Position numbers and translations under genes: made by a program | In this document: positions 1-64,000 of the stretch, one piece after another | Numbering within the stretch: the stretch's first letter is position 1 | How the letters are laid out: every line of letters starts with the position of its first letter | From: an uncultured Clostridia bacterium | GTDB taxonomy: Bacteria > Bacillota > Clostridia > Christensenellales > UBA3700 | Reading direction: 5' to 3' | NCBI GenBank assembly: GCA_937880755.1 | Contig: CALGRX010000020.1 | Span: 56,119-120,118, forward strand | DNA: 64,000 bases | The notes under the pieces: generated by a model | Databases searched by the model: none | Seen by the model: only the letters and a program-made list of their open reading frames with translations | What the model was told of the DNA's origin: nothing

Positions 1-112
1 CGCTACCTTCAACCACGTCTTTGGTATCGAATGCTACGTTTTGTACGGCAATATCTACGCTTCCTTTTATGCTTTCGACGTCTACGTTTTCCAACAAGTT
101 ACTAAGCAACAT
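1..112 (-). CDS. murE: MurE (UDP-MurNAc-L-Ala-D-Glu:diamino acid ligase), first 37 codons only; the gene runs off the left edge
   Basis: ATG at 110-112 (minus) is preceded by AGGAGGAAG. Hand translation gives MLLSNLLENVDVESIKGSVDIAVQNVAFDTKDVVEGS, which fits the MurE N-terminal pattern. It follows the class B PBP as in dcw clusters. Confidence 0.55.
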   Translation of the reverse strand, partial: MLLSNLLENVDVESIKGSVDIAVQNVAFDTKDVVEGS

Positions 113-198
113 ATCTTCCTCCTAAAAGCTACTATATAATAATATAAATAATACGCCTGCGTAGTGGCTTCGCAATCTTCGACATATTAGACTATTTT

Positions 199-2100
199 TT
201 ATTGACATGCAAAAAACGCTACGGTTTTTTTCTTAATTTTTGCCCCGGCGGCAGGCACTTGATAGACGACCTTGCCACTATCTCCGCTTATCTCGCAATC
301 TATGCCTAGACTTTTGAGTGTTGCACTCGCTTCGGCAAGCGGTTTATCCATCAGGTCGGGCATGACAATCTCTTCGTTGAGATGCTTTTCGTTGCCTTCG
401 AAGTGAGGCTCTATACCTTTGTAGGCAAATATATCGGCAAAAATCGCGCCAACGTAAGGGGCGGCAACTATACTGCCGTAATATACGTAGCCTTGCGGTT
501 CGTCTACCAGCATAAGACATACCAAAGTATCGTCGCCCACGTCGGCAAATCCGATAAAGGAGGATATATATTTACCCCTCGCAATAGCGCCGTTTTCGTA
601 CTTTTGCGCAGTGCCGGTCTTACCGCCGATGCTGTACCCCGCAACCCTAGCATTCTTTCCGCTGCCTTCTTCTACTACCTTGTACAAATACTGCTTCAGC
701 GTTTGGCTGGTTTGCTCGCTGACGGTGCGGGTTTTGGGCGACGGATTGACCTTGTACGCCACTCGTCCCGCCTCGTCTACTATGCTATCCACCACGGTTG
801 GAGTATATAGATATCCGCCGTTGAGCACGGAGCATACCGCAGTCGCTAACTGAATAGGCGTAACGGCAACTGCTTGACCGAATCCTATACGCGCAAGGTC
901 TACGTTTTTGACCTTGGTGCGGTCAATCAGCAGTCCTTTTGCCTCTCCGCTTTGGTCTATACCCGTCTTTTGTCCCAGCCCGAAAGCATCGAAATACTCG
1001 TAGGTTTTTTCACAACCAACCGACAAAGCAATATCCATAAACACGCAGTTGCAAGAGTTTTTTATGCCTTCTTCAAAATTTTGAGAGCCGTGTCCTATGC
1101 TTCGCCAACACTTGATGCGTTGACCGTCCACCGTCGCCGAGCCACCGCAATAATAGGATTTTTTGATTTTGTTTTGCTCAATACCTATGGCGGAAGTGAG
1201 AATTTTGAAAGTTGAGCCCGGCTCGTACACGTCGGTTATTATCGTGTTGCGAGAGCCTTGCAACAATAGTTGCATATCGTCACGAGGTATGTCGTTGAGG
1301 TCGTAGGTCGGAGATACGGATATTGCCTTGACCTGTCCCGTCTTGGCGCTCATCACTATGCAGCTCGCCGACTTACTTTGATACTTTAATTGCGCTTGAG
1401 AGGTAGCCCTTTGCGCAAAGGACTGTATGTTAGAATCTATCGACAATTGGACTCTCATACCCTTGACGCCGTCTTGATAATACGTTACTCCTCCCGCCAA
1501 TTTTTTCCCTACGAGGTCGGTTGGCGTATAGGTTGCGCCGTCCACGCCCTTGAGGTATTGGTCGTAATATTGTTCTATACCGCTCTGTCCCACGCCGTCC
1601 ACGTTGGTAAAGCCCAAAAGTTGCGTTAGGAAGTTGCCGAGAGGATATCGTCTTTCGCTGTCTGCCGTGAGGTATAGTCCGTCCACGTCAAGGCTAATCA
1701 ATTTTATCATTTGACTTCTTGTCAGCTGCTTGGCTACGGTAATCTCAGACACTCCCTTCTTGGTCAATTTTTGATAGAGCTTTTCACTGTCAATATCTAC
1801 GATTGAGGACAATCGGACTGCAAGAGCCTTGATATCCTTCAATTCGTTGGGACGAGCGTACAAAGTGTACACCGTATTACTCTCGGCAAGTACGACGCCG
1901 TTGCAATCGACTATCTCGCCTCTGTCTGCTCTCATGGGCAAATCTCTCGTCCATTGGCTAAATGCCTTGACTTTTAGACTACCCCCTTGGATTATTTGCA
2001 CGTAAAATAATCTTGCTACCAATCCAATAAAACAAAAGACCACCAGCAAGAGCGTTGCCAGCAGTCTTTTTTTGATAGACGTATGTGTAATTTTGTTCAC
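199..2100 (-). CDS. Class B penicillin-binding protein (FtsI/PBP2B/SpoVD-like transpeptidase) with one C-terminal PASTA domain
   Basis: 633 aa with GTG start 6 nt after GGAGGT and an N-terminal TM anchor. Motifs present: STFK, SCN, KTGT. The C-terminal PASTA-like segment is MPDLMDKPLAEASATLKSLGIDCEISG. dcw position. Confidence 0.9.
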   Translation of the reverse strand: MNKITHTSIKKRLLATLLLVVFCFIGLVARLFYVQIIQGGSLKVKAFSQWTRDLPMRADRGEIVDCNGVVLAESNTVYTLYARPNELKDIKALAVRLSSIVDIDSEKLYQKLTKKGVSEITVAKQLTRSQMIKLISLDVDGLYLTADSERRYPLGNFLTQLLGFTNVDGVGQSGIEQYYDQYLKGVDGATYTPTDLVGKKLAGGVTYYQDGVKGMRVQLSIDSNIQSFAQRATSQAQLKYQSKSASCIVMSAKTGQVKAISVSPTYDLNDIPRDDMQLLLQGSRNTIITDVYEPGSTFKILTSAIGIEQNKIKKSYYCGGSATVDGQRIKCWRSIGHGSQNFEEGIKNSCNCVFMDIALSVGCEKTYEYFDAFGLGQKTGIDQSGEAKGLLIDRTKVKNVDLARIGFGQAVAVTPIQLATAVCSVLNGGYLYTPTVVDSIVDEAGRVAYKVNPSPKTRTVSEQTSQTLKQYLYKVVEEGSGKNARVAGYSIGGKTGTAQKYENGAIARGKYISSFIGFADVGDDTLVCLMLVDEPQGYVYYGSIVAAPYVGAIFADIFAYKGIEPHFEGNEKHLNEEIVMPDLMDKPLAEASATLKSLGIDCEISGDSGKVVYQVPAAGAKIKKKTVAFFACQ

Positions 2101-2199
2101 GCTGACCTCCGATATCGTTATATCTTATGAGCGACGTCGGCGGTTTATTTAGAAATTTGATTTTAATAAATTATTTGATATTTTGATTTTTAATTTTTT

Positions 2200-2233
2200 G
2201 CAAAAAAAATACCTCTCTAACTAGTAGAGAGGT
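2200..2233 (-). terminator. Rho-independent terminator-like hairpin between the ftsL-slot gene and the PBP gene
   Basis: On the minus strand, CCTCTCT-actagtt-AGAGAGG (2212-2232) is followed by an 8-T run (plus-strand A run 2202-2209). Confidence 0.6.
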
Positions 2234-2239
2234 GGCTTG

Positions 2240-2935
2240 TTATCCCAATACCTTAGCAATAGAATCGCAAAGATTGTCAAATCCGCCCGTTGTGGTATCG
2301 TAATCGTATTGAATTACGTTGTCCATAGGTTGCAATTCTATCACGTTGCCATCGGCGTCAACTGCGTATCCAATTGCTTCTTCGTTGTAGGTTACGTTGT
2401 CCTCAACGCTTGCGGAAACTGCTCCCGTGCCGGCAGTTGCCATATTGATTATCAACAACGTTGCGATAACGGCTACGATAAAGAAGTATACGCAAATCAT
2501 CATTTTTGCCTTTGTATTGAGCTTGGACTTCTTTTTGGCGTTGGTTTTATTGCTATTGTTGACGTTTTGGTTCATTGCAGGGTTTTGTCTTACGTAGCCC
2601 TCGCTGTTGTCGCGATAATAATATCCCGAATTCTCTTGTGGGCGAGCGTAATCGGCGCTTGCTTGAGCATAACTATCTTGATAACGATATCCTGCTTCGT
2701 AGTTTTGATTGTAATCGCGTGCATATGTATTATAATTATTGTACGCTTGTTCATAATAACGATTTTGGTAGTCGTTTTGATAGTTATTCTGATAATATCC
2801 GTTGTCGTTAGCGTTGTCGTCATAGCTTTGGGTATATCCGCTTTGTCCGTATGCAGAATTGTAATATGCAAAATTATTGACGTCGTTTTCATACGTGCTT
2901 TGTTCGTATTTTTCTCTTTCCATCAATTTGTTCAT
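2240..2935 (-). CDS. Hypothetical bitopic membrane protein in the ftsL position; N/Y/Q-rich cytoplasmic domain, one TM, small extracellular domain
   Basis: 231 aa; ATG is preceded by AAGGAG. About 135 aa are rich in N, Y and Q, followed by KKKSKLNTKAK, the TM MMICVYFFIVAVIATLLIINMA and about 65 aa outside. It sits between rsmH and the PBP. Confidence 0.75.
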   Translation of the reverse strand: MNKLMEREKYEQSTYENDVNNFAYYNSAYGQSGYTQSYDDNANDNGYYQNNYQNDYQNRYYEQAYNNYNTYARDYNQNYEAGYRYQDSYAQASADYARPQENSGYYYRDNSEGYVRQNPAMNQNVNNSNKTNAKKKSKLNTKAKMMICVYFFIVAVIATLLIINMATAGTGAVSASVEDNVTYNEEAIGYAVDADGNVIELQPMDNVIQYDYDTTTGGFDNLCDSIAKVLG

Positions 2936-2951
2936 ATCTCTTCTCCTTTGG

Positions 2952-3884
2952 CTATATTTTTTGCGCTATTCTCAACTTGGCGCTAGATGCTCTACTGTTG
3001 TTTTGCAACTCTTGCTCGCTAGCCACGATAGGTTTTTTGGTGATAATCTCTATCTCTTTGACCTTGTCGCAAGTGCAAATTGGTTGTTGCGGAGGACATA
3101 TACAGTCCTTTTCGAGGTATTGAAAAGCCCTTTTGACTATCCTATCCTCTAGCGAGTGGAAGGTGATAACGCATATCCTTCCGCCAACCTTGAGTCTTCT
3201 TGCAAGTCCCTCTACTATCGTATCAAGTCCGCTAAGCTCTCCGTTGACCTCTATTCTTATCGCCTGAAAGGTTCTTTTACAAGGATTTCCGCCCTTCCAT
3301 CTAAGCTTTGCAGGATAAGAATTTTCTACTATCTCGGCAAGCTCGCCCGTAGTTGTTATTTTTTGTTTTGATCTGGCAACTACGATATTGTGAGCAATTC
3401 TTCTTGCAAGTCTATCATCACCGTATTGGTATATGACGTCGGCAAGCTCTTCTTCGTCGTATTCGTTGACCACTTCCATTGCGCTGAGGCGTTGGGATTG
3501 GTCCATTCTCATATCGAGAGGCGCGTCGCTGTTGTAGCTAAATCCCCTATCTGCGTTGTCGAGCTGGTAGGACGAAACGCCAAGGTCCAACAACACTCCG
3601 TCTATTTGGTCTATCTCCATCTCGTCCAAGTGCGACAAAGAGTTTTTGAAGTCGTCGTGAACGTAGGTGATTTTTTCTCTATACGGTGACAGTCTTACCA
3701 TCGTGCTCTCTATCGCTTGAGCGTCCTTGTCGAAAGCTATGAGTCTTCCCGTCGTAAGGCGCTCGAGTATCTTTTCGCTGTGTCCGCCACCGCCCAACGT
3801 TCCGTCTACGTAAATTCCGTCGGGTTTGATATCCAAGCCTTGTATACATTCTTCAAGTAGTACGGGTACGTGTCTAAATTCCAT
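2952..3884 (-). CDS. rsmH: 16S rRNA (cytosine1402-N4)-methyltransferase RsmH/MraW
   Basis: 310 aa starting MEFRHVPVLLEE, with the SAM motif DGTLGGGGHS. Downstream of mraZ. Confidence 0.95.
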   Translation of the reverse strand: MEFRHVPVLLEECIQGLDIKPDGIYVDGTLGGGGHSEKILERLTTGRLIAFDKDAQAIESTMVRLSPYREKITYVHDDFKNSLSHLDEMEIDQIDGVLLDLGVSSYQLDNADRGFSYNSDAPLDMRMDQSQRLSAMEVVNEYDEEELADVIYQYGDDRLARRIAHNIVVARSKQKITTTGELAEIVENSYPAKLRWKGGNPCKRTFQAIRIEVNGELSGLDTIVEGLARRLKVGGRICVITFHSLEDRIVKRAFQYLEKDCICPPQQPICTCDKVKEIEIITKKPIVASEQELQNNSRASSAKLRIAQKI

Positions 3885-3886
3885 AA

Positions 3887-4339
3887 CTAAAACGTAATCT
3901 CCTCACCAAGTTGAGCAATGATTGCATCGTAAGACATATTGCTACTAAACTTCTCGTTCTCTTCTTCCCACTTGGCTTTGCCCCAAATCTCTATCTTGTT
4001 GCCCATACCTACGAAGACGACTTCTTTGCCTATCCCCAAGGTTTGCTTCAATTCGCTTGGCAAAGTAAATCTTCCTTGTCCGTCTTCTTTGATTTCGTTG
4101 ATATTAGAATAGATTTGTCTTGCTGCAAACGTAATCATATTTTCCGACAAGCCAATCTTCTTGCACAACTTCTCTTGAATTTCTTTGGCTTTTTCTTCCG
4201 AGATGATGCTGAGATAATCGGAGGCGTTCTTCATATAAAATATTTTTCCTTCGCCAAACTTACTGCGATACTTAGAAGGAATGCGATATCTTCCCTTCTC
4301 GTCCGCTTGCAAGCTTACCGTTCCGTAAAAACCTTCCAT
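3887..4339 (-). CDS. mraZ: Transcriptional regulator MraZ
   Basis: MraZ-like duplicated SpoVT/AbrB-type sequence (GRYRIPSKYR ... GRFTLPSELK). I chose the ATG at 4337-4339 because AGGAGGGG lies 4 nt upstream; the track start at 4357 has no RBS. Confidence 0.9.
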   Translation of the reverse strand: MEGFYGTVSLQADEKGRYRIPSKYRSKFGEGKIFYMKNASDYLSIISEEKAKEIQEKLCKKIGLSENMITFAARQIYSNINEIKEDGQGRFTLPSELKQTLGIGKEVVFVGMGNKIEIWGKAKWEEENEKFSSNMSYDAIIAQLGEEITF

Positions 4340-4368
4340 AAGACCCCTCCTTATCATTCTTCACTAAT

Positions 4369-4397
4369 ATAATAACAATAAAATTTGGGATTGTCAA
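4369..4397 (-). promoter_or_regulatory. Putative sigma-A promoter of mraZ (TTGACA-17-TATTAT)
   Basis: Minus strand: TTGACA (4392-4397), 17 nt spacer atcccaaattttattgt, TATTAT (4369-4374); about 30 nt upstream of the mraZ start. Confidence 0.5.
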
Positions 4398-4406
4398 TAA
4401 CAATTT

Positions 4407-4421
4407 TCCACTTTTTTCCAC
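4407..4421 (-). promoter_or_regulatory. Two direct GTGGA(A)AAA repeats with 10 bp periodicity just upstream of the -35; candidate MraZ-binding repeats
   Basis: The minus strand reads cGTGGAaaaaaGTGGAaaattgttaTTGACA. MraZ operators described elsewhere are short G-rich direct repeats at 10 bp periodicity. Confidence 0.35.
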
Positions 4422-4909
4422 GATATAAAAACAAACATATGTTTATAAAGCATATTTTGTGTTAAAATAATATTTTTAGCACAATATATTGTGTTTTAGG
4501 TGTGGAAAATCGTATTTTTTTGTAAAAAAATCCCAAAAAAATTTTTTATTTTTTTCTAAAAATAATCTTGAAAATATCGTATTATTTATCCAAATTTCAA
4601 TATTGGTGGTAAAAATCCCAAATTATCGTCTAATTCCCAAAATTCATTTTTCAGTATCCCAAAACCTTACATCTTGCTACCCTTCATAGAACAAAAGCGA
4701 GTTAGCGTGTTACCGTTAAGAAAATTTCACAAGAATAAGAAAAATAGCTCACTAATTAGCAGGGAAGTGAGCTTATTTTGGTTGTATTGTATACTAGCGT
4801 TGCAAACACTGATATTATATTTACTTTAACTTTCCGATAGAAAAATATCACCTTGCATTCAGCAAAATATCACGCCGAAGGCATATCGCTTGTCACAATG
4901 CAAATAGTT

Positions 4910-4943
4910 GTGGCGTAGCGATAAACCCCTATCGCTACGCCAC
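4910..4943 (-). terminator. 13 bp stem hairpin downstream of the metallophosphoesterase gene (weak U tract)
   Basis: GTGGCGTAGCGAT-aaacccct-ATCGCTACGCCAC lies 35 nt after the stop at 4979. The trailing sequence is only moderately T-rich. Confidence 0.45.
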
Positions 4944-4978
4944 TTAAAGTCGCCTTTATAATATTTACGTATCAATAA

Positions 4979-5668
4979 TTATAGTTCTTTGAGCAATACT
5001 AAGTTGTTGTCTACCAAGTCGCAAGACGACAAGTAGTACGGTATACCGTCTATCTCAACACACTTGACTGCCCTGCAATCCTTGCCGTGAAGATGACCGT
5101 ACACCACCGCATCAACGTTATGTTCACTCAACAAACGAGTAAAATCATTTTCTTTCATATTGACGTCAAAGGGCGGATAATGACACATTGCAACAACCCA
5201 ATCACCCTCTTGTCTCATTTTTTCCATTTTTTCCAACGATAATTGAAGCCTCAGGCACTCTCTATTGATAATCTTATCGTCCTTATCCGCTCCGCTAAGC
5301 GCCCACAGTCTCGAGCCACATACGAGCGCCCTACCGACTCTAACGCAGTCGTTTTGCAGACACAATACGCTACTATCAATGATAGATTTGACTTTACTTA
5401 GCGATGACCACCAATAGTCGTGATTGCCCTTGATGATAACCTTAGTTCCTTTTAGGTATGCTAGTTGGTCTAGGTCGGGTTTAGCTTCTTCTAACGACAT
5501 ACCCCAACTCAAATCACCACACAAAAGCACGAGGTCGTCGTCACCAACCTTGACGGCCCAATCGGCTTTGATTTTTTCCCAATAGCCTTCCCAACTACTG
5601 CCGAAGATATCCATCGGCTTGTTGCAAGCGCTTGAGAGGTGTAAGTCGCTTATCGCAAATACCTTCAT
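4979..5668 (-). CDS. Calcineurin-like metallophosphoesterase
   Basis: Starts MKVFAISDLHLS, with GDLSW, GNHDYW and GHLH motifs. The ATG at 5666-5668 is preceded by GGAAGG; the track start at 5680 is TTG inside the RBS. Confidence 0.8.
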   Translation of the reverse strand: MKVFAISDLHLSSACNKPMDIFGSSWEGYWEKIKADWAVKVGDDDLVLLCGDLSWGMSLEEAKPDLDQLAYLKGTKVIIKGNHDYWWSSLSKVKSIIDSSVLCLQNDCVRVGRALVCGSRLWALSGADKDDKIINRECLRLQLSLEKMEKMRQEGDWVVAMCHYPPFDVNMKENDFTRLLSEHNVDAVVYGHLHGKDCRAVKCVEIDGIPYYLSSCDLVDNNLVLLKEL

Positions 5669-5920
5669 TTTACCTTCCAATATTCAATTATGTTAATTTA
5701 CACCGTATCACTAGACACGCTCAGTCATACGCGTCTATTGCCTTACGTTGACGGATAAAATAACTTTTCGTAGCTCTAATACGTTTTGCTATGTAGTTGA
5801 GTTTTTAACTAACCTCAACTATTCAACTTTTAATTATCAAAAATAATTATTGTTTATATATTTTGCAATATTATTATATTTTTTAAGCTATTTTAGAACT
5901 AAATATTCCAAAATAACTGC

Positions 5921-6514
5921 CTACGCGTTAGTAAGCAATCCTTCCATTCTATCCAAAGCTTGCGCCAATCCTTGCTTATTTTGACAAGAAATAACGACTA
6001 TATCATCCACTCCAACGGCAAGAGCCGAAGCAATAATTTGCTTTTGTTTGGCTTGTTGCATCTTGGAGAGTTTGTCGCCTTTAGTGGCAATTATTGCAAA
6101 AGGCAAGTGATAATAATGCAGGTACGCCACCATCTGTTTGTCGAGTGCGTCGGGCGTTCTTCTGATATCTATCAGCACCAATACCCCCGCTATTCTTCCA
6201 AATCTGTTGGCTAGATACCCTTCTATCATACTGCCCCACTTTTTCTTTTCGTTATCATCCACCTTAGCAAAGCCGTAGCCGGGCAAATCTACCAACATAA
6301 ACCGTCCGTCGTTGAAGTCAAAGTAGTTGATAAGCCTCGTTCTTCCGGGGGTTGACGAGGTCTTAGCAAGCCCCGATACTCCGGCTATCATATTGATAAA
6401 GGAAGACTTGCCTACGTTTGACTTGCCCGCAACCGCAATTTCGGGACAGCCGTAGTCCTTGCACGCTCTACTATCCGACTGTGAAACGACGAATTTTGCC
6501 TTTTTGATTATCAC
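5921..6514 (-). CDS. engB: Ribosome biogenesis GTPase YsxC/EngB (YihA)
   Basis: 197 aa with G1 GKSNVGKSS and G3 DLPGYG. It overlaps the lon stop by 4 nt, as in the tig-clpX-lon-ysxC arrangement of Firmicutes. Confidence 0.9.
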   Translation of the reverse strand: MIIKKAKFVVSQSDSRACKDYGCPEIAVAGKSNVGKSSFINMIAGVSGLAKTSSTPGRTRLINYFDFNDGRFMLVDLPGYGFAKVDDNEKKKWGSMIEGYLANRFGRIAGVLVLIDIRRTPDALDKQMVAYLHYYHLPFAIIATKGDKLSKMQQAKQKQIIASALAVGVDDIVVISCQNKQGLAQALDRMEGLLTNA

Positions 6515-8829
6515 AGCCTACCTCCAAATACTATATCGAAGGCTTCCTGCACGTTGCTTACCAACCTAACGTCAAGTTTTTCTTTTACTACGCTAGGCAT
6601 TTCGGCAAGGTCCTTTTCGTTTCTCGTAGGGATTATCACTTTACCAATGCCGTTTCTGACGCAAGCGAGCAGTTTTTCCTTGAGACCGCCTATAGGCAAC
6701 ACCTTGCCGCTAAGCGTAAGCTCTCCCGTCATTGCAACGTCGTTGTCTGCAGGGATTTGCGTATAAGCCGACAATAGCGAGCAAGCTATCGCTACGCCTG
6801 CCGATGGTCCGTCTTTTGGGGTAGCACCCTCGGGCGCGTGGATATGAACGTCGTTTTTGGTAAGCAAATCTTCACTCTTGCCCATAGTAGCCAATTTGTT
6901 TTTGACCACCGTCAAAGCAATCTTAGCAGACTCTTTCATCACGTCGCCCAAATTACCCGTCAAAGTCATATTACCCTTGCCAAAAGGTAGCAGTGTGCTC
7001 TCAATATTCATCACGACGCCGCCAACGCTCGTCCAAGCCAGTCCGTTGACTACCCCGCATTCTTTATCAAAATACTTCCCGCTACCGTCATACTTGGCTA
7101 CCCCTAGGTACTCGTCCAAGTCTTTAGCCTGCACGTGGAAGCGTTTTCCTTGACTATCTTGCTCAATATTAGCAACTTTCACGGCGATTTTTCGGCAAAT
7201 AGACGCTATTTGTCTGTCCAATTCTCTCACACCCGATTCGCTCGTGTATTTTTGGATTACACCCACCAATGCGTCGTCGTCAAACACAACCTCACACCCC
7301 GACAATCCGTTGTTGGCGATTTGCTGAGGCACAAGGTATCTTTTGGCAATTTCCAACTTCTCTTCTTGAGTATATCCGCTCATCTCTATCACTTCCATTC
7401 TGTCTAACAACGGTTGTTGGACGCCACTTAGAGTATTGGCTGTGATTATGAAAGTAACTTTGGACAAATCGTAAGGAATTTCCAAATAATGGTCTCTAAA
7501 ATACTTGTTTTGCTTAGGGTCAAGCACCTCGAGTAACGCGCTCGAAGGGTCGCCGCCCACGCCACTTCCTATCTTATCTATCTCGTCAAGCAAAAACAAA
7601 GGGTTAGAATATTTGATATCACACAGACTATGGATAATTCTGCCCGGCATTGCGCCGACGTAAGTTCTTCTATGTCCTCTGATTTCTGCTTCGTCCTTCA
7701 TTCCGCCAAGGCTCATCTGCACTAATTCTTTACCTACAGCCCTTGCAATAGAGCGCGCAATAGAAGTTTTACCCACCCCCGGTGGTCCTACAAGACACAA
7801 AATCGGCGCGTCAATCTCGGGAGCTAATTTTTTGACGGCTATGTATTCCAAGACTCTTTGCTTAACATTTTCTATGCCGTAGTGGTCCTCGTCCAAAATC
7901 TTGGCAGCCTTAGCAACGTCGTAGTCGTCTTCACCCATATTATCCCACGGCAAAGACAACGCCGTGTCCATATAATTGCATAGTATCGAATATTCCGGTG
8001 CCGAGGTAGGCAATTTTTCCATTTTCGACAAGTCGGATTTTAGTTTTGACTTTACTTTATCCGAGGCGTTGAGCTCTTCGACCCTCTTTCTATACACGTC
8101 CACGTCTTCGTCGTTGTCGCCGAGCTCGTCCTTTATAGCCTTGATACGCTCTCTCAATACGTAGTCGCGTTGACCTTGCTCAATCCTTTCGTTGACTATA
8201 TTGTCGACTCTTTTCATGACAAAGTAGTCGTTGAGAGCCTCTCTCATGAGCACCGTCGCCAACTCTACGCGAGCCAAAGAATCGTCCATTTCGATAACGT
8301 ACTGTCTTTGCTTGTCGGCAACACCCATCAAGACGATATTGATTTTTTCGTCCACGTTTTTTGCCGAGCGAAAAGCTTCCGCCAACTTTTTGATTTCTTT
8401 ATTGTTCTCTAAACTGAGGTATTCGTCAAAAATTTTATCAATCAGATGAAAATAACTCTCAATCAAAGGATTGTCGGAGTTGACGTAATCTAGTTGATTT
8501 ACGCTTGCCAAAGTAGGAGAATTATTCATAAATTCTACTACTTTACCTCTTACCTCACCAACCAATCTCCAATTATCGAGTCCTCTTAGTTTTTTGACGT
8601 TGCAAATCGTACCCGTCAAACAGCACTTACTCATAGTTGGCTCTTCTTGCACGGCTTGAATGCTCGTCGCCTTAAGCACTAATACTTTGCCTTGATACTT
8701 GTCTACAGCCGTAACGAAAGCCATATTTACGTAAGACTTTTTTGCCAAACATTCGTAGGTTTCAAAAGGAAAAATTGTATCTTCTAATGCCACTACCGGC
8801 AAAATTTTGCTATCCATTGTTATCTCCAA
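6511..8829 (-). CDS. lon: ATP-dependent Lon protease
   Basis: 772 aa with Walker A GPPGVGKTS and protease-domain catalytic Ser motif PKDGPSAG. Confidence 0.95.
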   Translation of the reverse strand: MEITMDSKILPVVALEDTIFPFETYECLAKKSYVNMAFVTAVDKYQGKVLVLKATSIQAVQEEPTMSKCCLTGTICNVKKLRGLDNWRLVGEVRGKVVEFMNNSPTLASVNQLDYVNSDNPLIESYFHLIDKIFDEYLSLENNKEIKKLAEAFRSAKNVDEKINIVLMGVADKQRQYVIEMDDSLARVELATVLMREALNDYFVMKRVDNIVNERIEQGQRDYVLRERIKAIKDELGDNDEDVDVYRKRVEELNASDKVKSKLKSDLSKMEKLPTSAPEYSILCNYMDTALSLPWDNMGEDDYDVAKAAKILDEDHYGIENVKQRVLEYIAVKKLAPEIDAPILCLVGPPGVGKTSIARSIARAVGKELVQMSLGGMKDEAEIRGHRRTYVGAMPGRIIHSLCDIKYSNPLFLLDEIDKIGSGVGGDPSSALLEVLDPKQNKYFRDHYLEIPYDLSKVTFIITANTLSGVQQPLLDRMEVIEMSGYTQEEKLEIAKRYLVPQQIANNGLSGCEVVFDDDALVGVIQKYTSESGVRELDRQIASICRKIAVKVANIEQDSQGKRFHVQAKDLDEYLGVAKYDGSGKYFDKECGVVNGLAWTSVGGVVMNIESTLLPFGKGNMTLTGNLGDVMKESAKIALTVVKNKLATMGKSEDLLTKNDVHIHAPEGATPKDGPSAGVAIACSLLSAYTQIPADNDVAMTGELTLSGKVLPIGGLKEKLLACVRNGIGKVIIPTRNEKDLAEMPSVVKEKLDVRLVSNVQEAFDIVFGGRL

Positions 8830-8863
8830 AAAATGCGAATAATTTTTATTATTCGCATTCCTA

Positions 8864-10105
8864 TCAAGCGGTTTTTCTTTCGATTATCGGTTTTTGCTTG
8901 CGTTCGACAGCCTCTTTGGTGATAATGATTTTTTGTATCGTATCATCCATTGGAACGTCGTACATAAGGTCAAGCATCACGCCTTCTAGTATCGACTTCA
9001 AGCCTCTAGCGCCCGTATTCAGCTTGATTGCTTGCTTAGCAACCTCTTTCAATGCGTCCTCTTGGAATTCCAACTCCACGTTGTCCATACCGAAGAGTTT
9101 GGCGTATTGTTTGACAGGCGCGTTTTTCGGCTGAGTCAAAATGTTGATAAGAGCCTTTTCGTCAAGCGCGTCGATACCCACTACGATAGGCACACGGCCG
9201 ACAAACTCAGGTATTAGTCCAAACTTGATAAGGTCGTCAGGTCTAATATCTCTAATCAATTCGCCGTAGTTGGCGTTTTTGCCCGTCTTGACGTTGGCGC
9301 CAAAACCGAGTGTAGAGCTATCTCTACGCTTGTCGATAATTTTGTCCAAACCCACGAACGCACCACCGCAAATAAAGAGTATGTTGGTAGTATCTATCAA
9401 TATATTCTCCTGTTGTGGATGCTTTCTTCCACCTTGAGGCGGAACGGCAGCAACGGTACTTTCGATAATCTTGAGCAAGGCTTGTTGCACGCCTTCGCCC
9501 GACACGTCTCTAGTGATAGACATATTCTCGCCTTTGCGGGCGATTTTGTCTATTTCGTCTATATAAATGATGCCGAGTTGCGCCCTTTCCACGTCGTAAT
9601 CGGCGGCTTGGATAAGCTTGAGCAAAATATTTTCTACGTCCTCGCCCACGTAGCCCGCCTCGGTTATAGTCGTAGCGTCAGCCACGGCAAAAGGCACGTT
9701 GAGAATTTTTGCCAGCGTTTTGGCTAGCAAAGTCTTACCGCAACCCGTAGGTCCCAGCATCAAAACGTTGCTCTTTTCGAGTTCCACGCCGTCCTCAGCG
9801 TCGGATATTATTCTTTTATAGTGATTGTAGACTGCAACGGACAGCACCTTTTTTGCGTCCTCTTGTCCAACTATATACTCGTCAAGCTTAGCCTTGATTT
9901 CGTGTGGTTTGAGCAAATTGACGGCAAAATCGCTCTTGTCGTTAGTCTTTTTGTCGTCCAAAGTTTCTTCGAGGATTTTTACACACGCGTCTACGCATTG
10001 GTCGCATATAAATACGCCGTCAGGTCCGCTGATGAGTTGTCCTACGTCACTTTCTTTTCTTCCGCAAAACGAACATCTCAATTCTCTATCGTTGTCCACT
10101 ATCAA
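8864..10105 (-). CDS. clpX: ATP-dependent Clp protease ATP-binding subunit ClpX
   Basis: 413 aa with N-terminal zinc ribbon CSFCGR...CDQC, Walker A GPTGCGKT and an IGF-like loop LGFG. Confidence 0.97.
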
Positions 10106-10683
10106 CCTCTTTTATAGAATATTTTGTCAATCAAGCCGTATTCAAGCGCATCTTGTGCCGACAGATAGTTATCTCTATCGGTGTCCTGCATAACTTTATC
10201 ATAGCTTTGATTGCAGTTTTCAGCCAAAATCGAAGCAAGTTTTTCTTTTGTTTTTTGGATATGATTAGCCGTGATAACTATATCGCTCGCCTGTCCTCTG
10301 GCACCACCCAATGGTTGGTGTATCATAACTTCGCTATTAGGCAAAGCGTATCTCTTACCCTTAGCGCCGGAAGATAGCAAGAATGCCCCCATCGACGCAG
10401 CCATACCCACGCAAATCGTACTAACGTCACACTTGATATATTGCATAGTATCGTATATGGCAAGTCCTGCGGTAACGCTTCCGCCCGGGCTGTTGATATA
10501 TATAGATATATCCTTATCCGAATCCTTAGCCTCCAAAAATATTAGTTGAGCTACGACGGTATTAGCCGTTTCGTCGGTAATTTCTCCCGATATAAATATT
10601 ATTCTATCTTCAAGCAAACGAGAATAAATATCGTAAGATCTCTCACCTGCACCCGTCTTATCAATAACGTAAGGTATAAGCAT
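10102..10683 (-). CDS. clpP: ATP-dependent Clp protease proteolytic subunit ClpP
   Basis: Ser-His-Asp family sequence ([17 protein letters not shown]). The start was moved to the ATG at 10681-10683, 7 nt after GGAGG; the 19 upstream codons in the track lack an RBS. Confidence 0.95.
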
Positions 10684-10749
10684 TTTCATTCCTCCAATTA
10701 TAAATTGACCGATAAGCCCGACAAGACTTATCGGTCGCAATTTGTAAGA

Positions 10750-12036
10750 TTATTTAATTGTGTTGTTGTTTTTGAGATAAGTAAACAGCTTGGTGGTAAC
10801 GAGGTCATTGCGAATATAATTTCTATATTCTTCGCTGATGAGTTTGTCGTATTCTTCAACGCTCTTACCTGCTTTACTTGCCATATCTGCGATTTGGTCG
10901 TTGACTTCTTCATCGCTAACGACGATTTTTACTTCTTTGAGAATAGCCTCGAGGACGAGTCTAAACAACACGTTCTTTTTAGCGGTATCACTGTACTTTT
11001 CCATCAATTCTTCTTTGGTAGTACCCGTAAACTTGTAATAATCGTCCTTATTCAAGCCTTGATACATAAGTCTATATTCGAACTCTTGCACCATCTCTGC
11101 GGCTTGTTGGTCAATCATACACTTAGGAATATCAACCTCGGACAAAGAAGCAATCTTTTCGATAATATCGTTTTCAAGCTTCGTCTCGGCGTCTTTTTCT
11201 TTGCTCTCCTTGATATTCTTCTTGATATCTGCTTCGTATTGAGCTACGGTATCGAACTCGGATACGTCTTTTACGAATTCGTCGTCGTAAGCAGGGGTAT
11301 TTTTGACGGTAATCTCGTGAAGTTTTACCTTAAATACAGCTTCTTTGCCCGCAAGCTCGGTTGCGCCGTAATTCTCAGGGAAAGTAACTACGATATCCTT
11401 TTCGTCGCCGATATTCATGCCGACGACTTGCTCTTCAAAGCCGGGTATAAACATACCGCTACCAATCTCCAAAGGTTGCATTTTGGCTGTGCCTCCCTCG
11501 AATTTTACCCCGTCTACGCTTCCGCTATAGTCTATGACGGTCTTGTCGCCATTTTGAACAGGTCTATCGGTTACGCTCTCCCAAGCGCCCGCAGCGTCAA
11601 GAGCCTTGTCTATTTCTTTTTGGATTTCTTCTTTAGTAACCTTTACTTTGTCCTTTTTGAATTCTAGTCCGGTGTATTGACCAAGCACTACTTCAGGCTT
11701 GAGTTGTACGGTTGCACTGTACTTCAAAGTAGAATCGCTAATTGCGATAATATCAATTTTTGGCATATCTACAGGGAACAGCTCGGTTTCCGCATCAATA
11801 ATTGCGCCGTAAGTCTTTGGAAGAATTGTATCCAATGCGTCGTCGAAAAATACTCCGACTCCGTATTGTGCTTCGATAACCTTGCGAGGCACTTTGCCCT
11901 TGCGGAAGCCACCGATTTGGAATTTGGACTTATTTTTGTTGTAAGCCTCTTCAATTGCGGCTTTCCAATCCGCTTCCTCGACCTCAACGGTAAATTTTAC
12001 ACGATTTTTTTCTAGCATTTCCTTTGTGTAGCTCAT
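10750..12036 (-). CDS. tig: Trigger factor (ribosome-associated PPIase chaperone)
   Basis: 428 aa with the ribosome-binding motif GFRKGKVP and a central FKBP-like domain. Upstream of clpP-clpX. Confidence 0.95.
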   Translation of the reverse strand: MSYTKEMLEKNRVKFTVEVEEADWKAAIEEAYNKNKSKFQIGGFRKGKVPRKVIEAQYGVGVFFDDALDTILPKTYGAIIDAETELFPVDMPKIDIIAISDSTLKYSATVQLKPEVVLGQYTGLEFKKDKVKVTKEEIQKEIDKALDAAGAWESVTDRPVQNGDKTVIDYSGSVDGVKFEGGTAKMQPLEIGSGMFIPGFEEQVVGMNIGDEKDIVVTFPENYGATELAGKEAVFKVKLHEITVKNTPAYDDEFVKDVSEFDTVAQYEADIKKNIKESKEKDAETKLENDIIEKIASLSEVDIPKCMIDQQAAEMVQEFEYRLMYQGLNKDDYYKFTGTTKEELMEKYSDTAKKNVLFRLVLEAILKEVKIVVSDEEVNDQIADMASKAGKSVEEYDKLISEEYRNYIRNDLVTTKLFTYLKNNNTIK

Positions 12037-12171
12037 ATAAATCTCCTATATTATAATATTTGTAATTACAAAAGACATTCTAACACAAAAATATCATTTA
12101 TGCAATAATAATTGCAAATAATTGATTATTATTTTATACTAATATTACAAAAAAATGAGGAGGACGAGCAA

Positions 12172-13887
12172 ATGCCTAACGATTACGTTACCATCAAAGC
12201 CTTGACGCAAGAATTAGAAAGCGCTTTATCAAACGGCAAAATCGACAAGATTTATATGCCCGAAAAGGACGAAATATCGCTGTCTATCCGTGCCAAAGGT
12301 AGCAATCATCTATTGGCAATATCTTGCAATCCTTCCAATCCGAGAATACATTTGACCGGTGCAAAAAAGGACAATCCTATAGTAGCGCCGTCGTTTTGCA
12401 TGCATCTGCGCAAATATCTTACGGGCGGTATAATCAATTCTATCGTCAACCTAGGCGAGGATAGAATTGTCGCTATAGAAGTGCGTAGCCACAACGAGAT
12501 GCGCGACGAGACGACTTTTACGCTGATTGCCGAGATGATGGGTAGATATTCCAATATTTTGCTCGTCAACGCCAAAGGCACCATCACCGACACTCTCAAA
12601 CAAGTGCCTTACGACGCGGTCACCAAGCGTTGTCTTTTGCCGTCCGCCAAGTATTCCCTTCCGCCTCAAAGCAAAATTTTACCTAGCGACGCTAATTCGA
12701 TAGCTCAAGCACTCGGACGATACCAAGGCGGTGGTTTAGCCGGCTATCTTTGCACGTGCGTTGCAGGACTGTCCAAGCTCTCTGCCGAGCAAATACTAAG
12801 TATGGCGCAAATTGTAGACGACGCACCACTGACGGACGAGCAAATAACGTCGATTTGTAAGGCGATAGACGCCCTGCTCAACGTCTACTCAACGCCTCTA
12901 TACAATCCTTGCGTAAGAGGCTCGTTGCAAAGCGCAACCGACTTTTTCGTTACGCCTTACTCCCCCGACGACGTACCCGTGGAGAGCCTAAACAAGGCAA
13001 TAGAATTGACTCAAGGACAAAAAGATCAAGTCGATAGACACGCCGACAAAATCAAGTTTTTATTCAAAGCGCATAGAGCTTTCGTAAGCAAAACTCAAAA
13101 GAAACTTGCCGTTTGTCACTCTCGTCTCAGAGAGTGTGACAATATGGATAGATACAAAAAAATGGGCGAGCTAATCACTTGCAACCTCTATAATATCAAC
13201 AAAGGCGACGAGTCTGCGGTAGTCACAGACTATTACGAGCCCGACTGTCCGCTTTTGACTATTCCGCTTGACAGTAGACTATCTCCGCAAGCCAACGCTC
13301 AAGTATATTACAACAAGTACGCCAAACTCAAACGCACCCGAGATATCGTCTCGGGGCAAATACGAGAACTTGAGGACTTATTACAATACGCCGACACGAT
13401 TTTACCTTCCATTACCCTCGCCCAAAGCGACGACGAGATTGCCGAAGTAGCAAAAGAATTGCAAGAACTAGGCGCACTAAAACGACCTACAAGCAAAAAG
13501 TCTAAGGAAAAACCTTCCGCACCACTAGCTTTCGAGGTAGACGACTTCGTTATTTTGGTCGGCAAAAATAATTTACAAAACGACAAGCTCACCTTCAAAG
13601 TGGCAGGCGGTAGCGACGTGTGGGTGCATACCAAAAATGTACACGGAAGCCATACGATAATATTTGCCGAAGGCAGAAATATTCCTAATCACGTCATTAC
13701 GATAGCTTGCGAGATTGCAGCATACTACTCTCAAGCCTGCCAAAGTCCTAGCGTCGAGTGCGACTATACGCTACGCAAAAATATCAAGCGTCACCCTTCA
13801 GGCAAACCTGCTATGGTGATTTATACAAATTTTTCGTCAGCGCTCGTCACCCCTAACGCTCACTCTGAGTATCAAGTCAAAAAATAA
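12172..13887 (+). CDS. rqcH: RqcH / fibronectin-binding protein A family (NFACT ribosome quality control protein)
   Basis: NFACT-N-like N-terminus and an NFACT-R-like C-terminus (DVWVHTKNVHGSHTII). The ATG at 12172 is preceded by GAGGAGGA; the track start at 12112 has no RBS. Confidence 0.85.
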   Translation: MPNDYVTIKALTQELESALSNGKIDKIYMPEKDEISLSIRAKGSNHLLAISCNPSNPRIHLTGAKKDNPIVAPSFCMHLRKYLTGGIINSIVNLGEDRIVAIEVRSHNEMRDETTFTLIAEMMGRYSNILLVNAKGTITDTLKQVPYDAVTKRCLLPSAKYSLPPQSKILPSDANSIAQALGRYQGGGLAGYLCTCVAGLSKLSAEQILSMAQIVDDAPLTDEQITSICKAIDALLNVYSTPLYNPCVRGSLQSATDFFVTPYSPDDVPVESLNKAIELTQGQKDQVDRHADKIKFLFKAHRAFVSKTQKKLAVCHSRLRECDNMDRYKKMGELITCNLYNINKGDESAVVTDYYEPDCPLLTIPLDSRLSPQANAQVYYNKYAKLKRTRDIVSGQIRELEDLLQYADTILPSITLAQSDDEIAEVAKELQELGALKRPTSKKSKEKPSAPLAFEVDDFVILVGKNNLQNDKLTFKVAGGSDVWVHTKNVHGSHTIIFAEGRNIPNHVITIACEIAAYYSQACQSPSVECDYTLRKNIKRHPSGKPAMVIYTNFSSALVTPNAHSEYQVKK

Positions 13888-13995
13888 GTAAAGCTTATAT
13901 TTTTACGGAAATAATACTAAGATTTGATTTAATTTAGAATTATTTTGGGCTATTTAGAGATTTTTGTAACTTAATTAGTGAAGTTTAGACAAAAT

Positions 13996-14030
13996 AAATA
14001 CCCTTGAGCAATTAGCATTCAAGGGTATTT
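13996..14030. terminator. Bidirectional terminator between convergent rqcH and rluD
   Basis: AAATACCCTTGA-gcaattagcat-TCAAGGGTATTT, with A/T runs on both sides. Confidence 0.7.
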
Positions 14031-14943
14031 ATTTAGCGTATTTTTCTCTAAGCCTCGCAAGTATATCGGAGAAATATTTAGGCAAAGGAGCTTCAAAACT
14101 CATCAGCCGTTTCGTCCTAGGGTGCGTAAACTGCAACCTAAAAGCGTGCAACAGTTGACCTTGATCGTACAAGCTCGTAGAGCCACCGTATACTCTATCG
14201 CCGACTATAGGGTGACCGATATGTTTGCTGTGGACTCTTATTTGATGAGTGCGCCCCGTCTTCAATTCGTACTCAACCAAGCTATATCCGCCCAATCTTT
14301 CCAACACCTTGTAGTGCGTTATCGCGCGTCTACCCTTACCTTCCCTACTCACAGCCATCATCTTTCTATCCTTTTGACTGCGGTCGATATAGGTATCTAT
14401 CACGCCTTCATCCTTATTAATAACGCCGTCAACCAGTGCAATATAATATCTCTTAGCCTCTTTGCTTGCAATTTGGCTTTGCAACTCTACGTGCGCGTCG
14501 TCGTTTTTTGCCACGACCAAAAGCCCCGACGTATCCTTATCAAGTCTATGCACTATACCCGGTCGAGCCACGCCGTTGATAGAGCTGAGTGATTTGAGTC
14601 TAAAAAGAAGTGCGTTGACTAGCGTATTGTCGTAAGACCCGGGAGCGGGATGCACTACCATACCTTGCGCTTTGTTGATTACGGCAACGTCATCGTCCTC
14701 GTAAACCACGTCAATAGGAATATCCGCGGGGGCTAGGTCGAGTTGCTTAATCTCAGGTAGCTCATACTCTACCACGTCGCCCTTTTTGACGCTATAACCC
14801 GCCTTAACTGATTTGCCGTTGACCAACACTAATCCTTGTTCGGTCAAATTTTTGACGTAAGACCTACTCTCGTCTATCTCTTCGGACAAAAACAAATCAA
14901 GTCTTTTACCGACGTCGGTATCGCCGATTACAACGCTATTCAC
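14029..14943 (-). CDS. rluD: 23S rRNA pseudouridine synthase, RluD/RluA family
   Basis: 304 aa with an S4 domain and the catalytic motif HRLDKDTSGLLV. Follows lspA as in Bacillus. Confidence 0.9.
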   Translation of the reverse strand: MNSVVIGDTDVGKRLDLFLSEEIDESRSYVKNLTEQGLVLVNGKSVKAGYSVKKGDVVEYELPEIKQLDLAPADIPIDVVYEDDDVAVINKAQGMVVHPAPGSYDNTLVNALLFRLKSLSSINGVARPGIVHRLDKDTSGLLVVAKNDDAHVELQSQIASKEAKRYYIALVDGVINKDEGVIDTYIDRSQKDRKMMAVSREGKGRRAITHYKVLERLGGYSLVEYELKTGRTHQIRVHSKHIGHPIVGDRVYGGSTSLYDQGQLLHAFRLQFTHPRTKRLMSFEAPLPKYFSDILARLREKYAK

Positions 14944-15505
14944 CTTCTTTCACCTCGTCTGTCGAAGTTTCATTGGCGATTTTTGGTTGCTTAGGCTTAA
15001 AAAAGTCCTCTTCTTTTGCTTGGAAAACCACGTAAATTATCACCATAAAGGTGCCTACCAACAAAAAGATATCAGCTATATTGCCAATAGCAAAATCTAT
15101 ACCGAAGAAAGTATCCAAAAAGGTATAATCAATAAAATCTCTCACGTATCCAATAATTATACGGTCAACAAGATTGCCTACACCGCCACCGATTATCAAT
15201 ATAACGCCGCTACGCATCAACGTAGGCAGTTGTGGCTTGGCGATAAGCAATGCAACTAGTAAGACCATAACTACGGCAGTCAAGACCACGAGCATTGTCT
15301 GCTTACCCTCGAATATCCCAAACGAAGCCCCGTAGTTATGCGCTTCTTGCAAAGCAAATATTCCTTCAATCAATTCAAATCGACCTGTTTTTTTGTCGGC
15401 AAGAAAGGCAAAAACAAGCGATTTTGACAACAAATCAATTACCAAAACCGCTACTAGCAAGCCTAGTTCGGCTAATACTTTTTTTATACCGAGTTTTTTA
15501 ATCAT
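14936..15505 (-). CDS. lspA: Lipoprotein signal peptidase II
   Basis: 189 aa, 4 TM, with motifs NYGASFGIF and GGGVGNLVDR. It has a short acidic C-terminal tail. Confidence 0.9.
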   Translation of the reverse strand: MIKKLGIKKVLAELGLLVAVLVIDLLSKSLVFAFLADKKTGRFELIEGIFALQEAHNYGASFGIFEGKQTMLVVLTAVVMVLLVALLIAKPQLPTLMRSGVILIIGGGVGNLVDRIIIGYVRDFIDYTFLDTFFGIDFAIGNIADIFLLVGTFMVIIYVVFQAKEEDFFKPKQPKIANETSTDEVKEGE

Positions 15506-16175
15506 AACGCTTTTTTAGATCGGACGGACCTTGAATACTAACTCCGTCAGGGGTAAACAAAAACATACTATCGGCAATTCGCTGTTGAGCGCCACCCAAA
15601 GCGTAAATAGCGCCCGAAAGATAATCCATAATTCTTTGACAACCCTTATCGTTGATTTTGGACATATCAACGATGATAGCCTGTCTGTTGCGCAAACTGT
15701 CGATAATTGCTTGAACGTCTTGTATCGTCTTAGGGTAAGTGATTATCACGTTGCTATAGCTACCACAGCCCGTCTGTTCGTTGTTTTCTTCCCTCTTGCC
15801 TAACGAGAAAAACCCGCGTTTTTTCTTAGGCGGTTGAGAATACCGCACGGGCGCGCTGTATTGTTGGTTGTTGACGTCATAATCAAACTCTTCTTCGCGA
15901 GGATAGGAAGGCTGTGCTCCAAACTGCTGTCCCGAATAAGGCTGCGCGCCGTAAGGTTGTGCCCCGTATGGCTGTTGTGGTGCTCCCGCACCGAATTGAG
16001 GCGGCTGAGAAGGATAGGTTTGAGGATTTCTCACGATAGGCGTAGGCTGAGCACCGTAAGACGAACGCTGTACGTAATCACGGTCGGCGTTAGGTCTGTT
16101 TTGATTAAAATCGCCGTTTCTTCTCGGTATAAATCTACCGTTATCGTCTTGAAAATTGTTGTTTCTATCGTCCAT
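15498..16175 (-). CDS. sepF: Cell division protein SepF with a long Q/P/Y/N-rich N-terminal extension
   Basis: The C-terminal SepF core is YPKTIQDVQAIIDSLRNRQAIIVDMSKI...GGAQQRIADSMFLFTP. The ATG at 16173-16175 is preceded by GGAGGAAAT; the track start at 16277 would overlap yggS. Confidence 0.85.
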   Translation of the reverse strand: MDDRNNNFQDDNGRFIPRRNGDFNQNRPNADRDYVQRSSYGAQPTPIVRNPQTYPSQPPQFGAGAPQQPYGAQPYGAQPYSGQQFGAQPSYPREEEFDYDVNNQQYSAPVRYSQPPKKKRGFFSLGKREENNEQTGCGSYSNVIITYPKTIQDVQAIIDSLRNRQAIIVDMSKINDKGCQRIMDYLSGAIYALGGAQQRIADSMFLFTPDGVSIQGPSDLKKRYD

Positions 16176-16183
16176 ATTTCCTC

Positions 16184-16879
16184 CTAACAGCGAGCACCGA
16201 AGAGCGCTCTGCCTATACGTATATAAGTAGGTTGCGCATACTTGATTGCGTATTGATAATCGTTGGTCATTCCGCAAGACAAAATATCTATATTTTGCTT
16301 GCCTTCCATTTGCTTTTTGAGAGTCTCGAACAAAGCTCTAAATTCGACGTACAAATTTTTAAGCATTTCACACTCGCCGAGATTAGGCATAATCGCCATA
16401 ATTCCACGCAATGCTATATTTGGATATTTTTCGCTCACGAGATGAGCAAAATCCAACAAATCTTCCTTATCTATTCCGCCCTTAGACAACTCGCTTCCCA
16501 TATTGATTTCTATCAAGCAGTTGGCTTTTATACCGTGCTTTTTGGCTTGTTTGTCAATCTCTGATGCCAAGCTCTCTCTATCTAGCGAATGTATGAGGCA
16601 CACCTTGTCAATTATATATTTGACCTTATTGCTCTGCAACTGACCTATCATATGCCATTTGAGATTGGGCGCAACGGGATATTTAGCCACCAATTCTTGC
16701 ACGTAGTTTTCACCCACGTCCTCAAACAAATTATACCTGGCTATCGTATCAATGAGCTCTATAGGTTTGGTCTTAGTTACGGCAATAATTTTGACGTCAT
16801 AACCCTCTATGCCTTGCTTGGCAACTTGGATGTTTTTTAAGACGCAGGCAAGATTTTCTTCGATTTCTTCTCTATCCAT
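16184..16879 (-). CDS. yggS: YggS/YlmE family pyridoxal phosphate homeostasis protein
   Basis: 231 aa with a conserved AVTKTK lysine region. Immediately upstream of sepF, as ylmE-sepF in Firmicutes. Confidence 0.9.
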   Translation of the reverse strand: MDREEIEENLACVLKNIQVAKQGIEGYDVKIIAVTKTKPIELIDTIARYNLFEDVGENYVQELVAKYPVAPNLKWHMIGQLQSNKVKYIIDKVCLIHSLDRESLASEIDKQAKKHGIKANCLIEINMGSELSKGGIDKEDLLDFAHLVSEKYPNIALRGIMAIMPNLGECEMLKNLYVEFRALFETLKKQMEGKQNIDILSCGMTNDYQYAIKYAQPTYIRIGRALFGARC

Positions 16880-16961
16880 AACGATTACCTTGTATATATT
16901 GTAGCATATCTTTTATAATAAGTAAATGATTTTTGTATTTTGCAAAATTCTCCGCAGACAT

Positions 16962-17000
16962 ACCAAAAATCTCCCGACCATATTGCAAATCGAGAGATTT
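16962..17000 (-). terminator. Terminator-like hairpin downstream of the OB-fold gene
   Basis: Minus strand: AAATCTCTCGA-tttgcaatatgg-TCGGGAGATTT followed by TTGG, with one mismatch in an 11 bp stem. Confidence 0.4.
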
Positions 17001-17121
17001 TATTTCGTAATATCGGTTTCGTGTTATTCAACGACAATAACTATTACCAACCCGATATTAAATCAAAATATATAATTATTATTTATAATTATCGCGATAT
17101 TATTATACATTTTTAGCTAAT

Positions 17122-17784
17122 TTAGAATAATGTAGAGGCAATTCGGCTCTTTTCCTTGTCGTCAAAATCTTCGGGGACTACCTCAATTTTGCTCACCGAT
17201 ACCTCGTAAGCTACCCTTTCTTGCGTACTCATATCCTCCAAAGTCTTGACGTAGGTTCTAGATTGTATTCTACCGGTCAAAGCCAATTTTGTACCTATCG
17301 ACAGCGTACTAGAAAATCTTGCGTTTCTTCCCCACAATATACAAGGGATATAATCCGACTTATTGTACGCTCTATTGACGGCAATAAGCATATCGCAAAT
17401 TTCTCTCTTGAAGGGCGTCGTGCGATAGACGGGCATTTTGCATACGTAACCAATTATCTCGATATTGTTGGAATTGACGCTATCCACTTCTACGATATCT
17501 CTAACGAAAGCCGTCAATAGTAAGCGTGATTTTTCCCCCTCGACTTTGTTGTAACTGCGGAATTGCCCTACCACGCTAATTCTATCGCCAACCTTGATAT
17601 CGTGTTGCAATAGCAATCGCTCCGATACGGTGATAGGCACTTCGTCTACTTGTCCCGACAATCTAGTTACAGACAATGAAGTTTCAAAAAAGCCTTCTTT
17701 GAATACCTCGTGTGAAAACTTAGGTACTTTGCTGACAACGCCTGTAAGCGTCAATTGATTATTGTTCATCTGTTCGTAATTCAT
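17122..17784 (-). CDS. Hypothetical tandem OB-fold, SSB-like protein
   Basis: 220 aa with two segments of similar pattern: (L)TG.V...P.....V..G... and (I)IGYVCKMPVYRTTPFKREI...LWGRNARF. This resembles SSB-like proteins annotated in Clostridia. There is no acidic SSB tail. Confidence 0.45.
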   Translation of the reverse strand: MNYEQMNNNQLTLTGVVSKVPKFSHEVFKEGFFETSLSVTRLSGQVDEVPITVSERLLLQHDIKVGDRISVVGQFRSYNKVEGEKSRLLLTAFVRDIVEVDSVNSNNIEIIGYVCKMPVYRTTPFKREICDMLIAVNRAYNKSDYIPCILWGRNARFSSTLSIGTKLALTGRIQSRTYVKTLEDMSTQERVAYEVSVSKIEVVPEDFDDKEKSRIASTLF

Positions 17785-17795
17785 TTTATCCTCCT

Positions 17796-18554
17796 TTACT
17801 TTAGATGTTGAATTCCGTTGTTGTCAATGTAATAATTCTCTTGATAGACCAACTCGCTCATCGTCACTAGCTTATAGCCTTGGTTTTGTAGGTTGGATAT
17901 TATCAGAGGAATAGCGTCCAAAATATTGTCGCTGTTGTTATGACACAATATTATCGAGCCCGACTTAGCTTTAGACGTTCTTTTGGCAATATCTTGCCCG
18001 CTCAAGCCCTTCCAATCCAGCGAATCGACGTCCCATTGTATACCAATCATAGATTTTTGTTCCAATACGCTCATCAAAGCATTGTTGTAATCTCCAAAAG
18101 GCGCTCTAAAGAATTTAGGCGTTTTGCCCGTCAATTCTACAATTTTTGCGTTGACGTAATCTATCTCATCGCACTTTGTATCGTCGTCAAGTTTGCTCAT
18201 ATTGTAGTGATTCTTGGAGTGATTGCCTATCTCCATACCTGCCTCGTCAATCTTCTTGACCAATTCGGGATACTTATCAATCCAAAAGCCTACCAAGAAA
18301 AACGTTGCTTTGACGCCGTATTTGTTGAGCAGCTCCAATATTTGCTCGGTCTTATCACCACCCCAAGCGGCGTCAAATGTCAAAGCTACCAACTTGTCGT
18401 TCCTGTCCACGTTGTAGACGGGGATTTTTCTCTCGACTTTGCCGTTGTATACGGCTTGAACGTCACCGTTTAGAACGGCAACTACTCCTACTGCGCAAAA
18501 TACCACCAATAAAACCGTTGCAATTATTGCTTTTTTAGTGATGCTAAATATCAT
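17796..18554 (-). CDS. Polysaccharide (peptidoglycan) deacetylase, NodB family, membrane-anchored
   Basis: 252 aa with an N-terminal TM and NodB motifs ALTFDAAWG and GNHSKNH. Confidence 0.85.
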   Translation of the reverse strand: MIFSITKKAIIATVLLVVFCAVGVVAVLNGDVQAVYNGKVERKIPVYNVDRNDKLVALTFDAAWGGDKTEQILELLNKYGVKATFFLVGFWIDKYPELVKKIDEAGMEIGNHSKNHYNMSKLDDDTKCDEIDYVNAKIVELTGKTPKFFRAPFGDYNNALMSVLEQKSMIGIQWDVDSLDWKGLSGQDIAKRTSKAKSGSIILCHNNSDNILDAIPLIISNLQNQGYKLVTMSELVYQENYYIDNNGIQHLK

Positions 18555-18695
18555 TTTTCACTCCTTAGATTGTAACAAAACCCGCCAATCGAATTTTGTC
18601 AATTTTTGTCAAAAATGCTAATATATTGGCTTTCTCAACACTAAGTTATGCGCCAAAAACAGCAACAATACCAAAAATTTGTTCAAAATATACTG

Positions 18696-18724
18696 TTGAC
18701 ATATCTTCAAAAACAATATATACT
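18696..18724 (+). promoter_or_regulatory. Sigma-A promoter of the SRP RNA gene (TTGACA-17-TATACT)
   Basis: TTGACA at 18696-18701, 17 nt spacer, TATACT at 18719-18724. Confidence 0.65.
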
Positions 18725-18730
18725 ATTATC

Positions 18731-18998
18731 GTTGTGCTAGGTGGGGAGCTAGCGGTGCCCTGTATCTGCAATCCGCTACAGCAGAGCTGAAGGCTATTTT
18801 AGGCTTGAGCTATGCAAGGTCCGCCTCAGATAAGTGACGTTGATAACAAGGTCTTGTGCAATTGCACCCTGTGAACCATGTCAGGGCTTGACCGCAGCAG
18901 CATTAAGCAGATCGTGCGATGTGCCACGAGGTAGCTTTGAGGGAGTCAACTGTCTGAGTCACGCTTGGGTAGTTCTTGTCAACGATAGATGCACAACC
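18731..18998 (+). ncRNA. ffs: Signal recognition particle RNA, long Bacillus-type (about 270 nt, with Alu domain)
   Basis: Contains a domain IV-like core (GTGAACCATGTCAGGGCTTGACCGCAGCAGCATTAAG) and a 5' GTGCTAGGTGGGGAGC Alu-type region. The 5' GTTGTGC pairs with the 3' GCACAAC (18991-18997). No ORF is present. Confidence 0.8.
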
Positions 18999-19009
18999 TT
19001 GACGACAAC

Positions 19010-19036
19010 GCCGGCGGTTTTCCGTCGGCTATTTTT
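19010..19036 (+). terminator. Terminator of the SRP RNA gene
   Basis: GCCGGCGG-tttt-CCGTCGGC followed by TATTTTTA. Confidence 0.7.
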
Positions 19037-19976
19037 ATGAATATTTTTGTCTCAAATCTTTGCTATTTAGAGCTATTTGTACGGCATAATACCTAATGTC
19101 GCTGAGTACGTTAGCTTTTTGCTGTCCCGTAATCTCAATATTTGACAACAATGCAAGGCATATTCCCATATCCAAAGATATATCGTCTACGACCTTTTGT
19201 CCCTCAAATTCGGCAGTTTTACTTTCAAAATACGCCTTTTGCACGGCGATATTAGTCTTTAGTTTAGCAATTTCGCTCTTTACAACGCTCAAATCACCGT
19301 AGTTTTGCTCGTAATCGTATTGCAACGCTATCAAAGCCTCGATTATTTCGGCATAATATGATCCGTTACTTTCTAATATACTATTCAAATCTTTGTCTTT
19401 GACTTTCAGGCGCAATATATTAACCTCTTTGACACAGCCGTTTTGATAGTTGACGGCAACCTTTTCCGCCTGCGCCCGTTCGGCAAATATATTGCCTAGG
19501 ACAAGATATTTTTTATTGTCTTTGACAATATTCCCACTTGCTCCGCCTTTCCTAAACTCTAACGCACTCACTTTGGCAGTATCGTAATCGTCATAGCTGT
19601 CTAATCCTACCAAATAATAGGTCTTTTCGACGTTTTTACTATCTATCATTTGCCCCCAAGCCGTCATTAGTTTGCCGTCCACGACAAAGTCACTTATCAC
19701 AAAGGTCGAAAGCACCACTATTATGATGGTTAGCACGAATATTGATATTTTATTAAGCACGCTTCGCCCGTTTTTGCGAGCTTTTTTGTCGGTTTTTTGT
19801 GTGCTTTCCACGTCCAAAGCAACTTCTTCGGGCGATACTTCATAATCAAAATCCACTTGTCTATCCCTTACCTTAGGATAGTCTATGTAGACGATTTGTG
19901 GCGAAAATTCTTCTCCCGATAGGTCGTCCGACTCGTCGATAGAACGATTGCGAAGATAAAATTTTGAATAATCCAT
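19035..19976 (-). CDS. Hypothetical membrane protein with a SPOR-like domain
   Basis: Acidic N-terminus and the TM ISIFVLTIIIVVLSTFVISDFV. The SPOR-like segment is YYLVGLDSYDDYDTAKVSALEFRKGGASGNIVKDNKKYLVLGNIFAERAQAEKV. I chose the ATG at 19974-19976 because the longer track ORF would begin inside the upstream terminator. Confidence 0.55.
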   Translation of the reverse strand: MDYSKFYLRNRSIDESDDLSGEEFSPQIVYIDYPKVRDRQVDFDYEVSPEEVALDVESTQKTDKKARKNGRSVLNKISIFVLTIIIVVLSTFVISDFVVDGKLMTAWGQMIDSKNVEKTYYLVGLDSYDDYDTAKVSALEFRKGGASGNIVKDNKKYLVLGNIFAERAQAEKVAVNYQNGCVKEVNILRLKVKDKDLNSILESNGSYYAEIIEALIALQYDYEQNYGDLSVVKSEIAKLKTNIAVQKAYFESKTAEFEGQKVVDDISLDMGICLALLSNIEITGQQKANVLSDIRYYAVQIALNSKDLRQKYS

Positions 19977-20033
19977 AATAATATATATGTCGAAAAGTTG
20001 TCTATAATACGAAAATTTTTCTTTCGATATGCA

Positions 20034-20061
20034 CAAAAAAATCGACGCCAAAGACGTCGAT
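20034..20061 (-). terminator. Terminator of the dCMP deaminase gene
   Basis: Minus strand: ATCGACG-tctttgg-CGTCGAT followed by TTTTTTTG. Confidence 0.7.
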
Positions 20062-20170
20062 AATATTGATATTATTTAAAATTTAGAGATTAGGTATTAA
20101 TTATATTTTTATCGCGTTTGTTTGAATTACCTACTTTTCTAGTAACAATCAAACAAATATTGCCAACTTA

Positions 20171-20617
20171 TCAAGACAGCTGTTCTACGACTACGCCTGC
20201 TTGCTCAAACATTTTCATACCAAATTCGTCGGGATAGCCGTGCTTATAAACCACACGAGTGATGCCGGCGTTGATTATCATCTTGGCGCAAATAGTGCAA
20301 GGTTGGTGAGTGCAATATAGCGTACTACCGATGAGCGATACGCCAAGTCTTGCCGCTTGGATAATAGCGTTTTGCTCTGCGTGTACGGCGTAACAAATCT
20401 CGTGTCTGGTGCCGGAAGCAATACCCATATCGTTGCGAATACAACAGCCCCTCTCAACGCAACTGCTAATTCCACTACTAGCGCCGTTGTAGCCCGTAGT
20501 CAAAATTCTCTTATCCTTGACGATGACTGCGCCCACGTGTCTATCAGGCTTGTAACAGCTAGACCAAGTCGCAACCAATTCCGCCATTTCCAAAAATCTT
20601 GCGTCCCATTTATCCAT
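20171..20617 (-). CDS. comEB: dCMP deaminase (ComEB family)
   Basis: Zinc motifs HAEQNAI and PCTICAKMI. The ATG at 20615-20617 is preceded by GAGGT. Confidence 0.9.
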   Translation of the reverse strand: MDKWDARFLEMAELVATWSSCYKPDRHVGAVIVKDKRILTTGYNGASSGISSCVERGCCIRNDMGIASGTRHEICYAVHAEQNAIIQAARLGVSLIGSTLYCTHQPCTICAKMIINAGITRVVYKHGYPDEFGMKMFEQAGVVVEQLS

Positions 20618-20739
20618 AAAGTACCTCAAAAATTTTTCTATAAATATTGTATCATATCTCACCTTCCAAAACAAGATAAAAATGGATATTTAGGATAAAT
20701 AATATACATATAGATATAATAAATATCGATATTCCTCGT

Positions 20740-20908
20740 ACCAAACAAAAACGTAACGTCGACAACGCCAATTAACCTACTTCAAACGCCCAAATTGCGA
20801 GTTAGGCTAGGAGACGGCGTATTTTGCGTGGGGAGCGTACTAGGCGTACGTGACCAAACAAAAACGTAACGTCGACAACGCATCACGACGCAATTTGGGC
20901 GTTTGAAG
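20740..20908. repeat. Composite intergenic repeat: 29 bp direct repeat x2 interleaved with a 20 bp perfect inverted repeat
   Basis: The direct repeat ACCAAACAAAAACGTAACGTCGACAACGC occurs at 20740-20768 and 20853-20881. The inverted repeat is CTTCAAACGCCCAAATTGCG at 20780-20799 and its exact reverse complement at 20889-20908. Confidence 0.9.
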
Positions 20909-20956
20909 ATATTTGCAAATAATTTACATAAATATATTTACTTTGCCTACTTTCCG

Positions 20957-20965
20957 TGTTATAAT
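20957..20965 (+). promoter_or_regulatory. Extended -10 (TGtTATAAT) of the groES-groEL promoter
   Basis: TGTTATAAT at 20957-20965, with a weak -35 TTTACT 17 nt upstream. Lies directly before the CIRCE-like element. Confidence 0.5.
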
Positions 20966-20973
20966 ATCAAATG

Positions 20974-21000
20974 TTGGCAGTCTATGCTGTCGATTGCTAA
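20974..21000 (+). promoter_or_regulatory. Degenerate CIRCE (HrcA operator-like) element
   Basis: TTGGCAGTC-N9-GATTGCTAA versus the consensus TTAGCACTC-N9-GAGTGCTAA (3 mismatches). Position is between the promoter and groES. The right half GATTGCTAA recurs at 21015-21023. Confidence 0.55.
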
Positions 21001-21050
21001 TACTCTAGGCAGTAGATTGCTAAAATTGAAAATTAGGAGGCATTATATAT

Positions 21051-21335
21051 ATGAAAATTAAACCATTATTTGACCGTATAGTCATCAAGGCAGTAGAAAC
21101 CCAAGAAAAAACTGCAAGCGGACTTTACTTAACGGCTTCTTCTCAAGAAAAGCCACAAGTTGCCGAAGTAATCGCAGTAGGACCGGGTGGAACTATTGAC
21201 GGCAAGGAAGTCGTTATGCAAATCAAGGTCGGCGACAAGATTTTTTACAACAAGTATGCAGGAAGCGACTTTAAGTTGGACGACGAAGAAGTTACTATTC
21301 TCAAACAAAGCGACGTGCTCGCTATTATCGAATAA
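21051..21335 (+). CDS. groES: Co-chaperonin GroES
   Basis: 94 aa starting MKIKPLFDRIVIK, with RBS AGGAGG. Confidence 0.98.
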   Translation: MKIKPLFDRIVIKAVETQEKTASGLYLTASSQEKPQVAEVIAVGPGGTIDGKEVVMQIKVGDKIFYNKYAGSDFKLDDEEVTILKQSDVLAIIE

Positions 21336-21346
21336 GGAGGCTTTAG

Positions 21347-22981
<1,635 letters not shown>

Positions 22982-23008
22982 AATAAAATACGTCCACAAA
23001 ACGTCAAA

Positions 23009-23039
23009 AGACCGAAGCCGTAGACTTCGGTCTTTTTTA
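23009..23039 (+). terminator. groEL terminator
   Basis: AGACCGAAG-ccgtaga-CTTCGGTCT followed by TTTTTT. Confidence 0.85.
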
Positions 23040-23088
23040 TTCAAACCGCCCTGCACTTGTCTAAGCACAAAACGGCTCAAATTGATTT

Positions 23089-23568
23089 TTATTCTGCTAG
23101 CAATCGCTCTTGCTCTGCCATAAAGTCCATATCGGCTTGCGATACGTACTTTTTGATATTTAGTCCGCTATCGAGCATACTCTGTAGCTCCGCTTTAGCA
23201 TCGTTTAGATATTGAGTCAAACTATCGTTTTGCTTGGCGATTTCTTCGGGCAAGTGAGTATTCACATAATCCGTCCACTTGCGCGCAAATTCGCTCAGTC
23301 TTTCGCCTTCTAAGCAATACCTGACCTTAGAGGCGTATTCGATATTGCGTGCCTTTTCCACTGCCATAGCAAGGGCAAGGCTTGCCTCTTCCCTCTTACT
23401 TTCATACTCTTTGACTTTCTTTTGCAATTCGGCTTTTTCTTGTTCCAAAGTCAAAATTCTATCCTTATGTTCTAGCAAAACCTTGTCGTAGCCGCCTGCT
23501 ATTTTTATCAAATATTCGTCCACTTCCTTGACGTCGTAGCCTTTTCTTCTTACCTTAAACTTTTCCAT
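23089..23568 (-). CDS. DivIVA-domain protein (coiled coil)
   Basis: The N-terminal DivIVA motif is FKVRRKGYDVKEVDEYL, followed by coiled coil. The ATG at 23566-23568 is preceded by GGAGGACG. Confidence 0.75.
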   Translation of the reverse strand: MEKFKVRRKGYDVKEVDEYLIKIAGGYDKVLLEHKDRILTLEQEKAELQKKVKEYESKREEASLALAMAVEKARNIEYASKVRYCLEGERLSEFARKWTDYVNTHLPEEIAKQNDSLTQYLNDAKAELQSMLDSGLNIKKYVSQADMDFMAEQERLLAE

Positions 23569-23660
23569 ACGTCCTCCTTGGTTTTGATTATACCCCAAAA
23601 TAAAAGATTGCTACCTAAGTAGCAACCCTTAATTTGTCGACAAGTGTCTTGTTTTGTCGG

Positions 23661-25085
23661 TTATTTGTTGTTAGCGTTGAGAAGTTTTTGCTTGAGTTCA
23701 AACAGCTTCTTGGACAAGTCGACCTTGTATATATGCGGATTGAGCATACGTTTGTACTCGTTCCAAAACTCGGAATAAGATTGCTTGTGATACTCGGCAA
23801 TCTCTTTGACGCTCGGCAAATCGTATACGAGTTTTCCGTCAATGATGATATCCTGCATCAATTCTTTGCAATAGAAGTTGGTTACTTTCTTTCTCTTCCA
23901 AGTAAAGTCGGGGTGGAATATCTCAATCTCGCTTACACCGTCAAAGTTCTCTTCTCTGAGCGCTATGAGGTCGGCTATCGCCTTGCCCGTAACGTTGTCG
24001 TAGAGTCTGATTATCTTCTTAAAGCCGGGGTTGGTGATTTTGCCTGGGGTATCGCTCATCTTCATCTTAGGTTGAAGCACGCCGTCATTCTCTATCGCAG
24101 CCAACTTATACACACCGCCAAGGCTAGGACAGTCGGAGCTAGTAATAAGCTTAGTACCTATACCCCAACAGTCTATGCAAGCGTTTTGAGTTGCAAGGGA
24201 TTGAAGGACGTTTTCGTCGATATCTCCGCTTGCAAAAATCTTGGCGTTAGGGAAACCCGCCTCGTCAAGCATTTTTCTCGCTTCAATGGATAGATATGCA
24301 AGGTCGCCCGAATCGAGTCTTATTCCTAGAGGCTCGTAGCCCTTGGCTCTCAATTCGTTGAAGACCGTTATAGCGTTAGGCACGCCGGATTTTAGAGTAT
24401 CGTAAGTATCTACAAGCAATAGGCATTTGGACGGATACATATCGGCGTAGGCTCTAAATGCCTCCAATTCGCTCTCAAAGCTCATTACCCAGCTATGTGC
24501 GTGAGTGCCCGATACGGCAACGTCGAACATTTTGCCGGCTAGTACGTTGGAGGTAGAAGAACAACCCGCGATCATCGCGGCTCTTGCGCCGTATATACCG
24601 GCGTCAGGACCTTGCGCTCTACGCAGTCCAAACTCGGCAACGGCACCGCCCTTGGTAGCGTAAATAATCTTAGCCGTCTTGGTGGCAATCAAGGTTTGGT
24701 GATTGAGAATACACAATATCGCCGTCTCGACGAGTTGCGCCTCAAATAGTCTTGCTTTGACGGTCAAAATAGGCTCTTGCGGAAATACGACCGTACCCTC
24801 TGGCACTGCGTATATATTGCCCGTAAATTTGAAGTCGGCAAGCAAGCCCAAAAATTCTTCGTCAAAGAGCTTTAGGCTTCTCAAATAAGCTATGTCTTCC
24901 TCGTCAAACTTTAGGTTGAGGATATAATCAACCACTTGTTCGAGTCCGCAGGCAACGGCGTAATTGTTGCCGACACCGCGGTAGAACACGTCAAATACCG
25001 CTTGTTTGTTCATCTGATCGTTTTTGCTATAGCCATACATCATAGTAAGCTGATATAGGTCTGTCAATAAAGTTAAGTTTCTCAT
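23661..25085 (-). CDS. pncB: Nicotinate phosphoribosyltransferase
   Basis: 474 aa starting LLTDLYQLTMMYGY, with family-typical length and motifs (GTHAHSW). Confidence 0.9.
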   Translation of the reverse strand: MRNLTLLTDLYQLTMMYGYSKNDQMNKQAVFDVFYRGVGNNYAVACGLEQVVDYILNLKFDEEDIAYLRSLKLFDEEFLGLLADFKFTGNIYAVPEGTVVFPQEPILTVKARLFEAQLVETAILCILNHQTLIATKTAKIIYATKGGAVAEFGLRRAQGPDAGIYGARAAMIAGCSSTSNVLAGKMFDVAVSGTHAHSWVMSFESELEAFRAYADMYPSKCLLLVDTYDTLKSGVPNAITVFNELRAKGYEPLGIRLDSGDLAYLSIEARKMLDEAGFPNAKIFASGDIDENVLQSLATQNACIDCWGIGTKLITSSDCPSLGGVYKLAAIENDGVLQPKMKMSDTPGKITNPGFKKIIRLYDNVTGKAIADLIALREENFDGVSEIEIFHPDFTWKRKKVTNFYCKELMQDIIIDGKLVYDLPSVKEIAEYHKQSYSEFWNEYKRMLNPHIYKVDLSKKLFELKQKLLNANNK

Positions 25086-25207
25086 TTTACTCCTCTGTAT
25101 AATAAATGGCGGAAAACCGCACTCGACTGAGCATTACCGCTCATGGTCAGTTGCAATAGCAAAATTTTCGATATTTTGTCTTATCTATCCGCATCACGCG
25201 GTATATT

Positions 25208-26221
25208 TTAGTTTGTTTTGTTAGACGTCGTCACGTCGTCGGTAGGGGTTGCTTCCGAATTGTTACTTACGTCTTGCTCGCTTTGTTGGCTAGCGTTATC
25301 TGGCACTGCTTGATGTTCGTCCACGCTTGACGTTTGCGTATCAACGGCAATTCCCTCGGCAGTTTGCAAAGAAAGTTGCTTTTCGGCGATTTTTCTAGCA
25401 AACCACTTGGTTTCAAAGGTGATTTTACCCATTTGGTTGAGCACCGTCAGCACTATCATAATAGGCGCAAGCACGAAGCACATTACTTGTACCACTCCCA
25501 CTTCGGTACCGGCAAAGGTCTTGTGCTCGTATTTCAAAAATTCAAGGCAACCTCTCACCAAGAAGTACCAAGATAGATAGCCGAGCGCTATGGTCATATT
25601 CTTTAGTTTGTCCTGCAATTTGACAAAACAAACGAGAGCAATAACTAGACCTATAAAGTTGAACACTCCTTCGTAGAAGAACAGCGCGCAATAGTACCCG
25701 CCCAGCCTATCGATATACACGGCAAAAGGGAAAAACTGCCATTTAGGGTCGGTGATTTCTATACCGAACAGCTCTTGATTGAAGAAGTTGCCCCACCTAC
25801 CGATGATTTGTCCGAGCAATACGGCAATAACGACGCAATCGGCAACTTTGGCAAAGCTGTACTTCTTGTTTTTTAGACAGCACAGCAACACGCCCAGCGC
25901 TCCGCCGAAAATACCGCCTATGATTGTCAGTCCGCCTTCGGATATATTAAACAGTCTAACCAAGTCGTCCAACCCGAAGTCCTTAGGGAAGTACTCTTTG
26001 CGCGGAATGACGTAGAATAGTCTACAAAAGAGCACCGCAAACACCACTAGCCAAATAAATATTTCCAGCGAAAAGTCTAGGTCAATATTGCGTTTTTTTG
26101 CCAAAAGCAAGTACAAAAAGTAGGCGCAAACAATCGCCGAAGTGACGACGATACCATACCAATATATTGGCCTACCGAATATAGTAAAGGCAACGTTGCT
26201 GATTGCACCGAGCGAGCTCAT
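25208..26221 (-). CDS. lgt: Prolipoprotein diacylglyceryl transferase with an acidic, T/S/D/E-rich C-terminal tail of about 70 aa
   Basis: Lgt signature GRWGNFFNQELFG in a multi-TM protein. The tail is QTAEGIAVDTQTSSVDEHQAVPDNASQQSEQDVSNNSEATPTDDVTTSNKTN. Confidence 0.9.
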   Translation of the reverse strand: MSSLGAISNVAFTIFGRPIYWYGIVVTSAIVCAYFLYLLLAKKRNIDLDFSLEIFIWLVVFAVLFCRLFYVIPRKEYFPKDFGLDDLVRLFNISEGGLTIIGGIFGGALGVLLCCLKNKKYSFAKVADCVVIAVLLGQIIGRWGNFFNQELFGIEITDPKWQFFPFAVYIDRLGGYYCALFFYEGVFNFIGLVIALVCFVKLQDKLKNMTIALGYLSWYFLVRGCLEFLKYEHKTFAGTEVGVVQVMCFVLAPIMIVLTVLNQMGKITFETKWFARKIAEKQLSLQTAEGIAVDTQTSSVDEHQAVPDNASQQSEQDVSNNSEATPTDDVTTSNKTN

Positions 26222-26222
26222 A

Positions 26223-27488
26223 TTACATCTCCACCTTGCAAGCGCCGTCGTTTCTCACACCGATCGCAAATACGTTTTTGTCGCCAAAAATCTTAGCCAT
26301 TTGCTCAACGTAATCTTCAACGGCTTTCGTGTCGACGTAAGCGATGATAGTACCTGCAAATCCACCGCCGTGTACTCTCACGGCTTTGACGCCCTCAATC
26401 TTCTTGCTGAGGTTGATACCGAGCGGTATTCTTTGGTCTAGGTCGCCCAAAGGATAGCAGTTTTGAAGCATGGTATAAGAACTGAGTCCGCTAGCATTGA
26501 TGACGTCGCAGAACTTCTTTTCCTTGCAACCCTTGACTGCTCTGGCTCCCACTTCCACGCGCTTATTTTCGTCAAAGAAGTGCATAGCTCTCAGTATTGC
26601 TCTACCACTCACCTTGGTCTGCAAAGTATCGAGTGCGGCATAAAAATCGCTCTCTTTGACCTTGCGAAGCTTGCGAGCCTTAAATTGTTTAGCCACGCCC
26701 TCCATCTCGACTCTAATGTCGGCGTATTGCGAAGTTAGGTCGCAGTGGTCGCCGCCGGTATTGGTAAGTACGATAGCGAGATCGTCGAATTTCCAGTCGA
26801 TAGTTTGAATTTTTGGATTGGTAGTAGACTTGAAGTCGATATAACTTACGCCGCCGAGCGCAATCGCGCTTTGGTCCATAAGTCCGCAAGGTTTGCCGAA
26901 AAATACGCTCTCGGCGTGATGCGAAGCCTTAGCCTTAGTCACTTTGTCAATCTTGCCGTCGTTGAACATAACGTTGAGGATTTCGCATACAAGCACTTCA
27001 AAGCACGCCGAAGAACTAACGCCCGCTCCCTTAAATACGTCGCTGGTCGTAGTTGCTGCAAAACCGCCTATATTGTATCCCTTGTCAACGTAGTAAGCGC
27101 ACACGCCTCTCACCAACGCTTCGCTCGTACCGAATTCCGCACTGTTAGGCGTAAGGTCGTCGATATTTATCTCAACGGTCGGATAGCCCACCGAATCAAC
27201 GATAATTTTTCTTTCTGCAAGAGGCGTCACGCACGCGATAGTGTCCACGGTGATAGCGGCGCACAAAACCTTGCCGTTGTTGTGGTCGGTGTGGTTGCCG
27301 CAAACCTCAATTCTACCCGGGGAAGAATAGAAAACTCCGCCCTCTGCATACTTAGACGAGTGCAACTCGTAAATTTTGCGGTATCTTTCCACTTCATAAT
27401 CGAACTTGGCAATACCGTAGAGCGACTTGACGCTATTTTTGAATATCTCGTTGTTGCCGAGATTGGCAATAGAATTTTTGTCAGCCAT
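26223..27488 (-). CDS. galK: Galactokinase-family GHMP kinase
   Basis: 421 aa with a GRIEVCGNHTDHNNG variant of the galactokinase signature and the GHMP motif GAGVSSSA. Divergent from galT. Confidence 0.75.
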   Translation of the reverse strand: MADKNSIANLGNNEIFKNSVKSLYGIAKFDYEVERYRKIYELHSSKYAEGGVFYSSPGRIEVCGNHTDHNNGKVLCAAITVDTIACVTPLAERKIIVDSVGYPTVEINIDDLTPNSAEFGTSEALVRGVCAYYVDKGYNIGGFAATTTSDVFKGAGVSSSACFEVLVCEILNVMFNDGKIDKVTKAKASHHAESVFFGKPCGLMDQSAIALGGVSYIDFKSTTNPKIQTIDWKFDDLAIVLTNTGGDHCDLTSQYADIRVEMEGVAKQFKARKLRKVKESDFYAALDTLQTKVSGRAILRAMHFFDENKRVEVGARAVKGCKEKKFCDVINASGLSSYTMLQNCYPLGDLDQRIPLGINLSKKIEGVKAVRVHGGGFAGTIIAYVDTKAVEDYVEQMAKIFGDKNVFAIGVRNDGACKVEM

Positions 27489-27671
27489 AATTATCTCCCT
27501 AACGTTTTTCTATGATATTATACCATACGACAAAAAAAAAGTAAATATATATACGGCTAACTTTTTATTATCTAACAAATAACCGGTAATTTGTGATATT
27601 ACCCTTGCAATAAGATAGAATTTGATTTATAATAGTATAAATATTAAAAAATTAAGTATACGAGGTTTTTT

Positions 27672-29210
27672 ATGCTTCAAACGTCTCAAGTACAAACTAA
27701 ACTCAACGAATTGGTTGCCTACGCTATCGACAACCTCAACTTAAGATCAGAAGACGAATACTACGTTCTCAACCAACTGCTCGACCTGTTTCATCTTCAA
27801 GCGGCAGGCGCGCCAATTAGCGATTACGGTGATTTTCAGACCGATATCGTAGACCCGCTAGTCGATTACGCCGTACAATCGGGCATGATACAAGAAGAAC
27901 AACGCATTCTCTTCGAGACCAAAATGCTGGGGCTTGTTACCCCAATGCCAAGTGCCGTTGTCGACGAATTCGACAGCGTGGCTAGCACCCAAGGCGTCAA
28001 AGCGGCAACGGATTGGCTGTTTGAACTGAGCAAAGCCAACAACTACGTTCGTATGCCCGATATCAACAAAAATATCAAGTGGGAGCACAAGGGCAAATTC
28101 GGTCGCATCGACGTAACTATCAACTTGTCCAAACCCGAAAAAGACCCAAAGCAAATAGCTCTTGCCAAGTTACAGCCTAAGACGGGCTATCCCGCTTGTA
28201 TGCTTTGTCCGTCCAACGTGGGCTACGCAGGTCACATCAACCACCCTGCTCGCCAAACCTTGAGAATAATACCGATAGAGCTAGGCGGAGAAGAATGGAA
28301 TTTACAATTCTCTCCATATCAATATTATCACCAGCACGTCATTGCCTTTTCTTCCGAGCATAGACCTATGGACGTCAACGACAAAGCCTTTGGCAGACTT
28401 ATGGACTTCGTTGACCTCTTCCCTCACTACTTTATCGGAAGCAACGCGGCGTTGCCTATCGTAGGCGGCTCGATACTTACGCACGACCACTATCAAGGCG
28501 GAGAAAAGGTTCTTCCAATGTTCTTGGTAGGCAATCGCAAAAACTATATTAGCAAAGAATGTGCCGACGTATCCGTATCTATCGTAGATTGGTACAATAG
28601 CGTAGTAAGGATAGAAGGCAAAAACCGTGAGCAAGTATACCAAACGGCTTGCAAAGTCCTAAACGTTTGGAAAGATTGGACCGACGAGAGCGTGGGCGTG
28701 ATAGCTAAGACTACCGAACAACACAACGCAATCACCCCTATCGCAAGACTCGAAAAAGATAAGTACGTATTCGATTTGATTTTGCGCAACAACCGCACCG
28801 ACGAAGCCCATCCTTTCGGCATCTTCCACCCCGAAGAAAGCCTACATAATATCAAAAAGGAAGGCATCGGTATCATAGAAGTTATGGGCTTGTTTATCTT
28901 GCCGGGTAGACTCAAGAAGGAGCTAGAGGACGTCAAGGCATATCTTACCGGCAAAACCACCCTTGACCTGCAAGCATTGTCCAATCCGGAAAATCCAATG
29001 AGCAAGCACGCGGGTATGATAGTTCAACTCATCAACGACAACGGCGCTAAGAACACCGCCAAAAAGGCTGATAACATCGTCAACGATTACGTCAACTCGG
29101 CTTGCGAAAAGATTTTGGAATGCACGGGAGTATTCAAGAATGACCAAGCCGGTCAAAGCGCATTCGATAAGTTTATGACCCAAGGCTTGGGACTTGTTGC
29201 TAAAGACTAA
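27672..29210 (+). CDS. galT: Galactose-1-phosphate uridylyltransferase, Gram-positive (family 2) type
   Basis: 512 aa with the active-site region ILTHDHYQGG; length is typical of type 2 GalT. Confidence 0.85.
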   Translation: MLQTSQVQTKLNELVAYAIDNLNLRSEDEYYVLNQLLDLFHLQAAGAPISDYGDFQTDIVDPLVDYAVQSGMIQEEQRILFETKMLGLVTPMPSAVVDEFDSVASTQGVKAATDWLFELSKANNYVRMPDINKNIKWEHKGKFGRIDVTINLSKPEKDPKQIALAKLQPKTGYPACMLCPSNVGYAGHINHPARQTLRIIPIELGGEEWNLQFSPYQYYHQHVIAFSSEHRPMDVNDKAFGRLMDFVDLFPHYFIGSNAALPIVGGSILTHDHYQGGEKVLPMFLVGNRKNYISKECADVSVSIVDWYNSVVRIEGKNREQVYQTACKVLNVWKDWTDESVGVIAKTTEQHNAITPIARLEKDKYVFDLILRNNRTDEAHPFGIFHPEESLHNIKKEGIGIIEVMGLFILPGRLKKELEDVKAYLTGKTTLDLQALSNPENPMSKHAGMIVQLINDNGAKNTAKKADNIVNDYVNSACEKILECTGVFKNDQAGQSAFDKFMTQGLGLVAKD

Positions 29211-29332
29211 GCTTTCCAACAAAATAATACTCGACCAAAAAAAGATTGTCATCGTGCCGATAAACCATAGTATTGCAGGCACGACATACGAAAATAATTG
29301 GCAAAGTTTATTCAACAATTATCCAATCAAAT

Positions 29333-29360
29333 AATGCAGACGCTTCAAAACGTCTGCATT
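29333..29360. terminator. Bidirectional terminator between convergent galT and recR
   Basis: AATGCAGACG-cttcaaaa-CGTCTGCATT, flanked by A/T-rich runs. Confidence 0.7.
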
Positions 29361-29378
29361 AATTTTACAATTGAATAT

Positions 29379-29963
29379 TTATAACTGTTTGCGGTCTTGC
29401 AATGCTCTGGAGAGAGTCACCTCGTCGGCGTATTCTATATCGCTACCCATAGAGATACCGCTTGCAATTCTAGTAACCTTGATGCCCATAGGCTTGATTA
29501 GACGGGCAATATACACTGCGGTTGCTTCTCCGTCCACGTCGGGATTGGTCGCCATGATGACTTCTTCTACCCCGTCGAGTCTTTGCAGTAGTTCTTTGAT
29601 ACGGATATCGTCCACGCCCACGCCCAAAAGAGGATTGATAGTGCCGTGGAGCACGTGATAAACGCCCTTAAAGTCCTTGACCTTTTCAAAGGCAGCCACG
29701 TCCTTAGGCTCTTTGACTACGCAAATAACCCTCTTGTCGCGCGTAGAACAAATGTCGCATACGTCCTTGTCGGTATATCCACCGCAAACCGGACAATAAT
29801 GCACCTTTTGCTTGGATTCGACTATTGCTTGAGCGAACGCCTCCACCTCGTCCTCGGACATATTGATTATTTTGTAAGCATAGCGTTGCGCCGTCTTTTG
29901 ACCAACCCCGGGGAGCTTGGTAAATTGAGCGACAAGCCGTGCCAAAGCTTCGATATCGTACAT
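29379..29963 (-). CDS. recR: Recombination protein RecR
   Basis: 194 aa with HhH, the zinc finger [16 protein letters not shown] and a Toprim domain. Confidence 0.97.
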
Positions 29964-29964
29964 A

Positions 29965-30288
29965 TTATAGACCTATGTTGCCAAAAGCTCCCATTTTTTC
30001 TTCTTTGATAGCGTCGGCTTGAGAGAGCGCGTCGTTGACCGCGGCAACTACGAGGTCCTCTAACATTTCTACGTCGTCAGGGTCTACTGCCTCGGGTTTG
30101 ATGGATATTCCCACCAACTTTTTGTCGCAGGTCATAGTAACCTCGACCATAGAGCCACCACTCGTGCCTACCACTTCGGTATTAGCCAATTCTTCTTGAG
30201 CCGCCAGCATATCCTGTTGCATTTTTTGAGCTTGTTTCATCAACTGTTGCATATTGCCCATGCCACCGAAACCGCCGAATTTTCCCAT
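29965..30288 (-). CDS. ybaB: Nucleoid-associated protein YbaB/EbfC
   Basis: 107 aa with [12 protein letters not shown]; lies between dnaX and recR. Confidence 0.95.
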
Positions 30289-30290
30289 AC

Positions 30291-31817
30291 TTATTCTCCT
30301 TCTTTTATAGTTATTTTGTCGTTGCCTACCATATCGGTAATCTTAGCAATACTTTGTTTCATCTCGTCCACTTTGTTGTCGAGTACGATTTTGATGTCGG
30401 TAATTTCAAAATACTCCTTACAGATTATCGACTTAAATTCGTTGACGTAATAGTCGAGTACCGCAAATTGCTTGTCACTAAACACAGTAATTATCAAGGT
30501 ATTGTTTTTGTAGGACAACTGAGTTTTCGTATCCACTTCACTAGCAGTCTTATATGCGACCACCATAGAGCTGTTTTTGCTCAAAACGTTGAGTAGTCTT
30601 CCCCAAACAACGTCCACGTCTAGCTGACAGTGCTCGCCGCCGTTATTTTCGGATAAACTAATCAATCCTCTCACTTTAGATTCTACGTCTTTGAGTCTTT
30701 TGATGATGCCGTCGGTATCTATGCTTACGAACAAATCGCAAGCCTTAACCACAGCCATTTCTAATACAATTTGTCCGCTGCTACTGTATTTTAGCTGTCC
30801 CTCTATATCCATAAAGGTGTCAACCATGTGCACCAATTTGTCGTTGGTACACAAATCTCCGTATCTCACCAGTCGATTGTATATTTCGGTAGGCAAGCCC
30901 AAAATTTTGTTGGCGTTGACGCAGTTTTTTGCAAAGACAACGTTGCGCAAGGTTTTAGCCACGTCTTTGGCAAGCAACGACACGCTTTTACCCATAGAAA
31001 CAATACTTTCTACCGTTTCTAAAGCAGCGCGCACGTCACTCTTGACCAGAGCCTCGACAAGCTTCAAAATCATCGTAGGAGACGAAGCGCCCAGCACTTC
31101 CAATACGTCCTCGTAGCCCACCGGCCCTTCGCAATACGACATACAAATATCAGCTATCGAAAGGCTATCTCTCACGCTTCCGTCACCTGCTTCGGCTATG
31201 AGTTGCAAGGCTTCTTTTTGGTATTGTCTACCCTCTTCTTCAAATATTTTTGTGAGCAAATCCACAAGTTCCGTCGTAGTAAGCAACTTGAAGTCAAGTC
31301 TCATACAACGCGACAAAATCGTTTGAGGGATTTTGTGCACTTCAGTGGTAGCCAAAATAAATACCGCGTGTTGAGGCGGCTCTTCCAACGTCTTGAGCAA
31401 GGCGTTGAAAGCACTTGGCGACAGCATGTGTACCTCGTCTATAATATAGACCTTGTACTTACCTACGCTCGGCGGAAACTTTACCTTTTCTCTTAGGTCT
31501 CTGATATCGTCCACACCGTTGTTAGAAGCGGCGTCCATCTCGATTATATCGAAGTTGTTGGGTGCAGAGAGCGCCTTACATACTTCGCATACTTCACACG
31601 GCGAGCCGTCCTCTCTCGGGTGCAAGCAGTTGATTGCTCTCGCAAAAATCTTGGCGGTCGTTGTTTTACCCGTTCCTCTCGTACCCGTAAACAAATAGGC
31701 ATGCGAAACCTTACCGCTCAAAATGCTATTTTTGAGGGTACGAACGATATGTCGTTGACCTATCATAGTATCAAAGCTAGTAGGTCTGTATTTTCTATAC
31801 AAGCTTACGTGAGCCAT
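30291..31817 (-). CDS. dnaX: DNA polymerase III subunit gamma/tau
   Basis: Contains YRKYRP, Walker A GTRGTGKTT and zinc module CxxC-CxxC. The ATG at 31815-31817 is preceded by AAGAAGG; the track start at 31844 is TTG. Confidence 0.93.
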   Translation of the reverse strand: MAHVSLYRKYRPTSFDTMIGQRHIVRTLKNSILSGKVSHAYLFTGTRGTGKTTTAKIFARAINCLHPREDGSPCEVCEVCKALSAPNNFDIIEMDAASNNGVDDIRDLREKVKFPPSVGKYKVYIIDEVHMLSPSAFNALLKTLEEPPQHAVFILATTEVHKIPQTILSRCMRLDFKLLTTTELVDLLTKIFEEEGRQYQKEALQLIAEAGDGSVRDSLSIADICMSYCEGPVGYEDVLEVLGASSPTMILKLVEALVKSDVRAALETVESIVSMGKSVSLLAKDVAKTLRNVVFAKNCVNANKILGLPTEIYNRLVRYGDLCTNDKLVHMVDTFMDIEGQLKYSSSGQIVLEMAVVKACDLFVSIDTDGIIKRLKDVESKVRGLISLSENNGGEHCQLDVDVVWGRLLNVLSKNSSMVVAYKTASEVDTKTQLSYKNNTLIITVFSDKQFAVLDYYVNEFKSIICKEYFEITDIKIVLDNKVDEMKQSIAKITDMVGNDKITIKEGE

Positions 31818-31840
31818 AACCTTCTTATTTACATTATTTT

Positions 31841-31870
31841 GCAACCGCTACCCCTTAGAATAGCGGTTGC
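31841..31870 (-). terminator. 10 bp stem hairpin after the GPH transporter gene (no clear U tract)
   Basis: GCAACCGCTA-ccccttagaa-TAGCGGTTGC, 18 nt after the stop at 31888 and just upstream of the dnaX RBS. Confidence 0.4.
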
Positions 31871-31887
31871 ATAGTATTTATTATATA

Positions 31888-33585
31888 TTATTGTTTGTCT
31901 TGTTCGTCTGCGGTAGCGTCAACTACAGGTTCATCGGTTTCAACAACCTCAACGACTTCTTCGACCACCTCAATGGTATCTCCGTCAGCGGTTACTTCCT
32001 CAGCAACTTCAACTTCGACAATAGTAGCCTTTCTTGCAGCTACGCGAGCAACTGCTTCTGCTTGAGCCTTTTCGTCAAACTTGTAGAAGAACAAAGGAAT
32101 GATACAAGCGAACATAGACGCACCGCAAAGAAGTGTGGTAGCAAGCCAAGTACCTTCACAAACCTTGCTATACATACCTTGGAATGCTTCTACCGTCAAA
32201 GCCTCACCTTCTCCGGTGTGGAGTTGAGATATATCGAACTTGGTCAAATCAACTTGAATTACTCCGTTTGCAGTAACGTCGAAAGCCTCTGCCTTAATAC
32301 CGCTTTGGAATGCTTCGAGGAAAGATTGGTCGTAACCGAACTCGCCGAGCACCATCAAGGTAACGAAAGCGGTGAGAGCCATACCTATCTTAGAGATAAA
32401 GGTCTGCATTGAAAAGCAGATACCCTCCGCTCTCTCACCCGTCTTGTCTTCAAGATAGTCGATAGAGTCTGCAATCATGGCGTAAGTCAAGATATTACTA
32501 AATCCGGAAGGAACGCCCGCAATTATGATTATGATATAGAAGAATATTTGCGAAACGGGACTAGTACCGTTGGAGCTTCTTCCGATAAAGTACAACAAAA
32601 CGAGGAGCAATCCGCCGATGATATGCGACCAAATAAACACGTTCTTTTTACCAAACTTCTTGGAGAGAATAGGCGTAAGCAAAGTTGCCGCAAGACCGCC
32701 AGGTACTACGAGCAAGAAGATAACGCCCGCAAGAGAGAGGTTCATAAGGTTGTAGTTGGCGTAATAGATGGTGGTGGTCATATATATGGTTCTAAGTCCG
32801 CCGAGCACGCCCACCAAGATAAGGAGCAACAAAGGCTTATTCTTAAAGAGAAGCTTGAGGCTCTTGCCGAGAGAAGTCTTGTTGGCTTCTTCGTCGTAAT
32901 ATCTCTCGGTAGTGGTCTTAAATCCTACGAAGAAGGTAGGGAGAGCAACCAATACCGAAACGATGGCGATAATGAGATATGCAGTCTTATAAGCGCTTGG
33001 GTCAACCGCATCGGTTACGGCAGGGATAATGATAGAAACTACACCGCTACCGATAGTACAAATGAGACGAGCAACGGTAAGCAAAGTATTTCTTTGGTCG
33101 CCGTCCTTAGTCATTGCCGAGCTAAGTCCCCAATAAGGCACGTCTACTATCGTGTACGAGATACCCCAACATAGATAGATAATCGTGGAGATTACGAACT
33201 GAACCTTAATATTGGTGGAGAAAGTCGTAAAGAGCAATACCGTAAAGATACCTACAGGGATAGGCGCATACAGCAAATACGGTCTCATCTTGCCCCATCT
33301 GCTCTTAGTTCTATCAACGATAGAGCCCATAATCGGGTCGTTGAACGCGTCGAAGAGTCTTGCACCAAGGAACATAAAGGCAAGCCACATTGGCGGAATC
33401 ATCGCCACGTCGGTGAGGTAAACCATAAAGAAGGTGGTAACAAGTTGGCAGATTATGTTTTGTCCAAAACCTGCAAAGGAGTAACCGAGAGCTTCCTTAG
33501 GTTGCATTTCATCCTTCTTCTCAGGATTCGTTCCCAAGAATTTGTGAAGGATAGGAAGGTCAAAAACTGATTTTTTTGTACTCAT
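31888..33585 (-). CDS. Glycoside-pentoside-hexuronide (GPH):cation symporter family sugar transporter with an acidic C-terminal tail
   Basis: 565 aa, 12 TM, with the GPH signature FNDPIMGSIVDRTKSRWGKMRPYLL. The tail VEVEVAEEVTADGDTIEVVEEVVEVVETDEPVVDATADEQDKQ is unusual. Confidence 0.85.
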   Translation of the reverse strand: MSTKKSVFDLPILHKFLGTNPEKKDEMQPKEALGYSFAGFGQNIICQLVTTFFMVYLTDVAMIPPMWLAFMFLGARLFDAFNDPIMGSIVDRTKSRWGKMRPYLLYAPIPVGIFTVLLFTTFSTNIKVQFVISTIIYLCWGISYTIVDVPYWGLSSAMTKDGDQRNTLLTVARLICTIGSGVVSIIIPAVTDAVDPSAYKTAYLIIAIVSVLVALPTFFVGFKTTTERYYDEEANKTSLGKSLKLLFKNKPLLLLILVGVLGGLRTIYMTTTIYYANYNLMNLSLAGVIFLLVVPGGLAATLLTPILSKKFGKKNVFIWSHIIGGLLLVLLYFIGRSSNGTSPVSQIFFYIIIIIAGVPSGFSNILTYAMIADSIDYLEDKTGERAEGICFSMQTFISKIGMALTAFVTLMVLGEFGYDQSFLEAFQSGIKAEAFDVTANGVIQVDLTKFDISQLHTGEGEALTVEAFQGMYSKVCEGTWLATTLLCGASMFACIIPLFFYKFDEKAQAEAVARVAARKATIVEVEVAEEVTADGDTIEVVEEVVEVVETDEPVVDATADEQDKQ

Positions 33586-33851
33586 AATTCACATCCCACT
33601 TTTATTATTATATAAAAATATAACACAAATATCATAACATAACAAAAATGATAAGTCAATACCCTCACCCGCCAAAAGCCACTATATTTTACATATTTTT
33701 TTATTCAAAAAAAACCATATTATTACACCGTATTTCTATTTTGATATAAATAATCCAAATAGATGCTCACAACATCTACTTTACCTATCAACGCCCAAGG
33801 TTGATTTTCAAAAAATATCGGCAATTTCGCTTATATCCATATACGTTACAA

Positions 33852-33882
33852 ACAAAAAAATGCGACGCCTCTTGAGCGTCGC
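33852..33882 (-). terminator. mazF terminator
   Basis: Minus strand: GCGACGC-tcaagag-GCGTCGC followed by ATTTTTTTG, 8 nt after the stop. Confidence 0.8.
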
Positions 33883-33889
33883 ACCGTTA

Positions 33890-34231
33890 TCAAAAAAATC
33901 CGAGACTTATCAGCAATGCGTGGTTAATTCTGGTCATCATATCCGTTGGCAATTCACCTATTCTTTCTCTCAGGCGCTGTTTGTCCAGCGTTCTAATTTG
34001 TTCCAAAAGCACCACCGAGTCTTTTGGCAAGCCGTACTCGTTGGCTGACAGCTCGATATGAGTAGGAAGCTTGGCCTTGTTGATTTGAGACGTAACGGCG
34101 GCGGCAATAATCGTAGGGCTGTGTCTATTGCCAATATCGTTTTGGACAATGAGTACGGGTCTTACACCGCCTTGTTCGCTTCCTACCACCGGGCTAAGGT
34201 CTGCGTAATACAGTTCTCCTCTCTTAATCAT
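33890..34231 (-). CDS. mazF: MazF/EndoA (PemK family) mRNA interferase toxin, without an adjacent antitoxin gene
   Basis: 113 aa. [61 protein letters not shown] is very close to my memory of B. subtilis EndoA/NdoA. RBS GGAGAG. Confidence 0.9.
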
Positions 34232-34313
34232 AGTCTCTCCACTCGTTGAATTGCCCTATCCTATTGTATGACAAGATAGCGACAATGGTTATTGTGGACA
34301 AGTATGATTGATT

Positions 34314-35816
34314 TTATTCTCTACCCCTCGCGATACTTTCCAAATCTCGGACAACTTCCCCTACTTCTCTTGCGCAATCCGAAGCAAGCGTCCCATATTC
34401 TCCATATTTTCCGCTCGCTCTTTTGGCGCTATCGGCGCATATAAACGCGCCCGTTGCGGTAGCCTTTATAGGATTGAGACCTCTTGCGAGTAGTCCGACT
34501 ATCACGCCCGACAGCACGTCGCCCGACCCTCCTTTAGCTTGTGCGGGAGTGCCGTTGGTCACAATATAGGTATCTTGTCCGTCGGTTACTACGCTAGAAG
34601 TGCCTTTGAGCAAAACGACTACGTTATGCTCTTTGGCAAAGTTCTCGGCAACGCAAACGGGGTTAGCCAATACTTCACTTACGCTAATACCGCACAACCT
34701 AGACATCTCCTTAGGATGAGGGGTAATCACTACGCTCCCGACTTTGTCGTCGAGCAAATACTCGTGTCCTTGCAGACTATTAAGTCCGTCGGCGTCTATC
34801 AAAATACTGCCGTCAAAGTGAGCTAGGAGATAACTTATCACGGATCTATTGTCGTCAAAGTTCTCGCCCATTCCCATACCGACGGCAACGGCGGTTGCGC
34901 TTTGCACTAGCCTATCCAACGCCGGTTTATCGAAGATAATATGCTCGTCCCTACTCGCCATAGGAAAAATCGTACTGTCAACCACGCAATTTCTCAAGTT
35001 GTCAGCCAAACTGCTTGGCACGGCAACGCAGTTGAGTCCGCATCCGCATCTAAGTGCCGCCTCTCCCGTTTGCGCAAGTTTGACCGCCCCTATATATTGA
35101 GCGCATCCTCCGATTATTACGCTCTTGCCATAGCTTCCCTTGTTGGTATTGTTTAGCCTTGGAGCAAAACAGTCCGCGCAATATTCTCTATCTACGATAT
35201 ATTCTCTCTTGCCGACAATCTCTATACCAATGTCGGCTACAACCACCTTACCGCAATTATCCTTGCCGTAAGAGAGCAAATGCCCACGCTTTAAACTTTG
35301 GATTGCCACGGTTAGGTCGGCTTGCACGCAATCAACGCCTAGTCCGTTGTCGCTATTTAGTCCGCTAGGAATATCTACGCTCACAACGTATGCACGACTA
35401 TCGTTGATACTATCAAAAATCTTTTGAGTCACGCTATCGACTTGCCTATCGAAGCCTACGCCGAATATGCAATCTACGAGTATATCGCAGTCGTAGTCAC
35501 ATTGCGATATATCGCGTGCGCTCACGCCTAAATTATATAATTTATCAACAAATATTTTGCTCGTACTCGACCTATTTTCTCCCACGGCAAATACGCAAAA
35601 ATCATATCCGTTTTCCGCCAAAATGCACGCCAAAGCATAGCCGTCTCCGCCGTTATTGCCCTTTCCGCATAGTATATAGGTCTTTTTATTAGTCCAATCC
35701 ACGCTGTCGTAGACGCATTGAGCGGCTCTTTGCATCAAGATATCGCCGCCAACGCCACCCTCGATAGTGAGTCTATCGCTCTCTTTCATCACGCTAGCAC
35801 TTACGCAAAAATTCAT
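34314..35816 (-). CDS. nnr: Bifunctional NAD(P)H-hydrate repair enzyme Nnr (epimerase + ADP-dependent dehydratase)
   Basis: YjeF-N (GKGNNGGDG) and YjeF-C carbohydrate kinase (GGSGDVLSG) domains. The start is uncertain: the ATG at 35816 gives MNFCVSASVMKESD, and the track start at 35921 adds 35 unconserved-looking residues. Confidence 0.85.
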   Translation of the reverse strand: MNFCVSASVMKESDRLTIEGGVGGDILMQRAAQCVYDSVDWTNKKTYILCGKGNNGGDGYALACILAENGYDFCVFAVGENRSSTSKIFVDKLYNLGVSARDISQCDYDCDILVDCIFGVGFDRQVDSVTQKIFDSINDSRAYVVSVDIPSGLNSDNGLGVDCVQADLTVAIQSLKRGHLLSYGKDNCGKVVVADIGIEIVGKREYIVDREYCADCFAPRLNNTNKGSYGKSVIIGGCAQYIGAVKLAQTGEAALRCGCGLNCVAVPSSLADNLRNCVVDSTIFPMASRDEHIIFDKPALDRLVQSATAVAVGMGMGENFDDNRSVISYLLAHFDGSILIDADGLNSLQGHEYLLDDKVGSVVITPHPKEMSRLCGISVSEVLANPVCVAENFAKEHNVVVLLKGTSSVVTDGQDTYIVTNGTPAQAKGGSGDVLSGVIVGLLARGLNPIKATATGAFICADSAKRASGKYGEYGTLASDCAREVGEVVRDLESIARGRE

Positions 35817-36015
35817 AATCCACCTCAACGATATTTTATTACTATCTTCCCTCACTGTCAAGGTCAAAGTATTATTGCAAAAGCTTACACGCTTCCAAAA
35901 TAGCTTTACTTTATAGTGCAAGTTGCCGAAATAAACTACAGCTACTTATCGAGTTTTTCTGTCGCAACTACGATTACAACAAGATACCCGATGCTCCTCA
36001 AAAAAAAACAGAGAG

Positions 36016-36633
36016 TCATCTCTCTGCCTTAAGTCTATCTATTACGCCAAATATCTTGTCGCTCGAGAAACCTCTTGCGTGCAAAAATCTCGCCAATCTC
36101 GCCACGTATTTAGGGTCGTCTAAATCTTTGCCCTTTGCGTGTTTGCTTGCCACCTCGTATATCGCGTCGTCGCCGTCATCGTCCAAGTCTTTTAGCACTT
36201 GCGCAATAATGTCCTTGGATATTCCTTTGGCAATGAGTTCGCTTCTAATACGACTTGCGCCCTTGACCACCTTGTTGTATTCCACGTAGCATCTTGCCCA
36301 CTCTAGGTCGTTGATATAGCCGTACTCTATTGCTTTGGACAAGCAATACTCGACTATCGGCTTGTTGTAGCCCTTGTCGTAGAGCTTGCTCTTTAGCCCA
36401 TTGGCAGTAGGCGTGTAGCGAGATATGTACGACAAAGCCCAATTCCACGCCTTGTCCTTTTCACTCTCGAATATCAACTCTTGCAAGTCGCTATCACTGA
36501 GCATACTACCGACTTTGATATTGTTGGAGGCCAGCACTATTCTCGAAATTCCGCAACAAAACTCGCCGTCAAGATAGAGGTTAGCTCGGTCAATATTGCT
36601 TGACTGAATGAGTATAGCAGTAACTTCTCTCAC
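36016..36633 (-). CDS. recX: RecX family regulatory protein
   Basis: 205 aa with helical repeats typical of RecX. The GTG start overlaps the ygiQ stop by 1 nt (TAGTG). Confidence 0.7.
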   Translation of the reverse strand: MREVTAILIQSSNIDRANLYLDGEFCCGISRIVLASNNIKVGSMLSDSDLQELIFESEKDKAWNWALSYISRYTPTANGLKSKLYDKGYNKPIVEYCLSKAIEYGYINDLEWARCYVEYNKVVKGASRIRSELIAKGISKDIIAQVLKDLDDDGDDAIYEVASKHAKGKDLDDPKYVARLARFLHARGFSSDKIFGVIDRLKAER

Positions 36634-38594
36634 TATTTACCTCTCTTTTTTGGGGTTGATTTACCCTTGGCGCGCTTTTTGTCCGAGTTGATTTTATCTA
36701 TCTTGGCTTGGTCTACGTACACCACACCGCTACGAGTTTTGACGGCTTTTTTACCACTCGCATTCTTCGGCTTTTGCTCTAAATAGCCCGACTTTGCCTC
36801 TTCTTTTAGCGGTTTGATAAGACACGAGTATTTGAAACCTATTAGGTCTTGTCTACCCGCCTCGATAAGAGCCTCCTTGACTAGATTGTAGTTTTCCTTT
36901 TTTCTATACTGCATCAACGCCCTTTGCAGTTGCTTTTCCCTTTTGTTCCTCGGCACGTACACCTCTTGCATTGTGTCGGGATTGATACCCGTATAGTACA
37001 TACACGTCGACTTGGTGGACGGGGTTGGATAGAAGTCTTGCACTTGCTCGGGCATATATCCTATCGACTTGAGATAGAGTGCTAGATTGATTGCGTCGTC
37101 TAGCGTACACCCCGGGTGCGAAGAGATAAGGTAAGGCACGAGATATTGCTTTTTGCCTAGCTTTTTGTTGATATCGTCAAACTTTGTCTTAAATCTAAGG
37201 TACAATTCAAAGTTTGGCTTATTCATATTCTTCAGCACGTTGTCGCTGACGTGCTCGGGGGCGACTTTGAGTTGTCCCGACACGTGGTATTTGATTACCT
37301 CTTCAATAAACTCGTCGCTCTCGTCGTATATAGCGTAGTCGTATCTTATACCGCTACGTATAAACACCTTCTTTACACCTTCCAACTTCCTTAAAGTGCG
37401 TAGCAAATCGAGATACTCGCTATGGTCGACTTTCAAATTAGGACAAGGCTTGTAGCCGATACATTGCCTATCGGGACACACTCCTTTATCCCATTGTTTA
37501 GAGCAAGCGGGGTCGCGGAAATTGGCTGTTGGTCCGCCCACGTCGTGGATATATCCTTTGAAGTCGCTATCCTTAGTAAATTCTACCGCCTCTTGCACTA
37601 TGCTTTCTTTGGAACGTTTTTGTACCACTCTGCCTTGATGATATGCAATGGCGCAATAGTTGCAGTTGCCGTAGCAACCGCGCACCGAGGTGATACTATA
37701 CTTGACCTCTTCTATGGCAGGTACGCCCTTGGTATACTTGGGGTGATAGGTTCTCTCGTAAGGTAAGGCGTATATCTCGTCCATTTCCTTGCTAGACATA
37801 GGCAGTTGCATAGGATTTTGCACCAGATACTTGTCGCCGTGTTTTTGAAGAACAACCTTGCCGTGAGCGTGGTCGTTGGTCTTGGTCTGGGTATTGAATG
37901 CTCTCACGTAAGCGAGTTTGTCGCTCTTGACTGCCTCGTAGCTCTCGCAAAATACAGCTTTATGGTTATCTACGTCCTCTTTGATTTTGCTTGGTAGCGT
38001 GTCGAAGTCACTGAGATAGCAAGTACCTCTCACGTCCTTGATTTTGGACAGCGGAACGCCTCTTTTGAGATAATTGCAAATATCTTTGATAGGTCGCTCG
38101 CCCATACCGTATATCAGCAAGTCGGCTTTGCTCGACACGAGTATGCTCGGCAAAACCTTGTCCGCCCAATAGTCGTAGTGTGCAAATCTTCTTAGCGAAG
38201 CTTCTATTCCGCCTATTACGATAGCGCTATCGGGATAGAGTCTTTTTAGCGTGTTGCAATACACGTCTACGGCTCTGTCGGGGCGTAGCCCTGCTTGTCC
38301 GCCCTCGCTGTACACGTCGCGACTTCTTCGTATTTTGGCAACGGTATAATTGTTGACCATACTGTCCACCACACCGCTTGACACCAAAAAGCCCATCTTA
38401 GGCTCACCGAAAATACGATAATCATCGTCCTTTTGCGGTTGAGTGATTATAGCAATACTGAGACCCATACTTTGTATGAGCCTCGATATTATTGCGTGTC
38501 CGAATGACGGGTGGTCTACGTAGGCTTCGCCTATCACGTACACCAAGTCCACTCTGCCCGACACTTCGTGTTTTTCGGTTGGTAAAAACGCCAT
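36633..38594 (-). CDS. ygiQ: YgiQ family radical SAM protein (UPF0313)
   Basis: 653 aa with radical SAM cluster motif CYGNCNYC and a lysine-rich C-terminal tail. The start overlaps the purL stop by 1 nt (TAATG). Confidence 0.85.
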   Translation of the reverse strand: MAFLPTEKHEVSGRVDLVYVIGEAYVDHPSFGHAIISRLIQSMGLSIAIITQPQKDDDYRIFGEPKMGFLVSSGVVDSMVNNYTVAKIRRSRDVYSEGGQAGLRPDRAVDVYCNTLKRLYPDSAIVIGGIEASLRRFAHYDYWADKVLPSILVSSKADLLIYGMGERPIKDICNYLKRGVPLSKIKDVRGTCYLSDFDTLPSKIKEDVDNHKAVFCESYEAVKSDKLAYVRAFNTQTKTNDHAHGKVVLQKHGDKYLVQNPMQLPMSSKEMDEIYALPYERTYHPKYTKGVPAIEEVKYSITSVRGCYGNCNYCAIAYHQGRVVQKRSKESIVQEAVEFTKDSDFKGYIHDVGGPTANFRDPACSKQWDKGVCPDRQCIGYKPCPNLKVDHSEYLDLLRTLRKLEGVKKVFIRSGIRYDYAIYDESDEFIEEVIKYHVSGQLKVAPEHVSDNVLKNMNKPNFELYLRFKTKFDDINKKLGKKQYLVPYLISSHPGCTLDDAINLALYLKSIGYMPEQVQDFYPTPSTKSTCMYYTGINPDTMQEVYVPRNKREKQLQRALMQYRKKENYNLVKEALIEAGRQDLIGFKYSCLIKPLKEEAKSGYLEQKPKNASGKKAVKTRSGVVYVDQAKIDKINSDKKRAKGKSTPKKRGK

Positions 38595-41500
38595 TATTTG
38601 AAGTATTCCACTCCGCTTTCAAAGAGCTTCATATCATAGTTGCCCTCTACGTTCTTGTAGAGATTGTCGTCTATTCTTTCGCTGTGACCCATCTTACCGA
38701 GCACTCTGCCGTCAGGGGAGATAATACCCTCGATGGCCTTCATACTGCCGTTAGGGTTGTAAGGCGAAGTCATAGTTGCATTGCCAAAGACGTCGACGTA
38801 TTGCGTAGCCACTTGTCCCGCTTTGACGAGTTTGTCGAGCTCTTCTTGTCCCGAAACGAATCTTCCCTCGCCGTGGCTGACGGCAACTTTGTACACCTCG
38901 TCGACGCGACAAGCGTTGAGCCAAGGCGACTTGTTGGTAGCCACTCTCACGTTGACTATAGTCGATACGTGTCGAGAAATATTGTTAAATGTCAAGGTAG
39001 GAGCGTCGGCTTTTTGCTCTCTTATGTCGCCGTAAGGCACTAGTCCCAACTTGATGAGAGCTTGGAAGCCGTTGCATATACCGAGAGCAAGTCCGTCCCT
39101 ACTATATAGCAGCTTCATTACCGCCTCGGCGATTGCAGGGTTTTTGAAGGTCGTCGCGATAAACTTACCGCTTCCGTCAGGCTCGTCACCACCGCTAAAT
39201 CCACCCGGGAAAGCAAGTATTTGCGCCCTATCTAGTGCCTTAACCAAGGCTTTTGCCGTCTCTTCTATATCCTTAGAGGATTGATTTTTGACTATGAATA
39301 TATCGGCTTTTGCGCCCGCTCTCTCAAAGGCTCTTGCCGTGTCGTATTCGCAGTTAGTTCCCGGGAATACGGGTATGAGAACGGTAGGTTTGACGATATT
39401 TCTAGGCGCTCTCTCGTGCTTGCGAGCCACGCAAATGAGGTTGTTAGCCTCTCCGCTCGCCGGCGCCGTGGTTGGGAATACGCTCTCGAGCGTGCCCGTA
39501 AAGGCTTCGATAGCCTTGTCCATCTTGACCTCAACACCGCAAAGGTCGCAAGTATAAGTTCCGTTGAGGCTAGCGACCTTATCTACGTCAAAGCCATTCA
39601 AGCCGTCTATATCCTCGGCAAGAATTACCAAGTCGCCGAAGCGAGGTGTGAGCATATCCACGGTCAGCGCTTCCCAATCGGTGCCCGCCTTGTTACCCAT
39701 ACAAGCCTTGTATACGCTAGCGAGCACACCGCCCTCTTCTACCACGTTGCAGGCCTTGATTTTGCCAGCAACGATAGCGTCGTTGACGGCGTCGTAGAGC
39801 TTTAGCGTCTTATCAAAGTCGACCATATCGTACTCATCCCTTGGCAAAGACACGTGATAGATATCCTTGACTTTGCCGTCAAAGGCGAAGGTATTGGAGA
39901 TGACCTTGCTTGCCTTGGTTATACCCATAGCAAAACTGATGAGGGTAGGCGGAACGTCGATATTCTCAAAAGTTCCGCTCATACTGTCCTTACCGCCGAT
40001 AGCGCCCACGCCGAGACCTATCTGAGCGTAGAGTGCGCCGAGCAGTGCCGACAAAGGTTGTCCCCATCTCTCGGGATCGTTGCCCAACCTCTTGAAGAAT
40101 TCTTGCAACGATAGTCTAACGGTATCCACTCTCACACCGCAAGCCACCAATTTAGACAGCGACAAAACGATAGAATACACGCTACCCACGAAAGGCGAAG
40201 CGCTCATAAGTTGCGGAGAACAACCGTAACTCGACACGGTAGCGGTATCGGTCTTGCCGTTTACAGGCGGTTTAGCCGCCATAGCCACTGCAGGTGTAAG
40301 TTGGTATTTTCCGCCAAAAGGCATCAACACGCTACCCGCGCCGATAGTCGAGTCGAAGGTTTCGCCGAGCCCCTTGGTGGAACATACGTTGAGGCGGGAG
40401 AGTTCGTGATATAGCACTCCCGCAAAGTCGCCCTTAGCAAAGAGCTTTGCACTCTCCTCGTCCGGCTTGTTCATATAGTCGGTGGCGTTGTCCTTGACTA
40501 CCGCCTTGGTAGTTTGCTTGACGCCGTTGGTATCGAGGAAGCTTCTCTTGAGGTCGACAATACAGTTGCCTGCGTAGAACATTCTCATTCTGCCGTTGTC
40601 GGTAACTTCAGCCACGGCTACGGCGTTGAGGTTTTCCTCTTTTGCATAATTGATAAATTGTTCTACGGTGTCCTTAGCGAGTACTACCGCCATTCTCTCT
40701 TGCGATTCGGATATGGCAAGCTCCGTACCCGACAAGCCCTCGTACTTCTTAGGCACTTTGTCTAGGTAAATATCAAGGCTGTCGGCAAGCTCGCCAATAG
40801 CCACAGACACACCGCCCGCGCCGAAGTCGTTACACTTAACGATGAGTCTTGCTACGTCTTTGTTGCGGAATAGTCTTTGTATTTTTCTCTCGGTAGGAGG
40901 ATTTCCCTTTTGTACTTCAGCGCCACACACCTCCACCGACTTTTCGGTATGGGCTTTGGAGCTTCCCGTTGCGCCGCCGCAACCGTCTCTACCCGTCTCA
41001 CCGCCGAGAAGCACTATAATATCTCCCTCGATAGGCTTTCTTCTCACCACGTTTTCTTTCGGTGCTCCCGCAATGACGTAGCCCGTCTCCAATCTCTTAG
41101 CCACGTAGTTAGGGTGATACATCTCGGCAACGAGTCCCGTCGCCAAACCTATTTGGTTGCCGTAACTACTATAACCCGCAGCCGCCGTCTTGGTGATAAC
41201 GCGTTGAGGCAACTTGCCCTTTAGCGTCTCCTCGATAGGCTTTCTCGGGTCGGCGGCACCCGTAACTCTCATTGCTTGGTATACGTAAGTTCTACCCGAC
41301 AGCGGATCTCTTATCGCACCGCCGAGGCAAGTAGCAGCACCACCGAAAGGCTCGATTTCCGTTGGGTGGTTGTGCGTTTCGTTTTTGAACATTATCAGCC
41401 ACTTCTCGTCCTTTCCGTCCACGTCGACGTCTACTTCCACGCTACAAGCGTTGATTTCGTCGCTCACGTCGAGGTTGTCGAGCTTGCCCTCTTTTTTCAA

Positions 41501-42331
41501 CTTTTTGACGGCAATGGTGGCAATATCCATCAAGCACTTGTACTTGTCTTCTCTTTTTGCATTAAACTCTTGATATAAATCGTTGTACAAGTCGAGCGCC
41601 TTGAATAGATGCGGATTGTCCGACTTGATATCCACGTCGGTAATCTCGGTAGCAAAGGTGGTGTGACGGCAATGATCCGACCAATAGGTATCGATAACTT
41701 TGAGTTCAGTTTCGCTAGGGTCGCGCTTTTCGCCCGCAAAGTAATCTCTCACGAACTTGAGGTCGAGGACGCTCATGGCAAAGCCTTTTTCGGCGTGATA
41801 CTCAGCGATTTGCTCGTCGCTCATAGCAATGAAGCCGTCTATAGTAGGCACGGTGAGTTGCAGGTTGACTTGACTGACTAGCGTATCAGGCAAAATCATA
41901 TCACCCTCTCTCGCCTCTACCGGGTTGATGAGGTACTTCTTGATAGCGGTTATTTGGCTATCCGTGCACCCCTTGATAGCGTAGACTTTAGCGCACTTGA
42001 TGAGCGGTCTTGTGCCCATAGACAACAACTGTACGCATTGCATAGCGCTATCTGCTCTTTGGTCGTACTGTCCCGGCAAATACTCTACCACGAAGACGGT
42101 ATAACCCGTCAAATCGGGGAGGGTTTCGTATAGATTGTCCACGGGAGCTTCGGAGAATATCGTACTCTTGGCACTCTCGTAGACCGCGTCGTCGATATTT
42201 TCGATATCGTATCTAATCAATTCTCTCACGTCCTCGGCGTTGATACCCAGCACGTTTTTGACGTCGGCAAGCGTCTTTTTTGCCGAAACGTTGTAGTTTT
42301 GTTTTTTCTCTACGAAAATTCTTCTTACCAT
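38594..42331 (-). CDS. purL: Phosphoribosylformylglycinamidine synthase, large single-chain type
   Basis: 1245 aa with FGAM synthetase domains and a C-terminal glutaminase (GICNGFQAL). Confidence 0.95.
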   Translation of the reverse strand: MVRRIFVEKKQNYNVSAKKTLADVKNVLGINAEDVRELIRYDIENIDDAVYESAKSTIFSEAPVDNLYETLPDLTGYTVFVVEYLPGQYDQRADSAMQCVQLLSMGTRPLIKCAKVYAIKGCTDSQITAIKKYLINPVEAREGDMILPDTLVSQVNLQLTVPTIDGFIAMSDEQIAEYHAEKGFAMSVLDLKFVRDYFAGEKRDPSETELKVIDTYWSDHCRHTTFATEITDVDIKSDNPHLFKALDLYNDLYQEFNAKREDKYKCLMDIATIAVKKLKKEGKLDNLDVSDEINACSVEVDVDVDGKDEKWLIMFKNETHNHPTEIEPFGGAATCLGGAIRDPLSGRTYVYQAMRVTGAADPRKPIEETLKGKLPQRVITKTAAAGYSSYGNQIGLATGLVAEMYHPNYVAKRLETGYVIAGAPKENVVRRKPIEGDIIVLLGGETGRDGCGGATGSSKAHTEKSVEVCGAEVQKGNPPTERKIQRLFRNKDVARLIVKCNDFGAGGVSVAIGELADSLDIYLDKVPKKYEGLSGTELAISESQERMAVVLAKDTVEQFINYAKEENLNAVAVAEVTDNGRMRMFYAGNCIVDLKRSFLDTNGVKQTTKAVVKDNATDYMNKPDEESAKLFAKGDFAGVLYHELSRLNVCSTKGLGETFDSTIGAGSVLMPFGGKYQLTPAVAMAAKPPVNGKTDTATVSSYGCSPQLMSASPFVGSVYSIVLSLSKLVACGVRVDTVRLSLQEFFKRLGNDPERWGQPLSALLGALYAQIGLGVGAIGGKDSMSGTFENIDVPPTLISFAMGITKASKVISNTFAFDGKVKDIYHVSLPRDEYDMVDFDKTLKLYDAVNDAIVAGKIKACNVVEEGGVLASVYKACMGNKAGTDWEALTVDMLTPRFGDLVILAEDIDGLNGFDVDKVASLNGTYTCDLCGVEVKMDKAIEAFTGTLESVFPTTAPASGEANNLICVARKHERAPRNIVKPTVLIPVFPGTNCEYDTARAFERAGAKADIFIVKNQSSKDIEETAKALVKALDRAQILAFPGGFSGGDEPDGSGKFIATTFKNPAIAEAVMKLLYSRDGLALGICNGFQALIKLGLVPYGDIREQKADAPTLTFNNISRHVSTIVNVRVATNKSPWLNACRVDEVYKVAVSHGEGRFVSGQEELDKLVKAGQVATQYVDVFGNATMTSPYNPNGSMKAIEGIISPDGRVLGKMGHSERIDDNLYKNVEGNYDMKLFESGVEYFK

Positions 42332-42342
42332 TGTCCTTATCC

Positions 42343-43599
42343 TTATTTCTTTATTCCTATATCCGTGCGATAAAACATCTTGTCAAAGTGTACTTTTTTG
42401 ACGTTGGCGTAAGCGATTTCTCTCGCCTTGTCCATATCATCGGCAAGGGCAGTCACGCCCAACACTCTACCGCCGTTGGTGACGAGCACGCCGTCCTTCT
42501 TGGCAGTGCCCGCGTGGTATAAGATTACACCGTCGTCAAGTTTGTCTATAGTGATAGGCAATCCCTTGGCGTAGGCTTCGGGATAACCACCGCTTGCGAC
42601 TATGACGCATACGGCGGTCTTATCGTTCCATTTGATATCTATCTTGTCGAGCGTGCCGTCAATGCAAGCGTTGAATATATCGTATATATCGCTCTCCAGC
42701 TTAGGCAAAACGACTTGAGTCTCGGGATCGCCGAAGCGCGCGTTATACTCCAGCACCTTTACGCCGTCGCTCGTCAACATCAGTCCGCAGTATAGTACGC
42801 CTTTGAATGTTCTATCCTCGGCGTTCATAGCCTTGACGGTTGGCACGATAATGGTGTCGTACACCTCTTGTGCCATTTCGGGGGTATATATTTTAGACGG
42901 AGCAAAAGTGCCCATACCGCCCGTATTGAGTCCCTCGTCGTTGTCGTGCGCCCTCTTGTGGTCTTGCGAAGACACCATAGGCACGACTGTCTTACCGTCG
43001 CAGAAGCATAGCACCGACACCTCTTTGCCTACCATAAATTCTTCTATTACGACCTTCTTACCCGCATCCTTAAACTTGCCGTCAATCATCATTTCTTTGA
43101 CGGCGTCTATGCCCTCTTGCTTGTCGTTGCATATAATTACGCCTTTGCCAAGAGCAAGTCCGTCGGCTTTGACGACGAGCGGATATGTGGCGTTGCTCAC
43201 GTACTCAATCGCTCCGTCGCAATCGTCGAATTCTACGTAGTCGGCGGTCGGAATACCGTATTTTTTCATTAGGTTTTTGCTAAAAGCCTTGCTTGCCTCG
43301 ATTATAGCCGCGTTTTTCTTAGGACCAAAGGCGCGCATACCGTTGCTCTCTAGCAAGTCAACGAGACCTCCTGCGAGAGGATCGTCGGGCGCAACCACCG
43401 TCAAATCGATATCCTTATGTTCTTTGACAAACTTAATTATATTGTCAAAGTCCATCACGCCGATATTGTGACACTCGGCTATTTCTGCAATGCCCGCATT
43501 GCCGGGCAAGCAATAAATTTTGTCTACTTTCGGGCTCTTGGCGAGTGCAATACAAATTGCGTGTTCTCTGCCACCGCTTCCAATAACGAGTACACTCAT
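42343..43599 (-). CDS. purD: Phosphoribosylamine--glycine ligase
   Basis: 418 aa starting MSVLVIGSGGREHAI, with an ATP-grasp fold. Confidence 0.97.
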   Translation of the reverse strand: MSVLVIGSGGREHAICIALAKSPKVDKIYCLPGNAGIAEIAECHNIGVMDFDNIIKFVKEHKDIDLTVVAPDDPLAGGLVDLLESNGMRAFGPKKNAAIIEASKAFSKNLMKKYGIPTADYVEFDDCDGAIEYVSNATYPLVVKADGLALGKGVIICNDKQEGIDAVKEMMIDGKFKDAGKKVVIEEFMVGKEVSVLCFCDGKTVVPMVSSQDHKRAHDNDEGLNTGGMGTFAPSKIYTPEMAQEVYDTIIVPTVKAMNAEDRTFKGVLYCGLMLTSDGVKVLEYNARFGDPETQVVLPKLESDIYDIFNACIDGTLDKIDIKWNDKTAVCVIVASGGYPEAYAKGLPITIDKLDDGVILYHAGTAKKDGVLVTNGGRVLGVTALADDMDKAREIAYANVKKVHFDKMFYRTDIGIKK

Positions 43600-43608
43600 A
43601 TTCTCTCC

Positions 43609-45147
43609 TTAGTGTTTGAAGTGTCTATCACCTGTAAATACCATTGCAATGCCGTATCTGTTGCAAGCGTCAATACTGAGTTGGTCGTTTCTACTTCCGC
43701 CGGGTTGCATAATAGCGGCGATTTTGCCTTGGTGAGCCGCCTCTACGCAGTCGTCGAACGGGAAGAAAGCGTCGGATGCAAGCACAGCTCCCTCGGTTGA
43801 GGTCAAAGAATGCTCGATAGCTTGCTTGGTAGCTCTAATTCTATTGACTTGCCCTCCGCCAATACCTAGGATAGTCTTGTCCTTAGCCACCACGATAGCG
43901 TTGGACTTGGTGTGCTTGACCACCTTCATTGCGAATATCAAATCTTCCATTTGCTCTTTGGTGACTTTCTTTTCGGTGACGTCCACGACCTTATCCATAT
44001 CCACGACCATTTTGTCGTACTCTTGCACGAGCAGTCCTCCAAGCACCTTTTTCATATCGTAGCAGCCTTGAGGTATTGGGCTTGCGATGCCGTCGAGTTT
44101 GAGCAGTCTGATATTAGGCTTTTGGGTGAGGATAGCGAGAGCGTCCTCATCGAAGTCGGGAGCGACTACTATCTCGATAAAGATTTTATGTATTTGCTCG
44201 GCAGTCGCCTTGTCGATAGTTCTATTGGCAGCCACTATTCCGCCGAATATAGAAGTAGGATCTGCCGCGTTGGCTTTGTAGAAAGCCTCGGAGATAGTAT
44301 CGGCGGTAGCCACTCCGCAAGGGTTGGCGTGCTTTACGGCAACTATAGTAGGCTCGTCGAATTCTCTAAGCAAGTCGAGTGCGCCGTTGGTGTCGTTGAT
44401 ATTGTTGTAGCTCAGCTCTTTGCCGTGCAGTTGAACGGCAGTTGCAAGCGAGCCTTTGACGTCGAAGGCTTCCTTGTAGAATACGGCGTTTTGGTGAGGA
44501 TTTTCGCCGTAACGCATATCTTGCGCCTTGTCAAAAGCCATAGTAAATTGGTCTGGGAATTCGATACCTAGTTTGCTTCTTAGATAGTTGGCAATGAGGG
44601 TATCGTAGTAAGAGGTATGTTGATATACCTTATACATAAGGTAGAATTTGGTTTCTCTCTTTATCTCGCCCTCTTCGAGTTCCGTCAAAACCTTGGCATA
44701 GTCGGCAGGATCGACCACGACGGCAACGTCTTGGTAATTTTTAGCCGCGCTTCTGAGCATCGTAGGTCCGCCGATGTCGATATTTTCGATAGCGGTCTGC
44801 AAGTCCACGTTTGGCTTGGACACGGTAGCTTTGAAAGGATAAAGATTTACCACCACTATATCTATGGTATTGATATTCATCTTTTCAAGAAAAGCCATAT
44901 GCTCGGCGTTATCTCTCATAGCCAAAAGGCCTGCGTGCACGTTAGGGTGCAAGGTCTTTACTCTGCCGTCGAGGCACTCGGGGAAGCCCGTAATCGAACT
45001 GATATCGATTGCGTCAAGTCCCGCATCTTTGAGGACTTTGAGCGTTCCGCCCGTAGAGATAATCTCATAACCAAATCCAACTAGACGAGAGGCAAAGTCA
45101 ACGATGCCACTCTTGTCAGATACACTTATCAATGCTCTTTTTTTCAT
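43609..45147 (-). CDS. purH: Bifunctional AICAR transformylase / IMP cyclohydrolase
   Basis: 512 aa starting [12 protein letters not shown] (MGS-like) with the C-terminus TGDRHFKH. Confidence 0.97.
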
Positions 45148-45171
45148 TTTATTTCTCCTTATACGTATTGA

Positions 45172-45750
45172 TTATTTACACAATTTTGCCACGACCGACG
45201 GCAAAAGGATATGTTCTTGAATTAGCACTCTCTCTTGCAAGGTTTGAGGAGTGTCGCCCTCTAAGACGGGCACTTTGACTTGAGCGATTATCTCGCCCGT
45301 ATCAGCGCCCTCGTCCACGAAGTGTACCGTTGCACCGCTTTCCTTTTCGCCCGCTGCTATCACGGCTGTATGCACCTTGAGTCCGTACATACCCTTTCCG
45401 CAAAACTTAGGAATGAGTGACGGGTGAATATTGATAATCTTGCCTCTATACTTGTCCACGAGGCTTGGGGTGACTATCGCAAGATAACCGGCAAGCACCA
45501 CCAACTCTACGTCCTTTTGGACTAGATAATCAATGATAGCTCTATCTCTGTCCTCGGCGTCCTTGTAGTCAGCTAGCCTAAAGACTCTACTCTCGATGCC
45601 GTGTTTCTTAGCTCTATCCAGCGCGCCTATGCCGTCCTTGTTGGTTACCACGGCTACGACCTTGCCGTCTATAAGACCGCTCTCGCAACCGTCCACCACA
45701 GACTGCATATCACTACCGCCACCCGAAGCGAATATCGCTATTCTCTTCAT
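45172..45750 (-). CDS. purN: Phosphoribosylglycinamide formyltransferase
   Basis: 192 aa with [10 protein letters not shown] and NIHPSLIP motifs. Confidence 0.95.
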
Positions 45751-46763
45751 AGTTCTACGCCCTCTTTGTCCGTAACTTCGCCAATGATATAAGCCTTTTC
45801 GCCCATAGCGTTGAGTTCGTCGGTGACGGCGTTTGCGATTTGAGGGTCAACGGCAAGCACCATTCCTATACCCATATTGAAGGTGTTGCACATTTTGGTG
45901 TCGTCGATGCCTGCAATCTCTTGCAATGCCTTGAATAGTTTAGGCAGCGGATAACTGCTTCTATCGATATGCACGCCCATGCCCTTAGGAATGATACGAG
46001 GCACGTTTTCAATAAAACCGCCGCCCGTGATATGCGCAATGCCCTTAATCTCGAATTTTTCTATAATGCTAAGAATTGTCTTGACGTAAATTCTCGTAGG
46101 AGTCAACACCACTTCGGCAGGGGTGCAACCGAGCGTCTCGTTGTACTTGTTGAGGCTCTCCTTGTCCTCGCCGAAGAGCTTTCTGACTAGAGAATAACCG
46201 TTGGAGTGGATACCGCTACTTGCTAAGCCTATGAGCTTGTCGCCCACCTTGATGTTTTTGCCGTTGATAATCTTCTTTTTGTTGACGATACCTACAGCAA
46301 AGCCCGCAATGTCGTATTCGTCCTTGGCATAGAATCCCGGCATCTCGGCAGTCTCACCGCCGATGAGCGCGCAACCCGATTGGCAACAACCCTCGGCCAC
46401 GCCTTTGACGATAGTAGCCACCTTGTTAGGCTCCAACTTAGATAGAGCGATATAGTCTAAGAACAACAGTGGTTTTGCGCCTTGGCAAACGATATCGTTG
46501 ACGCACATAGCCACGGCGTCTATACCGATTGTGTCGTGCTTGTCCAATACGAAAGCGTATTTGAGTTTCGTACCCACGCCGTCGGTACCCGCTACCAAGC
46601 AATCTCCGTCCTCTCTGTCGTCTAGCGCATAAAAGCCTCCGAAACTGCCGAGATCTCCCAACACGTTGCCGTTGTACGTCTTTTTTACGTACTGTTTCAT
46701 CAGTTTTACCGCCTCGTAACCTGCCTCTACGTCCACGCCTGCGGACTTGTAATCAATAGCCAT
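45747..46763 (-). CDS. purM: Phosphoribosylformylglycinamidine cyclo-ligase (AIR synthetase)
   Basis: Starts [15 protein letters not shown]. The ATG at 46761-46763 is preceded by AAGGAGGA; the track start at 46787 lacks an RBS. Confidence 0.95.
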
Positions 46764-46861
46764 TTTGTCCTCCTTGAATAAATGCAATATGGGCTTGCTT
46801 CCAAACCCATACGAATATAATAATTTTTAATACTTTCTCTTCATACCAACACCCGCCACGA

Positions 46862-47350
46862 TTATACGAGTTGTTGCAGTTTGGCGTCGTCGCCGTTGAT
46901 TTTGTCCGCCATATCTTGCTTGTACTTTTTCATTTTTTCGCCAAGCTCGGGATATTTGATAGACAGCATTTGTATAGCGAGCAGTCCAGCGTTGAGTCCG
47001 CCGTTGATAGCCACGCAAGCCACGGGAATACCCGACGGCATTTGCACCATAGATAGTAGACTGTCCAATCCGTCCATAGTGGAACTCTTGACGGGTAGTC
47101 CTATGATTGGTAGCGACGTATATGCGGCAATCACTCCGCCGAGGTGAGCCGCTTTGCCCGCAGCGCAAATAATCACTTCGATACCGTTAGCCTCGGCATT
47201 GCAAGCGTACTCGTGAGCCTCGTTGGGAGTGCGGTGCGCAGAAATAACTCTGGCGTCGACTTCCACGCCGAATTTCTTGAGTATTTCGATTGCAGGTTTT
47301 ACTACGTCAAGGTCGCTGAGGCTACCCATAACAACGCCAACTTTAGCCAT
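46862..47350 (-). CDS. purE: 5-(carboxyamino)imidazole ribonucleotide mutase
   Basis: 162 aa with VGVVMGSLSD and SAHRTP motifs. It is the first gene of the pur operon here. Confidence 0.95.
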   Translation of the reverse strand: MAKVGVVMGSLSDLDVVKPAIEILKKFGVEVDARVISAHRTPNEAHEYACNAEANGIEVIICAAGKAAHLGGVIAAYTSLPIIGLPVKSSTMDGLDSLLSMVQMPSGIPVACVAINGGLNAGLLAIQMLSIKYPELGEKMKKYKQDMADKINGDDAKLQQLV

Positions 47351-47544
47351 ATTTTTCTCCTAAAAGTTTGTCAAAATAAATTAGAAAAAAGATAAATAAT
47401 CTTACTGCCCATATACTACCATATTTCGATACTTTTTTGCAAGGAAAAAGCCCCAAATTAAAATATTTATTTACAAAATACACAATTTGCATAATTTTGT
47501 CGATTTTTGTGTTTTTTAACGGATTTTTTTGCGATTTTGGGCAG

Positions 47545-47675
47545 TTATCCACAGCATTATCCACATTTGACCTCAGTTATCCACATTCCGAAAAGTCGAT
47601 TTTTTATCCACCTTTGCCGACAAGTATCGGTTTTTTGCCAAAATTATCAAACTAAATATATCCGACTTATCCACA
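47545..47675 (+). promoter_or_regulatory. Array of five co-oriented DnaA boxes (4x TTATCCACA, 1x TTATCCACC)
   Basis: Exact matches read directly: 47545-47553, 47557-47565, 47577-47585 and 47667-47675 (TTATCCACA), and 47604-47612 (TTATCCACC). An AT-rich tract lies immediately to the left (47455-47540). Confidence 0.75.
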
Positions 47676-47865
47676 TACAATTTTAGCTAATTTTATGCAG
47701 TTTTCACCCCTATTTCTATCCCAAATCTATCGCAATTTGTACGTATTTTCTTTCAATACAACTACTCACTTAAACGTCATTCAATACTTGCGTAGCTCTA
47801 AGAGCAATTTATGTCGCATTTACTCTACTCGCGACAATCTTTTTCTCCACACTACCCCAACTCTT

Positions 47866-50412
47866 TCATTGCAAAATAAATGCCAACACGGTTTGGCTTT
47901 TTGTATCGTTATTTATCTTATCGGCAAGTCCACCTTCTTTGGCTCTCCACAAAGACAATACCTTGCCTGCTTTATCATCAAAGTGGTGCTTGATTTCGCC
48001 CAATACTCTATCGGAGATTTTGACCTTGTGGAAGTATTGCTTGAGTGTCTTGATTACCTCTCTTGCCTCGTCCACCTCGACGTCACCGCTCAAAGCCTCA
48101 TATATATCTTCTACGACAGTATGGTTGATTACGTAGTCGGCTATCTCCACGCCTACGCCAATATACTCGCCCTTGTTCGCCTTGTTTAAGCCTTTCCACA
48201 GTCGGTCTATCAATTCGTTTGTTCCCTTGACAGTTCCTACCATACCTTTTTCCTCGAAGATAAGCCTCTCTTCTATATCGGCTATTATCTTCTTGGCTTC
48301 GGCTTTGGTGAATATCTTGTCGGTGGTAAGGTTACCCTTTGCCTTGATTATATCCCCCTCATTGCTTGGTGCAGGCGACTTGCGAGAGAGTTTTATATCG
48401 TTAGGATTTTTTGAAACAAAATCTTGACTTTTTATATCTATCTTACGTATAATAGTATTAGAAGCCAAGTTTATTATAACGTCGGACAATTGGAGTCCGG
48501 GGTTCACTGATACTCTTTGGCTTCTTTTTTTATCCCAAAAAAGTATTTTATCATTATCAATGAATTTTTTTATATAACTATAAAAATTATCTTTTCCATA
48601 TGCGCTTGTCATTACATTGGCTTGAATGATAATATTCTCCAATCTTCCTATGCCGTTAACTTTAATCGCTACAATAATTGGTTTATTTTTCTTATCAACA
48701 GCTTGCGTTATTAAAACTACGCTATCATCTCTTGTTAGACTCTCGGCTATCAATGCAGGTTTTTCAATAAGTTTTGGTAGTTGTTTTATTATGTCTATAC
48801 CTAACCCGTGATAGTTTAGACCTTTCTTACCACTCTCATTTACTGTTGTATCCAAATGTCGTGCAGTCATCAAAATAGGAAGTTTTGGCAAACCAACGTC
48901 TTGCAATATTTGTGGTGTGTCCATAATTTTGAGATGTGTTGACGTAGTATCTTTTCCGCCCAATATGTCGTCTACTTGCTCGGCAAATGGCTTGATAGAG
49001 TACCTTATATCTTGGTCGCTCGTTGGGTTGAGATTGGTTGTAAGTTTTATTTGATTCGGCTCAAAAGCCACAACCATTTTACTTGTACCATCATCAATTA
49101 TAATACTGTCAGCCTCTAACGCATCATAATCGTCCAAAATAGCTCCTTGAAAAGCGTCCCAAAATCCTATACTATCATCATCGGTTAGAGCTTTTGCAGG
49201 ATATCCGTTCTTTTTCAAATATTCTTTATTTATAATAAGTGGTTTTTCCCCTAAAATATAGCAAGGAAGAACTCTACCTTTTTTGCTACTAAATTCTGAG
49301 GTGGAATAATCTTCTGCTATGCTCTTTCTATCAATAAAGAAGAAACCTCTATCGTCAAAAGAAAAGCGTGAGCCTATAAACTCTTTACTAAATTTATAGA
49401 ACTCATTTTTAGGAGTTCCGTGATAAACCACGAGCAAATTGCCTTGCTCGTCTCTTACCTTACTATCTCTAAAATATTCCGCTTGTTGTTGGCTTAATTC
49501 TTTGCCTTGACTGTCTTTGAGGGAATAGTTCTTTTTCTTCGTTCCGTCCGGATATGTTACTATTTGTCTTCCGTCATCGTTGAAGTGGTAGTCTACTGCT
49601 CGCTTATTTCCGTTGCCTTTTTGAGAATGTCCGATTCCGTCGCTTTCGGATTCTCCAAGAGGTATTCCGCCATTGTAGCTATCTGCTCGTCCTTCGGAAT
49701 CAAGAGCATTATTGCGACGATTGCGTCTTGCTTGACTTTTAAGAACTTCAAGCACTCGATTAAGTTCGCTTGTGCTTCCAATAATTGATTCGCCATTGTT
49801 TTCTCCTATTTTCGCTTCAATAGAAGCGATATATTCTTGATTTGCGTCCGTGATTTTGATTTGCTTCAAAACTCCGAAGTTGCCAAGGGCAAAGTTTTCG
49901 TACACATAGAAGTAGTTAGCGCTTCTTGCTGCGCCATACCTCGGAAGTTCTTCCTCACGAGCCCTATATCTCGAATTATCTTCCATAATACGGCTACTAA
50001 TAATTGCGTACTCTTGCTTCGGAATTTGCTTATATATTTCTTTTTTATTATACTGCAAAGCAAGCGTTTGGTCAACACCAACCTCGGCATTTTGCTCGTC
50101 TACTTGGACTTGTTTGTTGTCTTCTCTACCTTGCTCTATTATTTGGATGAGGTTTTGTCTTCCGTGGTCGTATGCACTGCGCAAGTACATATTTTCCGCC
50201 AAAGTAAGCACCTTATACTCGGCTCTTTTCTCACCGCTCATCTTGAAGAGTTTAATAAGGTTTTGTATCTTCTTGACAATGCGCATAGCAATATTAGGTT
50301 GTTCCGCTACAACCTTGTCTATAAACTGCTCGTTGCCTATCAATTCTTCCGTCAACAGTGCCGTAAGTTCGCTATCTATCGTCTTTTGGTCGCTACCTTG
50401 GTATCTCTCCAA
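47866..50412 (-). CDS. Start-less ORF resembling an internal fragment of a phage/conjugative-element polyvalent protein (ART-PolyVal-like + MuF_C/PBECR-like modules); possibly a pseudogene
   Basis: 848 codons with a TTG track start and no RBS. The frame stays open upstream to a TGA at 50485-50487, inside the gdhA terminator. Motifs: LLVVYHGT...GFFFIDRKSIAEDY...VVAFEPNQIK...DIRYS, then MTARHLD...NYHGLGIDIIKQLPKLIEKPALI. The core is AT-rich. Confidence 0.55.
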   Translation of the reverse strand: MERYQGSDQKTIDSELTALLTEELIGNEQFIDKVVAEQPNIAMRIVKKIQNLIKLFKMSGEKRAEYKVLTLAENMYLRSAYDHGRQNLIQIIEQGREDNKQVQVDEQNAEVGVDQTLALQYNKKEIYKQIPKQEYAIISSRIMEDNSRYRAREEELPRYGAARSANYFYVYENFALGNFGVLKQIKITDANQEYIASIEAKIGENNGESIIGSTSELNRVLEVLKSQARRNRRNNALDSEGRADSYNGGIPLGESESDGIGHSQKGNGNKRAVDYHFNDDGRQIVTYPDGTKKKNYSLKDSQGKELSQQQAEYFRDSKVRDEQGNLLVVYHGTPKNEFYKFSKEFIGSRFSFDDRGFFFIDRKSIAEDYSTSEFSSKKGRVLPCYILGEKPLIINKEYLKKNGYPAKALTDDDSIGFWDAFQGAILDDYDALEADSIIIDDGTSKMVVAFEPNQIKLTTNLNPTSDQDIRYSIKPFAEQVDDILGGKDTTSTHLKIMDTPQILQDVGLPKLPILMTARHLDTTVNESGKKGLNYHGLGIDIIKQLPKLIEKPALIAESLTRDDSVVLITQAVDKKNKPIIVAIKVNGIGRLENIIIQANVMTSAYGKDNFYSYIKKFIDNDKILFWDKKRSQRVSVNPGLQLSDVIINLASNTIIRKIDIKSQDFVSKNPNDIKLSRKSPAPSNEGDIIKAKGNLTTDKIFTKAEAKKIIADIEERLIFEEKGMVGTVKGTNELIDRLWKGLNKANKGEYIGVGVEIADYVINHTVVEDIYEALSGDVEVDEAREVIKTLKQYFHKVKISDRVLGEIKHHFDDKAGKVLSLWRAKEGGLADKINNDTKSQTVLAFILQ

Positions 50413-50466
50413 TATCTCTTGTTGACGAGCATTGAGTATTCCTTTTCCCTCGGCTATCTTGCGTAC

Positions 50467-50494
50467 AAAAAAGGTCGGTATATTTCAACCGACC
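50467..50494 (-). terminator. gdhA terminator
   Basis: Minus strand: GGTCGGT-tgaaatat-ACCGACC followed by TTTTTT, 22 nt after the gdhA stop. Confidence 0.8.
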
Positions 50495-50516
50495 GATTTT
50501 ATTTGATTTTGGTGGA

Positions 50517-51959
<1,443 letters not shown>

Positions 51960-52052
51960 TTACAAATAACGTAGTATAACATTGCATTATGCTATTGACT
52001 ATCGCCCATTTTATGGTTATAATATATACAAATAAGTGATACAAGGTGTCAA

Positions 52053-52970
52053 ATGATTAGCAATATTTTTACAATGTTGGTAGATTTACTCAACAATCCC
52101 AAATGCACTGCGCAAGAATTGGCTAGCAAACTCGAAATCAGCGAACGCACCGTCTATCGTTACGTAGACGTTCTAAGTTTTGCTCACGTACCCGTCGTAT
52201 GCAAAAAAGGTAGAGACGGCGGAATTATGATAGGCGAAGACTTCAAGCTTCGCGCCCAATATCTTACTAGAGAAGAATTGGAGTTGATTTTCACCTCTCT
52301 CGACACCCTGCCCTTCAACGACACGGCGGTGGGTATCAAGGCTAAGCTTCAAAATATCAATACCGACAAGCGCACGGATGAAAACTTCCACTCAGACCTA
52401 TTCGTAGTGGACAAGTCTACTTGGGGCAACAACACCAATCTCCAACAAAAGATGGACGCTTTGCTCAAAGCCCGTTCTCGCAAAAAGGCAGTCAAAATCA
52501 CCTATCACGATAGAGGTGGCAACCTCTCCGAACGTGTAATCGAGCCATACGTGGTTGTGTACGGTGCAGGAATATGGTACATATACGCATGGTGCCGTAT
52601 GCGCAACCAAATGCGCACCTTCAAAATCAGCCGTATCACGCATATTTTGCATACAGACAGCGACTTCAAGCCTAGAGAATTTACCAACGCCTGGAAGATA
52701 GCCAACAAACTTGACAATGCTCAAGAGATAAGCATAGTGCTCAAGGTCAACCAAAACGCCCGTTACGACGTAGAAGAATGGCTGGGCGTCGAAGCGGTCA
52801 ACAAAGCCGAACAAGGCGACTATTGGATAGCGCAAGCCTACGTCACAGTGGGCGACAAACTCATAGACAAGCTTCTCTCCTATCGCGAAAACGTCGAAGT
52901 CCTCTCCCCTATCTCCATAAGAGATAAAGTCAAAGAGAGCGCAATGAATATCGCCAAACTATACAAGTAA
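52053..52970 (+). CDS. YafY-family transcriptional regulator (HTH + WYL + WCX domains)
   Basis: 305 aa with the N-terminal HTH TAQELASKLEISERTVYRYVDVL and the WYL region ITYHDRGGNLSERVIEPYVVVYGAGIWYIYAWCRMRNQMRTFKISRI. RBS AAGGTG. Confidence 0.8.
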   Translation: MISNIFTMLVDLLNNPKCTAQELASKLEISERTVYRYVDVLSFAHVPVVCKKGRDGGIMIGEDFKLRAQYLTREELELIFTSLDTLPFNDTAVGIKAKLQNINTDKRTDENFHSDLFVVDKSTWGNNTNLQQKMDALLKARSRKKAVKITYHDRGGNLSERVIEPYVVVYGAGIWYIYAWCRMRNQMRTFKISRITHILHTDSDFKPREFTNAWKIANKLDNAQEISIVLKVNQNARYDVEEWLGVEAVNKAEQGDYWIAQAYVTVGDKLIDKLLSYRENVEVLSPISIRDKVKESAMNIAKLYK

Positions 52971-53083
52971 CACTCACGATATATACCTCGCAATATGTGT
53001 CAAAAGACAACTTTTCTTGTTTTGCTCGTATCTCTATCGACAAAAGTTTTTTTTCATAGCGGTATAGCGTAGACCAAGTAGTT

Positions 53084-53392
53084 TTGTCATTCAGAGCGAG
53101 CAAATCGAACGACTCTCAACCGTTGTGTCATTGCGCTGTATACATTTTGCGTAAGCAAAGACGTAGGCACTTGTGCCGAAGTGCGGCAATCTCACCTCTT
53201 GTGTCATTGCGCTGTATACATTTTGCGTTAGCAAAGTGAGCAAAGCGAGCGCGGCAATCTCATCAAAATAAAGCCTCCTTTGTGCAAAGGGAGGTGGCTT
53301 GCCGAACGGCAAGACGGAGGGATTGTTTTATGTCATTGCGACCGGTGCATTTTGCGACAGCAAAGAGCGTGTTTTCACGCTGTGGCAATCTC
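53084..53392. repeat. Cluster of intergenic repeat units (A units GTCATTGCG...GGCAATCTC x3-4, plus one B hairpin element)
   Basis: GTGTCATTGCGCTGTATACATTTTGCGT occurs at 53125-53152 and 53201-53228, each unit ending CGGCAATCTCA. A diverged unit lies at 53331-53392 and a degenerate unit at 53084-53118. The B element is at 53275-53325. Confidence 0.85.
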
Positions 53393-53413
53393 CGACGACC
53401 ATTAGCATTTATC

Positions 53414-53443
53414 AAAAAAGACACACCCTATATCGAGTGTGCC
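53414..53443 (-). terminator. icd terminator
   Basis: Minus strand: GGCACAC-tcgatatagg-GTGTGTC (one G-U pair) followed by TTTTTTG. Confidence 0.7.
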
Positions 53444-53459
53444 TCTTTTATTCATTCAA

Positions 53460-54659
53460 TTATATTCTTTTGGCTATCTCGGTGAGGAAGTCGCGAGTCT
53501 CCAAGGTATGCACCTCTACGTCGCCCTTATATAGCGTTGCGAGGTCGCCCGTCATATAGCCCGATTCGATAGTGTCGATAGTGGCTTTTTCTAGTCTATC
53601 GGCGTAGTCTGCCAAGTCGTCGAGCCCGTCGAGTTCCGCTCTCTTGCGAAGTGCCCCCGACCAAGCGAAGATAGTTGCCACGGGGTTGGTGGAAGTCGAC
53701 TTACCTTCCAAGTATTTGTAGTAGTGTCTGGTAACGGTGCCGTGAGCCGCCTCATACTCATACTTGCCGTCTGGCGAAACGAGCACCGAGGTCATCATAG
53801 CAAGCGAACCGAATGCCGTTGCCACCATATCGCTCATCACGTCGCCGTCGTAGTTTTTGCACGCCCAGATCATACCGCCGTTGCTTCTCACTACTCTCGC
53901 CACGGCGTCGTCTATCAAGGTGTAGAAGTATTCTATGCCCGCTTCCTCAAACTTGCTCTTATATTCGCCCACGAATATCTCGGCAAAGATATCCTTAAAT
54001 CTATGGTCGTAGGTCTTGGATATGGTGTCTTTGGTGGCAAACCATAGGTCTTGCTTGGTATCCAAGGCATAGTTGAAGCAACTTCTTGCAAAACTCGATA
54101 TACTCTTGTCGGTATTGTGCATACCCATCGTCACGCCCGCGCTCTTAGCGTAGTCGAAGATTTCTATTTCTCTATGACCTTGCTCGTCGTCGATGACGAG
54201 TTTAGCCTTACCGCCCTTGGTTACGTAGCCCTCTACGTCCTTGTAGATATCGCCGTAAGCGTGTCTTGCAATGGTGATAGGGCTTGTCCAAGTAGGTATA
54301 TAAGGCGTAATGCCTTTGACCATGATAGGCGCTCTAAACACCGTGCCGTCGAGTATTGCTCTCACCGTGCCGTTAGGGCTCTTCCACATAGTAGAAAGGT
54401 TGTATTCCTTTACTCTCTGAGCGTTAGGGGTAATGGTAGCGCACTTTACGCCCACGCCGTACTTTACGATAGCGTTGGCGGAGTCCACCGTCACTTGGTC
54501 CTTGGTAGCTTCTCTATTGACAAGACCGAGGTCGTAATATTCACTTTTGAGTTCCACGTAAGGTTCGATAAGTATCTCTTTTATCCATTTCCAGATGATG
54601 CGAGTCATCTCGTCGCCGTCGAGTTCTACGATAGGCGTCGTCATTTTAATTTTCGTCAT
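53460..54659 (-). CDS. icd: NADP-dependent isocitrate dehydrogenase (about 400 aa, eukaryote-like subfamily)
   Basis: Starts [23 protein letters not shown] and contains [13 protein letters not shown]. The start was chosen at the ATG at 54657-54659 so that the gene does not overlap ddl. Confidence 0.9.
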
Positions 54660-54688
54660 ATTGTGCTCCGATGTTTTAGTTGAGTATA

Positions 54689-55819
54689 TTATAATAGCTT
54701 GAGTGGATTTTTGCAAGCATTATTGCAAGCTTCGAACTCACTCAACACGTCGGAGCGAAAAGTATATTTGGGTTTATTTTGTTTTCGTCTTATTGCCTCG
54801 TCCACGAGAATGTCTATGAGGTCCTCGTAGTCGATATCCTCTTCTTCGAATAGATAGAATGCCATCGAGCCGGGGATAGTATTGACCTCGTTGATATACA
54901 CCTTGTTTTGCTTGTCTATCAAAAAGTCCATTCTCACCACGCCCTTCATATCCAAAAATTCGTATATCCTCTTGGCGTAGTCGTATATCGTCTTTCTGAC
55001 TTTTTCGGTCAAGGTCGCGGGATAAATTCTTCCTCCTCCGCTCATCTTGCCGTCTGTCATATATTTGTCCTCAAAGGTCAAAAAGTCCTTCCAACCGATA
55101 GGCTGTTCGGGCGAAGAAAAGATAAGCTCTCCCCTCTTTGCCACCACCGCCACGTTGATTTCTACGAAGTCGGTCAAGGCTTTTTCGGCAATTATCTTGT
55201 CGTCGAAGCAAAACGCCGTATCTATAGCCTCTTGCAATTCCTCTAAATCGTTTGCGATTTTTATACCGATAGACGAGCCTTGCGAAGACGGCTTGACTAT
55301 GATTGGGAAGTCCAATTTGTCCGCCACGTACCCGGTTTTCGACTCGTCGTAATCTTTTTTGTTTACGCTCACGCTCTCCACGCTTTTGCACCCTATGTGC
55401 TTAAACACCGCTTTTGACACGCTCTTATTCATAGCCACCGCGCTACCGCACACACCCGCCGAGGTATACGGCAAACCGAGGCACTCGAAGAAACCTTGCA
55501 AGACGCCGTTTTCCCCCTCACCGCCGTGAGTGCAAAGCACTACGCAGTCTATATTGCACAGTCGTTTTTGTCTTATTCGCCCGCTTTTCAACAAGGATTT
55601 TCCCCTAAAGTACACCTTGTGTCGTTCGCTACTTTTCCATTTGATATAGCTGTCTATCTCCAGAGGGTTGCTTGGGAGATAGAAGTCGCTCCCCTCGTAC
55701 ACGAGAGGATAGACGTTGTACTTACTTTTATTGACGTTTCTACACAGTTGCACGCCCGTAATGATAGATATGTCCCTTTCGCAAGAGTTACCGCCAAATA
55801 CCACCGCAATATTTTTCAT
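54689..55819 (-). CDS. ddl: D-alanine--D-alanine ligase
   Basis: 376 aa starting [22 protein letters not shown], with an ATP-grasp fold and EVNTIPG. Confidence 0.93.
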
Positions 55820-55826
55820 ATACCCC

Positions 55827-57404
55827 TCAATAATTGTCCGTCAGGTCGTTTTGAATTAGTACGACGCTGTTTTTGTCTACTATTTTTTTCAGTACGTTTT
55901 GCGCTTGTTCTAGGTCCTTGACCACGTAGATATTACGTAGTTTCATACCCTTTTCCACCAGACCTTGCATTAGATATTTTGCATTGACGCCTATGAGGAT
56001 AGCAACGTCCACCTTTTGCGCCATATATCCACCCAGCTCTATGTTGGTTTCTTCGCTCTCTCCACCCAGCTCCACCAGCCCTTGCGACATTACGATTTTC
56101 TTTTTGTCCTCAAAAAACTCTAACGTGTCTATTGCGTACATCGCACCCTTTTTGTTGGAGTTGTAGCTGTCGTCAATCACCGTCACCCCGCCGTAGAGTT
56201 TACTAACTTGAAGTCGGTGTTCCACGACTTTTATTTCGTCTATGCCCTTGGCTATTTGACTAATGCTCATACCCAGATGATGCGCCACCGCCACGGCTAG
56301 CAAAATATTTTGAATATTGTGCTTGCCTATTAACCTAGTCTTTACCCTGATTTTCTCGTCGCCTATGCACAGGTCAAAGCTACTTCCTTCGCTATCACAC
56401 TCAACGTTTTTGGCTTGCACGTATCCGCCCGCGCCCACTACGATAGGATTTATTGACCTAACCAAGCACCTATCGAGATATCTACTTTCACCAAAAAAGC
56501 AAGGCTTGTCGCCTAAGTATTCCACCAACTCGCACTTGGTGTCGATGATATTGTCTATCGTGCCGAAGCTCTCCAGGTGTTGTTTTTCTATCCCCGTCAA
56601 CACGCCGAGGTCGGGCTTGGTTATATTGCACAGCTCGGCAATATCGCCCTTGTATCTTGCCCCCATTTCCACCACGAAAATTTGCGTATCGGCAGGCATT
56701 TGCTTGACGGAGAGGCATATCCCCATAGGCGTATTATAGTTGTGAGGTGTGCAAAATGTTCTAAACTTTTGCGACAAAATCGTCGTCAAAAACCTCTTGA
56801 CGGAAGTCTTACCGTAGCTACCGGTAATTGCAATCTTCACCAATTCGGCATTGCTATCCAGAGCCCTAGTCGCCTTAACAACGTAACGCCTTTTTATTGC
56901 GTTTTCGAGAGGCGTTAGCAAAACCAAACAAAACTTCAGTATGCTAGGCGTAACGAAGAAGACGAAAGGACATAATACGTAGGTCAAATTTAGTCCCTCG
57001 AGGCGTATCCAACTCCCGAGCAATACGGCGCCGACGAACACTATTGAGGTTAGCAAACTAAAGCAACCCACCAATCTTCGCGCCCTCGCCGTAAGTTTCA
57101 AGGTCTGTCTTGCTCCGCACCTCGCACTATCAACTGCGTGATAAATCGCAAGCGTCGCCATACATATCGGCACGATATATTCGAGATTTTGTAGCACGCT
57201 TAGTATTGCGGTAAGGTACACGATATAAGTTACGATACAGCTTGCCACACCGCAAAACAGCAGTCTAGCCACGATATCGTCGGTTTTTTTTGTTTTTCTC
57301 AACACGTATCCGTCGAGCTGTATCAAAGTCAAAAGGCGGTGACACAGCGCCACCACACACCAGCTCAATACGACGGCAATTATACAGTCAATCATTATTT
57401 TCAA
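55827..57404 (-). CDS. murF: MurF-like Mur ligase (UDP-MurNAc-tripeptide--D-Ala-D-Ala ligase) with an N-terminal hydrophobic domain of about 170 aa and 4-5 TM helices
   Basis: Central motif ITGSYGKTSVK and C-terminal motif DDSYNSNKKGAMYAID...QGLVELGGES. Immediately upstream of ddl. Residues 1-170 are hydrophobic helices instead of the soluble MurF N-domain. Confidence 0.75.
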   Translation of the reverse strand: MKIMIDCIIAVVLSWCVVALCHRLLTLIQLDGYVLRKTKKTDDIVARLLFCGVASCIVTYIVYLTAILSVLQNLEYIVPICMATLAIYHAVDSARCGARQTLKLTARARRLVGCFSLLTSIVFVGAVLLGSWIRLEGLNLTYVLCPFVFFVTPSILKFCLVLLTPLENAIKRRYVVKATRALDSNAELVKIAITGSYGKTSVKRFLTTILSQKFRTFCTPHNYNTPMGICLSVKQMPADTQIFVVEMGARYKGDIAELCNITKPDLGVLTGIEKQHLESFGTIDNIIDTKCELVEYLGDKPCFFGESRYLDRCLVRSINPIVVGAGGYVQAKNVECDSEGSSFDLCIGDEKIRVKTRLIGKHNIQNILLAVAVAHHLGMSISQIAKGIDEIKVVEHRLQVSKLYGGVTVIDDSYNSNKKGAMYAIDTLEFFEDKKKIVMSQGLVELGGESEETNIELGGYMAQKVDVAILIGVNAKYLMQGLVEKGMKLRNIYVVKDLEQAQNVLKKIVDKNSVVLIQNDLTDNY

Positions 57405-58065
57405 GCCAATTCATCGTCCTTTTTACAAAGTCGCCCAAACTCTCTATATAGCACCAATGCCCGCCCTTTAGCCATATTAGCGTCGAGCGAGCCAAGCCAC
57501 GGTTGAGCTTTTTTGCCATATATTTGGGCGTTTCTTTGTCGGTTTTTCCCCACACGATTAGCACGGGGCAATGTATTGTATGCAACAATCCGTCTTGATG
57601 ATAATTGACCACGTTGACGAAGGTCTTTTTCATAAGAGGGCTTAGCTCCCGATAGTCCTTCGACCCGCATTTTTCGGTGCTTTTGCCCAAAGCCTTGTAT
57701 ATTTTGTATTTAAGTTTTCTCATGGTTTTTTTTAGCGTCCGTCTAGGTTTCAGTCCCGCGCTATCCACCAAGACCATACTTCTCACCTTGTCGGTCTTTG
57801 AGGCAAGTTCCATCGCCACCCGTCCGCCGAAGGAATGTCCCACCACGCATATCTGCTTCACGCCTAGGTATTCCAACACTTCGATTACGCCGTCGCAATA
57901 GTCTTGCAAGGTCAACGCCCTATCTATAGGGCTAGCTCCAAAGCCGTAAAAGTCCACTAAGATACAACGGTATTTTTTGCAAAAAAATTGAGCCACGCCC
58001 CAAAAGCTGTCTATACTTCCACCCCAACCGTGCAAAAATACAATGTCTTTCGAGCCGTGTCCCAC
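57388..58065 (-). CDS. Alpha/beta hydrolase
   Basis: 225 aa with the oxyanion region VFLHGWGGS and nucleophile elbow GHSFGG. The 3' end overlaps the murF start by 17 nt. Confidence 0.8.
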   Translation of the reverse strand: MGHGSKDIVFLHGWGGSIDSFWGVAQFFCKKYRCILVDFYGFGASPIDRALTLQDYCDGVIEVLEYLGVKQICVVGHSFGGRVAMELASKTDKVRSMVLVDSAGLKPRRTLKKTMRKLKYKIYKALGKSTEKCGSKDYRELSPLMKKTFVNVVNYHQDGLLHTIHCPVLIVWGKTDKETPKYMAKKLNRGLARSTLIWLKGGHWCYIESLGDFVKRTMNWLENND

Positions 58066-58093
58066 GACCTTATAATTGAGAATATGCGACCTC

Positions 58094-58528
58094 CTATCTT
58101 CTCCACATAATTATCGCATCTTCCGTATTATTATAATATTTTTTTCTTAATCCTTCTTGTCTAAAGCCTGCCTTCTCGTACAATTTTTGCGCAACTGTAT
58201 TGTTTGCACCCACCTCGAGAGTTATCGAAGCTATACCTCTGCTCTTGCATTCCTCTATCATATCGCTCATCAAAGCCGTACCCACACCCTTGTTTTGCCA
58301 AGCGCTATCCACCGCAATATTGTTGACGTCGGCTTCGTCGAGTATTTGATAAAAACTGTAATATCCAACCACTTTGCCGTCAATAGTCGCTACCTTTGCC
58401 ACGGCATTATCAGTCGTCGTCAATTTTTGTATTGACTCCTTGCTCCAAGGCGAGACGATGAGAGCCTTTTCTATCTCCCACACGCTATCCACGTGCTTTG
58501 CGTTCATTGTAATTATTTCAATTGCCAT
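58094..58528 (-). CDS. rimI: Ribosomal-protein-alanine N-acetyltransferase RimI (GNAT)
   Basis: 144 aa with the GNAT motif QNKGVGTALM. Lies in a tsaE-tsaB-rimI arrangement. Confidence 0.85.
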   Translation of the reverse strand: MAIEIITMNAKHVDSVWEIEKALIVSPWSKESIQKLTTTDNAVAKVATIDGKVVGYYSFYQILDEADVNNIAVDSAWQNKGVGTALMSDMIEECKSRGIASITLEVGANNTVAQKLYEKAGFRQEGLRKKYYNNTEDAIIMWRR

Positions 58529-59099
58529 CTTTTTCTCTCTCGGCTTGCGACTTTTTCATATACATAGGCGCAAGCTTGTCGTATCTGCCCTTTTGCATCT
58601 TCCATTTGGCTATTTCCAATAGCTTAACGGGGTCGCTATATCGGGTTTTGTACACAACGCTATCGCCCATAGATTTTAGCTGTTCAACATTATATATGCA
58701 AAACTCATTGATATTTTGCCAATTTCCGTCTAATTTTGCCGAGTAATATTCTCCGTGTCCGCAGTCTATTGCCACTACTTTACACTTAGAGTCGCAGTCG
58801 TAGGCTATCTCCTCAAAGGCAGTTATTGGCACCGTCTTTAGATTACACGCCGTAGCCAGAGCCTCGGCAGTAGCAATACCTATCCTTATGCCCGTAAACG
58901 AGCCTGCGCCCACCACGCACGCAACGCCGTCCAAGTCTTTTACAGTCATAGCCAACTCGCCAAGCACTTCGTCAATGAGGGGCAAAATCGCGCCGTTGTG
59001 TCTTTTGTTTCCTTCGCTAATTCTGCTTGCAACTTTGTCCCCGTTGCACGCTACTATAACCAATCTATCCGACACGCTGTCTATAGCCAAAATCTTCAT
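58518..59099 (-). CDS. tsaB: tRNA t6A37 biosynthesis protein TsaB (YeaZ)
   Basis: 193 aa starting MKILAIDSV and containing GAGSFTGIRIG. Confidence 0.9.
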   Translation of the reverse strand: MKILAIDSVSDRLVIVACNGDKVASRISEGNKRHNGAILPLIDEVLGELAMTVKDLDGVACVVGAGSFTGIRIGIATAEALATACNLKTVPITAFEEIAYDCDSKCKVVAIDCGHGEYYSAKLDGNWQNINEFCIYNVEQLKSMGDSVVYKTRYSDPVKLLEIAKWKMQKGRYDKLAPMYMKKSQAEREKDGN

Positions 59100-59494
59100 A
59101 ATATCTCTATTTCCCTAGTATGTTCGTCTATCGCCTTGATATTGACGACGATAGGATTTTTTATATTTCGGAACTTATTCCACTCAATTACGCACACGCC
59201 GTCCATATCGAGGTAGTCGGCAAGCCCCAATTCGTACAATTCGTCCTCGTTGTCGGCTCTATACATATCGAAGTGATACAGAGTCAGTCTTCCCTCGTAA
59301 CTCTTCATAAATGTAAAGGTAGGCGAAGTAACGGTGTCTTGTACCCCCAAAGCAAGAGCCAAGCCCTTGGTAAAAGTCGTCTTTCCCGCGCCCAAATCAC
59401 CGCTGAGTAGAATAACCTCGCCCCCTTTGAGGTCGGTGGCGATTTTTTTGGCGATATCGTATGTATCTTGCACGCAATGACTGACAAATTTCAT
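59096..59494 (-). CDS. tsaE: tRNA t6A37 biosynthesis ATPase TsaE (YjeE)
   Basis: P-loop GDLGAGKTTFTKG. The ATG at 59492-59494 was chosen; the 37 upstream codons in the track would run through the divergent ribU promoter and riboswitch. Confidence 0.9.
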   Translation of the reverse strand: MKFVSHCVQDTYDIAKKIATDLKGGEVILLSGDLGAGKTTFTKGLALALGVQDTVTSPTFTFMKSYEGRLTLYHFDMYRADNEDELYELGLADYLDMDGVCVIEWNKFRNIKNPIVVNIKAIDEHTREIEIL

Positions 59495-59513
59495 ATAATC
59501 AATTATATTATAC

Positions 59514-59542
59514 TTGACATTGATTTGCAAACGATTTATAAT
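59514..59542 (+). promoter_or_regulatory. Sigma-A promoter of the FMN riboswitch-ribU unit (TTGACA-17-TATAAT)
   Basis: TTGACA at 59514-59519, 17 nt spacer, TATAAT at 59537-59542. Confidence 0.7.
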
Positions 59543-59554
59543 CCTATCAATCAA

Positions 59555-59680
59555 ATAAATTCTTTGAGGGCAGGTGCAATTCCTCACCGGTGGTACAGTC
59601 CACAAACGTCGTAAATCTTTATGCGACGCCGAATAGGTGCAATTCCTATACCGACAGTATAGTCTGGATGAGAAAGGAAG
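59555..59680 (+). promoter_or_regulatory. FMN riboswitch (RFN element)
   Basis: Conserved RFN cores are present: GAGGGCAGGTGCAATTCCTCACCGGTGGTA, ...GGTGCAATTCCTATACCGACAGTATAGTCTGGATGAGAAAGGAAG. The 3' P1 strand overlaps the ribU RBS. The downstream gene is a riboflavin ECF S component. Confidence 0.9.
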
Positions 59681-59686
59681 ATTATT

Positions 59687-60466
59687 ATGAAGACTTTTAC
59701 CGTGTCCAAGGCAAGGTTTCTTGCCGTTACTGCAATCATGGTCGCAGTTTCCTCTGTTTTGCGACTTCTCGAGTTCAACGTTCCTATTTTACCTTCTTTT
59801 TTAAAGATGGATTTTTCGCTGACACCCGCAATTATTTCGACGTATGCGCTAGGTCCCGTATCGGGTTTCTTAGTCGTATTGCTCACCGAGACGTTATCGC
59901 TCATCAAGACCACTACTAGTGGCGTCGGTGAGATTTGCAATATAATGCTCGGCACTCTTATGGTCGTACCCGCGGGGCTAATCTACAACCGACACACCTC
60001 TTTCAAGGGTGCAATAGTTGGCGCACTTACCGGCACCGTGCTTATGTCGCTGCTTAGTCTAGTCACCAATTACTTTATTACCTACCCAATCTACTACAAC
60101 TTTATGCCTCAAGAAGTCATCTTGGGCATGTATCAAGCCATATTGCCTTCCGTCAAGAGCATTGTGCAATGTTTGTTGATTTTCAACTTACCGCTCACTT
60201 TCTGCAAAGGCTTTGCTTCGTCGCTCGTCACCTTCCTACTCTACAAGAAGCTCTCCCCTATCATCAAGGGCGTCAAGAGCAAGGCTCGTAAGGTTGTGAC
60301 CGAGGCGGTTACCGCAACGCCTACCGATACGACGACACAAGAAGTCGTAGCCGATTGCACTGCCGAGCAACCAACCGAAGTTGTGGACGATTTAAGTATA
60401 GCGCAATCAGGCGAAGTTACTACGACTTCTAACGACGACCAACCGACAGACCAATCCAACCAATAA
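59687..60466 (+). CDS. ribU: ECF transporter S component for riboflavin (RibU-like) with an acidic T/D/E-rich C-terminal tail
   Basis: 259 aa with RibU-like helices (LKMDFSLTPAIISTYALGP) behind the FMN riboswitch. The tail is ATPTDTTTQEVVADCTAEQPTEVVDDLSIAQSGEVTTTSNDDQPTDQSNQ. Confidence 0.85.
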   Translation: MKTFTVSKARFLAVTAIMVAVSSVLRLLEFNVPILPSFLKMDFSLTPAIISTYALGPVSGFLVVLLTETLSLIKTTTSGVGEICNIMLGTLMVVPAGLIYNRHTSFKGAIVGALTGTVLMSLLSLVTNYFITYPIYYNFMPQEVILGMYQAILPSVKSIVQCLLIFNLPLTFCKGFASSLVTFLLYKKLSPIIKGVKSKARKVVTEAVTATPTDTTTQEVVADCTAEQPTEVVDDLSIAQSGEVTTTSNDDQPTDQSNQ

Positions 60467-60486
60467 TTTTGTTTATTTCAACGTCT

Positions 60487-60520
60487 AATGCACAACGTCT
60501 ATAGTTGTGCATTATTTCGT
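60487..60520 (+). terminator. ribU terminator
   Basis: AATGCACAAC-gtctata-GTTGTGCATT followed by ATTTCGT. Confidence 0.65.
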
Positions 60521-60620
60521 ATACGATTAGTATTAGCCTTGCCCTCACTTACCAATTGTCTTTTGCCGTCAAAAACATCTTGAAAAAACTATATGCCTTA
60601 CGAACTGAGTAATTGCTTAC

Positions 60621-60733
60621 GTCATTGCGATATATTTTGTTATCAATGCGTTGCGTGCATTGGCGATCTCAACCTTTTTTGTCTCCTTTGTGCATAGGGA
60701 GGCGACTCGCCGAAAGGCGAGACGGAGGGATTG
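60621..60733. repeat. Second locus of the A-unit + B-hairpin intergenic repeat module
   Basis: The A-like unit GTCATTGCGATATATTTTG...TGGCGATCTCA spans 60621-60671. The B element at 60683-60733 matches 53275-53325 at 45 of 51 positions by hand alignment. Confidence 0.8.
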
Positions 60734-60782
60734 CATCCTATAACATCCTTTGAGAGTACGACTAAGTCTATACAAAAAGCAC

Positions 60783-60806
60783 ACTTTATGTGTGCTTAAA
60801 TAATGT
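60783..60806 (-). terminator. deoC terminator
   Basis: Minus strand: AGCACAC-ataaa-GTGTGCT followed by TTTTTG, 5 nt after the stop. Confidence 0.7.
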
Positions 60807-60811
60807 ATAAG

Positions 60812-61444
60812 TTATTTCACTATATCTATCGACGCGCTCGTGCCGAGCCTATCCGCCCCTGCCTCTATCATTTTGAGTGCGGTTTGCTTTTCTCTTATGC
60901 CACCGCTCGCCTTGACTTTTAGACCTTGGCAGTTCTTTTTCATCAGAGCCACGTCCTCAACCGTTGCACCGCCCGTCGAAAATCCCGTCGAAGTCTTAAC
61001 GAAGTGCGCGCCCGCCTCCGCCGATATACGGCACGCTTCGGCTATTTCTTCTTTGCTTAGTAGGCAAGTCTCCAAAATAACCTTGACAACTACGCCCGAG
61101 CCGTCGACCACGGCTTTGATATCCTCTTTTACGCCATCGTAGTCCTTATCCTTCATCAGTCCCACGTTGATGACCATATCAATTTCGCTCGCTCCGTTTT
61201 GCACGGCTTCTTTTGTTTCAGCAACTTTGCAACTTGTGGTGGTCGCCCCAAGCGGAAAGCCGACTACGCACGCCACGTTGACGTCGCTATCCTTTAGCAA
61301 TTCGCTTGCTTGCTTTACTCTGCACGCGTTGACGCACACGCTGGCAAAGCCGTATTCCACTGCCTCACGGCACAACTTCTCCACGTCTTCTTTGGTTGCT
61401 TGAGCTTTGAGAATAGTATGGTCTATGTATTTTGCTAAGTTCAT
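60812..61444 (-). CDS. deoC: Deoxyribose-phosphate aldolase
   Basis: 210 aa starting KYIDHTILK, with the Schiff-base lysine region VKASGGIR. Confidence 0.93.
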
Positions 61445-62730
61445 TTTATCATCTCCAATATCAGTTTATTTCGTTTAGGTTTTTGGTTGTCTATTGCCAC
61501 GGCACTCACTACCTTAGTCTTTATATTTTCATGTCGTATATCGTTATAGTAAACATTGGCTATCACGTCGCCTTTGGTAACCTTATCTCCCACGTTTACA
61601 GTCATTTCTACGCCTACCCAAGGGTCAATTTTGTCCTCGACTTTTATTCTACCACCACCCATATCGCGGACGACTTCGGCTACTTTCATAGCGTCTATAT
61701 CGCTCACGTAGCCGTTGCACTCAGCCAAAATCTTAGATACGTATCGAGTATTTAGTAGTTTTTCGGGATTTTTGAGATATTCGATATCACCACCTTGTTC
61801 GGCTATCATATTCTCAAAGACTTGATATGCTCTTCCGCTGATTATTGCTTCTTCGGCTATTTCTCTTGCGTTATCGATTCCTGCCGATTCCAAGAGTCGT
61901 TCGGCAAGAGCCATCGACACCTCGTATAGATTGCCACGGCTTTCGTTTTTCAAGACCTTTAGTGCGCCGTACACTTCAAGGCTATTGCCCACGTAGTTGC
62001 TGAGAGGCGCGTTCATATTCGTCACCAATGCACTGATATTTCTTCCGCTCGCCCTACCTATCGACACCATCAACTTGGCAAGTTTTACGGCGTCCTCTTG
62101 ATTTTTCATAAATGCGCCCCTACCACACTTGACGTCGAGTACGATATTCTTCGCACCACCGGCAAGTTTTTTGGACATAATTGACGAAGCGATGAGTGCC
62201 ACGCTATCCACCGTTGCGGTAACGTCCCTAAGGGCGTACAACTTCTTATCGGCAGGGCAAATCTGTCCCGTTTGTCCCGCTACGGCAATACCGATTTTGT
62301 CCACTTGATTGTAGAATTTTTCGGGGCTCATAGATACGCTAAGTCCCTCGATAGACTCTAGTTTGTCTAGAGTTCCACCGGTATGCCCAAGACCTCGTCC
62401 GCTCATCTTCGCACCTATTAGTCCGCACGCCACCACGGTAGGCAAAACGACGAAGGTAGTACTGTCGCCCACTCCGCCCGAACTGTGCTTATCCGCGCTC
62501 AAGTCGCCGTATGCCGACAAGTCCAATATATCTCCGCTATTTGCCATAGCGTTAGTGAGCCATACTGCCTCTTGGTCGGTCATACCTTTGAGGACGATAG
62601 CCATCAACAAAGCAGAAGTTTGATAATCGGCAATCTCTCCGCTCATCAAACCCTCTATCCAAAAGTCGATTTGTTCTTTTCTCAACTCTTTACCGACTTT
62701 TTTGTCCTCAATTATCTCGATTATATTCAT
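61441..62730 (-). CDS. pdp: Pyrimidine-nucleoside (thymidine) phosphorylase
   Basis: 429 aa with [10 protein letters not shown] and the [16 protein letters not shown] signature. Confidence 0.93.
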
Positions 62731-63082
62731 TGCCTCTCCTAATTTTGCAAGACCTTATCAACGCCCTAACCTCGTCTACGTTGACGGTCTGTTGCTTTTT
62801 CAGTTTGCTTGCCTTGTAATAGATGTCGCAATCGAAACACACCACCGCGCGTATTCCAAACTCGCTATCGATAGTCGCCGTCAACTCTTCTACGAGCTTC
62901 TGCCTTTGAGAGCGACTATATATCGGCGCCGTTGTCACGCACACCAAAGCCTCATCGTCCACTACTAGACAAATCGCCGTATTTATCAAGTCGTTTTGCG
63001 CTACGCGAGCCTCAATCTTCTCCTCGACGTTACCACCGCTTACCGCTACTGCAATATAAAGAGCCAATGCCAAAGTTTTCAT
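62708..63082 (-). CDS. Hypothetical small exported protein, YhcN/YlaJ-like pattern
   Basis: 124 aa with the signal-like N-terminus MKTLALALYIAVAVSG (no lipobox Cys). The central pattern NTAICLVVDDEALVCVTT resembles YhcN/YlaJ proteins. The 3' end overlaps the pdp start by 23 nt. Confidence 0.4.
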   Translation of the reverse strand: MKTLALALYIAVAVSGGNVEEKIEARVAQNDLINTAICLVVDDEALVCVTTAPIYSRSQRQKLVEELTATIDSEFGIRAVVCFDCDIYYKASKLKKQQTVNVDEVRALIRSCKIRRGNEYNRDN

Positions 63083-63144
63083 ACCCTTTATATGTGCAAT
63101 TTTGTATCAAATATACGCCAAGATATTTTTATTTTTGACCAATA

Positions 63145-63492
63145 TCAGTTATTTTCCCCATTATACCTCGTTACGTTGGTGCCGTCCGACCACAGTTGTT
63201 CCAAAGAATACAATCTTCTCGTCTCTTCGTGGAAGATATGAACGATTACGTCGCCGTAGTCAACTACCGCCCATCTACCCTCTTGTTTTCCCTCGCTTCT
63301 CAGTGGTTGCCTACCGAGTTTGGACATTTCGTCGTCTACGTAGTTGGCAAGAGCCTTGACTTGAGTAGTAGAGCGACCGGAACAAATGATAAAGTCGTCG
63401 GCGATAACGGTGAGGTGTCTTATATCCACCACCACTATGTCTTGCGCTTTTTTGCTATCGAGTATTTTGCATATTTCTTGTGTAATATTCAT
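63145..63492 (-). CDS. rsfS: Ribosome silencing factor RsfS (iojap)
   Basis: 115 aa with a DYGDVIVHIF-type motif. Downstream of yqeK, as in Firmicutes. Confidence 0.93.
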   Translation of the reverse strand: MNITQEICKILDSKKAQDIVVVDIRHLTVIADDFIICSGRSTTQVKALANYVDDEMSKLGRQPLRSEGKQEGRWAVVDYGDVIVHIFHEETRRLYSLEQLWSDGTNVTRYNGENN

Positions 63493-63504
63493 ATTTATCC
63501 TCTA

Positions 63505-64000
63505 TTAGTTTATATTTTGTTGTTGTTTATTTTCGTTGCGATAATAGTCTACCGACTTTGTCGTCAGCGGATAGATATCTCCGCCACGATTGACAAGATA
63601 GGCGTATTGGTGTTCCATACACGCCACGAAGCCTCGATGCAAGTCTTGCCATATTACCTTTCTCAACTCGTCCACACCCTCGAAGTCCCTATCCTCTTCC
63701 AGCATATCGGCACAGAATATCAGCTTGTCGAGGTCGGTCATATTAGGCTTGGCAGTCGTATGGTATTTGATTGCATTGAGCACTTCCTCATCGTGTATGC
63801 CAAACTCTTCTCGTGCCACCACGCTACCCGCAAACTGATGATACACGGGCGTATCCTCGCTATCGGCAGGTATCGACGGGTCGTCCACGTGTCTTACTCT
63901 CTTAGCGCAATCGTGCAAAAGCCCCGCCGTCAAAATCTTATCGGTATCTAGTCCTAAGTTCAAATCGCTGTTGAGCTTTAGCGCGCAATAAGCCACTCTC
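63505..64000 (-). CDS. yqeK: HD-domain phosphohydrolase YqeK (Ap4A hydrolase family), 5' end beyond the window edge
   Basis: HD motif GLLHDCAK. The frame is open to the window edge, and the track start is an internal GTG. Confidence 0.85.
   Translation of the reverse strand, partial: RVAYCALKLNSDLNLGLDTDKILTAGLLHDCAKRVRHVDDPSIPADSEDTPVYHQFAGSVVAREEFGIHDEEVLNAIKYHTTAKPNMTDLDKLIFCADMLEEDRDFEGVDELRKVIWQDLHRGFVACMEHQYAYLVNRGGDIYPLTTKSVDYYRNENKQQQNIN

Follow-up and report, generated by a model that had tools for sequence, protein, structure and literature searches.

The synthesis of septal peptidoglycan is generally considered to have a near-universal switch in FtsL and the coiled coil that it forms with FtsB/DivIC, the external FtsL–FtsB/DivIC coil being usually seen as the universal core and the signalling rod of the FtsQLB regulator. 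In B. subtilis FtsL is also an unstable checkpoint protein, both RasP and the cytoplasmic N terminus of FtsL itself being needed for its turnover. As regards low-complexity domains, an even spacing of the aromatic residues is the pattern of those that are prion-like and phase-separating.

The dcw-encoded FtsL of C. difficile has been found to play a role in sporulation and not in vegetative division (PMC10693644). In the case of MacP, the membrane-anchored cofactor of pneumococcal aPBP2a, most of the disordered region is dispensable, the membrane-proximal motif being required (bioRxiv 10.64898/2026.06.26.734906). Finally, the prion-like domain of Clostridium botulinum Rho represents a bacterial candidate (PMC4703818), and candidate prion-like domains were enriched in cell-wall proteins in a bacterial survey (PMC4606120).

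The gene dealt with here, designated X, belongs to a family that is probably an unannotated FtsL variant common to a group of Christensenellales gut bacteria.

The gene in the ftsL slot and its relatives

In the window, i.e., the whole 64-kb stretch of DNA that was analysed, the ftsL slot between rsmH (2952..3884, (-); PF01795, E 7e-125) and the gene of a class B PBP (199..2100, (-); Pfam PBP_dimer, Transpeptidase and PASTA) is occupied by X (2240..2935, (-)), which starts with ATG, has its stop codon at 2240-2242 and encodes a bitopic protein of 231 aa. This agrees with the preliminary description, where a single ORF with a good ribosome-binding site had been placed in this slot; the site is read from the sequence as AAAGGAG (2943..2949, (-)), with GGAG ending 7 nt 5' of the ATG, and is contained in the 16-nt spacer between the rsmH stop and the X start. 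The span originally singled out (2515..2935) corresponds to residues 1-140, that is to the cytoplasmic part of the protein. The genes flanking X also include mraZ, and the class B PBP scores 589 bits against TIGR02214 (spoVD_pbp), under the 688-bit cut-off of this model. The X–PBP gap, 139 nt long and AT-rich, is headed by an intrinsic-terminator-like hairpin with a T-run (2202..2233, (-)) that begins 6 nt past the X stop; in L001 and L006 a hairpin is found at the same position after the X orthologue, with different stem sequences. Elsewhere in the window (23089..23598) a DivIVA-domain protein is encoded.

X is a genuine gene, because the dN/dS of its tail, determined against the orthologues L004-L006, in which the frame is preserved, is 0.12-0.16; the values range from 0.02 to 0.16 over all regions of the protein and from 0.02 to 0.08 in the region of the transmembrane (TM) helix. 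An antisense ORF of 249 aa (2237..2986, (+)) was discarded as an artefact that mirrors the low-complexity codons.

The close orthologues of X are 44-97% identical, and a profile search yielded 70 matches at E <= 1e-3; in about 60 of these, which are proteins with a length of 170-313 aa, it is the C-terminal end that fits the profile, the search being driven by the C-terminal motif. The family so delineated comprises some 60 clusters at 50% identity, all unannotated, and the few members with a named source organism are from MAGs of Christensenellales. Among the MAGs with X-type genes are JBJETT01, JBJETR01 and JBJETQ01. Word-indexed homologue searches with the alignment of the TM and ectodomain regions and with the FtsL-like core of the member P0067 returned no match; since the family exists, the first of these results points to a low sensitivity of the search, and the second is read in the same way. 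Literature searches brought up no description of either the family or an FtsL tail rich in Tyr.

The slot mraZ-rsmH-X-bPBP is the same in every family member checked, and in the close relatives the gene order is mraZ-rsmH-X-bPBP-murE-mraY-murD-ftsW. In one of these (L098), where DivIC was not located, the dcw order continues with a murA-like gene, ftsQ (POTRA) and ftsA. The ftsL slot is also the site of P0045 (Y/R/D-rich), of P0040 and of P0067 and P0071, both of which bear a coiled coil. The forms of the family are graded, some having the coil and most being without it; the ectodomain of one related slot protein is only 40 aa long.

Membrane anchor, external domain and relationship to FtsL

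The lysine patch and the single TM helix of the preliminary description were both recovered by hydropathy, charge distribution and AlphaFold2. The juxtamembrane patch KKKSKLNTKAK (residues 134-144; 2504..2536, (-)) satisfies the positive-inside rule; its KKKSK, N140, K142, A143 and K144 are invariant within the close clade, and K144 is conserved in 95% of 58 X-type members. The predicted TM helix (residues 145-169; 2429..2503, (-)) coincides with the best hydropathy window of the protein (first residue 145, mean 2.96) and with a helix modelled by AlphaFold2 between residues 141 and 169 (pLDDT 79-92); in the same 58 members its N164 and Y150 are conserved to 100% and 93%, respectively. The external part contains 12 D/E and a single K/R, in keeping with an orientation that is N-in, C-out.

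The ectodomain (62 aa) begins with a Gly/Ala/Ser-rich linker (residues 170-188; 2372..2428, (-)) that sits where the coiled coil of FtsL would be. In this position AlphaFold2 predicts no helix past residue 169, and there is no heptad register in which positions a and d are both hydrophobic, so that the description of a short ectodomain devoid of leucine-zipper heptads is borne out. The linker is followed by a predicted beta hairpin, GYAVDADGNVIEL (residues 189-201; 2333..2371, (-)), with strands at 190-192 and 198-200 and a mean pLDDT of 81 over the block 191-200, and by the C-terminal signature YDYDTTTGGFDNLCDSIAKVLG (residues 210-231; 2243..2308, (-)), which ends as an amphipathic helix (residues 218-230, block mean pLDDT 76). 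In the family this signature has the motif Y.Y.T.TNWFD..CD, in which GG replaces NW within the clade of X itself; among the 58 members F219 is conserved to 100%, C223 to 97%, D220 to 95% and D224 to 90%. Outside the TM helix the confidence of the AlphaFold2 model is no more than moderate, and a Foldseek search of the PDB with this mostly disordered model gave, as expected, no match at E < 1.

With the FtsL of Bacillota (TIGR02209 ftsL_broad; C. difficile CD630_26570) X shares the location in the rsmH/class B PBP interval, the bitopic N-in/C-out topology, the basic juxtamembrane patch and a beta-strand segment after the 'LGM' position; the terminal amphipathic helix, too, has its counterpart in many clostridial FtsL. 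On the other hand, X is without about 23 coil residues and without the 'A.ELGM' helix, its C-terminal motif is specific to the X family, and its tail is 130 aa long with 21% Tyr, compared with 40-90 aa, Arg-rich and with 2-9% Tyr, in the FtsL of other Clostridia; to this tail is due the size of X (231 aa), which is larger than that of the usual FtsL.

The statement that X is not a canonical FtsL holds at the level of direct comparison. In Pfam and NCBIfam X has no match to an FtsL or DivIC model at E <= 1 (the FtsL models considered being TIGR02209, NF049847, NF053549, PF04999 and PF19579), and the matches that were obtained (PFF1_TM, Wzy, SAG1386 and MacP) were dismissed as noise. Furthermore, X is not detected by an HMM constructed from 46 clostridial FtsL encoded in the slot, and the direct hhalign comparison of the X-type profile with canonical FtsL is not significant. 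X also does not conform to DivIC/FtsB (PF04977), having neither a match to the profile nor a coil.

Yet X appears to be FtsL-derived, as can be deduced from the minority of the family that retains the coiled coil and the "A.ELGM" segment. Within this minority P0067 and P0052 match TIGR02209 over nearly the full length (E 3.5e-5 and 4.5e-4, respectively), P0067 also matches NF049847 (4.9e-4) and P0074 matches FtsL_Actino (0.03). The FtsL-model scores of these coil-bearing members are in the range of the ordinary clostridial slot FtsL, which themselves reach only 13.7-29 bits, all under the curated cut-off; the current FtsL models miss the X family and score ordinary clostridial FtsL under their cut-offs. 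By hhalign the coil-bearing group is related to the 46 canonical slot FtsL with 97.5% probability (E 2e-11), and the canonical FtsL HMM detects all six coil-bearing members (6/6). The X-type group is in turn related to the coil-bearing group with 99.8% probability (E 1.9e-27), the alignment having a gap of ~23 residues in the coil, and the HMM of the coil-bearing members detects X at E 1.7e-15. In this alignment the additional ~23 residues of the coil-bearing relatives fall at the position of the X linker, and the X hairpin is aligned with the segment past 'ELGM' and with the beta strand of these relatives. When the PDB was searched by sequence with the profile of the coil-bearing members, only cavin was returned, a chance match between coiled coils.

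The alignments show X and most of its family to be without ~23 residues of the predicted external coiled coil, and X is best read as a derivative of FtsL that is reached only via coil-bearing intermediates. Since neither X nor the X-type profile has a direct FtsL match, the homology rests on these intermediates and on synteny; since what the X-type group has in common with the coil-bearing group is chiefly the TM region and the tail, domain shuffling is also conceivable. Some 60 clusters of 'hypothetical' proteins can now be annotated as FtsL-like.

The cytoplasmic tail

The cytoplasmic part of X begins with the short motif MNKLMEREKY (residues 1-10; 2906..2935, (-)), which follows the family pattern M-x(1-3)-hydrophobic-x-[E/R/K]-[R/K]-[E/D/Q]. 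MxxxxER is the N-terminal consensus of the 66-sequence family alignment, 50 members of which have a loose charged-triad pattern within their first 16 residues; in X, residues 4-12 are modelled by AlphaFold2 as a weak helix (pLDDT <50). The motif is followed by the predicted disordered tail (residues 11-133; 2537..2905, (-)), delimited by composition and low pLDDT (<50 over residues 7-111 and 51-55 over residues 111-130), in which the Y/N/Q-rich cytoplasmic N-domain noticed at the outset is readily recognized. The composition of residues 21-135 is Y 21%, N 20%, Q 10%, A 10%, S 7% and D 7%; as much as 63% of the tail is accounted for by N, Q, Y, S and G, and I, L, V or M occupy only 3 of the 113 positions between residues 21 and 133.

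The tyrosines are quasi-regularly distributed, 10 of the 25 Tyr-to-Tyr gaps being equal to 4, and the aromatic residues of X are spaced more evenly than in shuffled sequences (p 0.022). The densest 40-aa window of the protein contains 13 Tyr, as against 8 at most in every other ORF of the 64-kb window. A segment of the tail, NSEGYVRQNP (residues 110-119), is a clade-conserved motif that is invariant across 8 orthologues. Tandem Repeats Finder detected no DNA tandem repeat, and a recent repeat expansion was for this reason rejected.

The N-domain, the possible absence of which from close relatives had been contemplated in the preliminary description, is present in nearly all of the ~60 clusters as a cytoplasmic tail of 85-230 aa with 8-22% aromatic residues. 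For 53 of 60 members the aromatic spacing is more even than in shuffles (Stouffer Z -8.5, with the members treated as independent); the chemistry of the spacers varies between N/Q and R/D/E, and the tails cannot be aligned past close relatives. P0040, an apparent natural tail-less form, was rejected as such because its contig, which is of low coverage (2.5x), has a stop in frame.

Like the prion-like low-complexity domains of yeast Sup35N and FUS/hnRNPA1, the tail of X is predicted to be disordered, is rich in Y, N and Q, is almost devoid of aliphatic residues and has evenly spaced aromatics. Unlike them, it is much more charged (18-19% D/E/R/K compared with ~4% in Sup35N), it belongs to a putative divisome subunit by which it is anchored at the membrane, and in relatives its N/Q are exchanged for R/D/E. 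A rough PAPA-type score peaks at 0.059 near residue 52, the threshold being 0.05. As a term for the composition of the tail, 'prion-like', which was applied to it initially, seems fair but borderline in view of the charge and of the score.

Proposed role and competing explanations

In our estimate, with a probability of roughly 0.6, X is a remodelled FtsL orthologue of this Christensenellales lineage, namely a bitopic divisome protein with a sticker-type tail; given that the FtsL of C. difficile acts in sporulation, the process that X serves is inferred. X would still be docked to the FtsW–bPBP synthase and to DivIB or DivIC through its TM helix and through the hairpin and helix of its ectodomain, with the C-terminal amphipathic helix possibly compensating for the lost coil. 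The 130-aa tail would constitute a disordered 'stickers-and-spacers' region, the evenly spaced tyrosines of which could promote weak multivalent self- or hetero-association, and the N-terminal motif and the lysine patch may bind a partner from the division machinery of the cytoplasm, e.g., FtsA, FtsZ or an adaptor of the DivIVA/GpsB type. Together, the tail, the motif and the patch would serve to concentrate septal synthase complexes or to regulate them. As far as the tail is concerned, the favoured reading, which we infer from its sequence, is a multivalent association of the sticker type at the divisome.

The tail provides a clear bacterial case of a membrane protein on which an aromatic 'sticker' grammar is under selection, and a gut Christensenellales lineage that is apparently coil-less and has FtsW, bPBP, FtsQ and FtsA in its dcw cluster offers a test of which parts of FtsL are needed. 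It is doubtful that, the external coil having been given up, the cytoplasmic Tyr-sticker tail drives a condensate-like clustering of FtsW–bPBP at the septum; if this were true, part of the organisation of a bacterial divisome would be due to an FtsL tail that phase-separates in two dimensions. The existence of a selected, sticker-like tail makes condensate-like divisome organisation directly testable.

A minor but appreciable chance is left to a tail that serves as adaptor or in regulation without condensation, i.e., to a flexible tether, the short motifs of which (the N-terminal M..L.ERE, the lysine patch and possibly phosphorylatable Tyr/Ser/Thr) recruit one specific partner, the richness in Tyr being incidental or serving solubility or compaction. 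The model for such a function is the membrane-proximal Arg/Lys motif of pneumococcal MacP, which binds GpsB. Like X, MacP is small and single-pass, has a largely disordered cytoplasmic N-domain and a basic membrane-proximal motif, and acts on a PBP; unlike X, it is tail-anchored with an external end of 4 aa, is encoded outside the dcw cluster and lacks the richness in Tyr. X matches the MacP model (NF038277) at E 0.41 with 11.1 bits, far under the cut-off of 45, and in view of this score and of the 62-aa ectodomain its membership of MacP is ruled out; the family member P0073 matches the same model at E 8e-5. This weak similarity, the conservation of the extreme N-terminal motif and of the K patch, the presence of the DivIVA-domain protein in the window and the fact that MacP requires its membrane-proximal motif and not most of its disordered region (bioRxiv 10.64898/2026.06.26.734906) would all suit an adaptor, which leaves unexplained, however, why aromatic content and even spacing are kept despite changing spacers and why purifying selection extends over the whole length of the tail.

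It is unlikely that the tail is a determinant of instability or proteolysis that makes X a short-lived, dose-limiting division protein. The instability of B. subtilis FtsL, the plausibility of a disordered N-terminal tail as protease entry and the terminator-like hairpin after X, suggestive of an expression controlled apart from that of the PBP, are consistent with this explanation; a few residues would nevertheless suffice for a degron, as opposed to 100-200 aa of patterned tyrosines, and the data indicate no protease site.

A neutral low-complexity expansion, in which the tail would be the product of tolerated drift or slippage and have no function of its own, is very unlikely. It could account for a length varying from 85 to 230 aa and for the failure to align the tails past close relatives, and the codons of Asn and Tyr are AT-rich in a genome of 45% GC. 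The dN/dS of 0.12-0.16, the lack of a DNA repeat and the occurrence of the tail in nearly all ~60 clusters speak against it, as do the in-frame stop at 2.5x coverage in P0040, the one apparent short form checked, and the non-random aromatic spacing, with Tyr being kept even in the R/D-rich (GC-richer) versions. Highly improbable, finally, is a non-orthologous displacement by which X would be unrelated to FtsL, with the true FtsL being elsewhere or dispensable: although X and the X-type profile lack a direct significant match to FtsL models, the 64-kb window contains no FtsL-like ORF, and the coil-bearing members encoded in the same slot are FtsL homologues that have in common with X the TM and hairpin regions as well as the tail.

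A tyrosine-rich protein in the ftsL slot

The interval between rsmH (2952..3884 of the minus-strand cluster; PF01795, E 7e-125) and the class B PBP gene (199..2100; PBP_dimer, Transpeptidase and PASTA domains), in which Firmicutes encode FtsL, contains a single 231-aa ORF, hereafter X (2240..2935, minus strand), whose ATG lies 16 nt past the rsmH stop and whose AAAGGAG ribosome-binding site, read in the sequence, ends 7 nt before it; mraZ (3887..4357) is located upstream of rsmH and the PBP gene follows X after 139 nt. The preliminary description had depicted an N/Y/Q-rich N-terminal region followed by a lysine patch, one TM helix and an external domain devoid of heptads, a picture that is confirmed in that ORF, ribosome-binding site, composition and topology were reproduced and no other ORF of the 64-kb window matches the Tyr density of X (13 Tyr in its densest 40 residues vs ≤8 in all others). 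Residues 21–135 comprise 21% Y, 20% N, 10% Q, 10% A, 7% S and 7% D, with only three aliphatic residues between 21 and 133; the patch KKKSKLNTKAK (134–144) precedes the single hydrophobic segment, where mean hydropathy peaks at 2.96 in the 19 residues beginning at 145, and the external part contains 12 acidic residues and one basic residue, an N-in/C-out charge pattern. No DNA tandem repeat was found in the gene, and an antisense 249-aa ORF (2237..2986), being a mirror image of the Tyr/Asn codons without support of its own, was rejected.

In an AlphaFold2 model built with a 66-sequence alignment, residues 1–135 are predicted to be disordered (pLDDT mostly <50), 141–169 to form the TM helix (pLDDT 79–92), 170–189 an unstructured Gly/Ala/Ser linker, 190–192/198–200 a β hairpin (pLDDT about 81) and 218–230 a C-terminal helix (pLDDT about 76). 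No coiled coil was detected in X, the predicted helix stopping at the membrane and no heptad register fitting in a register scan; a Foldseek comparison of the model with the PDB gave, as expected, no match.

Just 3′ of the X stop, ahead of the AT-rich gap preceding the PBP gene, a strong intrinsic-type terminator-like hairpin is followed by a T-run (2202..2233, minus strand); its position, with different stem sequences, is kept in two relatives (L001, 6708–6737; L006, 6707–6730), which suggests that mraZ-rsmH-X may be transcribed separately from the PBP and mur genes. Directly upstream of mraZ lies a near-consensus sigma-70-type promoter (TTGACA, 17 nt, TATTAT, extended TG; 4369..4397, minus strand), probably that of the dcw cluster.

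The X family and its relation to FtsL

A profile of the TM helix and ectodomain, searched exhaustively against 1.8 billion representative proteins, yielded 70 matches at E ≤ 1e-3, about 60 of which are proteins of 170–313 aa matched at their C-terminal end. Their common architecture begins with the short motif M-x(1-3)-hydrophobic-x-[E/R/K]-[R/K]-[E/D/Q] at the N terminus, after which comes a disordered region of 85–230 aa. This tail is always aromatic-rich (8–22%), and its spacers are rich in N/Q or in R/D/E depending on the lineage. A basic patch then precedes the TM helix, which carries a near-invariant Tyr (Y150 of X) and an invariant Asn (N164), and the C-terminal part bears the signature Y.Y.T.TNWFD..CD and, after it, an amphipathic helix. 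F219, D220 and C223 are conserved in 100, 95 and 97% of the members, and in the clade of X itself GG replaces the NW of the signature. Only one of the more distant members has a named source, again a Christensenellales MAG in which it is labelled “hypothetical protein”, and no account of the family turned up in the literature searches. A word-indexed search with the TM and ectodomain alignment gave 0 matches vs about 60 clusters by the exhaustive search; a negative result of such a search is unreliable when the query is short or is an alignment. P0040, seemingly a natural tail-less member of 109 aa, was rejected as such since an in-frame stop, either a sequencing error or the mark of a pseudogene (contig coverage 2.5x), lies within a normal Tyr-rich tail (L016, 1875..2604).

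Every member with a readable contig, including close relatives, the Y/R/D-rich P0045, P0040 and the divergent P0067 and P0071, occupies one slot, mraZ-rsmH-X-bPBP-murE-mraY-murD-ftsW. Further downstream, the cluster of L098, a close relative, comprises a murA-like gene, ftsQ/divIB (POTRA_1, E 3e-7) and ftsA, so that the remaining division machinery looks conventional; the murA-like gene (EPSP_synthase family, 17720..18970) lies between ftsW and ftsQ, where murG usually sits. The order 5′ of mraZ (trigger factor, clpP, clpX, lon, engB-type GTPase, then metallophosphoesterase) is conserved between the window (4979..12036, minus strand) and its relatives (L098, 985..7979), the Pfam assignments coming from L098 and the window ORFs agreeing in order and length only.

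The earlier claim that X is not a canonical FtsL stands, no match being obtained with the Pfam and NCBIfam models of FtsL and DivIC or with a canonical FtsL HMM run over the 64-kb window, but is refined by six divergent members with ~90-aa ectodomains (P0067, P0052, P0073, P0074, P0060 and P0071) that link X to FtsL. In these, the TM helix is followed by a heptad-like stretch, the FtsL-typical “A.ELGM...β strand” segment and the family C-terminal tail. FtsL models match three of the six, all under the curated cut-offs: P0067 (TIGR02209, nearly full length, E 3.5e-5, 23.6 bits; NF049847, 4.9e-4), P0052 (TIGR02209, 4.5e-4; Pfam FtsL_2, 0.016) and P0074 (FtsL_Actino, 0.03). Control slot proteins were collected at 80 metagenomic loci located via RsmH; the ordinary-looking clostridial FtsL among them (L024–L097) reach only 13.7–29 bits on TIGR02209, so that the coil-bearing members are as FtsL-like as clostridial FtsL generally, and the cut-off of 42.45 would leave the latter unnamed as well. 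Many of these control proteins share an N-tail motif of type Y..GN.A..P.

Profile–profile comparison connected the coil-bearing group with 46 canonical slot FtsL (97.5% probability, E 2e-11) and with the 58 X-type sequences (99.8%, E 1.9e-27, 96 columns, the coil/“A.ELG” segment being gapped by ~23 residues); direct comparison of the X-type group with canonical FtsL was not significant. Furthermore, the canonical FtsL HMM finds all six coil-bearing members, whose own HMM finds X (E 1.7e-15). On these results X is most plausibly an FtsL orthologue from which the greater part of the coiled coil has disappeared; it is filed as a derived variant rather than a standard member because it lacks the defining structural feature of FtsL and escapes FtsL profiles. 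In the profile alignment the X hairpin coincides with the post-“LGM” strand of the coil-bearing members; in proteobacterial FtsQLB structures the corresponding FtsL region is a strand joining the FtsB/FtsQ sheet, and by analogy the hairpin may have a similar docking role. A C-terminal amphipathic helix, of which the family C-terminal tail may be an elaborated form, is also present in many canonical clostridial FtsL proteins.

Selection, pattern and possible function of the tail

X has seven close homologues (44–97% identity), the two with names being “hypothetical” proteins of Christensenellales MAGs, and seven loci were found in species-representative genomes. In the alignment of the homologues the lysine patch and TM helix are almost invariant and the ectodomain is conserved; the tail evolves fast, yet its tyrosines and an NSEGYVRQNP motif are kept. 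Nei–Gojobori dN/dS values against the three closest orthologues are 0.12–0.16 (tail), 0.02–0.08 (K patch and TM) and 0.09–0.12 (ectodomain); by its value the tail is translated in this frame and under purifying selection, and the gene is a real, constrained one.

Ten of the 25 Tyr-to-Tyr gaps of X are of exactly 4 residues. Evenness was measured as the coefficient of variation of the distances between aromatic residues, with 1000 shuffles of each protein for comparison; by this measure the aromatic residues of the tail are more evenly spaced than random in 53 of 60 family representatives (p 0.022 for X; mean z −1.1), with a combined Stouffer Z of −8.5 that overstates independence since the members are related, even if their tails are not alignable with one another. 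Aromatic residues at regular intervals, separated by polar spacers that can be exchanged, make up the “stickers-and-spacers” grammar of phase-separating prion-like domains. Compared with Sup35N, the X tail is alike in Tyr and Asn but much more charged, and a rough PAPA-type score is borderline (0.059 vs a threshold of 0.05). As other Clostridia FtsL tails are shorter (40–90 aa), Arg-rich and contain 2–9% Tyr, the Tyr-rich expansion is specific to the X family, throughout which it occurs, and is not the decoration of a single species. The family constitutes an unannotated FtsL lineage without coiled coil, having its own C-terminal motif and a selected, Tyr-patterned disordered cytoplasmic tail.

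In the mechanism that we prefer, the tail tyrosines would mediate weak multivalent association clustering FtsL-containing synthase complexes, and the conserved N-terminal motif and lysine patch would bind a cytoplasmic partner; a bolder reading, in which condensation of the tail would take over from the coil in organizing the divisome, is possible but rather unlikely. The main rival of the preferred mechanism, by analogy with MacP and GpsB, would make the tail a pure adaptor and has in its favor the presence in the window of a gene for a 169-aa DivIVA-domain protein (23089..23598, minus strand; PF05103, E 1e-6), which could be a cytoplasmic partner of membrane division proteins or an adaptor for them. 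Alternatively, the tail could be a turnover determinant; neutral expansion of the tail and non-orthologous displacement of FtsL by X both fit poorly. The cellular process served by X is an assumed one; the FtsL encoded in the dcw cluster of C. difficile acts in septation during sporulation, not in vegetative division (PMC10693644).

A second short cytoplasmic motif, [D/E]-x-L-[W/Y/F]-x-[R/K/E]-L (e.g. DELWNRL, EDLWNRL, HELYERL), is absent from X and recurs in more divergent tails (P0049, P0050, P0055, P0056, P0057, P0065, P0069, P0073 and the slot proteins of loci L020 and L021). The L020 protein (from 4056, 263 aa), with the PBP gene directly after it, has a 204-aa Q-rich tail and an ectodomain of only 40 aa without coil or NWFD tail, and is a related, even more reduced form of the FtsL ectodomain.

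Follow-up and report, generated by a model that had tools for sequence, protein, structure and literature searches.

DnaA is known mostly as the initiator of replication, and its regulon has been well mapped in few model species. The closest described counterpart of the locus discussed here is found upstream of purH in Escherichia coli, where ChIP-seq by Stringer, Fitzgerald and Wade in 2024 revealed a strong new DnaA peak (PMC11317965). In vivo, E. coli DnaA prefers pairs of boxes 2-3 bp apart, and binding at the purH site was abolished by mutating either box or by altering their spacing; regulation of purH by DnaA was suggested, not shown (PMC11317965). In the E. coli sequence (NC_000913.3) this double box precedes the PurR-controlled promoter, begins 210-230 nt before the purH ATG and reads TTATCCACA in the sense direction. 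DnaA sites upstream of a purine operon are already known in kind from this example. A preliminary description of the DNA analysed here had considered a link between DnaA and purine synthesis to be undescribed, a view that is outdated by the purH result and by the repression of the gua operon by DnaA that was reported in 1992, as cited in PMC8203912. The E. coli guaB site was unconfirmed by ChIP-seq (PMC11317965). DnaA also regulates nrdAB in this organism (PMC8203912). Our full-text literature search found no paper that connects DnaA boxes to the pur operon or a DnaA regulon to purines, and none of the matches listed for DnaA box with purE dealt with purE regulation or with the Christensenellales.

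Clusters of DnaA boxes outside the origin are also known. The Bacillus subtilis gene sda has five boxes upstream of its promoter and is activated by DnaA (Ishikawa 2007, PMC2533591), and six clusters of this species located outside oriC (DnaA-box clusters, DBCs) restrain initiation (Okumura 2012, PMC3245932). Potential clusters in other Bacillus genomes lie upstream of different genes yet near oriC (PMC3245932). E. coli datA is likewise a cluster outside oriC; it needs IHF and acts by DnaA-ATP hydrolysis.

The array described in the following sections is found in the window, by which we mean the whole 64-kb stretch of DNA that was analysed. Like the E. coli purH site, it has boxes with a 3-bp gap approximately 200-230 nt ahead of the first codon of an operon for de novo purine synthesis, and in both cases these lie roughly 85-110 nt upstream of the -35 element. 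The E. coli site consists of two boxes (7/9 and 9/9 matches) which read TTATCCACA in the sense of the gene, has a PurR operator in the promoter and shares its intergenic region with rrsE, whereas the array belongs to a member of the Bacillota, contains three to five consensus boxes in the opposite orientation, heads an operon beginning with purE and has been kept over at least 24 species. It is known from its sequence, while binding to the E. coli site was measured. With E. coli nrdAB and guaBA the locus would share a common logic, namely the coupling of nucleotide precursor synthesis to the initiator, although the nrd boxes abut the promoter and the genes differ from the pur operon of the window. 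The sda region of B. subtilis resembles the window in having several (five) intergenic boxes upstream of a promoter, kept at the same gene in relatives; sda, however, is a sporulation checkpoint and the operon of the window serves nucleotide synthesis. Finally, datA and the oriC-proximal DBCs of B. subtilis share with the array a location outside oriC and a number of high-affinity boxes of about five or more, but the array is tied to one promoter.

DnaA boxes of the window

Scanning the 64-kb window for TTATCCACA, the universal high-affinity DnaA box, located exact copies at 47545, 47557, 47577 and 47667, all on the + strand, and a copy with one mismatch (TTATCCACC) at 47604 on the same strand. 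These positions and their strand agree with the preliminary description. The rest of the window contains no exact box, and 0.64 are expected from base composition for the whole window on both strands. Finding four or more exact boxes in the given 131-bp stretch has a Poisson probability of 1.3e-13, or about 6e-11 once corrected for 488 stretches, so that the original statement that the array cannot be due to chance holds. One-mismatch variants number 21 in the window versus 13.9 expected by shuffling; they are scattered, at about the shuffled level. The “weaker box” TTATCAAAC proposed at 47644 departs from the consensus at three positions and was disregarded.

Three exact boxes form a triplet that is conserved among relatives. 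The promoter-proximal member (47545..47553, + strand) reads TGTGGATAA in the sense of purE and lies at -203 from the ATG. Together with the second box (47557..47565, + strand) it constitutes a double DnaA box, co-oriented and with the 3-bp gap of the dimer site that DnaA prefers in vivo in E. coli (PMC11317965), and the third box (47577..47585, + strand) follows after a gap of 11 bp. The TTATCCACC box (47604..47612, + strand; -262 from purE) is lineage-specific, occurring in the window and in strains of the same species and being absent from the related loci L010, L011 and L054. The distal box (47667..47675, + strand; -325), which is exact, is confined to the genus of the window; L010, L012 and L054 carry it without a mismatch and L011 with one. 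Sites matching TTATNCACA are thereby dense in this region, with four exact boxes and a one-mismatch box in 131 bp, a cluster of about five high-affinity boxes as in datA.

The pur operon and its promoter

The array is situated within a 515-bp intergenic region (47351-47865), 195-325 nt upstream of the purE start, the spacing that had originally been given. It lies about 190 nt past the stop of an 848-aa ORF on the minus strand, beyond which gdh, a divergent WYL regulator, and then icd, ddl and murF are found. On the other side is purE (46862-47350, minus strand; Pfam AIRC), the first gene of a purE-purM-purN-purH-purD-purL operon (38594..47350, minus strand) that is the presumed regulatory target. 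The Pfam domains of the operon are AIRC, AIRS/AIRS_C, Formyl_trans_N, AICARFT_IMPCHas, GARS and FGAR-AT/GATase_5, and a large purL closes it at 38594.

A sigma-70-type promoter is predicted for the operon at 47413..47442 on the minus strand. It is composed of a -35 element TTGCAA (47442-47437), an 18-nt spacer, and an extended -10 element TGgTAGTAT, the hexamer of which is at 47418-47413. The predicted 5′ leader is approximately 55 nt long, with the ribosome-binding site AGGAG at 47361-47357. Between the triplet and the promoter is the AT-rich tract (47455..47540) already mentioned in the preliminary description, with a GC content of 0.21. In the genus of the window this spacer has A-tracts roughly every 10 nt in the purE sense, starting 7, 15, 28, 37 and 47 nt after the proximal box, and is probably bent DNA rather than an unwinding element.

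Rfam searches of window positions 46000-51000, at permissive E values up to 1, matched no family, and in 17 array-bearing loci no riboswitch or other element was found upstream of purE. The same search of 17 array-lacking relatives gave a single purine riboswitch, about 760 nt upstream of purE; with just one riboswitch among these relatives, a scenario in which DnaA replaced a riboswitch is unsupported. No convincing match to a PurBox of the B. subtilis type was seen by eye. Gene callers annotate a 73-aa ORF at 47343-47564, which we dismissed as a coding sequence on two grounds: none of the nine positions varies in any box, and the 20-nt spacing of the boxes breaks the frame. Also rejected was a divergent promoter on the + strand (TTGCAA-16-TAAAAT, 47437-47464) with a small RNA running across the boxes to a terminator-like hairpin at 47616-47631, because this hairpin is not conserved even in L012.

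Conservation among the Christensenellales

The Christensenellales are a health-associated, uncultured family of the gut. A scan for PurE, using one genome per GTDB species, resulted in 80 loci, all from uncultured Christensenellales or other Clostridia; the genomes are all MAGs and carry taxonomic labels given by their depositors. Two to five exact boxes are present about -190 to -345 from purE, in the intergenic region next to the promoter, in every one of the 24 assessable species with PurE at least 76% identical, which share ancestry and so do not represent 24 independent events. In the 55 loci where PurE identity does not exceed 74%, no exact box lies in the corresponding region upstream of purE. 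The array-bearing species together have 79 exact boxes in the 9.6 kb upstream of purE versus none in the 181 kb that make up the rest of their loci, the GC content of which ranges from 0.38 to 0.58. Independent support is limited to the rearranged upstream contexts, to the metagenome locus L156 and to E. coli, all of which are considered below.

In the purE sense the core triplet, which is shared unchanged by the 24 assessable species, reads TGTGGATAA-N11-TGTGGATAA-N3-TGTGGATAA. Among 27 distinct aligned sequences all 27 box positions are essentially invariant and the 3-bp gap of the double box is kept in 27/27, while the spacers and flanks vary freely; invariant boxes in such variable surroundings point to selection on the DNA sites themselves. 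A fourth box occurs in some species, within the 11-nt spacer or else some 35 nt further downstream. An extended -10 promoter (TTGCAw, a 17-18 nt spacer including TGn, and TAnnAT) lies downstream of the triplet in all 24 array-bearing species, with the predicted -35 element 77-113 nt upstream of the ATG. Measured from start to start, the proximal box is 111-168 nt from the predicted promoter (-35), the values being 111, 136, 147 and 168. The array is very probably a genuine, selected DnaA-binding cluster.

Array and inserted genes

In approximately 17 species the ancestral order murF-ddl-icd-array-purE is present with no insertion. The window keeps murF, ddl and icd, and about 5.9 kb have been inserted between icd and the array, in the region 47700-53460. 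The inserted genes encode a WYL/HTH regulator (52053-52970, + strand), a glutamate dehydrogenase (gdh, 50517-51953), and the polyvalent protein of 848 aa, in which Pfam recognizes ART-PolyVal and MuF_C (47866-50412, minus strand). Both gdh and the polyvalent ORF are upstream of the array in the window, L011 and L054, while L010 and L012 have gdh directly upstream, without the polyvalent ORF, and keep the array; other upstream DNA is found in L002, L005, L016 and L033. Among the contigs with an identical PurE (L001-L009) the array is present in all those having enough upstream DNA, including L002 and L005. In L002, other DNA with small ORFs takes the place of the large ORF, and in an ungapped comparison this contig stays highly identical to the window across the array, with a sharp drop some 550-600 nt upstream of purE, close to the ORF stop. 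Every rearrangement is upstream of the array, which stays joined to the pur promoter. The preliminary description had called for a comparison with relatives that lack the 848-codon ORF, and since these strains and species (L002, L010, L012 and the icd-purE species) keep the array, it belongs, as judged from these alignments, to purE and not to the ORF.

Even between genomes whose PurE proteins are identical or 99% identical (the window, L001, L003, L004, L011, L054 and L002), the ART-PolyVal ORF itself is hypervariable. Its alleles are 848, 840, 861 or >1126 aa in length and have either MuF_C or PBECR3 as the C-terminal domain, and those of sister species are 59-76% identical to that of the window. 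It has the appearance of a gene of toxin or defence type that is diversifying while its site stays fixed, and it is not necessarily the truncated relic for which it was first taken.

Comparison with replication origins

One of the readings put forward in the preliminary description was that the array is the relic replication origin of a mobile element to which the polyvalent gene is due; we considered a secondary origin along with it. The array does adjoin a variable ORF of lower GC content (0.39 versus about 0.46-0.48), and has an AT-rich tract beside its boxes. Against this, it is found in the relatives without the ORF listed above, rather than being absent where the element is absent, and homology with the ORF-less strain breaks upstream of it. 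No rep or initiator gene accompanies it and the window has no GC-skew switch, the skew being negative throughout. A blastn search with the intergenic DNA against 72,556 plasmid and 50,697 phage records returned nothing. Searching the window by tblastn with DnaA and DnaN from related gut Clostridia gave only noise, and neither gene was found in these 64 kb, in agreement with the preliminary description. None of the dnaA loci that were recovered, from other Clostridia and Christensenellaceae-labelled genomes, was tied to the genome of the window.

The arrangement of the boxes also differs from that of an origin. The basal unwinding system is characterized by tandem boxes and, within 16 bp 3′ of TTATCCACA, a GC cluster, at least three DnaA-trios and AT-rich DNA; a DnaA-trio is the complement of NAN, the best being CTA (PMC8287927). 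The dnaA-dnaN region of L195, where TTTTCCACA, a GC cluster, CTA-CTG-CTA trios and AT-rich DNA follow in this order 3′ of a TTATCCACA-oriented box, agrees with the published rules (PMC8287927). In the window the tandem pair is followed by TTTGACCTCAG and then another box, with neither a GC cluster nor a run of trios; the sole formal match to three consecutive NTN is a T-run (TTT TTT ATC, spacer 14) overlapping the next box. Moreover, the AT-rich tract of the window is 5′ of TTATCCACA, that is, on the ATAA side of TGTGGATAA, whereas the AT-rich 13-mers (DUE) of E. coli oriC are 5′ of TGTGGATAA (box R1), on the TGTG side, as are the trios and DUE of L195. The polarity is therefore opposite, and the tract flanks the boxes on the side that is wrong for unwinding by DnaA. 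A basal-unwinding origin was rejected on this polarity and on the missing trios. The relic-origin reading is refuted by the array in ORF-less relatives, the lack of similarity to the plasmid and phage records and the side on which the AT-rich tract lies, and we give it next to no credence.

Occurrence of the triplet at other loci

An exact-pattern scan for the triplet geometry matched 78 metagenome and 23 viral contigs. Five further metagenome matches are sites upstream of purE in the same clade. About ten others are located in the dnaA leader of uncultured gut Clostridia, within an rpmH-dnaA-dnaN locus; the relatives of the DnaA encoded there are named Christensenellaceae and Pelethousia. This leader has a box, 3 nt, a box, 11 nt and a box in the TTATCCACA orientation (L133, L195), a geometry identical to that of the window, which supports DnaA as the reader of the arrangement. 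The leader triplet, however, sits downstream of the dnaA promoter, in a position for autorepression, whereas that of the window is upstream of the pur promoter. The dnaA-dnaN locus also possesses a separate true unwinding module (box, GC cluster, trios and AT-rich DNA), unlike the window.

A second purine gene is associated with the triplet in L156, from a metagenome organism with a GC content of 0.33. Here the triplet lies 168 nt upstream of a homologue of purL, 48% identical to that of the window, and about 100 nt upstream of a TTGACA/TATAAT promoter, with the same orientation as in the window. The best protein matches of this organism are only about 45% identical, and its lineage is an orphan in the database searched.

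In two Christensenellaceae-labelled genomes (L192 and L193, positions 2900-3000) clusters of TTATCAACA, not TTATCCACA, are found directly upstream of dnaA. Some members of the order may thus prefer a different DnaA box or make do with weaker ones, and box preference within the order is therefore not uniform.

The triplet is also present in L122 and L129, two contigs from fermentation or other metagenomes, where it precedes divergently transcribed genes of DnaD-like appearance as judged by eye. This fits a DnaA regulon including replication-restart or initiation factors. Some of the phage-like contigs (L177, L099, L181, L182, L091, L130, L137 and others) have 8-13 co-oriented consensus boxes in 600 bp, arranged as regular tandem units such as repeated TGTGGATAACTCTGTGGATAACTCACATAACC. 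These arrays may be phage origins or DnaA sponges.

Possible function of the array

We incline to the interpretation that the array is an upstream operator which modulates transcription of the pur operon, because the cluster is locked to one promoter across species and rearrangements, recurs at purL and at E. coli purH, and such control is physiologically sensible. The preliminary description had offered both a DnaA-box cluster outside oriC and DnaA control of the purine operon; both agree with the evidence, and we favour the latter. DnaA would probably bind as a head-to-tail oligomer in a cooperative manner, nucleating on the double box with its 3-bp gap and on the third box, and one or two further co-oriented boxes would join in the genus of the window. 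The protein would then occupy about -110 to -240 relative to the -35 element and modulate purEMNHDL transcription, such that de novo purine synthesis would follow the amount or the ATP-state of the initiator. Activation, or modulation via the bent AT-rich DNA, appears somewhat more likely than simple occlusion, because no box overlaps the promoter and the layout resembles that of B. subtilis sda. An operator nevertheless has points against it. The boxes are at least 100 nt from the -35 element, which is far for a classical activator or repressor, and their distance from the promoter varies among the species without strict helical phasing. The E. coli purH site demonstrates binding alone, and its boxes are oriented oppositely relative to the gene; the use of TTATCAACA upstream of dnaA in L192 and L193 likewise counts against it.

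Conservation upstream of purE could also be the mere inheritance of a replication-control site in this intergenic region. Such a cluster would resemble datA, DARS or the B. subtilis DBCs in titrating, inactivating or recharging DnaA, and its position at purE would be incidental or would give it a dual role. Five high-affinity boxes in about 130 bp correspond to the size of E. coli datA (PMC3245932), and the B. subtilis DBCs are intergenic, several of them both regulating the neighbouring gene and restraining initiation. We regard this as a possibility to be taken seriously though a less likely one, given that in at least 24 species the cluster has stayed with a single promoter while the DNA upstream was rearranged several times, and that it recurs in front of purL in an unrelated context and of E. 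coli purH. A quite improbable function is that of a roadblock or insulator, with DnaA stopping read-through from the upstream gene (icd, gdh or the polyvalent ORF). DnaA bound in transcribed DNA can block an elongating RNA polymerase (PMC11317965), all of the upstream genes are co-directional with purE and the boxes are all in one orientation; but the upstream gene already has a terminator-like hairpin behind it, located at 47882-47897 in the window and, with a T-run, after icd in L027 and L030, and a roadblock would not need as many as three to five consensus boxes, nor their fixed distance from the promoter. It is more improbable still that another transcription factor happens to recognize TGTGGATAA. 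The oriC boxes of the organism itself were not recovered and the TTATCAACA clusters replace TTATCCACA in some Christensenellaceae-labelled genomes, yet the 9-mer is the DnaA box of bacteria in general, the triplet geometry recurs in the dnaA leader, and the 3-bp spacing of the double box is that required by DnaA in vivo (PMC11317965).

If the array is indeed an operator, then DnaA might even be the main transcriptional regulator by which this family of Christensenellales controls de novo purine synthesis. Its abundance or ATP/ADP state would serve as the signal for purine nucleotides and the cell cycle, a task otherwise left to a PurR operator or purine riboswitch, and the link would either be old or have evolved repeatedly across phyla (at purE here, purL in L156 and purHD in E. 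coli). This broader proposal is speculative and we think it rather unlikely to hold in full. Taken together, the strictly conserved multi-box site and the ChIP result at E. coli purH suggest that purine supply may commonly be coupled to initiation potential. For the study of DnaA action 100-200 bp upstream of a promoter the site is, in addition, a clean test case, with three invariant boxes, fixed spacing, and natural variants having 3, 4 or 5 boxes.

Other features of the purE loci

A ~237-aa ORF, PurC-like by its sequence motifs, is present between purE and purM in other array-bearing genera (L101, L126, L138 and L151). In the window purE and purM are adjacent (46787-46862), and a PurC-like gene must therefore be located elsewhere.

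The loci L013-L031 have two direct copies of CCGTTWWGTCYATA, a further conserved motif, flanking the triplet, at approximately -370 to -322 and -155 to -142 from purE, and this motif is not found elsewhere in the 8-kb loci of the icd-purE species. The genus of the window is without CCGTTWWGTCYATA and has a DnaA box at the upstream position instead. Many species of the same group (L013-L031) contain AAATGCAA about 25-30 nt upstream of the -35 element, as an inverted repeat with TTGCATTT of the -35 region, which could be the operator of a dimeric regulator or a back-to-back -35 element.

The sequence GTCGATTTTT, which is AAAAATCGAC in the purE sense, occurs twice in the window, at 47499-47508 in the AT-rich spacer and at 47595-47604 within the array. 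Similar AAATCGACA motifs flank the triplet in several other species. With one mismatch, the GTCGATTTTT motif resembles a Spo0A box.

Follow-up and report, generated by a model that had tools for sequence, protein, structure and literature searches.

The closest described relatives of the gene analysed here are the phage polyvalent proteins (Iyer, Burroughs, Anand, de Souza & Aravind 2017, PMC5512222), of which the mosaic jhp1044 family of Helicobacter prophages is an example. The same work defines the H-Y-D active site of the ART-PolyVal domain (Tox-ART-HYD2 clade) and treats the ADP-ribosyltransferase Alt of T4 and DarA, DarB and DdrB of P1 as virion-packaged anti-host proteins. A further group is formed by the MuF polymorphic toxins of temperate phages (Jamet et al. 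2017, PMC5576092), which occur in gut Firmicutes, have variable enzymatic or toxic modules and are thought to be delivered together with the phage DNA.

The gene under study, hereafter X, lies between gdhA and purE in a 64-kb stretch of DNA (the window) from an uncultured Clostridia bacterium. To our knowledge, polyvalent proteins have been described almost solely through surveys of domains, and their module shuffling and their fate in host genomes are poorly documented. Defective or cryptic prophage remnants are reportedly under purifying selection. The reading that we favour for X, to which we give a probability of roughly 0.55, is that of a phage-derived relic at a fixed locus which swaps its cargo modules, the window allele being intact but start-less and of putative function.

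Reading frame and domains of X

X is delimited by the following elements:

47866..50484, minus strand: open frame of X, 872 sense codons and a stop
47866..50412, minus strand: annotated ORF within X, 848 aa, first codon TTG at 50410-50412
50467..50494, minus strand: gdhA intrinsic terminator, hairpin 50494..50473 GGTCGGTTGAAATATACCGACC followed by TTTTTT (terminator scan and sequence)
47866..47925, minus strand: window-species tail of X, DKINNDTKSQTVLAFILQ and the stop (alignment of eight loci)

The initial annotation placed the start of the ORF at this TTG, lacking a Shine-Dalgarno sequence, and followed the open frame upstream into the gdhA terminator. All of this is borne out by direct reading of the sequence, as no Shine-Dalgarno-like site is found at a usable distance 5' of the TTG and the frame (NIPTFFVRKIAEGKGILNARQQEIL...) remains open up to the TGA at 50485-50487, within the 8-nt loop of the terminator hairpin. 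This hairpin is located 22 nt past the gdhA stop and, as seen from comparison of the junction with the phage gene described below, phage-derived DNA starts immediately past its T-tract; an identical hairpin adjoins X in loci L001, L002, L003, L008 and L010, and that of L019 differs by one loop base. Translational coupling or read-through from gdhA into X was considered and rejected, since the frames differ and the stop is in the hairpin loop.

At the opposite end, the abrupt terminus (...TVLAFILQ) that had been pointed out is indeed present, but it results from read-through: the last 11 codons (KSQTVLAFILQ, followed by the stop) run over X's own terminator-like hairpin at 47882-47897. In the sister species X terminates at GGLA-TAG or PIG-TAA, according to the same alignment of eight loci. 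The idea that a 17-nt deletion removed the stop was discarded, because the window-species tail faintly resembles the phage continuation and either stop state could therefore be older. The spacer between X and purE measures 515 nt, its sole ORF (73 aa) overlapping the purE start. An Rfam search of 47300-50500 at gathering thresholds gave no match, and an oriC at the DnaA-box cluster was dismissed, there being no GC-skew switch within the window. The X protein of the window is identical to database protein P0001, for which an exact look-up returned no record.

Within the frame, blocks, joints and domains succeed one another from 5' to 3' as follows:

50070..50468, minus strand: conserved 5' block, left homology arm, predicted helical bundle
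49528..50042, minus strand: variable pre-ART module, predicted alpha/beta domain (pLDDT 77-87), no Pfam match
49415..49527, minus strand: conserved joint 1 (NYSLKDSQGKEL...VVYHGT), recombination breakpoint between modules
49021..49452, minus strand: ART-PolyVal ADP-ribosyltransferase domain PF18760, aa 345-488, Pfam 1.1e-24
48998..49071, minus strand: conserved joint 2 (NQIKLTTNLNPTSDQDIRYSIKPF), recombination breakpoint
48389-48997, minus strand: third variable module, containing MuF_C
48517..48825, minus strand: MuF_C domain PF18819 (PBECR-type predicted RNase), aa 554-656, Pfam 3.2e-22
47926..48388, minus strand: conserved 3' block, right homology arm, ending ...WRAKEGGL(A)

The ART-PolyVal and MuF_C modules, named in the initial annotation, both pass the Pfam cut-offs in the profile search, the former with 88.2 bits against 31.2 (profile positions 1-139 of 140) and the latter with 79 bits against 27.6 (positions 5-102 of 103). 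As in polyvalent proteins, at least two unrelated effector domains share the polypeptide, being ART and MuF_C in the window and ART with PBECR3 or PBECR5 in other alleles. In the ART domain H355 and D459 are invariant in 60/60 relatives, Y354 is found in 58/60, and Y393 and Y409 are conserved; the window allele retains these five residues, so that the H-Y-D configuration is present. In the AF2 model the ART domain reaches pLDDT >90 and the 5' block 70-91 (aa 30-100 of the 848-aa protein), with a mean of 59.8 for the whole protein and low confidence for the MuF_C part. Using Foldseek against the PDB the best matches are PARP ART domains, and these are weak (E = 0.035) because half of the whole-protein model is of low confidence; the structure matches in BFVD are phage polyvalent proteins, all of them. 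The fold of the window ART domain is supported, and NAD+-dependent ADP-ribosyl transfer is its predicted activity.

The remainder of the protein had been described as LPD-like filler, a suggestion that did not hold: no LPD family matches the window protein and the unassigned blocks are blank at Pfam E <= 10, a sub-threshold LPD3 match being seen in allele P0008. At this same threshold the N-extension, the HExxH segment, the pre-ART module, the C-block, the replacement module of P0003 and the phage N-terminus returned noise only. The HExxH motif (VHE[IV]LH), a putative mark of the MPTase metallopeptidases of polyvalent proteins, belongs to the long forms of X and is missing from the window allele owing to an 878-bp deletion; Pfam metallopeptidase models do not match the long-form segment that carries it. 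A distant giant relative has a sub-threshold DUF6782 match. An NCBIfam search gave no match, and neither did the PADLOC-DB v2 defence models for the window protein, P0003 or P0009. The neighbouring WYL regulator matches generic WYL models only in PADLOC-DB v2.

Phage origin and truncation in two steps

The window X corresponds to about codons 535-1215, or about the middle third, of the 2393-aa phage protein P0084, whose gene is the last one, after the capsid (major head) and tail-fibre genes, on a 36.9-kb phage contig. The gene of P0078 likewise comes after those for a major head protein and a tail fibre, and the sister contig L016 adds a P22-type portal. P0078 and P0084 carry the homology on by 250 aa upstream and by ~1180 aa downstream (past ...AKEGGLA), and the 20 in-frame codons 5' of the TTG align to the interior of longer homologues and of the 2393-aa protein. 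That X derives from the gene of a giant polyvalent protein by loss of its 5' part is thus upheld by these upstream codons, but X is cut at both ends and not at the 5' end alone. Of the "ICE/phage fragment" proposed initially the phage part stands and the ICE part falls, as the full-length relative is encoded among the structural genes of a phage; an ICE or conjugative origin of X was rejected on this ground. Location in a phage or conjugative element beside virion or transfer genes, as in polyvalent proteins, is seen for P0078 and P0084 only and not for the window copy.

The similarity to the phage gene is high: X of L008 shows 95.9% identity to phage codons 252-706, and residues 1055-1214 of the 2393 of P0084 show 89% identity to the C-terminal block of X. 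A phmmer search with this block against 1.84 billion representatives gave 161 matches, mostly internal in giant proteins. In INPHARED phages and PLSDB plasmids tblastn returned distant MuF_C matches only (~30% identity), in Stx phages and Acinetobacter plasmids; in IMG/VR the alignment A1 query and P0084 found nothing and P0078 two distant phages only, and a word-indexed search with the long-form N-terminus found nothing beyond X's own clade.

X occupies the same gdhA-X-purE site in three sister species of gut bacteria, that is, three species-level lineages, and a long form (about phage codons 250-1215) is found there in two of them. No empty gdhA-purE site was seen among the loci compared; GTDB species representatives contain two X loci only, and a JGI metagenome scan for the terminator junction returned nothing. 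X represents an interior portion of a gene which, in a tailed phage of ~37 kb, encodes a giant polyvalent effector that is probably associated with the virion. We propose that in the ancestor of the three sister species (an uncultured Christensenellales-like lineage) about codons 250-1215 of 2393 landed in the interval from the gdhA terminator to the purE leader. What was captured lacks the N- and C-terminal parts of the phage protein, presumably structural or needed for delivery, and has kept the cargo region (HExxH segment, ART and PBECR-type RNase) between two constant blocks.

The genomes concerned are MAGs, and in one of them (GCA_034114385.1) the end of a chromosomal contig and the end of a phage contig converge on 141 identical nucleotides, a convergence that also speaks for the phage origin; the assembly is interrupted within X at the point from which phage and chromosomal copies no longer differ. 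That phage reads were merely joined to the chromosome during metagenome assembly is nevertheless extremely improbable, as identical junctions, abutting the gdhA terminator on one side and the purE spacer on the other, occur in >15 independent assemblies (NCBI, ENA, Logan) with contigs of up to 744 kb.

The allele of the window's species carries a second truncation:

50456..50468, minus strand: 878-bp deletion junction, between the 10-nt microhomologies TTGTGCGCAA and TTGTGCGTAA of the long form

Window positions 50456-50468 align to L001 10021-10033 and also to L001 10911-10923; L002 shares the identical junction, and L013 is unbroken across it in comparison to the window, with 97.9% identity. 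The deletion took the HExxH segment and the sole Shine-Dalgarno-like site with an ATG. Two successive events truncated the gene: an older one, common to the sister species and flush with the gdhA terminator, and a later one of 878 bp confined to the window's species. This second event was a microhomology deletion, after which the frame extends from the loop of one terminator hairpin across a second hairpin.

The initial annotation had regarded homologues of the same length with a conserved start, or conservation of the ORF at this locus across relatives with host-like composition, as arguments against its interpretation. Both are in part observed, as X is found at one locus in three species and the homologues P0004, P0005 and P0008 share the same TTG; therefore X is not a one-off decaying insert but a long-lived, highly polymorphic resident. 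Frames are intact in 5/5 long and about 7/9 short forms, with at least 7 distinct short-form alleles having an intact frame behind the same deletion junction. The exceptions, both from the window's species, are L021, in which X is scrambled into fragments in three frames, and L023, with an in-frame premature stop.

X is phage-derived, truncated, flanked by core genes and devoid of the rest of the phage, as cryptic prophage remnants are. It could be neutral debris of a whole temperate phage once resident between gdhA and purE, left by two independent deletions, as the decayed L021 and L023, the extant phage with the full gene in the same host lineage and the foreign composition (overall G+C of X 0.39 and of the phage 0.41, against 0.47-0.49 in host genes) would suggest. 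We consider this very unlikely. Both ends of the gene are missing, a comparison of the 64-kb window with the phage protein gives no sequence other than X, and the gdhA-purE locus yielded neither an integrase nor an att site. Moreover, a neutral frame of 2.6-4.4 kb should hold several stops per lineage, given a host dS of about 0.36 between and about 0.04 within species, yet most of the forms are intact, as given above. Strict neutrality needs frequent refreshment by recombination, and with it this account turns into the reading of a module-swapping relic that we favour.

Mosaic alleles, selection and possible function

More than 15 alleles at the gdhA-purE locus, in the three species, differ by whole modules (ART variants; MuF_C, PBECR3, PBECR5 and others), which are exchanged at conserved joints, making the locus a mosaic. 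The 5' block, directly 3' of the HExxH segment in long forms and with no Pfam match, has 91.6-97.9% nucleotide identity to L001, L002, L003, L010 and L013. The pre-ART module is 95-98% identical in L003 and L013, unrelated sequence standing in its place in L002, L001 and L008. Joint 1 is a 113-115-bp island of 91-96% identity between alleles with non-aligning neighbouring sequence, and joint 2 a 74-bp island with 88% identity to L013, whose next module is different, the phage showing 88% over 84 bp. The MuF_C module is swapped for PBECR3 in L013/P0005, for PBECR5 in L010/P0009 and for other sequence in L015 and L023, and is absent from phage P0084. The 3' block is an internal domain of 2000-4268-aa proteins in phages, and phage homology stops right after GGLA. 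The mosaic composition described initially follows this organization: the hand counts of G+C (14/60 at 48421-48480, 8/60 at 48541-48600 and 28/60 at 47941-48000) are all exact, and G+C tracks the module borders, with 0.43-0.46 in the conserved arms and 0.33 in the ART core and the MuF_C module.

The two constant blocks and two short joints would provide the homologous stretches over which X recombines with the genes of related phages and of other strains, which would explain why the locus carries many mosaic alleles; exchange may run in either direction. An unlikely extension of this scheme is that X is a chromosomal cargo depot in an arms race, a variable effector region between homology arms that is used by the host or traded with phage. 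If so, the host would express truncated effectors, or recombination would corrupt or capture the injection-protein gene of an incoming phage, and the allele at the locus would record and shape the phage encounters of each strain.

In respect to selection, shared blocks of 100 codons or more give dN/dS values of 0.03-0.28; a few blocks exceed this range, being either short or hardly diverged. Between the window and L002, both short forms, the 558 codons compared show 20 synonymous changes to 1 nonsynonymous. In the long forms the 80 junction-nearest codons make up a chromosome-specific lineage that 8 fixed differences set apart from two phage copies; its polymorphisms number 10 synonymous and none nonsynonymous. 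Short forms are separated from long ones by 4 nonsynonymous and 2 synonymous fixed differences, a ratio that points towards a relic. Within one species the dS of the 3' block is 0.11-0.36 against 0.02-0.04 in host genes, and between species that of the 5' block is 0.07-0.18 against about 0.36: the genealogy of X is decoupled from that of the host. It follows that phages may be where the low dN/dS arose, the values being compatible with imports from a phage pool as well as with selection in place. Also, the window allele is only 1-2% away from its nearest relatives in shared blocks, so that its intact frame alone says little.

These same data make a domesticated effector possible, an alternative that we hold tentatively and with clearly less confidence than the relic. 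The host would keep a cytoplasmic ART and PBECR-type RNase, for example against superinfecting phages or mobile elements, without the virion-targeting ends; transcription would come from read-through of the gdhA terminator, long forms would start at a Shine-Dalgarno-like AAGGTG with ATG and short forms at TTG or another weak start, and cargo swapping would reflect diversifying selection. The low dN/dS, short forms included, and the absence of nonsynonymous polymorphisms in the junction-proximal chromosomal lineage point in this direction, as do the intact frames in >15 alleles, the intact H-Y-D site with all family-invariant ART residues kept, and the lack of an empty site among the loci compared. 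In long forms the 28 nt 5' of GAAGGTGCGGAAGAAATG differ between L001 and L003, with substitutions and an indel, and the downstream sequence is ~95% identical, which is the pattern to be expected of a real start. However, there is no room for a promoter, the gdhA terminator is situated directly upstream, the window form has neither the Shine-Dalgarno-like site nor the ATG, two short-form alleles (L021 and L023) are broken and no PADLOC defence model matches, besides the decoupled genealogy already referred to.

On the favoured reading of a mosaic relic, the window allele would most likely be poorly translated or untranslated, this being an uncertain step, and its intact frame and ART residues would probably stem from the young age of the allele, from its renewal by recombination and from selection exerted on copies of the long form or in phages.

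Comparison with known systems

The gdhA-purE locus constitutes a natural series of >15 alleles at one site in three species, with defined joints, two dated truncation steps and an extant phage whose copy of the parent gene is 95-96% identical. Should the long or short forms be expressed, the host would be retaining injected-effector domains (ART, RNase) of a phage without the delivery parts; otherwise, X illustrates that recombination with phages can give a dead gene the appearance of a living one, a caveat for the use of dN/dS and intact ORFs as evidence of domestication.

Like the phage polyvalent proteins (the jhp1044 family and the giant Stx-phage protein phrog_616), X has several effector domains per polypeptide, with an H-Y-D (Tox-ART-HYD2) ART and a PBECR/MuF_C predicted RNase; its full-length relative is likewise beside virion genes, and the orthologues are likewise module-shuffled. 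Unlike them, the window X lies among core metabolic genes as an internal fragment without both ends and with no recognisable start, and is held at one chromosomal site across three species. With the MuF polymorphic toxins the phage-borne kin of X share a multidomain architecture with variable enzymatic or toxic modules. However, membership of X in this group is ruled out, since the N-terminal MuF domain (PF04233) is absent from X and from its phage parent, which have the MuF_C/PBECR module only; furthermore, the variable part of X is central and not C-terminal, with no immunity-gene candidate downstream, where the 515-nt spacer has just the 73-aa ORF at the purE start.

In comparison to T4 Alt and to DarA, DarB and DdrB of P1, gene position and domain content suggest that the phage parent of X most likely travels in the virion and, once injected, modifies host targets at an early stage of infection. 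The predicted ART of X belongs nonetheless to a different clade from Alt (H-Y-D and not R-S-E), and chromosomal X is without the ends presumably needed for delivery. Finally, as in cryptic prophage remnants, a phage-derived gene has been kept without the rest of the phage and with dN/dS well below 1. In contrast to these, X is a single internal gene fragment and not a gene set, its allele diversity is 3- to 10-fold over the genomic background, and whole modules are exchanged with an extant phage.

The open frame X and its phage parent gene

The initial annotation had described a frame wedged between gdhA and purE (here, X), and the features it listed are there: an ORF of 848 aa covers 47866..50412 of the minus strand (first codon TTG, with no Shine-Dalgarno at usable distance), and 24 further in-frame codons extend upstream to a TGA (50485-50487). 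This TGA falls within the loop of a terminator-like hairpin, GGTCGGTTGAAATATACCGACC followed by TTTTTT, which lies 22 nt past the gdhA stop. The three hand-counted G+C values were exact, and Pfam recovered both proposed domains, in 872-codon numbering: ART-PolyVal (PF18760, an ADP-ribosyltransferase domain) at aa 345-488, with 88 bits against a cut-off of 31, and MuF_C (PF18819, a PBECR-type predicted RNase) at aa 554-656, with 79 bits against 28. The supposed LPD-like filler received no confirmation in the Pfam searches. Every family-invariant residue of the ART is kept, including H355 and D459. In an AF2 model built on a 44-sequence alignment (mean pLDDT 59.8), the ART scores above 90 and is confident, as are the 5' helical bundle and the pre-ART alpha/beta domain, and MuF_C and most of the C-block are poor. 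The best PDB matches of this model, the ART domains of PARP4 and PARP2, are weak (E = 0.035), and among 24 BFVD hits at E <= 1e-3 most are giant proteins of phages that bear an ART-PolyVal or polyvalent-protein annotation.

Of the suggested decaying ICE or phage fragment, it is the phage part that stands, as full-length relatives are encoded behind virion genes. The P0078 gene closes a 32-kb contig, is truncated by the contig end and comes after genes for a P22-type portal, a major head protein and a tail-fibre protein; P0084 (2393 aa) is the complete version, and its gene comes last on a 36.9-kb contig, with the same virion module ahead of it. Two matching stretches of X fall within PHROGs profiles of 1664 and 2793 positions and are therefore parts of giant phage proteins. 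When the C-terminal block of the window's X was compared by phmmer with 1.84 billion representatives, 161 hits resulted, and most of them place the block in the interior of proteins of 2000-4268 aa. P0084 runs about 1180 residues beyond ...WRAKEGGLA, and the chromosomal homology to phage ends at the GGLA codon; since the phage gene is longer than X at both ends, X corresponds to phage codons ~250-1215 in its long forms and ~535-1215 in the window. Over 1378 nt the allele of locus L008 shares 95.9% identity with the phage gene, and besides X the 64-kb window holds no match to the phage protein. The parent of X is a phage gene, and X has been cut at its 3' end as well as at its 5' end. A distant IMG/VR phage encodes a 2362-aa polyvalent protein with DarA_C, ddrB-ParB and LPD38, in which the same EGAEEM motif stands at residue 351. 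Directly 3' of that gene lies a TnpB/IS605 OrfB-type gene with a Cas12f-like TNB domain (L017 16588-17802, IMG/VR UViG_3300036953_000085).

A fixed locus with exchanged modules

All homologues with a readable contig have gdhA on one side and purE-purM-purN-purH-purD-purL on the other; upstream of gdhA stands a WYL regulator in divergent orientation. This HTH-WYL-WCX regulator (window 52053-52970, plus strand, divergent from gdhA) was seen at every locus whose DNA extended upstream of gdhA; it was called as a 318-aa variant at one species-A locus, and in PADLOC it hits generic WYL models. By the synonymous divergence of their host genes, the loci fall into three species-level groups, namely A (window, L002, L013; purH dS up to 0.04), B1 (L001) and B2 (L003, L008, L010, L015/L019; within-group dS 0.02-0.04), separated by host-gene dS of ~0.35-0.42. 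Group A has only short-form alleles and group B only long-form ones, and alleles differ by whole modules.

Module content of X alleles
P0001 (window), P0004, P0002, P0007: ART + MuF_C
P0005, P0006: ART + PBECR3
P0009: ART + PBECR5
P0003: unassigned domain in place of ART, + MuF_C
P0010, P0012: no ART
L023: the window's ART, then a different third module

Segments of X in the window (minus strand)
50468-50070: conserved arm, G+C 0.43
50042-49528: variable module (pre-ART), G+C 0.42
49527-49415: joint 1, G+C 0.41
49414-49072: variable ART core, G+C 0.33
49071-48998: joint 2, G+C 0.42
48997-48389: variable module (MuF_C), G+C 0.33
48388-47926: conserved arm, G+C 0.46

The joints encode the peptides NYSLKD..., DIRYSIKP... 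and DIKLSRKS..., and [RK][YF]S[LRK]K-like linkers are repeated in the related proteins P0084, P0024 and P0009. We infer that the joints are recombination sites at the DNA level; that they are also protease sites is speculation.

The genealogy of X is decoupled from that of its host. Within B2 the 3' block has dS of 0.11-0.36, roughly 3- to 10-fold above host genes, and between species the 5' block has dS of only 0.07-0.18 against ~0.36 in host genes; between the window and L003 the 5' block and pre-ART module are 95.3% identical, above the 92-93% of the flanks. For the coexistence of phage and chromosomal copies, and for tracts shared between them, MAG GCA_034114385.1 gives direct evidence: in it, a chromosomal contig (gdhA, junction and 5' part of X) and a phage contig end at the same codon, being 95.5% identical over 557 nt with the last 141 nt identical, and a third contig begins within X and continues into purE.

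Truncated ends and flanking signals

The suspected 5' truncation was borne out, as 20 upstream codons of the window (FVRKIAEGKGILNARQQEIL) align to the interior of the closest homologues, P0002, P0003 and P0007 (1130-1169 aa), which carry ~285 additional N-terminal residues including a VHE[IV]LH motif. At the DNA level, 878 bp of L001 are missing from the window; a microhomology (TTGTGCGCAA / TTGTGCGTAA) is common to the break points, and both of its copies in L001 align to window 50456-50468. The junction is the same in L002, and L013 aligns across it unbroken. The long forms are truncated too: in L001, L003, L008, L010 and L019 the coding frame begins immediately at the T-tract of that gdhA hairpin, and P0078 and P0084 carry the homology a further 250 aa upstream. 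The 5' truncation is thus real and two-step.

At the 3' end, B2 alleles have a TAG stop directly after GGLA, ~45 nt ahead of the hairpin GCCAAACCGTGTTGGC and a T-run; B1 stops three codons later, and the window's species reads 19 additional codons across the hairpin. There is a faint likeness between the first seven tail codons (DKINNDT) and the sequence with which the phage gene continues, (P)DQIAQEI (12/21 nt match), so either state may be the older. This second terminator-like hairpin (window 47882-47897) is unlike the terminator behind the phage gene, and its T-run is clean in the sister species and interrupted in the window (ATTTATTTTG).

The X-purE spacer (window 47545-47675) holds four perfect DnaA-box 9-mers (TTATCCACA, plus strand) at 47545, 47557, 47577 and 47667, the only ones in the 64 kb (0.32 expected from shuffles), near-invariant in an eight-locus alignment of three species, with a single change in one box of L001. 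As no GC-skew switch occurs within the window, they are probably not oriC and instead form a cluster of DnaA boxes or a regulatory site ahead of the pur operon. The sole gathering-level Rfam matches in the window, bacterial large SRP RNA and FMN riboswitch (18732-18996 and 59556-59683), are unrelated to X.

Overall, the origin, truncations, fixed locus and mosaicism of X are well supported, and we hold them with high confidence.

Selection, expression and relation to known systems

By Nei-Gojobori, dN/dS is 0.01-0.08 for gdhA, purE and purH (comparisons with enough changes) and 0.03-0.28 for shared X blocks of at least 100 codons, higher only in short or barely diverged blocks; it is 0.16 between the window and L001 (520 codons), and the window and L002, both short forms, differ by 1 nonsynonymous and 20 synonymous changes over 558 codons. 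Alongside these ratios stand two broken group-A alleles from strains of the window's species: L021 3500-6000 (GCA_034103645.1) is reduced to scrambled fragments of several alleles, spread over three frames, with both arms missing, and L023 1-2229 has a single in-frame premature stop inside its different third module. The window's own intact frame is weak evidence, because its shared blocks differ by just 1-2% from the nearest relatives. We regard plain neutral decay as improbable.

In the 5' block, five chromosomal long-form alleles show 8 fixed codon differences (6 synonymous) from two phage copies, and across codons 253-334 they carry 10 synonymous and 0 nonsynonymous polymorphisms. This pattern speaks for selection within the chromosomal lineage, provided that the variants do not also occur in unseen phage donors. 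Short and long forms differ there by 4 nonsynonymous and 2 synonymous fixed changes; window-private changes are 3 synonymous and 0 nonsynonymous.

Long forms carry AAGGTG 8 nt ahead of an ATG (GAAGGTGCGGAAGAAATG), ~40 nt past the T-tract; between L001 and L003 the 28 nt upstream of this site differ by substitutions and an indel and the downstream sequence is ~95% identical, which suggests a real start. The deletion removed it from the window. There is no promoter room 5' of X, so transcription would need read-through of the gdhA terminator, and a strong -35/-10-like site inside the ORF (50075-50047) has little weight because such sites are 2.4-fold over-represented across the AT-rich region. 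Near the 5' end, a usable Shine-Dalgarno-like site precedes only one start, an out-of-frame ATG (in CTCAATGCT, window 50440-50387, minus strand), which stands 7 nt past AAAGGA and opens an 18-codon ORF that ends in TAG. An expressed domesticated effector is possible but less likely; we favour X as a relic kept intact by recombination, with a probability of about 0.55.

The parent of X is a phage-type polyvalent protein sensu Iyer et al. 2017 (PMC5512222), who described H-Y-D ARTs, treated MuF_C as a PBECR domain and found orthologous polyvalent proteins extremely mosaic in Helicobacter prophages. A MuF polymorphic toxin (PMC5576092) was ruled out, X having no MuF N-domain. What is new is the state of the gene: an internal fragment that occupies a single core-genome site in three species, continues to exchange modules with a living phage and evolves in a coding-like manner although one species is without a start.
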